The notes under the pieces are model-generated. The model was not told where the DNA came from. It was given only the letters and a program-made list of their open reading frames with translations, and made no database searches. The translations under genes and the position numbers were made by a program. Positions 1 to 64,000 of a stretch of DNA of 64,000 nucleotides are shown here, one piece after another. Origin of the DNA: Basidiobolus meristosporus CBS 931.73 (taxonomy: Eukaryota > Fungi > Basidiobolomycota); the NCBI GenBank assembly GCA_002104905.1, contig MCFE01000363.1, positions 23,270 to 87,269 on the forward strand. The letters are read 5' to 3'. Each line of letters opens with the position of its first letter. Within the stretch, counting starts at the first letter, position 1.

Positions 1-333
1 ACAGAGGCTGAGGTAATATCCGGATATATCCAGAAATTTTCTCATATTGTTAGCCGAAAGAAGGAAAAATTCTTGCTGAAAGAAAGCCTGGGGAATGTTA
101 TCAGTGCTATATGGAAAACCTTCCATGATAAATTCAATGCCGAGTTTGCTGACGATACCGACAATCACAAAGTGAGTATCAATCGTAAACGAAAAGCCAG
201 TGCCTGGTATTACGTATCGTACAATGATCCGAATTTAACAGCCAGCGATCCTTTTATGAACGACTCCTCACTCACATCGTTTTCTTGGGTTGTCTGTGAT
301 ATACTACAATCTATTGCATCAGATATTGAATAA
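1..333 (+). CDS. 3' end of a eukaryotic RNA-dependent RNA polymerase (RNAi RdRP, QDE-1/RDR-like); 5'-truncated by the window edge
   Basis: Frame is open from base 1: TEAEVISGYIQ...KRKASAWYYVSY...LTSFSWVVCDIL*. TEAE-x-ISG, KASAWYxVxY and SFxW-x-x-x-D-x-L are C-terminal motifs I recall from cellular RdRPs. Confidence 0.75.
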   Translation, partial: TEAEVISGYIQKFSHIVSRKKEKFLLKESLGNVISAIWKTFHDKFNAEFADDTDNHKVSINRKRKASAWYYVSYNDPNLTASDPFMNDSSLTSFSWVVCDILQSIASDIE

Positions 334-1499
334 AATACAATTCGTCATTAAAGTCTTAATGAACTAAGAATAATCGGCATTGACATTGATTTTTTAGTGG
401 CGAACTGGCAATTATCTTTACTTTGGTGATTGTGAGCACGAACCTACCTATTAATCAGACCATAATCCCTGTACTAGCCCAAAATGGAGTTGGCAAATTT
501 GGATTTTGGTCAATGCATCAATTGGAATATAGAGTGGCATAGCTTTGATTGGATGAGGAACCACCGGATGTAGGTCACTATACAATGGAAATTACTTACG
601 ATGAAACATCCACAACTCATTGCTAATTGATATGTATATATATATAGGGCTCAAGTATCTATTTCATTAAAGTAAGCATGAGCACACATGTCAACACCTA
701 CCAACTTGTAATTGTTGGGTAGTGAATAGGCCTCTACGAATAGGTTATTGCACACAGTAATTGGCCATAAGCCTATAAAATGTATATTTATCATACAAAG
801 AAGTTACCGAAATCAAAAAAACACCACCATAGATGATGCAAATGAACCACCAAAGGAGATATGGTCAGACTTTATAATACTTCACTTGCTTGAATTGCAA
901 CGGACGGGAGAACCCCGGCTTGTGAATTGTATGTTGCGCATTCAACTTCCAACGTCATGCCTTTTATACGTATTCATGGTAATTGCGAAATCGCAACTGT
1001 GTCGGTGTTTCGGCCACAACAATAGCACTAGTGAAGAATGGTCCACTAGTATTGAGGCCCAGTACCATCTTGCCAACAAACCGCTACTGAATGCTTGCAC
1101 TCATAGGCACTGAGTGGCTTACACATACAGAGCGCTGCTACACTCGGAAATGCTGTACCACCCATGCTTACCCAAAGTTGACAAGCAGCTTTGTAAAGAA
1201 TCATCCAGATTTTGGGAAGATCCCTTAATTAACTTCAACTACAAATATGGCACTTATTCGCATTTTCTACCACCTTCATGAGTGAATATGTTTCTCATTA
1301 AAGAGTTAAGTGCCACGGCCAATTAGCTTTCAGTTTCACTTGGTTCCACTGAAAGGGTAGCACACCTGAATCCATGGCACACAGATCAATGGACTTGTTC
1401 TCGTATTAGATACTATCAGCTTCTATCGGGATCTGGATCTTGAAGTGGCTCAAAAGCGATGTGATGAGAGTGTCTCCAAGCTTCAGGTGTGGGGTGCTG

Positions 1500-2000
1500 T
1501 CCACCAATAAATCCATTTGAGCAAGTTAGAATCGAGACGTAGAAGTTCGTGTGATTCATATGCGAGCGATCATGCGATGAGACGGGCTATGAGAGAATCG
1601 ACTTGGTCGCGAGTAGGACAGCCCAAAGTATATAAGGGTAAGCAGCTTTCAGGTCATAGTCAACATACAATCCACACACTTGACTCGTTCTCCGGAGCTG
1701 CCAGTTTGTTCTGCCCAGGCGATAGCCCTGATTGCTGCCGATACACCGTCTGAGCACGCTTGTAATGATTGGCATCTTGCTTTCAATGTAGCAGCAAATC
1801 GATACTACTCGGGGACCACCGATAGGGTGCTTTGCTAATGGGATGTGCCGATTAGCATTGTATTTTAGTCATTGAGGTTCGATGTGATGAGCAGGCATGT
1901 AGCGAGTCACTATCCTTCTGAATAAACCTTCTTAATGATGACGGGTCAAATCATCGTTTCCAATTTCACCCTAGATCGACGGATAGCATGCCCCCACTGA
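1500..2000 (-). mobile_element. Degenerate repeat copy A, probably a non-LTR (LINE-like) retrotransposon 3' remnant
   Basis: About 60 bp at ~1660-1715 is clearly homologous to ~3268-3325 (tcaacatacaatccacacacttgactcgttctccggagctgccagtttgtt vs tcaacatacagtccacacccttgattcgttctcgagagctgccagcttgtt). The minus strand gives a broken LAKHPIGGPRVVSI, loosely like the LINE LPxxxGGLG motif. Boundaries are approximate. Confidence 0.35.
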
Positions 2001-3079
2001 ATCTTAGTGTGGCACTCCATCTAGAGGTGCTGGTTGCTGTTGCTCTTAATTATCTATGCGAAATACCATCACTTTTTTATTGTACAATCAACATTGTATG
2101 AGAAATATCTTTAGTATGTTCTCAGGTTCACAGCGTCGAATAGTACCTTCAGAGTATAAATAAACAGGCAAACTGCGAGGTTGCTGTATAGACCCGTGAT
2201 ATTAATATTGCTTGTTCGATTTAGCATATATCTATGTCATCCATGTATATACACTACTTCCAAATAACACACGGAACCATACACTGGCGGATTTCATGCG
2301 AAAAACCACACTGGAGAAGATAACTACCTAGCAAAAATAATTCATAATTCTCTGAAAGATCCAAAAAGACCTCCCTCCATTCCTTTATTCTAGCTTATTA
2401 AACACAGAGTAAAGTCATCTCCATAGTCCCTAATTCAGCACCGGGGGTAAACCTTGCTCATTGCTCCGTAAGTAGCGGATCACCAATGCGTGTGCATCAC
2501 CAGGAAAGCACCCGTTACCACAGATAGTGGGGCATCAGATGTTGTGCGAACAGCCAGAACGCCAGAAGAAGGGATAGCAGGATGTGGATTGTCTGTTGCT
2601 CATTCCACTTGTGCCAGCACACCTTTTATGCGCATTCATGGCATCAACGGACTATGTAGCTTGGGTGCAAACATGGTGCAGAACAGTAGCACTAGAGGAC
2701 TGAAGAGCGTACCACCAATATTGGGGTCTAACACCCAGTTACCAAAGTTGGCTTTCATGTGGCCCTTGGATTTAGTACATCGGGAAGGAATAGCTAGAAT
2801 CCGTATAAGGATATATGGCATTGTGACACCAAGTATCTGATGAGCCACCCAGATTTTGAGATAGAAGCCCGATGGATCCTATTCCAAACTAGGTTCACCC
2901 ATGCATCTTGCTCAGTGCAAGGTAACACGGTGAATTTGGGCGAACGACTGCATATGCTGCGGCACCAATTGGAGAGTCGACCACACGTGCTTCTCTTACA
3001 GGTCCTGTAGCTCGTATTCTCAGTGCAAGGTTGCGCGGTGGAATTGGCCAGCTGGATGCTTAGTACGAAGTGCAGTGTG

Positions 3080-3600
3080 TACCACTGAAGAGGCCATGAC
3101 TCATGCTGCCGATTCGGAGGTTCACTTCGGAATCAGCTGTCCATTTCGAGGATTTGTGCTTCCTCTCCATGAACGTTTCAGTGCAATATCACCTCCTCTG
3201 AGTGAACGAGGCAGACTGTGTGTGAAATACGCAACAGTATATAAGGGCAACTGTACCTTTCGACAAACTCAACATACAGTCCACACCCTTGATTCGTTCT
3301 CGAGAGCTGCCAGCTTGTTCAGGAGTAGCACTCATCCGTCTGCCATCTCGCCGCCCAGATGATCGCCCGGCTTTGAAGGGAATGCCTCATTCTACCGCAA
3401 ACAGATAGGTGATGGTAATGCATCGACTGGGATCGGCTACGTATTCCTATCCGTACTTGCTACCGGGATTAATGTCATTGCTGAGCACATGTATGTCACC
3501 TGAATGCACATTAGTATTTTACCTTTTGCACAGTTGTAAGGAGTGATTGGCAGGAAAAGGAGTTCTCCACTTGAATAAACTAGTCTAACGATGGCGAAAC
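3080..3600 (-). mobile_element. Degenerate repeat copy B, same family as 1500-2000
   Basis: Nucleotide similarity to copy A, extending weakly downstream (gataggtg...aatg...gaataaac). Minus-strand fragment SMSHGLFSG resembles the zf-RVT HLFFxC motif. Many stops. Confidence 0.35.
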
Positions 3601-6600
3601 AACAACATAGGAACATGCTCTAATCGTAACATAATGCTTGTCGTTATTCAACGAGGGTGTTATCTGTAGCATCCAAGCGAGTGATTCAACATTTCAGAGC
3701 TCAGTTTAATCGAGTTTTCGCCGTGTTGTTCCAACACCGGGCATTCTCCCTGCGAGGCAGGCTCAATGTGCCCCATTTGGCAGATGTTTCAGCATATCAG
3801 GTGTAGCAGTGTCAGCCCCCTCCAACTAGTAATAACTACCGAGTGTTTCAGCCTCCCACTCTGAGTTACTACAAAGTGTCTGTATCCACACAGTACTATC
3901 GCCAAACCGAAGTATCATTTATATGTTTCTTGACACTAGCTGGTTCATGCGCTCGACATGTACACATGTGGTAAGGGTACCCGAGGCGGTATACTGCAAT
4001 GCACGTGATGTTGGATATTCTGATATCACAAATTCACTGCTGATACCGCAGACTACGAGTAACGTCTATAAATTCTGCTTTATTTCCGTTGGAGGTAGTG
4101 TTTTATTGCAGTGGTATCCAGTAGCTTTTAGTTTACCACGAAGGATGTTAGTATTTCAAGATCTATCCTATCATGTTCGGTCGCTCAGTACTCCTGGATT
4201 CCTTAAGGAACTTCTGTATGCGCCCTGCTGTAATACATTGATTCACAAATAGTTGACGATAACTGTATACTCTGTACATCGCTTTGAACAAATGTATGGT
4301 CTTTTCGGCTCCTCTTAATTTGTGTGTTTTCAGGTTTATATATATCCTGTAATTGGATGCTATAGGTGGTATTGTTAATCTATTCAGAACTCTTCTAGAG
4401 CTTACCCTTCAAATGTAATTACGTAGAATGAATAATGCTAACAGCAGTGGCTATATGGAGACCTTCTATAGCGTCGCTACTTATAGACTGAACCGTTCGT
4501 TTGGGACAATATGAGCTAAAATTTAGCTGATAGTAATCAAAGTAGACAGGAGATCCGGCCATATGAAGAATGCTATTGCATCTTACTAATCACTGCCATT
4601 GTTCCATCAATCTTAACCACTTGCCACCCTTTTATCTTTTGTTAAAACCATCAATTTACAATAAACTTTTATGCTTTTCTGTATGGACCTGTCAGCTCAC
4701 GTGAGGCAGGGCTAAGTTTTTCCATGATTCCCCCATATGTACTCAGCTATTATAATACCTCCTAAACTACTGTGTACCACAAATGTGGGATCTGGTGTAG
4801 TCGAATTTGTCCCCGAGGCAAGAGCACATATTTGGAAGGTAGTGAACGTGCTGCTGCTATCAACTTGCTTAGCACATACGCAACTCGTATACATTACACT
4901 CTGACTTCGCAAGCTATTTGAAAAGTAGTTGTTGAGTCAAGAATGGCTTCCATGGTGGCTACTAGTTTAGTTCAGATGGATAAAGCCCTGGGAGTTATAG
5001 ATAAACACATTCCCAATGACCTCAAACTTTGCATATAGCCTCTCAGACCATTTTCTGCTAATCTTCTATATTATTGTTTCTGTTTAATTAATAAAACTAT
5101 TTCGTTCAAACTTAACTCACTATTTTGCACAATACTCTAGGGTAATAAGTCTTATGCAATGGATATATATCTAGTTGAAAATCAAACACTTAACATTACT
5201 TGAAATCACTTGGTACGGCCAGATGACCATTCAAGTGGGCTTGGCGATACCAGTGAGTAATATCTATTTAATGATTCAATATTCAATATGCCTTTATAAG
5301 ATCAATCATTCAGTGATTCTAGCTCTTCGACTACCTAACTGCTTCAAAGAAGTCAGAGGCCAATGAAGTAATGTTGTCCAGTAAGTATTTGTGCGGACAA
5401 GGTGATGTTTATGATTTTCAACAATAGGCGTATTGAGTTAAAATAAGATATTTATATATAAGTAGAGCCTTATAAAACTATTGATAGAAATATTTTGAAA
5501 AGAGGCCCAACAACTAGTTCACAGTTTTTAGATTTATGAGGTTGGATGTCAGGCAGAATTTCTCGAACATTGTCTATCGGTCATTCAATGTTGACGCCAA
5601 GCCTGTGGCCTATTAGAGCTTCTAATGAAAACCCATCTGGACGTTATTCTCAGTTAAACAAAAGACATTGCTCATTAGTATAGTATCAGTTAGAGCATGT
5701 ACTTAATGGAAATATTTGCATCATATACAGGCTTGGATAACTGAGAAATAGCATTGAACCTTTTATTGTTTATATGGTTGATTTCTCAATCTTTAATACT
5801 CGCCTTTAATACGATATTAATGTGTGGCTTAATTCTTGACCCCAGAGCAAATGTATGTAAGACCCTTCTTTACAATAATTATACTGCATTCTCAACCCAG
5901 GAATTTGAATTTTATACTTGGAACGGAATTCATCCTGGATGTCTTCATACTCGAGTAAGTCAGTTCCAATTAATGCCATTAACTCGACCCTGAATTCTTA
6001 CATTACATTGTTACCAGAGCGTGATAAACCCAATGGAATTCATTGACTTCTGGTTTGTTGGGTCGAAGTAAATTATCTATTGATCTGCCAAGTCTTATAA
6101 AAGTGATGGTTCACGGTCATCGGAAGTTGTGTGCAAGGTTTGGGATAGCTTGTGCAAATACTGAATCTATGCAGGGCCCGGTGTTGTCAGTTAATTGTAT
6201 GACAAATTATTTCTGAAGTTTGAAGATACCAGCAAAGCAGACGACAAATATATAACCTCGAAATACAAACAGTCAAAATACAAATTTTCTTTAGTATTGA
6301 CCGAGCATGTTCTGACATTCTAAAACTACGTGCTGATCAAGGTCTCCTTTGAATAATAGACCCATACGGATAGCACTAATCGTGACAATAGGCTTTTCGC
6401 GGATTCTGGCTTACGTAACGCTTGGTAGGCGAGCCGAAAGTTATTGTTGCTGTACGAACTGAAGATCACCACGACTACTTCGTTGTTGACAACAAAGATA
6501 TGCCAACTGTGGCGATCACGAGCATTACAATGTTAAGAGTAGATGCGAATGGTTTGCAAACTAAGAGTTTAGTTTACATAGCGACATATGCGATTGATCA

Positions 6601-6979
6601 GATATCTCAAGTTCAAGTTAAACAAGTTCCGTTTTTTTTTTCTACTGTATCCACCAACTAAATGTCAATTCTGAACCCCTTCCTCTTGATGGTAATATAA
6701 AGTTGACAATTTTTACTTAGGGGCATGTTAGCCATTCAAGTGGATAAATAGAATAGTTAACATTACAGTTCCGCTTGTGGTATGGGTTTTTGATGGTGAT
6801 TTATTAATTATACCAACTATGTCAAAATCAGTGAGATTATTAATGAAATTTTGATAATTAGAACAACGTCAGCCTTGACACTCGATGTCAAATGAAGGTG
6901 GGTAGGAAAGGTGGATTCCGGGATTGAGGATACGAATTAATGATGAAATGAATAATGAGTATAGTAAAGAGCAACAGTC

Positions 6980-9900
6980 TTAATGGCCGCTAAGATCTTG
7001 TTGGATAACAAGAGCGTAGTATTGACCCTTAAGTGCCATAAGCTCATCATGTGTACCCTTCTCATTAACAACACCATTCTTGAATACGTAGATAACATCT
7101 GCTTTTTGGATGGTAGACAAGCGGTGAGCAACGGCGATAGTGGTACGTCCCTTGGCTGCGGTATCAAGTGCGGTTTGCACAACCTTTTCGGAGGCCGCGT
7201 CAAGTGCGGATGTAGCCTCGTCGAGCAAAAGAATCTTGGGATGACGAATCAATGCACGAGCAATGGCAATGCGTTGCTTCTGACCTCCTGAAAGTTGGGA
7301 TCCTTTACCGCCCAAAGGAGTATCATATCCTAATGGTAAACTCATGATGAAATCGTGGATGTTCGAATCGCGAGCAGCTTTCTCAATTTCTTCTTGAGAT
7401 GGAGTACGGCCAACCAAACCAAAGCAGATATTCTCCTTGATGGTCATGTCGTATAGTGTAGGCTCCTGTCCGACCAAAGCAATGTGCTTGCGCATGTCGT
7501 TGATGTTCATTTGTCTAACGTCCTTTCCATCGATCATGACACTACCGGATAGCACGTCATAGAAACGTTCAGTAAGACCGATAACGGTACTCTTACCACA
7601 TCCAGAAGGACCAACCAGGGCAGCATATTGCCCAGGTTTAATGTCGAGATTCAAGCCTCTTAGAACTGGAACTCCAGGACGAGTAGGGTAACGGAAATGA
7701 ACATCTTTGTAAGTGATGTGTCCCTCAATTGCGTCTACCTTGTCACCTTCAGCCTTCGATGTATCGATGAGTGGCTTACGATCCAACAATCCAATGATGC
7801 TAGAGGCCGCAGATTTCGCCTTGCTGAGGTCTGGCACGAAGGAGAAAACATTACCAGCACTCTGTGCACCAAAAACAATAGCAATGAACACCACAAAAAA
7901 CTGCTTCTGGTCATATTCTGGTGACCCATTGTTAAATGTGGACATCAGTCTACCACCATACCAGAATCCTAAGGCATTGGCGAGGAACACAATGGCTTGG
8001 GAAATGGCAAAGACCATGGAGGAGCCGAATGCGTTCTTCTTTCCTTCTTTAACTGGTTCTTCCAACTCTTTGTGGTATAAATCGCAGACGTCTTGCTCGC
8101 GTGTAAGGGATGCAACAGTACGAATAGACGAAGCCGCCTCACAAGCAAGTTGAGCGGAATGCTCATATGCAGCCTTAGTCTTCAACTGATATCCGTTCAT
8201 CATTCTCATACGGATCACACCAGCTCCCATCAAAAGTGGGACACAAGTCATAACAACAAGTGTAAGCTTCCATCCATAGGCTAATCCGATGATGAAACCG
8301 CCAATTACGGTGGATGTAACCTGGAGAATGGTTCCGAATGTTGCTCCACTAACACCTTGAACATGTGTGGCGTCGGTCGAAAGGGCAGACACCAAAGTTC
8401 CAGTGCTGTTTTGCTCACGATCAAACCACCCAATTTCTTGTTGTAGAATAGCATTGAAGGAGTAAGAGCGGATGCGTTCAGTAAGTCTTTCGCCTGAGAT
8501 ACCAAAGGAAGTTCCTTGAATTGTTTGTGAGCAGAACATCACTATCGCAATGATAAGGAACATCAATGCCCAGAAGTTGATGTCATGAGTATTCTTTTTA
8601 CCGAATGCATCGATAATTCCGGAGAAAACGATCGACATAATTGGATATATGACTCCAGATATGATCGCAGCAATCAAACCAATAATGATGAATTTCAATT
8701 CTGGACGATTAAGTTTGAGGACCCGGAAGCAAACGTATGCAAAGGAGTACTTTGATTCGGCATCCTCCTCGATATCATTTCTGCTACCGACAGACAGAAT
8801 TGAGCGAACGGTAGTTTGACGTCTAAGCTCAGAGTCCTTTGACTTTATAGCCTCCAAGTTTTGATCCTCAGGTGGGGGTACAGCATCCAATTCGTTGTCT
8901 TTGTTACCGATCTTCTGGAGTTCAACAAGCTTGTAGTAGGCTCCTTCAGCCTTGAGAAGAGAATTGTGGTCGCCCGATTCAATGATATCACCACGATCCA
9001 TGACGATAATTTGGTCGGCGTTTCGGATTGTGGAAAGGCGATGAGCGATGACAATGGTGGTTCTACCAGAACTGGCACGATCAAGAGCTTGTTGAACAAT
9101 TCCTTCTGATTGAGTATCCAGAGCAGAGGTGGCCTCATCCAATAACAGAATACGTGGGTCCTTCACAATAGCACGAGCAATAGCAATACGTTGCTTTTGC
9201 CCTCCTGAGAGCAAGAAACCTCTTTCACCAACATGAGTATCATACTTCTCGGGAAGAGTCATAATGAAGTCGTGGGCGTTTGCCATCTTGCAGGCCTGCT
9301 CGATCAGCTCCATTTGCTTCTCTTTGCTGGCTTTTTCATGCGGGGTACCAATCAAACCGTGTGCTACATTCTCGGCAATTGTGCATTTAAATAGTGTAGG
9401 CTCCTGGGAAACAAGACCGATTTGACGTCTAAGCCAATGAACATTAAGAGACTTGATAGGTGTACCATCGAGGGAAATCTCGCCTTCAATTGGATCATAG
9501 AATCGCTCTAGCAGCTGAATAATGGTGGATTTTCCAGAACCACTCATTCCAACTAACGCAACTGTTTTTCCTGGCTCAACAGTCAAGCTGATCCCCTTCA
9601 GAATTGGAACATCTGGGCGGGATGGATAATGGAATCGTAGGTTTCGTGCTTCAATCAAACCCTTGGTGGGTGTCGTTGGCTTGAGGCCCTCCGAAGAGCA
9701 GGAATCAATTTGAGGTACTCGATAAATCGCTTCATAGAGCTTGGCAGCAGCACCTTGAGCTAACGCAAAGGCTTGGAGGTTGGGAGCAACGTGACCAAGG
9801 GAGAAAGCGCCAATAATTACAGCGAAGAATACATTGAAAACATCGCCGGCTTCTAGTGTCCCATCAGTAATCAAGCGGCCACCAAACCATGATGCAAGCG

Positions 9901-10929
9901 AGTAAGCACAGTAGATGATAAAGAAAATAACACCGATACCAAGCCCAGTGGTAAACGCTTTCTTTAGGCCCTCTTTCTTAGCATCAGCGATATTCTTGTT
10001 GTACATCTCTGAGAGTTTTTTCTGTTGACCAAAAGCAGTTGCGGTTCTAATAGAAGAAATAACCTCCTCGGCCAGAGTTCCAGAAATGGAATAATGATCA
10101 AGAGCTCTTTTGGCAAATCTGCTGGTAAAGACGTTCAAAACTCCAACGGAAACGGCGATCATGGGAATAATACAACTCAAGACCAACGTAAGCTTCCAGC
10201 TTTTGATGAAGGCGATAATAAAGGCGGAGATGAATGTTGCAACGTATGAACTGCTTTGCGGGAACTTCTCGGAAATACCATCTTGAATTAAATGAGTATC
10301 ACTAGTGATTCTTGTCGTAATCTCACCAGCACCCAATTTGTCAAACCAGGCAATGTCTTGTCTGAGCACAGCTGCTAAATATGATTCTCTCACTTTTCTG
10401 GTTTGGCGCTCACCAGCGTACACCCAGGTGGACATGTAAGCATAGGTAGTGACAAATATACCTATGGCAAGATATATGAAATAAAGTGTGTACTGGTTGA
10501 TTGTGGATCTAAAGCTGTCGATCTCGGCTGGAGTTATAGGTATTCCCTTAATAACTTTCGTTGAGAAAGCACCGAACTCATTAACCATGCCACCGAAAAT
10601 GATACTACAGGAACGTTAGACTGGACTGATGATAGAAAAATAGGAAAACATCAAACGTACGTCATAAGCGGCATGCCAGCGCCGGCGGCGATGGCAGCAA
10701 ATAAACCCACGGACATTAACATAACATCAAACTTGGTTGCGAAGTTGAAGAGCTCACTCATTGAAACTTTTGGCTCAGCACCAGCCTTCTTGTCTTTGAT
10801 CTCCTTGGAATCCTCCTTGATTTCTACAGCTTTATGCGGTGATGTCTGGTCGACATTTTCGGCATCGTGAAGTGTAGCGCCATAGGCCTCGCTACTATCA
10901 CTCGTCCGTTTCTCAGCGTCCGTTGACAT
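6980..10929 (-). CDS. Full-length ABCB/MDR (P-glycoprotein-type) ABC transporter, ~1297 aa, 2 exons (10929-10661, 10604-6980)
   Basis: TMD-NBD-TMD-NBD layout. Walker A GMSGSGKST and GPSGCGKST, signature LSGGQKQRIAIARA twice, Walker B ILLLDEATSALD twice. GTACGT...TGTAG intron joins LMT/IIFGGMVNEF in frame. Confidence 0.97.
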
Positions 10930-13150
10930 CGTAAGAAATGAAGTGATTAGTTTCCTCAACGAACAGGATCGGTATTTATGCAAACCCTCGCAGTGGTGAA
11001 AATTCTCAACGGTCCATATTAGTCGTTATTCTTGAATTATTGCCAGGATTAGTATTGATGACACGACTGTGATTCAGGTTCAATGCAACGCAAACATGAT
11101 TGGCTTGATATGGAAAAAGGTTAATATTTCCCTTATATTAATATTTCTCTGTAAGATTAGAATACTGAGTTAATTGGTCTTTCCCCAAGTTCGCAGATAT
11201 CGCAATATTAGCATTCATCCGCAGCTTGTATTCGAAAGTGCTGCAAATAGTAACCAATATACAGGATTTTCATTATTAATTTTGATATAGAGCCTAGATG
11301 GCTACTACAAGCCTTTATTACGTACGAGCAGCTCATCTACCCTTGCTGCGAGCTGAAGCGACTGAAACTTCGATTCCAACTGCTTTTTCCAGTATCATCT
11401 CTGAGAATTCGTTGGAACAATATGTCATCTCATGACAAAGCCATCGCTCGCATGAAGATTCCCCATCTCGCTTTCCGGGTTGGTGTGATTGGTATTGAAG
11501 AGCATTGTTCTTGTATGAAGTGAGGTGAAATTGTCGCATACGGCAAAAAGGAGTTATTTACCTCAGATATATACTGCAAGTATATTGGATTTATTGAACG
11601 GGCAACCAGGCTCTAAGATACAGCGGCAATACAATCAACATATTTGTTCAGACAAGTATCATCGGTGTCCCTTGGAACCCTATTATGGTAATCTCATTTT
11701 CAATCTGGTCAACTGGTGAATGCCTGAAATGGGATATCTTTGAATTTCAGGTATCTGAACTTTTAAGGAGATTATTTACATTTGATCTAGTGATTGGAGT
11801 TAGGTTGCATGATCGTATTTTTGATGGGATTTCATCTACTGTCCTTGAGTTGAGTTCGAGTTGCTACACAATGCCCATTTAATAGGTAGGCATTGTTCTT
11901 AGACCACTGTTGTAGGGACTTTTCACTCGAGTGAATCACGCCTGGAACCCTGCCAAACTGTGGTCAGAGTCTTCATAAGCTCATCAACAATAGTTTGACG
12001 CAGATTTCCTACCGATTTGCAAGACATTGCAAACTGACCAGAAACCCCATCACCCAGAGGCCATCATTTTCCATGAATCGTAGATTAGAGATCCTTGGCA
12101 TGTTGACTCACGATTCCCTGGTTACTAAAAATACCTCGCATATCAAAACAATAGATAAGCAATAAGGTTTTACGATATGGAGCTGCTAGATTGATGAAGA
12201 TGAGCCTGATTTCTCCGGCAAAAACGGCGGATTTCGCAAAAACGGACTCCGGAAGGTTTGGGTTGCGTCGATGAGTGCTACAAGCTAGCCAATAGCTTAT
12301 TAACGTCGCACAGGTGTACCCAGCACGTACACTCTGGTGGTCACCAGCAGCCACCTGATTGGCCAGCTCTGACGCACTCATGTATAAGGAAATCAGAATT
12401 CTAGTACGGAAAAATGGGTGGGATTTTGCGGCAGAGTTTGTAGAGGGCAAGGAAAAACTGCTCCGGACTTCCTTCACCTCGCTTTCGGCTATGCTTAAAC
12501 AGGTAGTAATATCATAAGTGGTAACTCTAATGGTTTCAGTTGCTCTTCAGTCTTATGACGGTGCTAAGCAGCTCCAGGTTCAATGGTCTGAATGCAAGGA
12601 CACATTAAGGTTTAAATTGGCAATATCAAGTAAAAATTAGGTTGCATTCCATATCTCGGAGCTTTTGGCTAGTTTAGTGATGGGATATGGAGTAAGAGAC
12701 CATTTCTGCATATTGATGTTGGGGGCTAATCCTTATTGCCCCAGGCATATTCCGCAATCTGTACTGCCAGATACCAAATAATCCCACAGGCGGCATTAGT
12801 TGCAGTGACGAGGTAAAACTAGAATTGGTAGCAGGAAGGTCGAAGTACGCTGTGACGTTTATTTCTTGGAAGCGCCAACTTCTAGGATATTCAAGAAACA
12901 AAGCCAGTTTCGCGGTGATTTCACCAAAAACATGCGCGGTAAACAGTAGGTATGTTGCGTGTTATCTCTTTAATTAGTATATATGCCCATTTTAGAAGGT
13001 CAGGATTGGCAAGGTTAAAACTATTATAACTAGAGTAAGATAGAAGGCAATACGAGATATGATTGAGATCATGTATAAATTAATCAACATGATTGGCACA
13101 GCCAGTTTAATTTACAAATTGACCAACGTCCGTGCGAGTAATGATACCAT

Positions 13151-14190
13151 TCATTGTCTCCGAGGTTCAAGGTCGGCTGTTAGTTTCTTTTGATTTTTTC
13201 ACTGTGCTCGAATCTTGTCCCAACTGACAGTATCATCTTACGGAACCAGAACACGTTCAAAATGTTCAGGGAGCCCAAGGCTAGTGCGAACGCAATCGTG
13301 AGAACCAGAGGGACTTGATTAAGGATAGGTGTGACAGTAACTGTACGGTATGGTTAGAAGGTGATGGAACAGGTTATGTGGGCTTTCTACTTACCAATCA
13401 ACTCGTACATCGACCAAAAGCCCCAGACCAGACGAGCACAGAAAAACACCGTAATAAGAATTACGCCGTTGATCATTTGTAGCATGCTTCCAGTGTATCC
13501 AAGCTTATCCTAATGGTCAGGTTAGCATGGGATACAAAATTCAAGTATGATGACAACAAACCATAAACCAGTGGAAATTCAAGAACGGGGTGCTCAGCTC
13601 AAACATCAGGAACACGCACCCGAAATACATCAAGAACGGTCTCTGTAATAATTCGTGAGTTAATCTAGTCAATGTAGAGTAGAATGCACTTTAGCTTACG
13701 TAGGAGTTAATCCCAAGGCAGAAACACGCTATTCCGTGAACTGCAAAGCCAACTCCGAATTCCTTCAGGTGTAAAATATGGAATATGGAATCCCAAAGGA
13801 AATAACTAACCATCACTTTGCTTAGTAAGAGTCATCAAGGTATATAGCTAAAGGGACTTACCCAGAGGCAATGGCGTACACTTCCCCAGTTCTTCCGCTA
13901 TAACCATATACCTTGTCCTGCACTAATTCCGGTTCCCAATGTAACGGGAAAGCCAGAACGCAAATGACAAGGCAATGCACCAGTGAAACAACATGAACAT
14001 CCCAACTTAGACGCTTTACACTCTTCAAACCCCCATAGGCCTTAGGAAATAGGAGTGGTGATATCATACGTGAAGCATATATAATGAATTGACAGGTCAG
14101 TGTGGACAACACCAGAGTCGGCCAATGGTGAGCCAATTTAGACAATCCGAACTGATTAAAGAATTCTTCAGAAGCCCAAGGGTACTTCAT
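13151..14190 (-). CDS. TLC (TRAM/LAG1/CLN8) domain membrane protein, TMEM56/Tda4-like; multi-exon
   Basis: Exon 1 has WDVHVVSLVH and YAIASG. Later exons give YFLWDS..., FAVHG, RPFLMYFGCVFLMFELSTPFLNFHWF, NGVILITVFFCARLVWG and LNILNVFWFRKMI; stop TGA at 13151-13153. GT-AG introns. Confidence 0.9.
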
Positions 14191-15240
14191 TGCGGTCTAT
14201 GGTAATTGGGTATTGAGTTAGACGGCTTCTGGTGAAAGTAGATATGGTTAAAACAAAGAGGGGCTGACCTGGGTTGATTAGTTATGTGCACAAGCCGATT
14301 CACACGAGGCCATCGTTACCCTCCTACCTGGTAAAACATTTCAGCGACTTTTTTCTCCTGCACATTCACTCGGGGTTGTTTTTCAGCTGCAAAAGGAAAG
14401 TAATGAGCCCTGTTTTGGCTAAATCATTCAGCATCTTTGTTGGTCTGCAGCTATGAGAATTCCTAACTGTGATTTGGGCTTCTATGATCAAGTCTGATTA
14501 ACGTAAATCGACCTAAAATGAGCATTGGCGCATTCTTAATTGATCTGGTTGGGTACTGGCCCGGGGGCTGCGATTTGGTTAATGAGATACCAAGGCAACC
14601 CCTCACGAATTATTGGAGCTTGGCTATTGAGAATCTGTTCAACAAGGAATGAGGCCAAGTCACATGCCCATTGGTTGATTTCAGGCAAAACCAGGAGAAA
14701 AGAGCCTCCGTATATCACGTGGTTAGGATGGCGCATGAGTGCGCAGCGAAATCTGTGCCTGTTTCCAAAGTTCAGGTAACCACGGGCGTAGATAGTCACG
14801 GTGTTGTGGGAATGTACTCACCAGAGATGATCGTACTACACGTCTATTCAGCGGTGTTACGTATCATATGTGTCTGGCCAGTCACACATTTCATCTGGTG
14901 TGTATCATGGGGCTGTGCTCCCCGAGGGGGTTACAGTCAGATTCATGTTGAAGTCTGCGGTGATGAGACATATTCATCATTAAGGGTGGGAGCAGCGGAA
15001 CATTGGCTCATCCGTGGTGGTCCCTTTACTGAGAAAATTCGTAACCGAGATTGCTACAAGTGGTTGGATATCAGAATACTGTCGATGATGGTGTGAAATA
15101 GTGATGAAATTAATAATAATACGTGGTGCACATCATTCAATGAGAAGTCAAGTTTATTTTGAGGGATTCACAGTTTTGAGAATTACTTTTGATCAGCTGG
15201 TATAGTGCTTCAGCACCAACCGCTAACCAGTGAGCCGATC

Positions 15241-18200
15241 CTACAGACCATTCCTTCTTCTTCTGAAGCAACTTGGCTTCTTGGGCGCCCTCTTTTCAAT
15301 CGCATCAAATGTGATCCCAGACGTTTGAGTTCTTAGCTTGTACTGCATTCGTTTTCGGATGGCGAATTTGATGGTTTCGTTTATCACAAACAAAACCACC
15401 AAGGTGATCAAAATTTTGGCCCAACCGAAGGCGGGTACAGGGGTAAGGTCAAGCCATCTGGCTATCACCGGGACATAGATCCCGATAAGCATGCACGACA
15501 TGGAGAAGATATATGCACCGATCATGTATCTGTTGCTTAGTATTCCAACCTTGAAGATCGAGATGTACACTGATCTCGAGAAGAAAGAATGTGTTAGCTG
15601 TAGTGTAGTTAGGCACGTGAATGCTAAGGATCGTGCATCCGCGTTGGATATGCCTTCAACACGAAGAGCGATCAGGTAGACGCCCAAGGTGAGACTGGCC
15701 ATGACTAACGCCTCTACGAAAATAACAGTTGAGGTAACCCAGGTGAGAATTCCTTCGTCAGGGTTACGAGGAGGTCTTGTCATCAGATCGATCTCCGGCG
15801 GTTCCATACCAAGTGACATTGCTGGAGGAATATCGGCAATGATATTGGCCCAGAGAATCATCATGATTGTAAATGGCATTTCGTCCATGTTGATGATGGC
15901 AGCCATCAACATCAAGAAGATCTCAGCAGCATTACAGCTCAGCAAGTATACGATGAACTTCAGTATATTGTCGAAAACACGCCTTCCTTCCTCGACTGCA
16001 GCCACAATCGTGGAAAAGTCGTCATTGGCAAGAACGATGTCCGCGGCTTGCTTGGTAATCTCCGTACCTCCCAGCCCCATGGCTACACCAACATTGGCAG
16101 CCTTGATTGCGGGAGCGTCGTTTACACCGTCCCCGGTCATGGCAACGCATTGTCCACGGCTTTGCAGCGCTTTGACAATTTTCAACTTGTTATCAGGACT
16201 AACTCTGGCAAACACGTTGGGAAATGGTTTAAGGTCGGCGATTGCTTCATCTGACAACAGGTCCAACTCAACACCACGAATAGCGCGACTCATGTGTGGA
16301 ACATTAGGCTCGATGATTCCTAGATCGGTGGCAATAGAGACTGCAGTGGAAATATGATCTCCGGTAATCATGACCACTCTAATCCCGGCTTCCTTGCATT
16401 TTTTGATCGACTCCTCTACTGACGCACGTGGAGGATCAATTAGTCCAATTAGTCCAACAAACGTCAAATCTGACTCGACATCCTGCTGATCTACTGGCTT
16501 GCTTTCGGAGGGGGTGTCCATCGGGACATACTTGAATGCAAGGCCCAAAACTCTTAATCCCCGGGACGCCATCTTCGAGCTCTCTTCTGAGAAGAGGTCA
16601 CCATACTCATCGGTTAACGGGGAGCTACTGCTGGGAAGCGACTCGAGGAAGCTGAACGGTTTGTTGGTCAAATCCACATTGTCGGTGGGCAAAAAGGAAT
16701 TACATTTGGACAAAACTTCCTCCGAAGCACCCTTGACAAGGACCAGTTTTTTGTTTGCGGTGGATTCGGAATCAGGCGCCGCATTGAATGAGCAAATGGT
16801 ACTCATCAGCTTTCTGTCGCTATCAAATGGAATTTCCCATAGTTTCTTGACTCCGAACTCATCTTGGCAACGGGCTTTCGTGATGCCAACCTTCTGTGCT
16901 GCAACTACTAGGGCAACTTCGGTTGAGTCACCAATGCCTACCCATTCGTTTTCAAATGTGATGTTTGCGTTATTACAAGTTGACGAGATGATAAGCGACA
17001 TGAATAGATCGCGTGGCAGGTTGCTACTAGTGGATGCAAACTCTTGCGTCACAGTCGTGGACTCGGCTTTCTCTGAAACAGAATCAAACATGACCTTCCC
17101 TTCGTTGGGGTTCAGGCTTGTAGAGTGAGTGAATACGAATCGATTGCTAGCTCCGGTCCATACTTCGCTGGCGCCCATTTTTCCTTCGGTAAGGGTGCCA
17201 GTCTTGTCAGAGCAGATGACTGTGACACTCCCCAGTGTTTCCACTGCAGGTAATCTTCGAACAATGGCATTTCGGTTGGCCATTCGGCGAACGGCAAGAG
17301 CCATAGTTACTGTGACTACTGCTACCAAGCCTTCAGGGATGACTGAGACCGCTAAACTCATGCCAAGCTTCAATCGCTCAATAGGGTCACGCTTCCATAG
17401 AACGCCAATCACCACGAACAAGGCACACAACAGGATTGCTACCACAACAAGCCATTTTCCCAGACGGGACAGCTTACGCTGAATCGGTGTTCTGCTTTTG
17501 GTTGCCCCGGTAATAGCTGAGCTGATCTTGCCAACCTCCGTTTGACTGCCGGTACGAACAACGAGGCCCTTTCCACGCCCCCTAGCAACAGTAGTGGCCA
17601 TGAATGCATTTCCCTTGCAGTCACCCAAAGGCATTTTACGAGTACGGGAGCGAATTCGGTCGACATTCTTCTGGACCGCGATGCTCTCACCGGTTAGGAT
17701 ACTCTCGATCACCTCCAGCTGAGACACTTCCACTAGACGCAGATCCGCAGGTACAGCTTCGCCTTCCTCGAGTATAACAATATCTCCGGGTACTAGCTCT
17801 GTAGCGTCAATGATTTGCTGATTTCCGTCGCGAACGACCTGGGCTTTGGGGACAGTTAAGCTTGTGAGTGCTTCAAGGGCTTTACTTGCTTTGTACTCTT
17901 GGGTAAACCCAATGATGGTGTTCAGCGCGATAACGACCAATAGAACGATTGTAGCCTTGAAGTCCCCTTCAACACCAACCACGATAGCCGCCATCAGGAG
18001 GATGATGATCATGAAGTCTGTGAGTTGCGTAAACAGCATCTTCCAAACCGAGGGTTTCGGAGGGCGAGGCAATTCGTTTTTCCCGTAATGCTCGAGTAGC
18101 GGGGGTATGTCCTTTTGGCCTAATCCGTTTTCTATGGAGGTGCGGAACATGCTCTCCAATCGCTTTCCATCACGATCGAAATAGAGGCCAGAGGGTGGCA

Positions 18201-18795
18201 TCAAGATGCAATTGTGCTCCGGCATTTTTGGGTGCTGCATGTTATTACCCAAAGATTCCAACAACTTGGCTGCTTCCCGATGATGCGAAGAGCGCACAAG
18301 GTCTCTCCAGTCATCGAACTGGGGGAAGATTGTGGTCAGCAGACCTATCATCGCGACTGCTGCATGCTTCTGTTCTTCAGTAGCTGAATCACGAACTCGA
18401 CGATACAACACCAGACTGTGTTGGAGATCGGTGACGGATTTCTCGCCAACAGCTAGGCGGAAATCGTGGATTTCTTGCAAGAACTCACCAAATAACGCGA
18501 ACGCCATATCCGCCTCTTTGGTCAATCTTGGCTTGAATCTGCCTTCGCACTGCCCGACGTAGAGCAGCAGGCCATCGGCAAGACGGCGCATCAATGGCAA
18601 TTCCAGGTGTGGCTGGAGACCGTCTTTAATACGGTAGTCCATTACGTAGCGTAGGCCGATTAAGACATCTTCAAGGCTTAATTCGGGGTTTTCGAGTTGA
18701 TCGAAAAGATCGATTACATGAATGTCAATTTGATGTTCAATTGAAGCTAGCCCATCTCGGTAAGAATGCGATTCAAAGATATGGTCTTTGGTCAT
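15241..18795 (-). CDS. P-type II cation-transporting ATPase (Ca2+/Na+, IIA/IID-like), 1184 aa, intronless
   Basis: TGES actuator motif, PEGL in TM4, DKTGTLT phosphorylation site, MITGD and TGDGVNDAP. Subtype and ion cannot be fixed without a phylogeny. Confidence 0.95.
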   Translation of the reverse strand: MTKDHIFESHSYRDGLASIEHQIDIHVIDLFDQLENPELSLEDVLIGLRYVMDYRIKDGLQPHLELPLMRRLADGLLLYVGQCEGRFKPRLTKEADMAFALFGEFLQEIHDFRLAVGEKSVTDLQHSLVLYRRVRDSATEEQKHAAVAMIGLLTTIFPQFDDWRDLVRSSHHREAAKLLESLGNNMQHPKMPEHNCILMPPSGLYFDRDGKRLESMFRTSIENGLGQKDIPPLLEHYGKNELPRPPKPSVWKMLFTQLTDFMIIILLMAAIVVGVEGDFKATIVLLVVIALNTIIGFTQEYKASKALEALTSLTVPKAQVVRDGNQQIIDATELVPGDIVILEEGEAVPADLRLVEVSQLEVIESILTGESIAVQKNVDRIRSRTRKMPLGDCKGNAFMATTVARGRGKGLVVRTGSQTEVGKISSAITGATKSRTPIQRKLSRLGKWLVVVAILLCALFVVIGVLWKRDPIERLKLGMSLAVSVIPEGLVAVVTVTMALAVRRMANRNAIVRRLPAVETLGSVTVICSDKTGTLTEGKMGASEVWTGASNRFVFTHSTSLNPNEGKVMFDSVSEKAESTTVTQEFASTSSNLPRDLFMSLIISSTCNNANITFENEWVGIGDSTEVALVVAAQKVGITKARCQDEFGVKKLWEIPFDSDRKLMSTICSFNAAPDSESTANKKLVLVKGASEEVLSKCNSFLPTDNVDLTNKPFSFLESLPSSSSPLTDEYGDLFSEESSKMASRGLRVLGLAFKYVPMDTPSESKPVDQQDVESDLTFVGLIGLIDPPRASVEESIKKCKEAGIRVVMITGDHISTAVSIATDLGIIEPNVPHMSRAIRGVELDLLSDEAIADLKPFPNVFARVSPDNKLKIVKALQSRGQCVAMTGDGVNDAPAIKAANVGVAMGLGGTEITKQAADIVLANDDFSTIVAAVEEGRRVFDNILKFIVYLLSCNAAEIFLMLMAAIINMDEMPFTIMMILWANIIADIPPAMSLGMEPPEIDLMTRPPRNPDEGILTWVTSTVIFVEALVMASLTLGVYLIALRVEGISNADARSLAFTCLTTLQLTHSFFSRSVYISIFKVGILSNRYMIGAYIFSMSCMLIGIYVPVIARWLDLTPVPAFGWAKILITLVVLFVINETIKFAIRKRMQYKLRTQTSGITFDAIEKRAPKKPSCFRRRRNGL

Positions 18796-21563
18796 AAATA
18801 GAGGGATTGAGACTGCTTGTTACTTCTTCTACTTGCTGGGAAAGTTGTGGGCTAAGTGAAGATGAACGTTGCTAAAAATCAAGAACCTTCGTTAGTATCC
18901 ATGGCAGGTGGGAGTAGTCAGCGGAAGCAAACAGTATCTTACATTCAAAGTTCAATGAAGTGAAAGTGTTGTGAGTGAGTACTCGAGATTGACAGTCTGC
19001 ATTATTTATATAACTTACCCCGAGTTGCCATTGTGACCTTGCATATTATGGAATTGGTAGGTTGTGCTACTCGGAATCCATCAATACCAATCAATATAAT
19101 TTACTAATGGATGTGACTGGAAAGGTGCCAATATGCCAATCCTTTTGGGGTGTACCCTTCACGCTAGAGGGTGACTAATGCACCCATCAAATGCCAATTA
19201 GATACCACCCTTCTTTTCCAGCAGATGAAAATCTAAAACCCAGGCTCTATCAGCTTTAAGATAGCTGGAACCTAATTCGCCCCCTTATCCCTAATTAGGG
19301 AATAGATGTGTATCTCTCCCCCTGAACGTGTGCTTTATTCGTAACTATATGCTGATCCAACGTTTTCCCCATCCATGACAATATGGAATTGGCATTGCCA
19401 TTTGAACGGGGGACGACCCATCATGGTTAGATCGAGTGATAGCACAAACCCAACTCTGAATTCTAGTTGTCATTTCTATTCCGGCAAGTGGATTGCGTAT
19501 TGGCGCATGAGTGCCAAGAATCATCCGATTGCATTATTCAAGGAAGCCTGAATCAAATCAATGTTTGTGCACATTCTAGAAGGACGAATGATGGCTAGGC
19601 AATTGCCAAGCGGTGCTACCGAAGTTGCGCAGCATGTCACGATGAAAGTGTATGGAATATCTGAGGGTCGATGGCTTGGCCAGCGTAGTCAGGTGCCCGT
19701 GTGGAAGCAAGCCAATTTCGTATCGCTGTGTTGTTTCGTGGATGTACCTCAGCTATGTTTCAAATCCCTCTGTCAAACAGATGCCGCCTGAGTGGATATT
19801 AATGGCAGTTAATTTAGGAATCATCGAGGTGAAAAGGAAAGGGGACGTGGATCAATGATAATTCAACATATAAAGTAAGGTTCAGTTGATTATGAATTTA
19901 CCAGGACAAAGTGAGTCTATCCCTGTATGATGACGACTGCGACGCTGTCATCTCGTTACTTGATGAGGAGCGACAATCAAACCAATTTCATGTTTCGAAC
20001 TGTTGGAGCCTGCGCTGGCTCCAATCGCTGTGCATAAATCGCCACAGAAATGTGACAACTGGTTTTGATCTAGTTTGTATCAGGAATGGGGTTTTCATGT
20101 TCTATTATACAATATTGGCCAATAACATCCCCTTGTGAAACCCTCCATAAGATGAAAGCTTCGCTGGATATATGATGGCCCCGTCTAATAGTTCTTAGAC
20201 TTGTGTCACGCGTGCCCGTAAGACAGATCATCAATGATAATTGTAGCTTTGTTATATCATTTATGATTATATATCGCTGATGCTGTTGTAATATATCAAG
20301 CAAATAATCTCATGGTGGCTATGCTCTGCAGTTTTCCTGCCGTGTAGTTGCAAAGGAAAGCTTTATCTATCGCCTGACGAACAGAATTAGGCAGTGACCA
20401 CCAAATCATGTTTCTCTAATCAGACTGTTTCGGCTGCTCCTTAAAATACTCGGAGATTTATGAGGTATTCGTGAAACGCAGTTTTACTCATTTCTGGCTC
20501 ATCGTAGATGAATTCACAATTTAAGGTTGAGATTCTGGAAAACCGATGCATGTTTTCCAGGGTCTTTCTTATTCAACGAACCCGAGCCTCTTGACTGATG
20601 AGGTGTAGGATATCCCAAACCTGTTTAGTTATCAGATTATCCGTAGGAAATGGGAAAGTGATTGTTAGAATAGTTTATGACGATACTTTGAGCCAATGAG
20701 GTTGAGAATAGCGACACGGGATGCATCCAGATTAGAACAGTAGTTTTTACGAGTACTTGCTGCTACATTAAAATGTATTCTGAATCAAGTACAAATTCAT
20801 CATCATTATCATTATCATTGATACCTCGCTTTGGACCTGATCATGTTGTTACTGCTCTTTGTCTACGAACAACTAACAACGCCGCCTTTGCAAATCTCGG
20901 CACCACTTGTTAATGGCTTCGGTCTTGATATTACCTCAGGGAGAAGCTATAGAAGATGTGGCGCAGTCCAGTCTTGTTTTCGATTAGCATTTTCTAATCT
21001 GTCCAATCCAGACCATATCAATATGTACTATTTCGACAATGCTATTTCAATAATTATGGAAATGCATTTCCATTAGATGCAACATTCATATACACACATC
21101 AAATAGTTTCATAATCAACTTGGCAATGTATGTGAGGTTGCCTTAGCAGTTGAGTACTCATTAGGTTGGTTGAAAACATTAGATTGAAATTAATCTTTCA
21201 ATTGCTCGAGTAAGATCTTTTGTACAATGACTCAGGCCAAAGGAGGCCAAGTATAGTATTTCTTGGTAAGAAATAGGTTTGGCGCTAAAGCGCTCATCAA
21301 AGTCTAAACATAATACCAAGCCACAGCAGAACGATGGGAATTTAAGACAACGTATATTGTGTAGACTGTACACTGAGATCATTGAAGTCTGCTAAGAATG
21401 ATGGCGATAAATGTATAGTGGTCTACAATTCTACGAAAATGTATAGGAAATCAAGATACTAAATGACACGTTGAGGAAAACTAGAGGCAACACTCAAGTA
21501 TAGCAACAGATTAGGCAATAAACATCGAGTATACTATTATACGAAAATCTCGGCAACTTTCCT

Positions 21564-24088
21564 TTACGATTTGGCATTGCGGAACGCAAGTAATGGTGCC
21601 AAACCACTTAGTGGACCAGCTCTCTTGAGGAAATCATGCTACAATGTTCACATAGAATACGTTAACTGAGAACATACCCATCAGAATTCATTAATTCAGA
21701 AACGTATTCTACCTGTAGTAACTCTGCTGAATCAGCACGGCTTTTGACATCAACACATAGGCATTCTGCTAGAAAACTCTTCAACTCGCGACTCAAAATC
21801 TCTGGTTTCTTCAGAGTGGGCGTTCCGTTGGTAGCAATCAGGTAAAGTGCTTTCAAAGGCTCCTCATCAAGGTAGGGTGGCTCGTTTTCGATCATTTCAA
21901 TAGCCATAATACCCAAGGACCAAATATCCACTTTGGCACCATACTCCTTTTGTTTCACAACTTCCGGTGCCATCCAATATGGGGTACCAACCATTGTTGC
22001 TCTCTTATTCTTATGCTCAGTGAGTTTTGCGCAGAATCCGAAGTCAGCTGTTAGAATCCAGTTAGAATTGCATGTAGTGTTTACACAGTCTTACGAAATG
22101 CCACTGGGCATTGGCTTACTGATTTTAACATGCCCTTCGGCGTCAAGCAATACGTTATCGCTCTTGATGTCGCGGTGAATGATATTTTGACTATGAAGAT
22201 GGTGAAGCCCTCTACATGTCTATTGGATATCCGATTTAATTAACCAATCGATGCAAGGTTGTCTTAATTGTATACCTCGAGGCAAATGGTAGCAATGTGT
22301 GTCTCATTTAACGAGTTGTTGTCAATAACATCGGTGAGGGCGCCACCCTCCATGAGCTCCATAATTACCCAAAGTTCCGAGGACTGGATCAGATAGCTGT
22401 CGAGAAAGTTCACGATATTTGGGTGCTGTGCTTCCTTCATTACCAAGATTTCGTTAACTATCAATTCTTTTCGGGGCTGGTGACCAAGATCCATCTGTTT
22501 AATTGCAACTCTTTGATTGGTGGTTAAAGAGCGTGCGACATAAACTGAACCAGATGCTCTGTAGCCATATTAATAAAAGACAAGCAATGACAACGATTAA
22601 TGTGAACCCATACCCTTGACCGATTTTCTTAATTTTGAGATAGAGATTAGTTGGGTCACCTCGAGAGACGATAGATTCTAAAAAAATGAATTAGTCTTGT
22701 TGGATTTCACTCCCTGAAGTACAGGTAAACATACTCAGTTTCTCCATGATTTGCGGTTCGGTCATGGTGGACAATCTTTGATCTTTGAGTTTTGCTTTGG
22801 GTTTGACCACAACATCGGTTTGGACAATCCCTTGCTGCAATGGAGCGGGTTGTGGTGGTTGCTTGGTTGGAATTGGCTTCGCCGGGATTTGTTTCACTGG
22901 CACCTGTTTTGTAGGAATTTGCTTTGCAGGGATCTGCTTGTTGGGTGGTTGCTTCACGGGAATCTGCTTAGTAGGTAGTTGCTTGGGTGGGATTTGCTTG
23001 ATTGGCGGTTGTTTGGGTAATGTTGGCTGGCGATTTAACGGGATGTCAACCATATCATTTGGTGGGATCATTGGATGCCCAACCTTATGAGGTTTGAGTT
23101 GCTAAAAGAGAGGGCTGTCTTAGGTACATGGTTCTTCGAATGCATATCCGGGTTAAGCTTACCGAAGATGGTGGGGTAGGATATCCATTGACCTTGTGAT
23201 TTGGTGAAGGTGGTGGCCGGTTTGGTGTTGGTAGTCTTCCATCCAACTAGTGATTTTTGTTATTTTAGTCACTAAATTTGGCAATGTATGTATATGTAGG
23301 TGCATTACTTGTGGAAGCAGCCCTGCCCATTTATCGGGTGGTGGTGGCATTGGATAAGTTTGACTGCTCTTTTGATTTTCAGTGTAGAACTCCAACACAT
23401 CTAGCACTGCCTGAGGATTCTTTGAATAATCTTCTTTCGTGATAGCTGAAGAAGCTAATAGCCTTGTCCATGCATCCGGAAGTCCCTAGCAACATTGCCG
23501 CTTTAAACAGAGTTCTGCATTTCAAGTCCTAATAAGTTAGACGCTACCGTAAATGCGCCTGTAACTGAATCAAAACCAACATGAAGTTTGTGCTGGAAGT
23601 TTGTGGGATTGGATACGGTCATCAATGGAGAACACTGATTGATTGAATGTGGTCAGTAGAGTGATATGCCCTGGATTGACAAGGACCTTGACTATACCGA
23701 GTATATCGAGTCCATCCAAGAATACAATTCTTCATCATTCTTACAAGCAAGATAGTAAGTTTTTTCTTTGGTAACAATTTCGAAACTATAAGGCTTTAAC
23801 TCGTTGCGGTTTAAGCCTTCAATTTCCTTCATAAAAATAAGACCGAGGGGACTTGACGAAGTCTAAAAGGATCCAATAGGTATTCCATTAGCCATTCAAC
23901 ATTTAACAGAGTTGTGTGTAGTCGCGGTGCTAGGTATCTGAAAACTCATTTAAGCGTATTTGTACCTCATTTCTGTGAAATGTGAGTGATCTCTCACGAA
24001 GAACCATATATCTTTTCGACCAAATCCAGGCCCGCAATCCCTCTTCTTTGAGTGCAAGATAGCCTTTTTTTAGAGGAACCGTAGACAT
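21564..24088 (-). CDS. CLA4: Cla4/Skm1-type PAK (STE20 family) kinase: PH + CRIB + kinase; multi-exon
   Basis: PH: [26 protein letters not shown]...[29 protein letters not shown]: [29 protein letters not shown]. Kinase: [31 protein letters not shown]. Last exon [24 protein letters not shown]. Start codon at 24088 is inferred. Confidence 0.92.
22850..23014 (-). repeat. 15-bp coding tandem repeat: 11 x K-Q/P-x-P-x pentapeptide in the PAK linker
   Basis: [55 protein letters not shown] read directly from the ORF. Confidence 0.9.
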
Positions 24089-25039
24089 CGTTTGTATGTA
24101 TATTTAAAACTAGCAATATTGAACCAAAAGGCCCTGGTGGATTAGTCTCACTTTAAAGGAAGTAATAAATGTACTTCAAATACGAAGGGTAGTGCCAATC
24201 AAAGGAATTTCACTCAGAAAAACCACTTAAAGTGCGTTGGCCAACTTGCACTGAAAACAAGCTCCCAAGAGGAATAGTAACCTTGACTGTCAAAAACAGG
24301 GGAAAGCAGTAAAGAAAGACAGTTGAGGGATAAGATTCAGCAAGATCAAGGATAACTCTGAAGTATGGCCTTGGGTGGGGCGAGGGGGCTTTTACTGCAT
24401 ATACGCAAATGAATGTGGAACTAGAATTAGGGGTTGGAGGGGCATGGTTCATAGTTTCATAGAAACTTAGGTAATCTCGTATGCTCAGAATTAAATTCCC
24501 GGTACCCCACTACACCCCCGCGGTGAGTGAATGGCTTAAGAGCACACTGAAATTGATATGACTGCTTCAACCATGAATATGGACCTATCCCTCCAAATTG
24601 AGATCCATACGAAGCATGAATCAATCCGATGTTATAAGGGCGTTACAGGATGGTGGCTTGAAGGTGGATATAATGGAGATTACTGCAGAGTTCCCAGAAG
24701 GAGGATAATCATTGTACAAGGACACAATCAGACGTCTAATTTTATTCATCAATTGCTGGCCAGTTTTGTACGGCGCAATATAATCATATTGGCTAATATT
24801 CAGGATTCCACTCTTGTAGTCGGACCAAATGCCTCAAGATGGAAGTTACCACGAAAGCTGGATGACCCAAAGCAATTTTGTACATCAACCTTTTGCAGAT
24901 CTGTGCACACATACTACACATAAATAACACGACCAGTACGAACCTGGAGAGCCATTTCGAATTGTCAATCAGATTAATAAAGCCTGAACTACCCTGTAGA
25001 CATCTGTACCGAACATTGCTCTATAGAGATGCTTTGTTG

Positions 25040-25500
25040 CGGATGGACTATTTCACGAACGGTCGGGGTTCAAGAAAGGGTTGCCAGTTTGACCCCCTGT
25101 ATCCATAGTGAACAAAAGAATGAGAGCTACAACACACTCGGTTGAAACCCATAACCAATCAACGCCGATAGTTGAGATTCGAAAGCAGCTGAACTGGCTT
25201 CACTTTCCCAAGCAACGTCGAGTACTGATTCCAGCCAACAGGCCGCACTCACCTTGTGATCCTACGCAGAAAATGACCCTTGAGGCTCATCACCCCTTGA
25301 ATAATAGCACCCACTGCACTAATATGGTAGCAAACAAATGCCCAATGACGCCTTGATGAGGCTCTAGTGTACCTACAGATTAAGCAAGATATAAACAGCA
25401 ATGCCGTTACGGAAACAAACAACCAATAAGCAGCAATGTACTCGAAAATGGATATAATATACAGCAATGGTATTGAGTCTTGGACACCAGGTATGATCAT
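25040..25500 (-). other. Possible fragment of a multi-exon membrane-protein gene or pseudogene
   Basis: Hydrophobic 83-aa ORF ending at a GTGAGT donor, followed by an in-phase hydrophobic segment (CFRISTIGVDWLWVSTECVVALILLF). No family recognised and no complete model could be built. Confidence 0.25.
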
Positions 25501-26714
25501 ACATCAACACGTGTTTCATCGGGAGGGTTAAAGCACAAATTTATCCGTAGCACGCAGCACAATTCCGCTAATAGTTGTCTTGATGATCAACATCATGCAC
25601 CGCAAACTCCTCGTGGAAAGGTGCCAATGCGGAAACACCCAATGACGGCCAGGAAGTATTAATCTCCATCCTGGGCCACCACTGCCTCTCATCTAGCCGT
25701 GGTTCTGCAGCGAATGTCTTCACAAAATTAGTCAGATTACTGCGAATTAAATTCCATCGTGACTATCTACCGCTGAATCGGGGTTACTCTGTAGTAATGG
25801 ACTGTCAGAGGCCATAACCACAGACAGCCAGCGAACTACTCAAGATCAATATATGTATTTAAGGGCCTGCTCTCACCAAATTAGATCTGTAACGTAGTGC
25901 ATATCACATACATAGATGTGGCCGTCGGCTAGGAGAATATCTACAGAATGCGGTTAGCATAGCCAGAGACCTTGTCCAGCTCTGAACCTATGTGAACGAT
26001 GTTGCGTGATCCTTCGGCTTCACTAAATCCAGACTTGCGCAAAATTTTCTTGTAGACGGCGCCTATTTTTGATTACATCATTCCCATGGGATGACTCTTC
26101 GACTGTTAATTAATAGGCCATCTACTCACAAATCAACGAATCCTCACTTTGGCCAAGTAATCAACAATGCATCATCACATCGGATCAACAAGTGTCGGTG
26201 ATCATTTTTCAAGTTACCAATCTTCAAGTCAGAGCTTCGAAAATTTCCTTTCTTGTGTCATGCTCCAAGCTACGGATGCCATTAGTAATAGAGGAAAAGA
26301 TGTGTTATTGGATAGAATGGCACCATAATGGCAATCCGAAAATCAACCCAAATCGCCTGGAAATTATCCTGTTCTACCACTCTTTAATGGTTACACGGAT
26401 CAATCGAAGCCCAGATAGAGCATTCATTTTTGTTTTTGCACGGCTCATCCTATGACATTCTCTATTCTCGTGCTCATCAACCCGGAGCACGATTTGTCCA
26501 GGACGGATTAGAAAATTCCGAGAGTCTGAGGTGGCGGCCAACTGCTAGGTGCTATTTAACTGATGGATATTCACATCAACACCACATTGTTGCTGTCCTG
26601 TCCATTGCCTTGATAGTCATTTTAGAGGTTAATACACCATCATAACCCTTGCCTGAATTCCAACCTACATTTTGATATCCCACACTACCAGTTCGTAAAC
26701 TAAGCTTCAATTAT

Positions 26715-27801
26715 ATGGGAAATCGCTTACTGCAAATTAAACTTATAGAGCCATGCCTTACCATGCATGGCTCCTCAGAGGATTCCACTGGCTGTGTTCT
26801 CCGGGGCACCGTAGTTCTAAACCTCAAGAAGCCGCTCAAAGTGAGGTCAATTGGGCTCCGTCTAAAAGGAGCGGTAAATTTCAAACTCGCATCAGGTATA
26901 GTTTCACTACCGTCTAGCTCTTGACCTGGCCTTGGGTACTAACATATTTGCCCGGACAGATTTATGCCGTAAAAAGGAAACCATCATTAAATACAAGTGG
27001 AGTATCCTTAAGCCTTCCGACCACATATATACACTTGGGTGCAAGAGCCACCTGTTCGATTTCGAGATACCGCTTGGTGGAGATCTACCAGAAAGCGTAA
27101 AGACAACTCATGGAAGTATCTCTTATAAATTGACCGCCTGGGTAGAGCGACCAGGTTTCAATCACGATATTAAGACGAGCATACCGATTATGATCCAGCG
27201 GCTGCTCTCACCACTTTCATGTAGTTATCAGGATCCACCAACAACATCAATCTCTGGGGTCTGGGCTTCGCGGTTCTTCTATGAAGCAGACATTCCCAAT
27301 TACCTCTATTCTCCTGGCGAGAGTATTCCTGTGGTGTTCAAGTTTGATTCCTTGGACACTTTTGTCCAGGTGGAAAAGGTGATCTTGGATGTGGTGGAGT
27401 ACACTGTATATAAGCGGGCTATAGAAAATCCTTTTGTGCAGAACACCCAGTATTGCAACACCATCCAAGAGTTTGCGGAACCTATGGGGACGAGCTGGTC
27501 AACCTCTTTTAAACTGCCCCTACCACAAACAATTCAACTGGATTGCGAGACGAAGTATATCGAGGTCAACCACATTCTCCTAGCTCGGCTGTTCCTTAGC
27601 ACAGCGGAAGGGTGCACTGTGGAGTCCTTCCAACTTCATTTTCCTATCATGATACGCCCAAATGGAGAAACACAAACCCTTACGGATGTTCCTCCACCAG
27701 ACTATAGCCATTTCGCCCCACCCATCTACGATGGAGCAAATTGTGCACCAACGCTTGCACCAATGCATCAAGCCTCCCAGTATGAAATATGTAGCTATTG
27801 A
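26715..27801 (+). CDS. Alpha-arrestin (ART/Rod1-like ubiquitin ligase adaptor), ~340 aa, 2 exons (26715-26895, 26960-27801)
   Basis: Arrestin_N: LRGTVVLNLKKPLKVRSIGLRLKG, FDFEIPLGGDLPES, GSISYKLTA. Arrestin_C: YSPGESIPV, IEVNHIL. C-terminal PPPDY and PPIY PY motifs. Confidence 0.92.
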
Positions 27802-27919
27802 TGTGAGCAAATGATGAAAACCATGTCAAGTGGAATACTTGGACCCCCCCCATCAGGTTGATTTTTAGCATTTTCTATTTTTGTAATATAGCATTCTGCT
27901 CGTCATGTATACATTTGAT

Positions 27920-28700
27920 CAGTTCCTACTCCAAACTCAGGATCGACTGCAGCCACCACAAAACCCTCAAACCGCGAAAATTACATGCGTAAATAAACCC
28001 GAGCCATGGCTGTTGCAAGAGATCGGTGCCACAGAACTGGCAAGCACATGTTGAGGGAGTAGGGAATCTCCAATACTCGCTGTGCAGCATTAAAAGAAAT
28101 GGGTTGAATAGGGATTCGTTTAATGAGTGGCCACGGTGCAATTCATCCAATAGGCCACGAGGCAGCCAACTTCACACGATACCGCCGAATTAGTTTCAAA
28201 AATTCGAACACTTCCATTGACACCGTGCAACCTTGGGAAAGTTCCATGTTCGAGGTATCGACGAAGCACCGCCAGTAAGCCGCCTCAAATCGGTTTCCCG
28301 GATGACATACAAACAATGAATCCCAAAGCGTGTCCGGGATTATCTCACCGCAAAACCGTTCACACCGTCGCTGAGAGCTTCTCTGCGGTGCAAGGAAGCT
28401 CATCTACTGGTTGGATTGGTGTAGATAGCCTGATGTCTGCTGCAGATAGGTTTCAGATGGACCGGCTCTCTCCGTACTTGATGCGGATGATAGCCCGGCA
28501 TGGCATCCCAGCACCACCACCTGGCTAGCCTTGCTGATGAAATTCCGGAAATGAGTGTTGCATGGTGGTAGTACTGATCCCGAATGGATCCAACGCCGAT
28601 GGGTAAAATCAATATCTGGCGTGGCGGATCATGAACACGATCTTGATTGGAGTCTGTGTTGCTTCCCATTCCGGTCGCTTTTCAGACACAGACCTCCACC
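27920..28700 (-). mobile_element. Degenerate non-LTR (L1/Tx1-like) retrotransposon 3' region
   Basis: Minus-strand pieces appear in LINE order across frameshifts: ILILPIGVGSIRDQ (cf. LPKxxGGLGIRD), TLWDSLF...AAYWRCF (cf. WxxIW...FLWR) and PTPSTCACQFCG...FIYACNF (zf-RVT-like). Confidence 0.5.
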
Positions 28701-28934
28701 CACACCCGAGGGATGCCCCGAGTGTTTGGTAAATAGCCGGATTTCCTCAGTCCGCTGGTGAATTTCAGGTTCATCAAACCCATATTCCGAACTAGCCTAT
28801 CTCGAGGCCATCAAAGTGCTGGCATGGAATTCCACATGTGTGCTATGATGTTGATTCTAGGCCGGGGAAGTGTGTATTAAACAACTACTGGCAACACTAG
28901 GTATTGAGCATCTAACTGTACGTCTGGCAAGTAT

Positions 28935-29200
28935 TTACTGCATAGTATGATTTTGTATATTCTTTGGGGAAAAACTTGAAAATCCTAATTCTGGTTCATA
29001 ATACCAATGTGTTGGATGTAGTTCCTTAGTTATATAGGGTAGGAATAACTTGTCCCAAGAGAACTTCAGTAGTTGTGCATTGGAATGGTGTCCCCAGTAC
29101 ATTATTTTAGCTTGCCTAGAGCTCCAAATTTCATATATCGCAGACAACAATGATTACCAACCTGTGATAGAAATTGTGAGCTGTTGGGTGATTTACTGAT
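28935..29200 (-). mobile_element. Second LINE ORF2 C-terminal fragment
   Basis: LSAIYEIWSSRQAKIMY resembles the ..IYxIWxxRNxxIF motif at LINE ORF2 ends. The match is short. Confidence 0.35.
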
Positions 29201-29524
29201 ATTTCGTATCCAAATTTTCAAACCTTCAATAAACCGCTTAATCTATGTGCACATTACCTACAATACTCATACAACTGTATTTATGCTCCCTTCATAGTCA
29301 TGACCTGCATATGATCCTGATTTATCAAATCAATAACAAAATATACAACACTAACTGGCACTGTGATCAATGACACATTGGAACATGTCTAATATTGTAC
29401 AAACTAAAGCTTCAGTAAATAGTGTATGATATAGTAATAAGTAGAGTGGAGTATCTGGGCATATGACTGATTTAGGTACAATCAGAATGCACATAGCACT
29501 CCCACTCAGCTAAATTATACATGT

Positions 29525-29856
29525 TGTTGTAAAAATTCGTATTTCCACCTAAATATTCACCTAACTTAGTCACTTAGATCATTACCTTCATATCCTAGAG
29601 AATACTGACCAAATTCCTTGCCGGGATTTACTTAGAATATTTACCCAGAACATGAAAATTAGATAAGTTGTCCAAACAGCCCCAAACTTTGGACACATGT
29701 TCTTGGGACCTTCCTTAACCTATTCTATGTGTGTGTAATGCCAAGACCATGTAAAAGTATAAATACAACTTTTACAATCAATAAATCATCAAGTGAAAAC
29801 CACATAATCTACTTGTCCTCCCAATCACTTCCAATATCTCCAAGACTCTTACAACA
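29525..29856 (+). mobile_element. Solo LTR (332 bp) of the copia family, with 5-bp TSD CATGT
   Basis: TGTTG...CAACA termini. Closely similar along its whole length to the LTR at 61536-61865. CATGT at 29520-29524 and 29857-29861. No PBS follows. Confidence 0.93.
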
Positions 29857-30852
29857 CATGTAATGTGGTATATACTACTTACAGTTACATGTGTGTAATT
29901 AACTAACCATTATAACCATAGGCTCATACTAAACTGATGTACTATTCTCTTAGCTCTAAGCTTGCATGAAAGGTTTACTATTACATATACTCTTAATATA
30001 CCTGCTAGAAATTATGACAACATGTCCCTGCAAAAAAATAAACAAGAGGCCTGTAGAATACTATTGTGATATCAGCTGAATTCTAAATATATCTAAGTTT
30101 ACAACTCTCTATATGTCAGGTATTTGCTATATAGTGGAAATTCACACATATTTTCTCAGGAGGAAACTAGGCCAGATAGCATTCATGCTAAACTTGGTTA
30201 CAAGTTAGTCACTACTTCCACTAAGCATTACAACAAAAAATATAAGCAAAACCGCCAGCTGAGTGCCAAAAAATATTATCTAAATACTAACAGAATAGCA
30301 ATAGATTATAAGATGAGTTATCAGTATTGGATATCTTATAGAGTACATTGATATCAGCCTACAACTATCTAGATTAAAACTGTTGCATGAGCTTTGGATA
30401 TATTGGAGGTCATTGGGAGAATAAGTAGATTTTGTGTGGAGGTAGAAAAGTGTAACACCATTTGGTGAATTTATGTGGTAGCATTAAACTTGTTCTGCTG
30501 AATAGTGTCACATTGTGCCACAAGTGCCAAATAGTGCTACAGTGTGCCAGTGGAGCAGAGCAGACCTATACCTAGTCACACATTGTGAAACATAGTTTTA
30601 GATCTATATGCAATGTAGCCATTGTGTTACATCAGCCATAGTGGAGAAAAATCATTTTTTTGACTTTTTTTGGGGTTAACAGTGGGCTCAATATGCCAAA
30701 GCATAGCAGAACTGAAGGCATGCATTCAGTACTTACTCATGCCCAAAGTCTAGATGCCAGGGCTCTCAGTAGACCACAAAAATGCATGGCACTATCTTGG
30801 TCCACTAGTACTATCTAGCACTATGAAAAGGTATAAGTCCTAGAGTAATACT

Positions 30853-31201
30853 TGTTGCAATATTCTGAGGAGTATTGGAAGTGATGTGGAGAACTAGAGG
30901 ATTTACATGTTATTCACTTGTAGATTTATTGATCAAAAGTATGGTATTTATACTTTTGATAAAGTAGAGGAAACAAACGTGTAGAGTTTGTTAAGGAAGG
31001 TCCCAAGAATACGTGTGCAAAGTTTGGGGTCTTTTGGACAACTTTGAGAAAAATAATAATCTGGGTACCTGACAATTTGGTGAAAATATTCTAAGTAAAT
31101 CCCGACAAGAAATCTAGTCAGGACAGAATGCTAATCACAGAATAAGATCTATGTGACTAAGTTAGCATGAATATTTAGGTGACAATTCAATAATTACAAC
31201 A
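30853..31201 (-). repeat. 3' LTR of the non-autonomous element
   Basis: TG...CA termini. Preceded on the minus strand by the purine-rich tract AGTGGGAG (31202-31209). Confidence 0.93.
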
Positions 31202-31540
31202 CTCCCACTCAACAAAATATTCATGAGTAATAAATACATATAGTGAGTGTGCAATCTGTAATAAGCGTATAAGATTTAACTGTTTTGCATACTGGACTAA
31301 TATATTATCCAAAGGTGTATGCATTTGTGTTCAACTTAATAGAACAAGTAACTTGGAATTCAGTATGCATATCTACTTAGTAATATGCCTAAAAATCTGA
31401 ATGATCTGATCATAATACTAATCATCAGCTTTGATCAGTTGTACGGGCTTGAATAATAAGCTGAGTCTAATTGACAGATCGTAATAATGGTATATAGCCT
31501 CTGGGCTATCCAATGCTTCTTATTTGAGCAAAATTGACCC

Positions 31541-31765
31541 ACTTTTGGTCAAGTTAAGGTTTTGTCATTTACGGCAGATCTGGAGTTTCCTTATTTCCGG
31601 CCAACAGTCTAATCCATTTAGACAACTTCACTGTGTGTCCATATTAGGCTCAGGGACAGTTACTTCCATCATATAGATGCTATATGAGGTAAAAATAGTG
31701 ACCTACTTTGGGTCAGGTTAAGGTTTTGTCATTTACGCCTGATCCGGATTATCCTTGTTTCCTGG
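31541..31765. repeat. Imperfect ~60-bp direct repeat pair (31541-31600 and 31705-31765) inside the non-autonomous element
   Basis: acttttggtcaagttaaggttttgtcatttacggcagatctggagtttccttatttcc vs actttgggtcaggttaaggttttgtcatttacgcctgatccggattatccttgtttcc. Confidence 0.8.
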
Positions 31766-33805
31766 CACTGTGGCACATATAACATGGCCAAAAAAAGAAG
31801 GTTTTTGCTCAACTCTGAGCTGGGATGGCCTGCTCCCACTTGAACCACGTCTGTTTAGTGATTTAGATCCACAAATATGATCTAGAATGGTCATCTTTGT
31901 CTTCTTTAAATAGCAATAACTTTCTTTGGACTGATTACTTCATATGCGGTAGATCCAAAGTCCATTTGCTTCTTGATTTACCCAGTTTGGTATTGGACAA
32001 CACCATGGGTTGTTTGGTAGCTATTCTTAGAGTGCTTCTACTGATTTGGATTGATACAGCTGCTTTTGTCTTATCAGAATATACTTGTAGAATAGAGATT
32101 GGCGCTTTTCCAGAAGTGAGATTCTCCTTAACAAGGGCTTTGATTATCCTTATTCTCCTGATAGTTATTTTCAACCTTGAGCTCGGTTTCCAAGGCTAAC
32201 TGATCTTCTCAGTGTCTTCAGAATTCATAAAAACCATCTGGTTGATCCTTGCACCTTTTTCTTTCAGCTCCATAGACAGCAGACATCAAGACTTCTGCAC
32301 TAAATAATCTGTTCCAATATATACTACAATATCTAACAGATCCTGTTGAAGTTTCAAGGCTCTTCTGGGGTTTCTAGCTTGAGAACTTCGTACAAGAGGC
32401 TCCATAGAACATATCTGCATTGCCAGATAGTCCAAATATGGCCTACATAAGTTTTGGCACCATTTGGGAAGTACCCTAGTTTGCGGTAGTAGTATTTTCC
32501 ATTTTTTCTTCTTTTCTTTTTCTGCTGATGACCCAGGGATAATTCCTTTTGTGGGGTGGTTCTGGACTTCCTTGCAGGTGGGACCACGGTGTTTTTGAGC
32601 ACAAGAGTCTCCATGACATCATTGTTCCAGAATATCTGACTATTTGAGAGTGAAATAATCAAAATCGGCATCCACTTAGATCATTCATAACTTTTGATAG
32701 AGTTGACCAAATTTGATCAAATAAACTGCATTTGATAGCTAGCTTCATCAATACTTCGGTATCAGACTCCAATATATCAGTATTTTTGAGTTGCAGAACT
32801 TGGCGGTGACTTGATCAATCAAAATTCTTCTGATCTGATCCAGAGAAGTTAAATATCACCAAGTGTTTTCTCCCACTGTAATAAGTGATATATATATAAC
32901 AAGTATAAAGTACTATGTTATCTTCTGAGTGGCTCTTAGCTGTGTACTGACCAACTGTTGCTTGGTTGTATACTCCAATCAGGCTTGCAATTATATGCTT
33001 CACTCCTTTGGCTGGCGGTAAAATCTTCATTAGTTGATTTTGCTAAATTTGTATAATACTTTCTCCCACTGTTTTGAGACTTAAACAGAGTGATAGCACG
33101 TCTAACAGCTCCATATTTAGCTCCTGGTACACTGGTTTCAGTATCAAAACACTTGATACAATTATAGCATTCTTCTAATGGATTGTGTAGTACATATCCG
33201 TACTCCAGGTGGATATATATGTATTATATATCATTGGGATCCTTACAATTCAGGAAGCTTGTTTCTGAGATCTTTTTCCATCTGTAGATAGTACAGAATG
33301 GCGGCTAACAGCTCCAGTATTTGCATTCTCAGCTGTATTTTGAGTGGCAACAGATTTTTGGTAAAATCCTCCTCCGGCAATCATTTAATAATGATCTATT
33401 TTTTTTTTTTTTGCAATTCAGGATAATATCCTATCCAAGAGCTCGTCTAACAGTCAATTGGGGTCATATGAATACATATTGCAGTATATTTCATTGTAGA
33501 TCTGGACCCTCAATTGCTGGAATTACGCAATTTTCTTCAGTAGTGGTAGAGCACCAACATACTATATTTCTTGACACAATTACATGCCAGTTTGATTGAC
33601 TCTTCTTCATAACTAACTTGGATAGTTACTGAAGGCATCTTTTGAAGGCAAGGCCTTCTTCTCCACAGCAATATCCTCATAAACATAGTCCTTTAGCAGC
33701 GGTAGTCTTCTTTAACCTTAGCGGAGCAATAGTGCGGAAAGTCTTTCTCCAGACTAGCAGAAAAGGATCCAAAGCATAGTAGACACCAAGAGGACAGCAA
33801 GCTCG

Positions 33806-33817
33806 GGGCTCATAACC
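33806..33817 (-). promoter_or_regulatory. Primer-binding site GGTTATGAGCCC (complementary to the initiator tRNA-Met anticodon arm; half-tRNA priming)
   Basis: Directly abuts the 5' LTR and is identical to the PBS at 61866-61877. Confidence 0.9.
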
Positions 33818-34166
33818 TGTTGCAATATTCTGAGGAGTATTGGAAGTGATGTGGAGAACTAGAGGATTTACATGTTATTCACTTGTAGATTTATTGATCA
33901 AAAGTATGGTATTTATACTTTTGATAAAGTAGAGGAAACAAACGTGTAGAGTTTGTTAAGTAAGGTCCCAAGAATACGTGTGCAAAGTTTGGGGTCCTTT
34001 GGACAACTTTGAGAAAAATAATAATCTGGGTACCTGACAATTTGGTGAAAATATTCTAAGTAAATCCCGACAAGAAATCTAGTCAGGACAGAATGCTAAT
34101 CACAGAATAAGATCTATGTGACTAAGTTAGCATGAATATTTAGGTGACAATTCAATAATTACAACA
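33818..34166 (-). repeat. 5' LTR of the non-autonomous element
   Basis: Near-identical to 30853-31201; followed by the PBS. Confidence 0.93.
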
Positions 34167-34177
34167 ATACTCACATG

Positions 34178-34525
34178 TGTAGTGAGAGTCCTGAATATAT
34201 TGGAAGTGATTGGGAGAACAAGTGGATTATGTGGTTTTCACTTAAGGAATAATTGAATGTAGAAGTGATATTTATACTTCTATATAGTCTTGGCAGAAAA
34301 AACCCTTTGTATAGGCTTAGAAAGGTCCTAAGAGCATGTGTGTAAAGTTTAGGGCTTTTTGGGCAACTTTCAGAAATCTCATGCTCAGGGTACCTGATTT
34401 ATAGTAAAAATATTCCATGCAATTCCCAAAAAGGAATTTGGTCAGAGTTTACTAAGATTTGTAGGTAATGATCTAAGTGACTCAGTTAGGGGAATGTTTA
34501 GGTACAATTACAAATCTTTACAACA
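34178..34525 (-). mobile_element. Older, diverged solo LTR of the same family
   Basis: Collinear with the family LTR (atattggaagtgattgggagaacaagtggattatgtggttttcac ... gtaatgatctaagtgactcagttagg ... tttacaaca). No clean TSD. Confidence 0.85.
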
Positions 34526-35361
34526 TGCTGTTGCCCTCAAATCTTGTGCATATCCTGCTGGAACCTTATTGTCAGCAATCACAGATATTTCAAGCTAAGA
34601 TTATGTAAATGAAGCAATATCAATTTTGCACTTTATATATCATTAAGCGCAAGAAACATAGTCCCCCTATTCTCCCAGTCACTTACAATGTGGTCAGGAC
34701 TCTCAAAACAGAAAACAATGATAACTTTCATACCTTCACTGATTAGAAGAATTGGTCAATATCTTGCCATCCAAATCTCAAGTGAACAATCCATTGCTTG
34801 GCAATAAGTCACAATGAGTCCCAAGGTATTCAAGTAGTGGCAGCAACAGCTTAGCATGTATAACAGTAGGCTATGTTCTTTGTTTGGAATGGAAAATACT
34901 GTGCAAACTCATTGCTGCAAATCCAGTGTAATAATCCAGGAGGCTTATGATACCTTAGTCTGATAAATAATAGTTGAGGCTCCTAGCCTTCTAAAGGAAT
35001 GACCAGTTTGCATACTGAAAGGTGCCTAAGTGACATTCAGGACAAACATAGTAGGAATCAGCTACATAGGCACATATATATTGATATCTGATGAATCAGC
35101 ATGCAATGTGAGGAAGAAGCAATAGCCATTAACAAATTGGAAAGTCTGAGTATACTGTGTATTTGCAACCAGTAGAAAAAGAAGAGACATAGGACCCATT
35201 AGTAGGGACTTAGGGAGCATCAGTTCTGGGATTTGCAATCAAGGTTTTTGAATGCCAATTAAGCAATCATATTGTGATAATACTCTCAGTATATGTCAAA
35301 GTGTCTGTGCCTTTAAAACACGGAATCTGAGCTCTGTGATGGTATTTTGATAAGTTCCATA

Positions 35362-35420
35362 TGTTGTAGTATATATGGAGTACTGGAAGTGATCTGGAGC
35401 ACTACAGGATTCTTACCAAA
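35362..35420 (-). repeat. Short diverged LTR-end fragment
   Basis: tgttgtagtatatatggagtactggaagtgatctggagcactacagg resembles the family LTR terminus tgttgcaatattctgaggagtattggaagtgatgtggagaactagagg. Confidence 0.5.
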
Positions 35421-38400
35421 TACCATTACTTTTATCAGGAGTTCTAAAATAGTATATCAAGGTTAATCAAGTGGTGCACATATAAAACATGTTGTGAGAG
35501 TGGTCTCAGGAAGTGACTTGGGGGCCTTTGGGTAAGCTTGGGGCGCCTCAATAACTTCCACGCTTCAATTAATGCTTCAGTTATCTAGCATCTTACCAGC
35601 CAAATCCTAAGCAAATAGCCTGTAGCCTAGTAATCAGCAGAAACAAATTTTGAGGTATATGAATAATCTGGCTATATATTGATAACAATAAAGAAGTCAG
35701 TGATGTGCCAACTAAAAAGACTGTCTGTTGGTTGGAGTATATAGCTGTAATGGTAACTGACATGATAGTACAGAGTTCAGCTAATGACAAAAAATACCCC
35801 CGGAGGTGTTGTGCACATTTTAGAGTTTTCTGGATGAGCTCAAAAATCTCAACAATCTTTGGGACTTCACTAATTGAAAGAACTATTGTATATAGTAAAA
35901 CTAAATCAGAAATAACTCGTAGTTTAGCTATACACTCAAAAAAAATCTTAGAGTATATGAATAGTTTAGGCGAAAATTAAATAGTAAAGAATCTCATCCT
36001 AATGATGGTATAAATTTTGTATTGCTTTGGAAAGCTAGTAAGTGGCTTATTTTTCATATTTTGCCTAGGAATAGTGTATATTATAGCCAATACATTTCAT
36101 GCAGTATTACGCTTAAAGGTGGACCTTAATTCGCACTTCTGAAATGCTGTATGTTTAATCCAATTTAGGTTTTGTCCGATTTTCATATGGTATTCTGATA
36201 GTGTCTATCAGTAATTTCTGAAGGGATGTTTAGAGTTAATCCGATTTCCGACATTTGAGATCCGTCTGTAAGCTTTCATCTTTAAGCATAGTAATAATAC
36301 CCTGAATTTCCAAACATTGTAGCTCTGGACTTTCACGGTATAACTTTAACAATGGAGATATACTGAGCTATATTTATTTCATATTAGTAAGTAGGCAATA
36401 CGGGCAAGGGCTCATATAGTATAAATTTCCAAACAACTATATTGCGAGCACTGAAAATGCCAATGAAATTGGCGGCATTATCCAAAAATGAAATTGCAGC
36501 ATGGTTTTCACAATCCATTAGAGGTTTATGTTCGAAGTGAGTGAAGAGAACCAAAAATATATACAAACCAATATAAATTTTAATAGTGCTCGAGAATTCA
36601 ATAATTACGAACAATCGTTCATATGGGAATTCAATTCAACCTTCAGATGATTCAGAAGTACATTTTGAGCTAACAAACTGTATTGTTGATCATTGGGAGG
36701 TGCGAGAATGTAAAGGTAAACACTGTCCCGACCTTGGTTGGGAACTGAGAACCCGGCATATTCTACATTCTATATCATGTTTAACATATGGCAATTAGTA
36801 CCGCTTATTATTAATGCTTTCCCATTATGAGGAAGGTGAAGGCAGAGGTATTGTACAGATTTACAACACCTTTGCTGATATCTACGCATAAGCATACATT
36901 TTTCAATGCCTAAGCCAATAGCCGATGGAATGCCCGGTGGCTGGCTCAGAAAACCCATAGACCTGCGGGTATGATTCCGTATTTTTGAACCTTTGAAGCT
37001 CTTCAAACTGACATACTCTTATGCTCACTTCAACAGGTGAATCAGATAGCAGCACACATGAGCTCGCAAGTCCTAAATATATCTTTTGCACCAGACTCCA
37101 GATCTTTTCCCCTTGAGAATTTCGTTGTACAAATACCTTCTGCTGGTAAAAACTATCATTTTTTTTGGCTGCGGTTGACAAAGAAATTCCGATTTAGTGA
37201 GAAATCATTGCTTTTACCAATCATATGGAATTTTGCAGTGCATCTGTTTGCTAGATCTATGTATGCTGCAAATAGCGCAAGAGTTTTACCATAGACATGG
37301 CGAATATTGGGGGTTTGTGGTACAAACGGTAGCTTTCTGCAAAGAAGTTAATTAGCATGGCTTTCAGAATATTTCTGAATTGATGGGAAGGTTGGCCCAA
37401 CAGCATCTAGCACAAAGTCATCATTTTCAAATATTATCCGCGCCTCAGAAATTTGATGCTATTTATGGACTGACGTCAGACGCATCTTGGCCTGTATGCT
37501 TGCAGCTCATATTATAGCTGAGTAGATGATATTGGGCATAGTACGGAATTAAAAGTAATACTTGGTTTGTATTTCTTTCCTTCGAGCCGAGCGCCTTCGC
37601 TATACATAACCGCTGGCCTGTGGCACAAAAATGCTCAGAAATGTATTACTGCGACTGGGGTACTCTCTTGCTATTTGCACTTTGGATTAAAGCGGCCTAA
37701 TGATCTCACTGGGCACTATACCCTTGCTGGCAATAAATCGCCCGCAAGGGATTGAATGGAAATTTTACAGTCTTTTGAATCTACAGCAATCCGGTCTTAA
37801 GCTAATAGAAACAATTCCGCCGAATATGCTTAGATATCAGCCCAGGTTGATGCATATGAAAACGATGTTCTACCATACATATGCTGCAATCTTGTATAAG
37901 ATAGATGCAGAAGCAAGAGGCCCGTTGCGAGATCTTCATATATGTGTACCAACAGATAGGAGATGTCCGGATAAGTCGGAAAGCTTGCATCTTTGAGGCG
38001 TTACTTCGAATCAAATGACACATGCCGAATGATTCGTAAGGATCTCTCGGATGGTTTCTGACTAATATCAATGTACGATTAGGTAATTTTCCCCTCACTT
38101 TCAACAGATAGTAAGCGCTTTTGGACTTGGGGAAGCCTTTTGAAATGTGAACTTTGTGATTCACGTAAAATTCCGCATTAAATTGTTCTGCAACATATGG
38201 AAATATCAATGTGAAACCTTGATATTGTCGCCTGATCTTCAGTTAAAGCCCAAACTCTGGAAATTCTGGGTTGGGATTTACGAACAGTGCAGTAACCAAT
38301 TTAGGCTGCAGGTTTCATTTGGCCACTTCATGGAGATATGGTATCTCATCTCCTTAATCCATGTCTGTGCTTCCGTTAACAATCTCCTGGAGGTTGCAAG

Positions 38401-40557
38401 CATCAGCTGGCTGGCAATCATGTGGGCATTCTACAGGTAAACCATGATTCATGTAATATTCACCACATATTTCATACTACTTGGGCTCGGTGGCCACCCA
38501 GAGCTCACCAGTGCCATAGCGACTGGTCGACCGTAGGTTTATCTAGAATTATTGAGATTCTGAGATCAACAGTGAATGCATCCGCCATGCACTCCACACC
38601 AGTACGAAACTATCACCACATTAGGCACTCCAAATGGCAATTCGATTTGCTTGATATTTCCTGCGATGAGATCCCAAATTTTCATGATATGAAAACGATC
38701 TTGCTCATACCCCGCAGTAGAGGCATTAGTCCCTAGTAGGGTATACTCTCCATGGGATGGTGCCCCTGGTCCAACAAGCCCGTTGGAGATAATCCTAGTA
38801 GGCTGTATTCGTTGTAATTAGCAATAAATAATTCCAAATGAAACGTCGACAGCCTAAGTGCGTATGCAAATTCATCCCCACGAGGCCGACATATTGTCAG
38901 CTGGCTGGGCATACAGGGTAAGAATATTGTTGAGAAACTCATGTGTATCAGTGATGCAGTGAGAATAAGCAGTCCGCCTACAGCGTAGGCTACGGGTAAA
39001 CATTTACGTACAGACGCAGCAATGCAGTCCCTAACTCCACGTCAATGCTGTTCAGACGATGTACTCCATACTCCATATTTCTACAAGTATTTCGCAAGAA
39101 ATGGGTGATGGAGACTAATAGAGTTAATACAATTTCCGGTTCGGAAACCTGTTCGGCTGGATTTTCTTCATTGTGCCATACTGAAACATGCAGCCTGGTG
39201 AAACCAAAGGAAAAGTGCGGTCAAGACATGATTCACGTTTCGCCACCACTCCTGATCATACAATTAAGGGTTCTCCATAAACATCCCAGCCTTTGGACCT
39301 TCGTAGTTCATATGGGATACCACCACGTTCCGGTATGGTCGATATTCACACCATTTGGTTCCCAAAATCGAATTTATCGAACACTCCGCCTGATTATCTT
39401 GTGGCGACTTGAACCATTGAAATCGCCGTGGTCTACCAATACGGTAATCGAGGTGCCACTGTGGTTGATTTGGGAAGATCTGTTGGTTTCATTCAATGTC
39501 ATCTCATGTCGAGCCTCGGTGCGTGATGCACATCACCCATCAATGGAAGCAAAAGCCCCAAACTATCTGCGAATCACTGCCCACAGAGACAAAGATACCC
39601 TTGAGCCTCGGCTATCAAGAGACGTATTTGTAGCCAGCCATGGCGGCAGAATGAGTTCAGCGCGATCCTCTCAGAGACCACATCATGACACCAGGGGAAG
39701 GGAGGATCAAATGCTAAGCCAAGACCGGTTTTCCGAATCTCACGAGGCTTCCTGATTTGCTGCATTCCAACATCATCATCTTAGATTCCATCTTTACGAC
39801 AATCATGAGGTCGATGCCACCCCGTCTAACGCATCCGTCTCACTCATCTGAATGCCATATCCCCAGTTTATCAATCTTGAGCTGATATACTCTTCGAAGG
39901 AACCCATTTGATGATTTCGGTGCATTGCGGGAGCCATCCACTGCGTGCGATTAGTGTCCCGACTGTGGCTTAGAGACATAGCTAAGGGTAAAGCTTGGAT
40001 GAAATGGTGCCCTCCTGCGGCCTGATTGGTGATTCTCAAAGCGTATACAGGGCCCGGTATAACGCTCTGCACCATGTACTACGGTCGAATACGAACTATG
40101 ATGATCGTGTGTAGTTGGATGCTCAATGTGTGGGTGGCTGACTGCTGTTTACTTTAATACGTTCACATACTGACAAGATATTCTATTGCGGTAGCCGAAT
40201 AGAACAATAATCGGTGTATACAAAACGGGCACCATATGTACATCAAGGCCGGGACAGGTCAGTTTGAAATGATAATACATCGCCAAGCTTTGGGCAAGCA
40301 CATGCGAGATGATGGAGTGGAAATAAATGTAGAACGATGGACGAGGTGAAAATTTTGCGCTGTATACAAAATGCGTTGGAAAAAGTTGATGGGTGGGGGC
40401 GACAGAAGCAAATAGTGGTACTGACACTCCAGGTAAGATTCATTCAATCTGCTCTCTCGGATGCAGTAAGCATCTTTAGAGACCTGACTACTAACTGTCA
40501 GACTGATTTATGGCCATCAATGACTAAATTGTATAATAACCAGGCACCCTTTTGTAG

Positions 40558-41403
40558 CTAAAGAGATACAGGAAGCCAGCGGCTAGTGCTATCCTCGACT
40601 GGTGGAGGATTCAGATGGCTCGACAGTGGAGGCAGCATTCGGTCTTCGGGACAGCTGGACTGAAATATGCGAGCCAGATTAATAGGAAGGAGCTTCTTGG
40701 AGGAGTCGTATGTCTCCAGGATGCTGGAAGCATATGAGAACAACGGCGATGAGCCAGGCAGAGAATGCTTTCGTCGGTGACTCACCCAATCCCCCTTGGT
40801 ATCCGACTCCAAAAATGCCGACTCCCCATCCTCAGAAAAACCAAATCCTCGAAAGGAACCGCTCAATGACGTTGACGGAGATACCACACTGTCGGCTTCA
40901 GGGTCATACCTAGGAGTCGGTGGAGTGTTTGGGGTTGTATTCGACCCCTTCTTATTTGGATCCCACGACGAAGACTCTACATCCGAATTATTGATCTCTT
41001 GGAAGGCACGCTTCATCTTGGATTTTTTTACAGGTGATTGGCTACTGTAATGTGAAATCTTTGTCACTGTACTATGCAGCGATGATGAACCAAGGTCGGC
41101 TGGTGTGTGCAAATGAATATGAAGAGGTTTCTGATCCAATGCATTTGGCCGTTTCTTATGAATACGAACATGGCGTGTAAGCTCGTCGGAACGTGAAAAT
41201 CTCTTGTTGCAACCAGGGTGAGAGCACGAGTAGGGCTTCTCGCCGGTGTGTGTACGTCGATGCCTTTGTAAATGCTCTTGCCTTACAAATTCTTTGTTAC
41301 AGAGATCACACTTGAATGGGCGAGATGCTAGGCTAATTGAACAGCGCTTGTAAGATAGAGCAGCGTCGTTCATGGTGTGCAAGTAGGTTGCAATAGGAAT
41401 CAA
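40558..41403 (-). CDS. C2H2 zinc-finger transcription factor, CreA/Mig1-type (carbon catabolite repressor-like), 281 aa
   Basis: [55 protein letters not shown] matches the CreA/Mig1 two-finger pattern. Ser/Pro-rich middle and C-terminal LPPL motif. Orthology is unproven. Confidence 0.88.
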
Positions 41404-42849
41404 GGTCAGAAAACAAGTTGGAAAAGAATAAGGAGCTCTATTTCGCAGGTTGTGGAGATTGGGCGTCAGGAAGCACGAGGACTGTGGTGCGAGTAGATTG
41501 GTAGGGCCAAAGGATAAAGGACTAACGGCTACTTTACAAAGGGATAAACAAATGCAATGCCTCGTTGGCCAAGCGAGGCTTCGTATTTAAATGTTTATGA
41601 TCCTGCGGAGATTGCCACATGGGCTCGAAAATCACCAGACAATGGCCCTCATAGATGGAGATTGTAAATTCATCGCATAAGAAAATAAGAATTCGACAAA
41701 TATAATAAAAATCCGAAATTAATTAATTGCTCGGACTAGAGTAACCAGACATATGAGAGCAAAAGTGTGTTGAGACCGGTAACGGAGATATATTGGTTAA
41801 TTGGATAGTCTGAATCATAGCCGAAAGAATCAGAGTGGAGGTGTTACCTCACGCAAAACCCAACTGCTAAATAAATGGAGGAAACACTAGGCATTCGAGG
41901 ATTCACACGATCACACGCTTTTGAGGAAAGCCGAAACCTTTGCATCTGAATCAGCCAAATTCTTGAATTAATCCGATACTGCTAGGCAAATGCAAGATTC
42001 CAACACCTGGACGACTTTTCCAATCCAAAAGAATACCGCTCCTGCCCCTAGTTAATGTTTCAGAGTTCGCAGTTTGCTGTGGAATCAGGGCACCATCGGT
42101 ACTCATTGAAGGTTTCAGAGCAAGCGTGCCCAACCCTAGTGGCCTCCAATTTCCGCAAGACCATCGGTGGCTGTCTGCCGTTCTGGCCTTGGGGCCCAAG
42201 TAACCCGGCTGGCTTAAACACAACGGAGTCCCCCGTTGAGCCGTGAAAATCCTCCCAGTTTCACTTCATGGCAAAACCCAGACTAATGGAATAATGTGTT
42301 GATTGGCCCTTGGTGGCGTGTGCAACCCAACCTAATCCAGCAAGTGCCTAAAGTGATGTGGCTACTGGGTGTTGGACCGTTACCTTAGAATGGATTCAGG
42401 CAGAGGCATGGTTGAGCAGGCGGATCAACTGCGCACATGTCAAGGGGAAATCTATTTGCCTCTGCATGATTCAAGCCTTCATCGTCATGCCGTGAAGGTG
42501 GACTCTTTATTCCTTCTCTTCATGCTTGCCAAAAAGGTAAATTCCACGTCAAATGACTGGTCGACTTCTCAAGATGGAATTAATTTGTGGGGAAGGAAAT
42601 AGCTCAATTAAGCAGGAAGCCACCTATGGAAGGGTCCGGAGCGCTCAAGTAAATGATACCTTTTGTGTAACTGGTTTCAGATCCTTAAAATGATGCACTT
42701 TCCTCATCATTTCACACTGCTTTGAGCTGTTGATCAGCACTGTTGTCGAAGATAGTTGGCTGTAACACATTCATCCGTCAATCTCCCCAGTGCGTATGGA
42801 ACTTAGAGTCGGATCATTATTGGCATTTCTGCATGACTGCTCCTCCAGT

Positions 42850-43250
42850 GATGCTGAGTCAAGATCATTCCCATAGCCATTGGTTCACAGATTTCGCATA
42901 CAGATGCACGCATACAATATATGTGCTGTGGATGGGGCAATGTCAGACTTGTTTATAGATCTCATCATTTCTTTTTAACGAATGTGAGAAAGTTTATTCA
43001 CCACGGTTCTGAATAACCACGAGTCAATTGGAACTGTACCTCTGTGTTTTAGAGAGTACTCGTTGGGGCTAATTTGTACCCCTATACTGTATTTTGTATT
43101 TCACCAGATACAATGTTTCAAGCTTAAGGTGGATGCGCTATAGTAGCCTAGTTGGATGGTCCCAATCCCTTGCTGGCTCTATAGGTTGCATTCGAGAATC
43201 CTCGTGAGCACTTCATCTTATTTAGTATAGCCTACTGCTCGTTTAGATCT
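42850..43250 (-). mobile_element. Possible PIF/Harbinger transposase (DDE_Tnp_4) remnant
   Basis: Broken minus-strand frames give AHEDSRM (cf. GSAHDSRV), YRG...LSKHRGTV (cf. LSxxRxxVE) and HILYACICMRNL (cf. IxxACxxLHN) in the expected order. Confidence 0.4.
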
Positions 43251-43399
43251 TTCCCATGCGCGACGACCTTTTCTCAAGCTTCCCTTTCCCACTCAGGGTC
43301 TCACTAGCCAACTTTAAAACGGCTTTCTTGGATTTTGAATTCCGTCTTTAGAATGCTTGTGAATACCAGTTGAGTTCCACCCCCCACTCTCGACTTTTT

Positions 43400-43900
43400 T
43401 CGGATCCGGCCAATGTGGCGGCTGAGGCAGTATACTCTGTGTTTTGCGGGACGACAGTCATGCCTGGCTAGAGTCACCACTATTCCCTAATACCACGATT
43501 GTAGGTGTTTGCATGCGGTTACTCAAAACGGTATCTCCGATTACTCGATTAAGGTATATTATTAACATTGATTTACTTCTCGGGCAGCAATACACCTGTC
43601 AATGTATACTAATGTCCATATATAGATGATGGCTTTATTTCCCATTAATAATGCCAAACCCCATTCATTGATGCATCACAGCCTTTTAAAGAGCCAGACA
43701 TTTTCCTTGATTATCGAACGGTACTGATTTGTGTCGAACTCGCGTAAACATCCTATTTTTCCTATTTCACCAGAATTAACTTTTGCCCAGTGGGTTGATA
43801 GTGGTGCCCAAAATGAGCAGCAAAGGGATACCATCATGTGCAGTGTTGGCGGGCTATACCATTGGATTGTCATAGGGCCGAGGTAAGGAGATATATCATG
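43400..43900 (-). mobile_element. Possible Tc1/mariner (DDE_3) transposase remnant
   Basis: MMVSLCC...GCLREFDTNQYRSIIKENV (cf. VMVWGCF...GxMNSxxYxxILEENL), followed by ILPQPPHWPDPKKVES (cf. WPPQSPDLNPIEN). Confidence 0.35.
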
Positions 43901-44739
43901 ATTTATATTATTCTACCAAAACGATGATTGAGAACCTGCTGAAGCAGGTTTCAAGCGGAGTGCTAGATGGCACCTGATGCGTTATTGAGAAAACTCCATC
44001 GAAACTTGCCTATATTTGCTACAGTGCCACTTCAAACAGGATCTTCAGAACCAAAGGCTCTAGGAATCCGTACATTTCGACTACTGTGCATACGCTGAGT
44101 AGCCATCTAGGACCCGCTGTACTGATACTTCGCTCTGTGATACGGCTTATGATATGTGCTAATTGGGTCTAAGCTAAGGGGACTTTGTGTATGGTCTACA
44201 TATCTTGATCATCAATGCACGAACTAGGATTACAGATCCATCATTTGGATGCCTGTCTCCACAAAGAGCATCAAAGCACCACAAGTCGAATCAATTGAAT
44301 GAAGGACTTCTAAATATGCTCTGTTCCGAATGAGATTATCTAGAAGGGTTAGCCGTCCCAATGATGTTTTACTGATCAATTGATCGCTATTACAACATCC
44401 GGCGTTTTCATGATTCAGTTCCTGTAGATAGAAAACTGGCTGGCTGTACAGCGAGATCTGATTCCGGCTGACCTAATAATAATTGTAGGGCTGCTGTCAA
44501 TCAACTTGTGGGGAATGGGCTGTATCAAAAACCGCTGAACCATGAAGGCACGCTTAATGCATTACTAGACCTGGGGCCTGTCTGCCATATATTCAACTCT
44601 TGCGGTCAGTATTCATTAAACTCAACCAATCATTGCTGCTCTAGAGATCGTTCAAGTAATGGGCCTCGTGAAAATATCGTGATTGAGGCAGAATGCTTGG
44701 GAAACATCATCACAGGTCATTGCTAGAGCATCACGTTAT

Positions 44740-44810
44740 TTAGCCAGCTTAGAGTTAAATAGTATCGAGACCTTCTGGCACATGAAGAACCAATTGTTTT
44801 CAAGACCCTT
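44740..44810 (+). mobile_element. Tc1/IS630-type transposase fragment
   Basis: SLELNSIETFWHMKNQL resembles SPELNPIENLWxxLK. Confidence 0.4.
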
Positions 44811-44899
44811 ACCTCTGGTCTCTCACGCCAACGGCCCATCCACAAATGTTGCTATTTGCCCAAGTATTCATATGCTACTATTTTTACCGACAGCAGCAT

Positions 44900-45450
44900 G
44901 GTTTTGGCAATATATGGCTATACTGCCCCAAGTGGAGCAAACATGATAGGGATAAGATTGTATTTTACCACGGGATTGTGTGGTGGCACCACAGTGGTAC
45001 TCAGATGTGGAGGATCCCGACGTTTGTATAGCCAATGACAATGTGGCAAGCATCCATCACCAGTCCCCCTTGTATGTTTCAGCTGAGCTGTACACAGTAT
45101 TTTCACGAATTCAACCACAAAGTTTCACCATCTCCATCTCCACAGATGATGATGGAAAAGCACAAGGTTACGAGCGGAACTATTCAAAGGAAAATGTTCC
45201 CACCATGTCCTCTTGACTACAGATTTTCATGAACTTGGACCATTGGCTCTGCAGCTAATTGCAGTATCTATCTAAAAACGGCTTGCTGACAAGCCCGTTT
45301 AGCGCTGTTGCACAAGACAATCAGTTGAGCACTGAAGCCTCAATCAAAGAGAGTATAGGTTCTCATGCGGGAAGTATCTTTGGGTTGGAAACCCATCAGC
45401 GTACCATTTACGAAGGCTTTCTTTGTTGTACACGAACATTAGATCATATG
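44900..45450 (+). mobile_element. Possible Ty3/gypsy integrase remnant
   Basis: RDCVVAPQWYSDVEDPDVC...RIQPQSFTISISTD loosely matches the integrase zinc-binding region (YWWPxMxxDVxxYVxxCxxC...PFxxISxD). Heavily degraded. Confidence 0.3.
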
Positions 45451-47851
45451 CTGTAGCATTTGTTGAATTGATCTCATCGGAGTGTTAGTGGCAATGGGCA
45501 TCCAGCCATGTCATAGTTCAACGCCTAGGCTTAAACATCCTTCCTGTTTTGGCGGGAGGTCTTAGATTCTAATTCGGCTTTATGGTGAGGGCGTTCGATT
45601 CCGAATCGGCTCAGCCATCGAGGGTGCAACAACCGGCTCGGCAAGTATCTCTGGGTGTATAAAGTATTTGAATGTAGTTTACTAATACAGTTTCCAGAAC
45701 CCGATCCTGGATACAATTAGCTAGTCATACTCACACTGGGATTTTCATCCAAGGTGTAGCGATGAAAGTATTATAACTAAATTGGAAACCAATCAGGAAG
45801 GACAAGCCATCCTGAAACTAGAGTATAAGATTCAAAAGGAGCGTGAGAAAATCCCTTTGCAGCTGGCCCCAATGAGAACACTAGATATTCTTAACTTCCT
45901 GCAATGCTTACAGCGAACCTCTCTCATGAAAAGATGTTTCAAACACAACCACCCTTGCTGGAAACATTCTATAAGCAGGACCTCTGACTATTACGTAACG
46001 TGAAAGAGGAACTTCCTACCATTCAAATACGATACACAGCCCTTGACAGAGTTACAGCAAGGGAGCTCAATAAGCCAAGATCTTTGCTATTGGTGGATCG
46101 AAATGGCGTCCACGATGCTGATTCTCTTTTGAGGTTTTCAACCGAGTCACTGGATTCGGCACCTCAAACAGGTTTTCAACTTAACTCATGAGGCACCGAA
46201 TTCTCAAAAATTCGCAGCTTAATGCCTGAGAAATTCTACCTGCTAGTGGGGTTGGGATGGCTTGACAAGCTGGGTCTGTTATTGGATGGGTACATACACT
46301 TACCTCGAACTTCTCACCCAGTGAATGGGCTACAGCTAGTCTTATAGTCGCTGAGCATTATACCCATTTTTTGACCCATAAAAGATCAGGTGTCGCAGTT
46401 GTATCTTGGGTTACATGATTATTATGTGTATTTGACTCTCAATGCGCAACAGGATTTTACAAGATAGTTGTTACCAGTGTGAGCCATTCAACCAAGAATA
46501 GAGCCATTGGAGTTCATTTTAAGGAATACGCCTTCTGGACAGCAGGTTCACCCTACTATGTAGCCCATATTGATAAGCCTTTCGACAGCTGGCGTATAGG
46601 CTCGATTCCGTTGCCCTCGATAAATTTTCCCACCTGAGCCAACCTTCGAGTGGTCGAGATACCTGTATCCCTGATGAAATGATGGTGAGTATTTTCCGCT
46701 ATTCATCCAGCTAGCAGCAATGAAACAATTGGTCAACGAACCAGTTTGACCTTCCACTTCATGTGGTTGATGCTGATGGTGTGAGGTCTTTCTGAATAGG
46801 ATGGGTTTCTTATAGACATTGAAGGACGTTACTTGTACTTTTCAATCAGCTCTATCTCCAACACCTTACTATTGGCCACCACAAGTTGTGGAAAGTAGCA
46901 CTTTACTACATGCCAACCAGTATCTCAATGCCCTGATACTCTTTCATGGACAGGGATGTCTTTCTGGAGGCAAGTCTGGTTGGCCGAAAAGGTATTGCTG
47001 AAGTTTGTAAAGTAGCCTGTATAACATTTTATACATCCTTCTATGTCAACGGATATTGATTCTTTGAGGCCCGAAATATCTTGTTGCGTCTTGGTAAAAT
47101 GAATGAGTGCTTTAGAGGGAGCCTGGTCATTTCCAAGCCTGTCACATTCACTACCTGATTCTAAAACCCTCATATAGGCATGACAACTATGGTAGAATTC
47201 AATTCTCTAAGCACACTCAGGTATCCTCTGACCCCTCCCCCATCAAATAACCATCAACAACGTGCACTCGATAAATCACCACCATGTCAGGGGCAAGTGT
47301 TGCCCACCATAGCCCTCAGTATATATATCTTACGTGGGACCCGCAGTTTTTAAATGGGATAGGTGTTGCTTCCAGAAGGCCTGGAATTAAAATACCATCT
47401 CTATATGACCTAATCAGAGCCATGCACCGGAAGAAATGTGTCCCATGACTCTCAGTACTCTTGAGATGTTTTTACATTTACTTTTACGTTGTAAAGAACT
47501 ACATTGAATGGTGAGTTCTATATGTACTATTCCACACGTCATCCTCGTCATTAATCAAACACCAATATCCGAATGTATTACTTATTAGAAACGAATATAG
47601 ATTTCATAACCAAGTTACGACATGGTTTGGTTACTTGTGAAGTAGTCCAGGGAATAAGCGGCATCACTACTCCCTTGACCTGTCTGTGTCCTTCAGGTTA
47701 CAAACGTCAAACAAGGAGTTCTAAGATTGTTTCGTAGTGTGGTGGTGAAATTTCCTTAAGTTTCATGGATCCAATATAATAATAAACGGCAACAAACCTA
47801 GCCTTGGTTTTTTACGTATGGGAGTATCATCCCGATTGAACTTTTTATAAA

Positions 47852-49377
47852 ATGTTTTTGATCCTATTCAACCTTGTATTTCTATTATTCCGCCATGCTT
47901 CCGGCGAGATATTGCCAGTTGGTGTCGTCGCTCCAGTTAACCAGGCCGTAGTTAGCCACTACGATTTGTCAAAAGTCCCCAGTATCCAACCCAAGATGGC
48001 AGGTACTGGTACTTGCACGACATGTCGCCCCGAAAGCTGCGAGACCTGCTGGGAAACATGTGGAATTTGCCCGCAACCAAGCGACGTGAAAGCATGCCCA
48101 ACACCAAATAATATCGGTCTAACTTTTGATGATGGTCCAGGGTAAGTGAATATCAGGCTGCTTAAATGCCATACATATTAACCCTGATTTTCCACATTGC
48201 TAGAGAGCATACACCCGAATTGCTCGATATTCTAGCTGCTCATAATATCAAAGCCACTTTTTGTGTTATTGGCGTCCTACTCCAGCAGCCCTCTCACGCA
48301 CTCACATTGAAGCGTATTCACGATGAAGGCCACACACTATGCTCCCACACTTGGTCCCACCAACATCTCATGTCACTTACCAATGAAGAGATTGTATCGG
48401 AATTGAAAACTACAGAAGATCTAATAGTGAAGATCACTGGAGTAAGACCGCGTTATGTCAGACCACCATGTAAGTTACAATATGCGTTGTTGCCGTAAAG
48501 CCTGACTGACTTGCAGTGATAGTTGGTGAAGTTGACGATAGAGTGCGTGCAGTCATGGAGGCCATGGATTACAAAGTATTGATGTGGAACTTGTAAGTCC
48601 TGCTATTAAATGAGTCTCTCGTTCCATTATCTCACCAAAGGTGTATTAGGGATACCCTTGATTGGAAGTATCATAGTTCCTCGCCAGACGAGATCCACAT
48701 TGCTGTCGAGAAAAACCTTAAAGACGCCTCAATTGAGAACCGAAGCTGGATCACGCTGATGCATGATATCTACGGCCCGTCAGTACATCAAGTAGAGAAA
48801 ATTATACACACGGGAAAACAGATGGGCCTAGGGTTCTTGAGTGCAGGGCAGTGCCTAGGAGAGCCATTCATACAGCCCAATCACCCGTTGCTCACTATGC
48901 CTGCGTTGGAGTTAAATAATACGTTCCTTGATCCGACTGGCCGAGCACTCACGAACAGTTCCATCGACTCAAGCCAAGGTTAATTGATCTCCGATTAATC
49001 GGTCGTTGATTTGATCCCCATCCTCTTCACAGTCTAATTAATATTTTGATTCCTCAGCATTGCAACCGCATCTATTCAACCCGCATTCACCTACCTATCA
49101 CAATGAGGCGGACCCCAATAGTAAGATAAGAAACAACACTCGAAGTATGGCAACCGCCCTGCCTAATTAGCAAATACAATATACTAACCAGATAATAGCC
49201 ATAGATCCAGGCCTGACTCAACCACCATCTACAATGACTATTAATGGCTCGTCTGCAAGCACACGCCCAACAAACCCAGTCCAGCTCAAAAACCAAACCG
49301 AGCCGTTGAGAGCGATGTTCTCCACAATCGGGGCTTTGCTTCCATCCTTTTTATTGTGGTACTATCTATATTGTTAG
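47852..49377 (+). CDS. Chitin/polysaccharide deacetylase (CE4, NodB domain), secreted and probably GPI-anchored, ~398 aa, 6 exons (47852-48141, 48204-48469, 48523-48592, 48650-48978, 49058-49120, 49199-49377)
   Basis: Signal peptide, Cys-rich CWETCGIC segment, and CE4 motifs TFDDGP, SHTWSH, RPPFG, DTLDW and LMHD. The splice model sums to 1197 nt and ends in a Ser/Thr-rich linker plus the hydrophobic tail AMFSTIGALLPSFLLWYYLYC*. The last two exons are less certain. Confidence 0.9.
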
Positions 49378-50821
49378 CGATGCAGTACAGCACTTCATAT
49401 CGGTCAAGGGTATCGATTGCCATTAATCCTATGGAGAGATCTACGTATATCAAGCAAGCGGGCTAATATCAAATAAACTAAAGCCTTGACTTAATTTGCA
49501 CGGGTGACAATAGCCCGCTAGGGAAAATAGAGTATGGTGGCCTGAAGAAGTCGGTCCATAACTTGCTCAGAGCCCAGTATGCAGCGCTGAAAGTATCAGG
49601 CCCTCTGGAGGTGGTCGAAAAAGATCCCGTGTAACGTGAAAAGAAAGTGTGCGTGTGAAATCCAATGCAATCAGATCTGCTAGGATAGTTGGTAGTGTAG
49701 GATGACTCGTTGAGAGAGCCAATGCTGTTCCGCTCTGATATAGGGGACAGGAATCTACTGATCGCGCTGCCTCTTTTGCACCATGGTGAGTGCGCATTTA
49801 GAAATCCCATCCAAATCAACGCATGTGAGTAATCATTTCACCTGCACGTTGAGGCAACGCTTAAGGTCAAAGAGCATACCAAAGTTTCACATTGCCGCCC
49901 CTGTAGTGAAATATGGAAAACCCATCATCAGCCAGCTGCATACTGAGTTCACTTTGGACAGCCCAAGCAGCCCCGGCGCTCTTACGTGCTCCTGAATACC
50001 CCAGTTCTATTTTAAGGTCAAGAAACAATCGGTTGATAAGGATTACGATAGACAACCGAAAACCAGTTTCGATTTATCCTTTTTGAGCGGAAGGCGGGCT
50101 GGTTTAGCTTCCTGGAACGTGATCATATTTTGCTATGCCTTCCATATCTGTGCATCTATTCCAGAATGGGTCTCCAGGAGCTGATCAATACCCGAGAAAG
50201 TAATCTGGGAGAGCAACGCATTAACGATGACACGGAGCAGACAGTGGGTGGAATTCGTCTCCATTCAAGACAGCCATCAGGAACCTGTGAATTGACTCAC
50301 CTCCGCCGCGTTTATGGCGGAGTAGAGCGATGAGAGAGTATGACACACCCTTGAGTCAGAGTTGCTGATGACTGGGAATATGGGATGCCAAATTTAGACG
50401 AGTGGGTTGTACAAATCCTTCTGATCTTGTGAGGCACTAAACGTTGCTGGCTACCTTTTTAGGAAGGGTCGAGGAACTTCGCTGCTCTTATACTGCTGTG
50501 TGTGGCTCATTTTACAGTGGTGGATGATAGACTTCACTCATACCTCGCGCATTTGATAATCTTTGATCGCTAGCTCGTATGACTCAGGTGGCAGTGTCCA
50601 ATCACATGTCTTCACCAGCATGGGTGTAATGTTCGTACATCCATGATATGTCATGCATTATCACATTTATGATCAAGGCCCAGTTTCATGCCGCCCGAGC
50701 AGTATATTAACTGTGGTGTGGGCGGTCCCTTCAGAATTATCCTGAACTCGACCTCGAAGTCTGTACTCATCTGCCTTCGCTCGCTCAATCCAATCCTTAC
50801 CTCCCTCCACACAGTATAAAC

Positions 50822-52702
50822 ATGGCCAAAGATAAGCTCTACATTTTCGATACCACCCTTCGTGATGGTGAACAAGTAATATGATTTTCCCATTGCCTAA
50901 TCCGAGAATGCCTGCGACGTATCCCGATACTAACTCTGCTACTCTAGTCTCCAGGTGTGAATCTCACTGCCAATGAGAAGGTCGAAATTGCCAAACTTCT
51001 CTCCAAAATGGGTGTCGACATCTGCGAAGCTGGATTCCCCATGTCGTCCGACGGTGATTTCGAGGGTGTCAAGAGAATCGCCAAGGAAGTAGGCCCTTTG
51101 ATGGAAGGCCGCGAGAAAATCGGAAAGCCAATGGTAAGTTTACTTGAGTTACGTTATCCTACTTTGCTTTTGTTAACTAGGCTTCAAAGGTGATCTGTGG
51201 ACTTTCTCGTGCCACCAAAGGTGATATCCAACGCACATACGATGCCGTTAAATGTAAGTGTCTTTAGGATATGGTGGTGTAAAGCGGAGTTGTGTACTTA
51301 AATCTTTCACTTTCCAAGATGCCCCACTCCACCGTATTCATATCTTCCTGGCCACTTCTGATATTCACTTGGAATACAAGCTAAAGATCGACCGTCAGGA
51401 GTGTATTCGTCGTGCTGTTGAGGCAGTGAAATTCGGCAAATCCCTTTGTGATAATATCGAGTTTTCTCCCGAAGATGCCGCCAGAACCGACAAAGATTTC
51501 CTCGTAAGTATCTACCGCTATGCTAATCTATGTGAATGGGGTACTAATCGGGTACTTAGTGCGAGGTACTAGGAAACGTCATTGAAGCAGGTGCCACCAC
51601 CTTGAACATTCCTGATACCGTTGGTATTTGCGTTCCCGAAGAGTATGGTGCACTTTTCAGATATCTCAGAGAGAACACCAAGGGATCCGATAAGGTTATC
51701 TGGTCTGCGCATTGCCAAAACGATCTTGGTTTGGCTACTGCCAATACTCTTTCCGCCATCTCCAACGGAGTCCGTCAAGTTGAAGTGACTATCAACGGTA
51801 TCGGTGAACGTGCCGGAAATACCTCGCTCGAAGAAGTGGTCATGTCCTTGTACACACATCCTGATCATTATCCTGTCTATAATGATATCGATACCACTCA
51901 TATCTACCGTATTTCCCAGCTGGTCATCCAAAGAAGTGGAATGCCCGTTCAACCAAACAAAGCCATTGTCGGTGTTAACGCATTCGCCCACGAATCTGGA
52001 ATTCACCAGGATGGCGTCTTGAAGAATAAGCTCACCTATGAAATCATTGCCCCAGAAATCGTTGGTGTCCCCTCCAACAATTTGGTCCTCGGAAAGCACT
52101 CCGGAAGAAACGCCCTGAAGAACAAGCTTGAGGAACTTCACATATCCCTTAACGATGCCGAGTTCCAGCAGTTCTTCCTTCGTTTCAAGAAGCTCACTGA
52201 CGCCAAGAAGACAATCACCGAGCAAGATATTCTGGCACTTGCCGGAGACGAGTTTGTCAACCAGGATAGCTTGGAAACCTACAAGATTCAGAACATTTTG
52301 ATCACCACCGGAAGTGACGTGCTCTCCACAGCCACTGTCACCCTGGTTGATACAAGCTCGCCAGCTGACGAATCAGAGGGTGAGGATGAGGAGCATAAGA
52401 AGGCCGAAGGCAAGGTTCTGGTCGATGCTGCCATTGGTCACGGTCCAATTCAAGCCGCCTATTTCGCCATCAACAGACTCATTGGACGCAAGATTAGCTT
52501 GAAGCAGTTCGAGATTCAAAGTGTCGGATCTGGTGATGATGCTCTCGGGAAAGTATTCGTCAGTATTGTCCAAGACAGTGAGGACAAGGAAGCCAAGTCC
52601 AAGGCATTTGCTGGACACGGTACTCATAACGACATCATCCAAGCTAGTGTGAAGGCCTATGTGAACGCCATCAACCGTATGATTGAAACCGAAAGAAAGT
52701 AA
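50822..52702 (+). CDS. leuA: 2-isopropylmalate synthase, bacterial/plant-type LeuA, ~543 aa, 5 exons (50822-50875, 50948-51133, 51190-51253, 51319-51503, 51560-52702)
   Basis: [80 protein letters not shown], plus a C-terminal regulatory domain. Exons sum to 1632 nt. Confidence 0.96.
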
Positions 52703-53687
52703 TAAGCCTTGATTCACTAACAATCCGATATTTAGCTTACAAATCTCTCACTGTTACTATATACACTTCAATCCTTTGACAATTCAATAAGTGAAAGCAA
52801 AGCGCATGTCCCTTTCAACTAATACACTCATCCCTTGTTCAATAAAAGTCTTCATATCTGAGCTCCGTTTGCTAAACTAGATGCATGAAGCTGACTGTAT
52901 GAGGTGATTGTTGGCCAAGCTCATGAGTAACACTTCACTTGGATTGGATGGACTTGCAACATGAGGTGTTGCCGTCTGCTTTCCCACAGACCCTTGGCCT
53001 AGCCAGCGGTGGTTCAGGCTGTATACGAGCAGGTTCAGAGAGATGAACGTATATGTTTGGAGATATTCTTATGGGCGCAATCTAGCCTCTAGATCTGACT
53101 GGGGAAACTTACTGTGTAACGACAGAGGACTCTGGATGGAGCCATTCAATATTGGCAGAAGATGGTGTAAGCAGCTGAGTGACGGAGTTTCGGAGAGCCG
53201 AGATAAACTGCCAGCGAGTGCGTTCGTGCCAAAGAGATCCGAAGAAGGTTGTGTAGTATAATCAATAGCTGATAAGGACCAAACCATCAAGTATTATCTG
53301 ATGGGGGTCATTCGCTCGTTCTCTGCGACATTCATGGCTAGCACCGTTGCTTCCGAATCCATCAGAAAATCTGCCGGCCTGTTCGCCGGATAAATAGGGT
53401 GTTTCATGGGGGGGGGTTCCGGCGAAGTGATTACGTTGGAATCTTGTTTATCAACGATAGTCGTTTGCGGATCAGGATCCTCGCAGAACTGGGGTTGGGT
53501 AGCGCAAGGCATAGAACATTTAGGTATTTATTTCGAAATGTGGATAATTTAACCAGGGAGGGTGATTTCTCCAATTTCAGGAACACTCAATTCCGGATAT
53601 ACTTTAAAAGGAAGGTTAACTTGGCCGAAGTGGCATAGGATTTGGTTTTATGTTGATTAATGGGCATAGCAGAGGCATGGATGATGC

Positions 53688-54032
53688 CTAGTTGCTACCG
53701 GTGCGGTTGAAGTAGAGCTTGACGCTCTTTGCCGCCACCCCACCTTCGATGCTACGGGCCCCTCCTTGAGTTGTATACAGAATGTCACCGCTGCAATTGT
53801 CACCCTCATAGAGTTCGACCTTGGTGACTGCGGCCACAGCATAGGATTTAATAGGACCCTTGGTGAGGGGAGCACAGCCTCCGTGAGGGACATTGTCCGG
53901 GTTTTCCAAGTAATCCTCAAAATTTGTTTCAGCAAAGGTGGCGATGTCTAGTCGGATCTGGTCCAGAGGGATACTCTGAGCCTGGACAGCAATTGCGCCA
54001 AACAAAGCCAAGAGAAGAGATTTAGAGATCAT
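53688..54032 (-). CDS. Small secreted protein (114 aa) with a predicted single beta/gamma-crystallin-like domain
   Basis: Signal peptide MISKSLLLALFGAIAVQA. Two Greek-key-like motifs, TFAETNFED...IKSYAV and LYEGDNCSG...AKSVK. Two Cys. The fold is inferred by pattern only. Confidence 0.75.
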   Translation of the reverse strand: MISKSLLLALFGAIAVQAQSIPLDQIRLDIATFAETNFEDYLENPDNVPHGGCAPLTKGPIKSYAVAAVTKVELYEGDNCSGDILYTTQGGARSIEGGVAAKSVKLYFNRTGSN

Positions 54033-55531
54033 GGTGGATCGAGTTACAAGGTTTAATATTTACAATGCAAAGGGACGTTTACTCACGGTGAATGATAGAC
54101 AACACCTGCCGCCGCGAAACTATTTATAAAGAATCGGTTCCCTAAAGCAATGAACGGCCTCGCCGAATATGGAATTGGCACCAGAATCTCAATAAACCCA
54201 TTCATCCAATGCTTCAGTGGGATGATTTGTCTGCGGTACCACCTGTCAAAATGGGCTCGTTGCTGGGTGGAAACAAAGTTGGCCTAGCGAGAATTCGACC
54301 CCTACGAGCGCGCTGGACGAGTTCAAACAAAGAGGTTACTTCATGATGATCGCATCAAAACCTGAATTTTAATTGCATCCATGCTGGGTATTGAGGGACT
54401 GAGTCGCGGACTGAATGCGCCTCGAATCATTGGAATTGCTTGGTGACACTCATCAAAATCCCCGCAAGACATGATTGGAATCGCACTTGCCTTGACTACA
54501 TTTGGGTCGTTTTGATTGTGGGGAGCCGTGGTTTCAGCTCGTAGCAAGATTGAGTACAGCTTAGCTGACTGCATTGGCGTGCATTCGGTAAGTAGGAAAA
54601 GGAGGGGAGAGTGTCTAGACGAATTCCAATCCACAGTTACCAAGTTGTCCAGTAAATTAATTCCACCCTGTGTCACGCATCGCACGAGTTTATACAACAC
54701 CGGGGATCAGGTGTGTACAGCCACCACTACCACTGCGAATCAAAGGCCAGGACGGAGCGTCATTTGGCAACGGGGAGAGGGTATGATAATAATTCGTGAC
54801 CCATTGAACCTGTGTGTTTCTACATCAATCCATTTTGGACCCTCTACTCTTATCAGCATTCGCCGTGTACATCCTTGTTTCGATATTAAAATGGACTATC
54901 TGTCTCAAGGACAGCACCTCAAGATCGCCTAGTGTTCTTGGAATCATTTCTTCGAATCTCTTCGAATTGGTCTTTGGATCGCTAGATAAGAAGTCCCATT
55001 ATCATACATGCCAAACTGGTGCCACAGTTCTATCTGTAAATCGCCGGCTGTCTCTGCTTCGGCCTATACATAATTCATTGCTGGACATGCATGACCGGGT
55101 TCCAAATATCCAAGTTTGGGATGATTCTTTGTATGTGCTGCAATGTTTCCAACTCTTCATGAGCTAAATTCCCTTTTGTGGAAATGTATCATCTAGGTGG
55201 TGATATTCCACTCGATGAACCCTAACCCTACCGTAGTGTTGCAACCCAACAGTCAGACCTACACACACTGCTTGCTGAAAGATACTTGTCCTAATGGCCC
55301 TTGAGGTGTGTGTGTTTTTACATGTAGTAGACCAGTACAGCAAGTGCCAAAGGATATGGAGAGTGGTGATCAAATCAGATTATGTTGCATGAGTTATGGG
55401 TTCCCATGCCTCATCATGATCAAGTTATCATCGAAATTAATCACTCATTTAGGCAGAGTTGCCGGTTCAGGGTGTTTGCTCTTACACAACTTCAAAGCTC
55501 TTGTGTTTCTTTTGGGAGTCCTTTCCGTAAG

Positions 55532-56406
55532 ATGTTGATCTTATCTGTAGCAGCTACCATATTCACGTTAGCCATGTTTCTCTCAAGCCTGTAAACATCC
55601 CTTTGTTCCCATTCAAGGCGCAGCAACGGAAAGAGTGATTAATTATGTTGCGTTTGTAGTTCGGTTGCGCGACGCATCCTGAAAAAGAAAAGAACAGGCC
55701 CAATAACTGTTTATCCCTTTCTCGCCACTTTCACAAGGTTTCTATTCTCTCTTTATTTGATTGCAGGACTCGTGCTTATGAAACCCAGTTGTTTGCTTTG
55801 GTTGCAATACGGCATTTTGAAAGAGGACGTTGTTATCATGATAGTAAATTCAGTGGGAATATTAACGTCTGGAGTATGCACGCTGGTGTATCATCATTAT
55901 ACTATAAAAAAGGTGTCGCTTTTAAAGCTCTCTTCACCTTGTCCATTTCTAACTTGTTACTTTAGGATGGAGTGGAAAATCGGATTCTGTTGCTAATCAT
56001 ATTCATATGCGGCTTTTTGATTCATATCAAACACCTAACTACTGAGAGAGCCATTACCGTGCTAGGGTTTAGCTCCTGTTCAGCCTCGATATGCATGTAT
56101 GGGGCTCCTCTGATAACGACAGTACGTATCCCTTGGCTTAAAACAGGTGAATCGTGACTGACCACTTTTTCATGGATACAACAGTCCAAAGTTATCAACA
56201 CCAAATCGACTGCATCTCTGTCTCTCCCTGTTTCTTCGACCTCGTTTATCAACTGTATCTTGTGGCTAGGCTACGGCTTCATCTTGGAGGACTATTTCAT
56301 CATTATTCCCAATGCACTTGGTGCTCTGCTGGCTGGTTTGCAACTTTCACTCTTCGCAATCTACGGCCAAGCTGCTGATCAGGCCAACGTTCCCCACGAT
56401 GTGTAA
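55532..56406 (+). CDS. SWEET (MtN3/saliva) sugar transporter, ~212 aa, 5 exons (55532-55590, 55660-55737, 55789-55912, 55966-56121, 56185-56406)
   Basis: Two MtN3 repeats: FLSSL...KKKRTG...YPFLATF..CLLWLQYG...NSVG and MYGAPL..KVINTKST.SLSLP....NCILWLGYG...DYFIIIPNALG. Exons sum to 639 nt. Confidence 0.92.
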
Positions 56407-57410
56407 CACCAGGCATGTGGTTTTCGATCGTCGAAAATGGCTAGTGATTTGTATGGAGAGAAACTGTTCCCGACCATTGCGTGTGTTCATTAAAGTGATT
56501 ATATTGCAGCACGATCTGGCCCTTTTGCTTATCTCCCGTGAAACCCGGAACCCTATCAACGCGGCTCTCACAATTATTCATGCTACAACAATGCAATAGT
56601 GCCACTGTTCGTACCATATTGGCTGCGTGGCATATATGCTTCACATCCTCATCTTGAGCATTTCATCAGTATGGTCATAATGGGTCGTTGCTCGACCAAC
56701 AAGCTTCTTTCATATTCATGTGTTATGGTAACGGTTTTGTGGGAAAGTCAGCCAGACCCTAAGGCGGACGAGAGATCTCCCAAATACTGGTGATTTTGGA
56801 GGTTGGGAGTGACCAATATATGCTATCGTGATGTCTGCTCAAACCCGGGCCAAACAGGATCCCCAGAGTGATCAAATCGAATGTTCAAAGTACAGGAAGT
56901 CTACTGATATTCTGTTACACAGGATCTCGATATCCATCAAGTTCAGCTCATCGTGCCATGATTGTTAGTTGTTGAGATCCCTAGTCTGCCTACGCCAGGT
57001 AATCTAGGGAACAGAGCAGAAAAAACAGTTGACAATAATATACGTGAACAGCACAAAGCCCGCCCTGACAGCCTCGACGGTAGAATTCATTGCAAAAGCA
57101 ACCTTGGCGGTATGAGGCTTCAAATGTTTGGGATAATCAAGCATTCGGCATTAAATGATATTGTGCTTCATCAGGCCGCCAGATAGCAGATCCGTGGGTC
57201 ACCTATCTCTTTCCGTGGCCAGATTTTGTACCCGGTTCACTAGTGAGTGCAACACCGCAATGTCGAACAAATTAACAATCGGGATTGAATCTCCCCAAGC
57301 TCCGTCAGTTGGAGCCAACGAGGTGTGGCTTGGCACAATGAACGATGGGTGTCTGGATACTGCTTTCATTATGCATACATTAAGGTTTATTAAGATTACT
57401 TGGACGCTAC

Positions 57411-58349
57411 CTAGCTCTCAAACGCTAGGCTCCGCCTCCAACTTTGGGGCATTGCAATCAAGGCTCCGTCTTTCGAGAACGCGATATGCGCCGTGTGCAT
57501 TGGATTGAAGGGAGGGGAGATTTCCAGATTCTGTCCGAGTGGGATTAGCTGGCTGGTCTTCTGGAGGGGTGGTCAGATGTGCTTACCTTACGATTTCGAG
57601 GCAGTTGTAAGCTCGGGCGATGCGTGGAATTCCTCTGGTGGGTCTTATCCCCCTGGTTGGATTGGATGGTCGAGCGCTGAGGATTCGATTCCTGCTTGTT
57701 CAGGTCGTCGGCACAGACACTCTTTCTTGACACTCTCACCTCGTAGACGAGGCTGTGAGGCTTCTGGGGAGGGGCACTGGCTCTTCTCGTATCCGAGACT
57801 TTTGGGTGGATCTTGCTTGGTAGATGAGACACAGAATCAAGATGATCCAGTGAAACCAGGTACATCGAATCCACTGGCAAGTCCTAAGGGAAAACTCCAT
57901 CGTTCAGCCACCTGATGCATATCTCAGTGGGATACAAGACTTACAATGATCTCCTTTGTGGCCGGATCCACTCCAGCATGTCTACAATGCACAAAATTGA
58001 ATGGGGTGGAGATTTCGGGGGCTTTTTTGGGCTTTAATAGGTCTGGGAAGGCACGTTAGCGTCGGATCTGCTCGAAGGGGATCGGAGACGATGGTTCGCA
58101 CTTACTACGTATCGAACGCACAATCGAGGTGAGGAACCTTGGGCTTTTTTTGGGCTTCGATGGGTCTGTTTGCTGGATCGAGGCCTGGTTGGATTCAGAG
58201 TATGTCGAACATGTACAGATACTGCTGGATCTTTGCGAAGGGTTATGGGGATTTTGCTGGGGCCTCAACCTTACCAGAGGCGTTGCGGCATACTCGGATA
58301 TCGAGGCAGGTCCAGCCGGCGGAGCTACCCAGCATTGGAGGCTTGTCAT
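57411..58349 (-). CDS. Kinase-less protein with two CRIB/PBD motifs (putative Cdc42/Rac effector), ~252 aa, 4 exons (58349-58106, 58042-57945, 57883-57587, 57530-57411)
   Basis: Three canonical GTAAG...YAG introns join the exons in frame (759 nt). CRIB1 is EISTPFNFVHCRHAGVDPATKEII/DLP. CRIB2 is EISPPFNPMHTAHIAFSKDGALIAMPQSW, followed by TAG after 9 more codons. The start codon is inferred. Confidence 0.8.
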
Positions 58350-60602
58350 CACAGATGAAAGGATCGCACCGGTGGGTAAGCAAGTATTGATAAATCAACA
58401 GTGACAGCTAATGTCCTACTACTGCAAATAAATAAACGCTGCGGGTGCAAAAATATCCGTGGGCTGGGGGTGGGTCGATGTCCTTTTATAGCGGTGGTTG
58501 CCGTAGCATTTCATGCACAGCTCCTCTCATTCAAGCTTCTGGCCCAGTTCGCAACCAATGATCCCATTGTGTCCATTGGGCGGTTCATGCCGTACGCAGC
58601 TTGGGTGGGATGTTCATAATGGGATCTGAAACCCGCTTGGCTCAGAATGCGAGAATTTCCTGTTCACCAGAAGCACCATAAGGTTTAGCCAGAGATCGCG
58701 GTTGGATTTGATCGAGTCCTCCGAAGCAACTCAGGTTAGTTTCGGTACTAAGGCGGCGATACATCAATCAATTCGGGTTCCACAGACAATTTAGTAGCAA
58801 GCTCACCAGTTTCCACATGATAGACCACTCAGTATTGGTGGTACATAGGTGAAGATGAACGCCAACAGAATCCGTCTGGTAGCATTGGACGGACGGGTGA
58901 CGGTCAACAGTCAATTCCACCATGGACATCACCTTCCATACAAATCCCCTCCCGCCATTGCTACAATGCATCCGGCCCATTCCTTATACTGCCAGATGGA
59001 TATAATGCCCTGCCCATTGTCTGGCCTGTAACATCGGCCTGCTCCACCCAAATCATCACTGACTCATAAGACAAATGAATCATCAGCAATCGATAACGCG
59101 AACTTGGCGCTCATCAAGCAGATCGCACGACCGCATCTCCCGTGGAATCCGGTTCACCCGACTTTCCACAAGCCCATTGTTCATCTCGCGACGGCCGTGA
59201 TCCGGTTTCTATGGGAGAAGGTGGTGTCGATTGTTTGGCATCCGACCATTTGAGACAAATGAAATCTTCAGCCAATTCTTACCGAAACCCGTTGATCTCC
59301 TTAAACTTGCTCTTTGAAGGCTGCTCGCTACCAACATTGGATCCGTACGGCGGACATCACCCAGATCGTACTGATCACGATCGCCTGGAATCGTATGCAT
59401 GATTTCGCGTTGCCGGGGGGATGAAAGCTCCAAATCGTTTGGTGCCAAGTGAATTGATTGATGGGTATTTGCCAACATGAAAACCCCGCTGGTTCTTGTC
59501 GCTTGCGAGAGGCTTTGCGATGGTTGGATGTCCTAAGCTCATCAGTTCGTGACCTCCGGTATCGTTGTCAACCACCCTTCTGGGCGCCGTGCTAGCATGC
59601 AAAGGACACGGAAGAGCAAAGATGAAGGGTCCTGATTATGTAAGGGCTGCGACCTGTCCAACCAGTTAAGCGCCATTTTGTCATCAAGCAAATCCACTTT
59701 CAACCCGAGAGCCAATTATAGTGCGGTGAGGATGAATCCAATTGAGACGACATTTTGGAGGGATTATTACGGGGGTCAGATCCATTCTAAATGCACCGTC
59801 ATTATGGTTGCGTGGTAGATTAAAACTGCCCGTCTATTAATAGAACTGCTAACTAAACTTGTCACGATCAGCATTGACCAGACTGTCCAGTGGGCTCCAT
59901 CCCTGGATTCGGCAACCTCTCCAAGAGCAATTATCATATTACTCATTGTCCAGTAATACTCCCTGCGTCTCTTGGCCTTAGCCAATCATACCCCAAGAAA
60001 GCAGAATTCCGACTCACCCAAGGTCCTCATTGATTGGCCTTGGCTTGGGCTATTAATGGCCAGCATCAAGCTATGCTTAGATCGGCTTGCTGTATTTGAG
60101 ACGTCTGCATTGTAGGTTCTGGGCGATATGATGATTCACTTGCTACACATGATCATTGTAGTGCTGAAATGCTCACGTTCAATGATCCCCAGCTTTGGTT
60201 ATTGGATATAAGGCCAGCCATGCATACTTGAGGATCGTGGCATAATCATACACACTTTGAAAGAAGCCATTGCTCCTGAGTTGTATGTAATATTTTCCTT
60301 CAAATATATTTTAGGAGTTTGTGTTTATTTGATTACAAATATGGTACTTTATAACATGGCAATATTGCTCTGACCAGAGCAGCTTTGTTAGATGGGGCAT
60401 TCCTGGAGTGCATCCAGAGTATATACAATATATGCCACTCATGTGGTTGTTTCCTTGTAAGTTGATCACTTTGCCATTGAGCTACTAACAAATGAGAGCA
60501 TGCAAACAAGTGTTGTGTGGCAAAGCACCAGCCATACTGTCTGAAATACCTTCTGTGCTACCTACATGCATAGCTTATCATGGTGTCTGTAAAGGCCTGC
60601 AT

Positions 60603-60840
60603 TGTTAGGTGAGTATTTAGGTGGAATTACAAATATTTTGCAACTGAGTCGCTTGGATCATTACCTACAAATCTTAGAGAATACTGACCAAATTCCTTGC
60701 CAGGATTTATTTGGTATATTTTCACCAAAATTTTAGGTACCCAGAACGCAAAAATTCCCAAAGTTGTCTATGCAGCCTCAAGATTTGCACACATGTTCTT
60801 GGGACCTTCTAAACATATTCTACATGTTTGTAATGCCAGT
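60603..60840 (+). mobile_element. 3'-truncated LTR of the copia family whose first ~40 bp are inverted
   Basis: 60645-60840 is collinear with the family LTR (gatcattacc...gagaatactgaccaaattccttg...tttgtaatgcca). 60604-60644 is the reverse complement of the LTR 5' end. Confidence 0.8.
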
Positions 60841-60869
60841 ACCCTGCAAGACATATGGAAGGGTCCACA

Positions 60870-61200
60870 TGACAATGGCTTTATGGGTTGGAAGACTCAA
60901 TCAAAGGCAATTGGGATGTTCTAGAAGAGTCCTATATGATATGCTCTCTATATGCCAAAGGATACCACTATGAAGCCCTCCTGCTATCCTCACAGAAGAA
61001 AAGCAGTGAGAGCTACAAAGCCTACACTGAGCTATTTCTCCAACAAATTTGATGTCTCCCAAAGTAGGAAGTTTCCAAGCAACAGCTCATGAGGTAATAC
61101 ATCATGGGCTTAGACAACAAAATAAGACAAAGGACATCCAAAGAACAACAGGGATGTGAAATGTTGCAAGAGTTGGCTGAACAAGTAACAGGGGTCTTCA
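60870..61200 (+). mobile_element. Degenerate Ty3/gypsy-type gag (Retrotrans_gag-like) fragment
   Basis: WEDSIKGNWDVLEESY...QKKSSESYKAYTELF...YIMGLDNKIR, with stops, resembles the retrotransposon capsid pattern (W..F...F; L.Q..ES...Y...F; FI.GL...IR). Confidence 0.45.
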
Positions 61201-61535
61201 TACTATGGTAGCTACCCTATAATGATACAGGTGATCAAAGAACAGGGATCCCCTGCAAGAAAGGAGAAATTGCCTCCCCTAAAGACTAAGAGTTAGAGGA
61301 ATTACAGCAAAAGGTCCAAGAACCCTTGATTAATGATGTCCAGGAAGTCCCCAAAGAAGATGCTAAGCTCTGGGAAGCTGTTGTAGATCTTAAGGCCCTG
61401 GTATATGCCCTGATCCAACAGATGGAACAATCACAACAATTTATGCCCAGCAGTAAGAATAGCTAAACCCTATGAAAAATAATTTGGTCCCATGGGTGGA
61501 TCTAATCCAGATCAGCTATCAGGATCCTATTAAGA

Positions 61536-61865
61536 TGTTGTGAAAATTCTTAATCCACCTGTATACTCACCTAACTTAGTCACTTAGATCATTACCTTCA
61601 AATCCTAGAGAATACTGACCAAATTCCTTGTTGGGATTTACTTGGAATATTTACCAGAACATGAAAATTAAATAAGTTGTCCAAACAGTCCCAAACTTTG
61701 CACACATGTTCCTGGGACCTTCCTTAACCTATTCTACGTGTTTGTAATGCCAAGACCATGTAAAAGTATAAATACTAGTTTTACATTCAATAAATCATCA
61801 AGAGAAAACCACATAATCTACTTGTTCTCCCAATCACTTCCAATATCTCCAAGACTCTTACAACA
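61536..61865 (+). repeat. 5' LTR (330 bp) of the copia element
   Basis: TG...CA termini, TATA-like gtataaata and aataaa inside. Homologous to 29525-29856. Confidence 0.95.
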
Positions 61866-61877
61866 GGTTATGAGCCC
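61866..61877 (+). promoter_or_regulatory. Primer-binding site GGTTATGAGCCC (half tRNA-iMet type)
   Basis: Immediately follows the LTR. This PBS type is known from Drosophila copia and yeast Ty5. Confidence 0.92.
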
Positions 61878-62697
61878 CAAGCTGTCACTCTCTGCAGTGT
61901 CTACTACTGCTATTACTGGAATTTTTCCCTCTGCTGAAAAGTTGGATGGCTCTAACTACCAAGTATGGAAGGTGAAGATGAAGATGCTGCTACAAGAAAG
62001 AGGCCTTTGGGATATTGTCATGGGAGAAGAATGCCCTCCTAAAAACGTGGGAGAGGAAGCCTTGAAGTACCAGAAGAAAGAACAAAGTGCCTTTAACTAC
62101 ATTTGCCTTAATGTCAAGGACAAATTGCTAATTCAATGCTCAAGAGCAAAAACAGCAAAGAATGCCTGGAAGGCATTAGAAGACACCTACCAGTCATGTT
62201 CAGCTGCCAAGAAAATGTATCTGAGAAGAAAATTCTTTACTACAAAGATGCTGCCAGGAGAAGAAATGAAAAATGTAATTAACAGAATTACCCTGCTGGT
62301 AGATGAGATGGAATCTGTGGGCGTACCAACTACTGATGAGAATGTGATAGTTACCATCCTGAATAGCCTGACAGACGAGTTTCAGGGCCTTGTATCAGCC
62401 CTAGAGTCCAGAACTGAAGATTTGACCTTAAATTATGTATATGGAAGGCTCCTGGATGAAGAATTAAGAAAATCAAGCGCCAATAAGAAGGAAGAAGAAA
62501 ATGCTTTAATAAGCAATGATAACCAACAAAGGAGGTACCCAAGACCCTACAAAGGCAACAGCAACCTATTTTGCAACTACTGCAAAAGGAAAGGACACAC
62601 ATCAGACCAGTGTTTCAAAAGAGAGATTATCAGCAAAAGAAGCCTGAATATGGAAATGCTGCAACAACTGAAGATAGACTATTCATATCTGCACTAA
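61870..62697 (+). CDS. Copia gag (DUF4219 + Retrotran_gag_2 + CCHC zinc knuckle)
   Basis: KLDGSNYQVWKVKMKMLLQERGLW, AKNAWKALEDTY, ILNSLTDEF, CNYCKRKGHTSDQC. The frame ends shortly after the knuckle. Confidence 0.93.
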   Translation: MSPKLSLSAVSTTAITGIFPSAEKLDGSNYQVWKVKMKMLLQERGLWDIVMGEECPPKNVGEEALKYQKKEQSAFNYICLNVKDKLLIQCSRAKTAKNAWKALEDTYQSCSAAKKMYLRRKFFTTKMLPGEEMKNVINRITLLVDEMESVGVPTTDENVIVTILNSLTDEFQGLVSALESRTEDLTLNYVYGRLLDEELRKSSANKKEEENALISNDNQQRRYPRPYKGNSNLFCNYCKRKGHTSDQCFKREIISKRSLNMEMLQQLKIDYSYLH

Positions 62698-64000
62698 ATA
62701 TGACCACAAACAAGGATTCTCAGACGTGGTATATTGACTCTGGAGCTTATCAACACTTTACACGCCAAAAAGAAGTTTTTACCCAATATCAAGAAATTCC
62801 AATTAAGAAGGTTTTCATGGGTGACAATAGAACACTTGATGCAGTGGGAGAAGGAACTATCCAAGTAAACCTTAGAAGCAGTGAAGGAAGCCATACACTG
62901 ACCTTTAAAGAAGTACTCTATGTACCAGAAATAGCCAAGAATCTACTCTCTGTAAGCAAGGCCACAGCAGAAGGACTCAGTTTCAGTTTTGACAATTCTG
63001 GATGCAGGATCACTGATCAAAATGGTTCTCACATTGCTTTGGGCATCAGAGATCAGAATCTATACAAGTTGACTTATATTCCATCATATCTGGAAGCCAA
63101 TATAAGTAACTTAAATGAAGAAACACCAATGCTTTGGCACAGGAGATTTGGACACATCAGTTTTGATTATTTGTGTAAAATGATCAAAGATCAGCTAATT
63201 TCTGGAGTGAAAATTGATCCCCCAGCTAATTTGGAGCACTATGAAGCCTGCATATATGGGAAACAAGCCAGACAACCGTTCAAGAGCTCTGGGTTAATCA
63301 AAACTAAGAAAAAATTAGATCTAATTCACTCAGATCTGTGTGGACCTATGCAAAATTTATTCTTATGTGGGATGAAGTATTTAATCACTTTTATTGATGA
63401 TTATACAAGATACACGTGGGTCTACTTCATGGAGAGAAAGGAAGAAGCTCTGTCTAAGCTCAGGGAGTTTAAAGCCATGGTGGAGAGAGAAACTGGTGAG
63501 AAAATCAAGAAAATACGCTCTGACAATGGTGGAGAATATACCTCAAAACTCTTCATCCACTTCTGCAAAATTCATGGGATAAAGCAAGAGACTACTGTAC
63601 CATACTCCCCACAGCAAAATGGAGTAGCAGAACAAGCTAACAGATCAATAATTGATATGGCAAGATCTATGATCCATGATCAAAAATTATCCTATGATTT
63701 TTGGGCGGAATCAGTTGCCACTGCTGTATATCTTAAAAATAGGAGTTATAGCAGAGTACTGCGTGATTCTACTCCATTTGAAGCATGGTATGGATACAGA
63801 CCAAGTGCAAAACATCTAAGAATATTTGGGTGTACAGCATATGCCAAAAAAATGGCCGGAAATCAGTCAAAATTTGAGCCAAAAAGTGTAAAATGCATAT
63901 TTTTGGGCTACTGCAATGAGAGTAAGGCATACAGACTCTACAATACCAAAGCAAAGAAGCTTATCAAGTCCAGGGATGTGTTGTCTGATGAAAATTCAAA
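62613..64000 (+). CDS. Copia pol (protease, GAG-pre-integrase, integrase core), in the -1 frame relative to gag and open to the window end
   Basis: WYIDSGAYQHF (protease), VLYVPEIAKNLLSVS, LWHRRFGH, LIHSDLCGP, FIDDYTRYTW, IRSDNGGEY, PYSPQQNGVAEQANR, LRIFGC, KCIFLGY. It is absent from the ORF track because it has no stop within the window. The start coordinate is approximate (frameshift zone). Confidence 0.93.

Follow-up and report, generated by a model that had tools for sequence, protein, structure and literature searches.

The minus-strand locus at 57411-58349 of the 64-kb stretch of Basidiobolus meristosporus CBS 931.73 DNA analysed here (the window) raises the question of whether four short exons, once spliced, specify a genuine protein with two CRIB motifs, whether such a protein derives from a PAK, and what a kinase-less product of this kind might do in the cell. 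Answering it requires a decision between two competing gene models, an assessment of both motifs and their conservation, a comparison with the CLA4/PAK gene of the same window, and the weighing of several alternative accounts of the locus.

Gene structure and annotation

The gene runs from an ATG at 58349 to a TAG at 57413-57411 and consists of four exons of 244, 98, 297 and 120 nt, 759 nt in total, corresponding to 252 codons plus the stop; its three introns (63, 61 and 56 nt, in phases 1, 0 and 0) all have GT..AG borders (Table 1). The start, stop, splice signals and reading frame at these coordinates bear out the four-exon, 252-codon product proposed in the initial annotation. Three elements fall in exon 1: a conserved N-terminal motif (MTS..WVAP..GP), a region rich in Ser and Pro, and the first part of an amphipathic basic helix. 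The linker between the CRIBs spans about 85-100 residues, and the composition of the linker exon (28% Ser/Thr/Pro and 22% Lys/Arg/His) agrees with the Ser/Pro/basic character that had been ascribed to it.

Table 1. Features of the tandem-CRIB gene, its comparator, its genomic neighbours and the subfamily B genes (window coordinates, except where another locus is named)
Feature	Position	Strand	Description
Exon 1	58106..58349	-	244 nt; ends in phase 1; colinear with B. ranarum P0002 residues 1-76
Amphipathic basic helix, exon-1 part	58107..58139	-	predicted; continues into exon 2, then Lys-rich cluster
Intron 1	58043..58105	-	63 nt, phase 1; GTAAGT..CTAAC branch site..CAG
Exon 2	57945..58042	-	98 nt; basic cluster and N-terminal half of CRIB1; Pfam PBD 24.8 bits
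CRIB1 core	57966..58013	-	full consensus I-S-x-P-x-x-F-x-H-x-x-H-x-G-x-D
Intron 2	57884..57944	-	61 nt, phase 0; GTAAGT..TAG; inside PBD, directly before D/G-L-P
Exon 3	57587..57883	-	297 nt; CRIB1 C-terminal extension (DLP...) and basic Ser/Pro-rich linker
Intron 3	57531..57586	-	56 nt, phase 0; GTAAGC..CTAAT..CAG
Exon 4	57411..57530	-	39 codons and TAG; CRIB2, PAK-like extension AMPQSW, then C-terminus
CRIB2 core	57474..57521	-	Pro for consensus Phe, Ala for Gly; I, S, P and both His kept
CLA4/PAK gene	about 21600-24100	-	complete Cla4-type gene with PH exons, CRIB and kinase
CLA4 CRIB mini-exon	23548..23634	-	87 nt; first half of PBD
114-aa ORF	53691-54032	-	GenBank gene, nearest downstream neighbour; signal-peptide-like N-terminus, no Pfam match
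Copia-type gag ORF	61738-62694	+	Retrotran_gag_2, E 2.8e-42; about 3.4 kb upstream of the tandem-CRIB gene
Subfamily B gene	L005 3001-3876		six exons
Subfamily B gene	L006 1489-2378		six exons
Subfamily B gene	L007 561-1433		six exons

The gene had been described as cryptic, a designation that has to be withdrawn because the same DNA already carries a protein record. The sequence of 57411-58349 is identical, over the same span, to an annotated 939-nt gene on contig MCFE01000363.1 (assembly GCA_002104905.1), whose product is ORX90722.1 (P0001), 'hypothetical protein K493DRAFT_339828' of B. meristosporus CBS 931.73 (232 aa), and the corresponding UniProt entry, A0A1Y1XYB0, is named 'CRIB domain-containing protein'. 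When profile A1, built from both CRIB exons, was scored against 1.84 billion representative proteins, ORX90722.1 was the top match, with two matched stretches.

The 232-aa GenBank model and the 252-codon model share their start and stop and diverge at two points: the former splices out an in-frame, stop-free 90-nt segment of exon 1 (30 codons, donor at 58274), and it places the intron-3 acceptor 30 nt upstream of 57530, which adds ten residues. The four-exon layout recurs identically in B. ranarum P0002 (KAK9763391.1) and in the B. meristosporus paralogue P0003 (ORX89493.1), both of which have intron 1 at the same position, the split Asn codon before exon 2, the 32-codon CRIB exon and the ..NRK|NLEIS junction. 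Because orthologue and paralogue share this layout, the 30 codons dropped by the GenBank model align colinearly with P0002, and its ten extra residues have no counterpart in the orthologue/paralogue comparison, comparative evidence favours the 252-codon model; the 232-aa model is probably wrong or an alternative isoform, and the in-frame 90-nt segment could be an alternative intron. Protein databases contain a single record for the locus, the 232-aa model, which is alone in its cluster; the 252-aa form has none.

CRIB motifs and domain content

The exons were scanned one by one against Pfam PBD (PF00786, gathering score 21.3 bits). Each of the two CRIB exons exceeds that score by itself, exon 2 with 24.8 bits (E 2.7e-5) and exon 4 with 29.0 bits (E 1.3e-6, profile positions 1-34 of 59), while exons 1 and 3 returned zero Pfam matches; the annotated product P0001 reaches 49.2 bits over two stretches. 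These scans, together with the lack of any Pkinase match in the seven family products introduced below, confirm the proposal of two CRIBs and zero catalytic domains. The consensus tested was I-S-x-P-x(2-4)-F-x-H-x-x-H-x-G, of which I, S, P and the two His never vary in either CRIB of the seven members, and since the layout is kept in six other genes, the two-CRIB match is not a product of chance.

Peptides such as the 35-residue PAK6 CRIB suffice for Rho GTPase binding. Exon 4 aligns end to end with that peptide (PDB 2odb), and the closest solved sequences overall are CRIB peptides of PAK4, PAK6, PAK1 and PAK2 from co-crystals with Rho GTPases, N-WASP being near for CRIB1. The PBD matches break off at profile position 29-43 of 59, so that neither an autoinhibitory switch nor a kinase-inhibitory segment is present after the CRIB, and the protein itself terminates four residues past the CRIB2 match. 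Because these segments are missing and the protein ends right after CRIB2, the suggestion that the product might act as a trans-inhibitor of PAKs appears unlikely.

At the DNA level, CRIB exons 2 and 4 resemble each other over just 18/21 nt (at EIS.PFN), and similarity this limited gives no indication of a recent internal duplication.

The subfamily A CRIB2 (..HIAFSKDGALIA..) resembles a WD40 'AFSPDG.LLA' strand, and because of this mimicry profile searches rank many-repeat WD40 proteins above genuine single-CRIB proteins, a pitfall for scans of domain content. The long multi-stretch profile matches P0005-P0028 and others are most likely WD40 'AFSPDG..LA' mimics of this kind, judging from the PkwA match (PDB 5yzv), and were set aside without being read individually.

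The Basidiobolus family and selection

A search of 5.8 billion proteins with the full-length profile A2, which relies on shared 5-residue words, recovered a family of seven proteins, which belong without exception to the two Basidiobolus species sequenced; apart from two PBD stretches, Pfam recognises nothing in any of them. An orthologue of the same architecture, which the initial annotation had left to be sought, does exist: B. ranarum P0002 keeps both CRIBs, as do five other Basidiobolus genes. Subfamily A is composed of two pairs, the window gene plus P0002 (its orthologue in B. ranarum) and P0003/P0102, while subfamily B is made up of P0103, P0029 and P0104 (186-194 aa). Tree support is 93/97 for the grouping of the window gene with P0002 and 100/100 for the split between the subfamilies, and synteny supports orthology both for P0103/P0029 (jr-ZPR1 and AAA neighbours) and for P0003/P0102 (a WD40 neighbour).

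The layout common to the family consists of an amphipathic basic helix, CRIB1, a linker and a C-terminal CRIB2, with introns at conserved places, and in the alignment all seven proteins stop at nearly the same point, no more than a few residues from where the CRIB2 extension ends. Outside the CRIBs, conservation extends to the N-terminal WVAP..GP, to the pre-CRIB1 helix and to a linker block, RWSLQSN. Both subfamilies have an 'HAG.D'-type CRIB1 and an 'NP.H..H'-type CRIB2; the tandem layout is older than the split of subfamilies A and B. Exon 3, used by itself in a word search of 55-173-aa proteins, gave no match, the full-length relatives being longer than that range, and no description of this family was found in the literature on Basidiobolus CRIB proteins and on tandem CRIB in fungi. 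One subfamily B member, P0029 of B. ranarum, is labelled 'signal transducing kinase of the PAK' in GenBank despite having no kinase domain.

Across orthologues and paralogues, pN ranges over 0.08-0.16 for CRIB exons and over 0.2-0.44 for the remainder, with pS at about 0.7-0.92; raw pN/pS values are given instead of dN/dS because synonymous sites are saturated. Conservation peaks in exon 4 (87% identity to B. ranarum, pN 0.078, pS 0.92), exon 2 compares with its orthologue at pN 0.136 and pS 0.76, and exon 3, the least constrained exon at pN 0.34, still remains under its pS of 0.82. The low pN of the CRIB exons against saturated pS indicates that both CRIBs are under strong purifying selection, which argues that the gene is not a decaying fragment. 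The range of conservation is narrow, covering one genus, in which synonymous sites are nevertheless saturated.

Probable descent from a PAK gene

The Cla4-type gene of the window provides the comparator for intron positions. Its CRIB mini-exon is followed by a 62-nt phase-0 intron (23547-23486), after which the next exon begins GLPDAW, and the junction must be GAFT|GLP because a stop follows ..GAFT and a TAG directly precedes GLP in the next frame. This junction upholds the earlier claim that the phase-0 intron of CRIB1 falls at the aligned position of the CLA4 intron. The donor of the CLA4 intron is unusual (GTAGCG at 23547), and between the CLA4 CRIB and its kinase, with motifs at 22177 and 22045, lies a long Lys/Gln/Pro-rich repeat of KQIP-like units (about 22800-23000).

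The correspondence extends across the family, since a phase-0 intron directly before D/G-L-P splits CRIB1 in 7/7 genes, and subfamily B has a second such intron, GT..AG and in phase 0, right before the GLP of CRIB2; in subfamily A the CRIB2 intron has been lost. Each CRIB also has an intron a few codons upstream, as CLA4 does, with a different position and phase there. The PAK ancestry first proposed from a single intron thereby gains further introns as evidence, since subfamily B has both its CRIBs split as in CLA4, and the GLPxxW extension and the intron position together argue for a PAK donor. This evidence supports a derivation of the CRIB modules from a Cla4-type PAK gene, specifically from its pair of CRIB exons.

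The point between residues 92 and 93 of human PAK3 is presumably the same T|G position as the intron before GLP and, on that numbering, the intron would be an old PAK feature. Alternative exons of human PAK3 are inserted between these two residues (PMC10017488). As an alternative CRIB donor, WASP is conceivable, because non-ascomycete fungal WASP retains its CRIB (bioRxiv 10.1101/2024.03.28.587219).

Proposed mode of action and alternative explanations

AF2 applied to the family alignment returned a mean pLDDT of 45, with low confidence throughout; its only structured elements are a helix just before CRIB1 (in P0002) and, at the CRIBs themselves, short hairpins and helices. For P0002 the ESM Atlas model was just as poor, and Atlas matches were confined to weak resemblances to PBDs, scoring 0.84 at best. 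The protein is predicted to be intrinsically disordered. CRIB proteins are disordered until GTPase-bound, and because they fold only when bound, a low-confidence, disordered prediction is what would fit such a protein.

The helix before CRIB1 has the top 14-residue helical hydrophobic moment of the window protein (0.89), and the homologous segment is the hydrophobic-moment maximum in all seven members, with a Lys/Arg cluster after it. Two systems from the literature bear on this arrangement: Gic2, by means of a CRIB and an adjacent polybasic region that binds PI(4,5)P2, reads this lipid and Cdc42 together (PMC6449940), and engineered sensors with two CRIBs relocate better to active Cdc42 than one-CRIB sensors (PMC10234108).

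We consider it somewhat better than an even chance, at a probability of about 0.55, that the locus is a conserved, real gene for a PAK-derived, kinase-less, membrane-proximal bivalent reader of active Cdc42/Rac. The amphipathic helix and the Lys/Arg cluster would hold the protein on anionic membrane in a Gic2-like manner, and each CRIB would fold onto one GTP-bound GTPase; with two CRIBs and a flexible linker, binding would become bivalent and avidity-driven, and the protein would concentrate where active GTPase is dense. Its output might then consist of partner recruitment through the conserved N-terminal and linker motifs, or of competition with PAKs and other effectors for the GTPase. In this scheme, we infer GTPase binding, the 1:2 stoichiometry, the cellular role and, from the amino acid sequence, membrane binding. 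More tentatively, the protein may be a natural bivalent Rho-GTPase reader in which the divergent CRIBs, of HAG type (CRIB1) and NP.H..H type (CRIB2), differ in preference and bridge Cdc42 and Rac, or bind two copies and so sense the local density of active GTPase. If true, bivalent readers would provide polarity control with a layer particular to this lineage and assembled from the regulatory exons of PAKs.

A different role is conceivable, if doubtful, in which the protein is a pure decoy or buffer that sequesters Cdc42/Rac-GTP and damps or sharpens signalling by PAKs and other effectors with no output of its own. An over-expressed isolated PBD acts as a GTPase-sequestering decoy in experiments, and the absence of any domain besides the two PBDs in 7/7 members is in line with such a function, whereas the conserved blocks outside the CRIBs (WVAP..GP, the pre-CRIB1 helix and RWSLQSN) and the constraint still seen in the linker exons, where pN stays under pS, speak against it and hint at further partners. 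It seems unlikely that the CRIB-like motifs were co-opted from Rho GTPases to another partner, or that only CRIB1 is functional and CRIB2 a relic. CRIB2 does lack the consensus Phe and Gly, and its resemblance to WD40 'AFSPDG' strands draws many false matches, yet it is the very part of the protein that has changed least (87% identity, pN 0.078), it passes Pfam PBD alone, it retains I, S, P and both His in 7/7 members, and other multi-CRIB proteins have CRIBs of the 'NP.H..H' variant too.

Two further accounts fare considerably worse. The existence of two competing gene models might suggest a decaying PAK fragment, a pseudogene or an annotation artefact without function, but this view is close to refuted, given that the reading frame, splice sites, CRIB pair and stop position have all survived in seven intact genes across two species, and that non-synonymous change lies far under saturated synonymous change. 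Least credible of all is that the four exons form only the beginning of a longer PAK gene and that kinase exons follow downstream, an account for which nothing but the PAK-like character of the CRIBs speaks: kinase motifs across the 64-kb window are only those of CLA4, 35 kb from the tandem-CRIB gene and accompanied by PH and CRIB exons of their own, no kinase exon lies downstream, the genes annotated next on that side encode the 114-aa protein and then an isopropylmalate synthase on the opposite strand, and all seven members stop close to where the CRIB2 extension ends.

Comparison with other CRIB proteins and significance

The bivalent reader proposed here finds its nearest functional analogue in Gic1/Gic2 of S. 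cerevisiae, which are likewise small, largely unstructured and kinase-less, with a CRIB beside a basic membrane-binding stretch; the Gic proteins have one CRIB, whereas the Basidiobolus family carries a second at the extreme C-terminus. The full-length profile search, based on shared 5-residue words, returned Basidiobolus proteins only and so picked up no Gic likeness outside the CRIB. Likeness to the PAK N-terminus (Cla4/Ste20, human PAK1-6) lies in the CRIB with its GLPxxW-type extension and in the phase-0 intron before GLP; in contrast to PAKs, the Basidiobolus proteins have no kinase, PH domain, autoinhibitory switch or kinase-inhibitory segment, and they possess two CRIBs rather than one. 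Plant RICs, animal Borg/Cdc42EP and SPEC/CDC42SE are small kinase-less CRIB adaptors with a single CRIB each; they represent unrelated lineages, and no sequence relation to the Basidiobolus family was found here. To our knowledge, the kinase-less CRIB effectors that have been studied (Gic, RIC, Borg and SPEC) all have one CRIB.

Two CRIBs in one protein are nevertheless not unique to this family, for at least two occur in proteins of Obba, Arthromyces and Lyophyllum, in metagenomes and in GnrC. Dictyostelium GnrC has two consecutive CRIBs (PMC8847673), which stand back to back before gelsolin repeats, whereas the CRIBs of the Basidiobolus proteins are ~130 residues apart with no other domain. 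Two further reports put PLD2 and coronin 7 on record as two-CRIB proteins (PMC3520882, PMC4585930), and the engineered double-CRIB sensors differ from the Basidiobolus two-CRIB proteins in being artificial rather than natural.

Unstudied predicted kinase-less proteins with two to four CRIBs were found in Obba, Arthromyces, Lyophyllum and metagenomes: Obba rivulosa OCH96243.1 (P0073; 158 aa) is CRIB-CRIB and ends soon after its second CRIB, Arthromyces matolae KAG6819967.1 (P0070) and Lyophyllum shimeji GLB36816.1 (P0071) are apparently PH-CRIB-PH-CRIB by sequence (335-337 aa), and P0004, from a JGI metagenome, has four CRIBs in 296 aa. The Obba, Arthromyces and Lyophyllum proteins have no similarity to the Basidiobolus family outside the CRIBs, and because the full-length family profile missed them, common descent of the tandem layout with these basidiomycete proteins is not shown. 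Some multi-CRIB kinase-less proteins are mislabelled as kinases.

The simplest effectors of Cdc42/Rac are CRIB proteins that lack a kinase, among them Gic, RIC, Borg and SPEC; a conserved natural protein that combines little more than a membrane helix with two CRIBs would allow testing whether cells use avidity for active GTPase as the engineered sensors do. The family would also allow the study of new regulators arising by PAK exon shuffling, and it enlarges a Cdc42/PAK repertoire that seems unusually expanded in Basidiobolus. Its practical weight is limited, as the organism is a non-model one, databases already list the gene under a domain label, and what is said of its function is inferred.

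Genomic surroundings

Two very long, uninterrupted ORFs occur in the window, a region that is otherwise intron-rich: one at 6983-10588 (-), for a full-length ABC transporter of 1202 aa, and one at 15244-18795 (-), for a P-type cation ATPase of 1184 aa. On the upstream side of the tandem-CRIB gene, the Copia-type gag ORF (Table 1) is preceded by a diverged direct repeat (60642-60849 / 61573-61763), the copies of which share 77-88% identity and lie about 920 nt apart.
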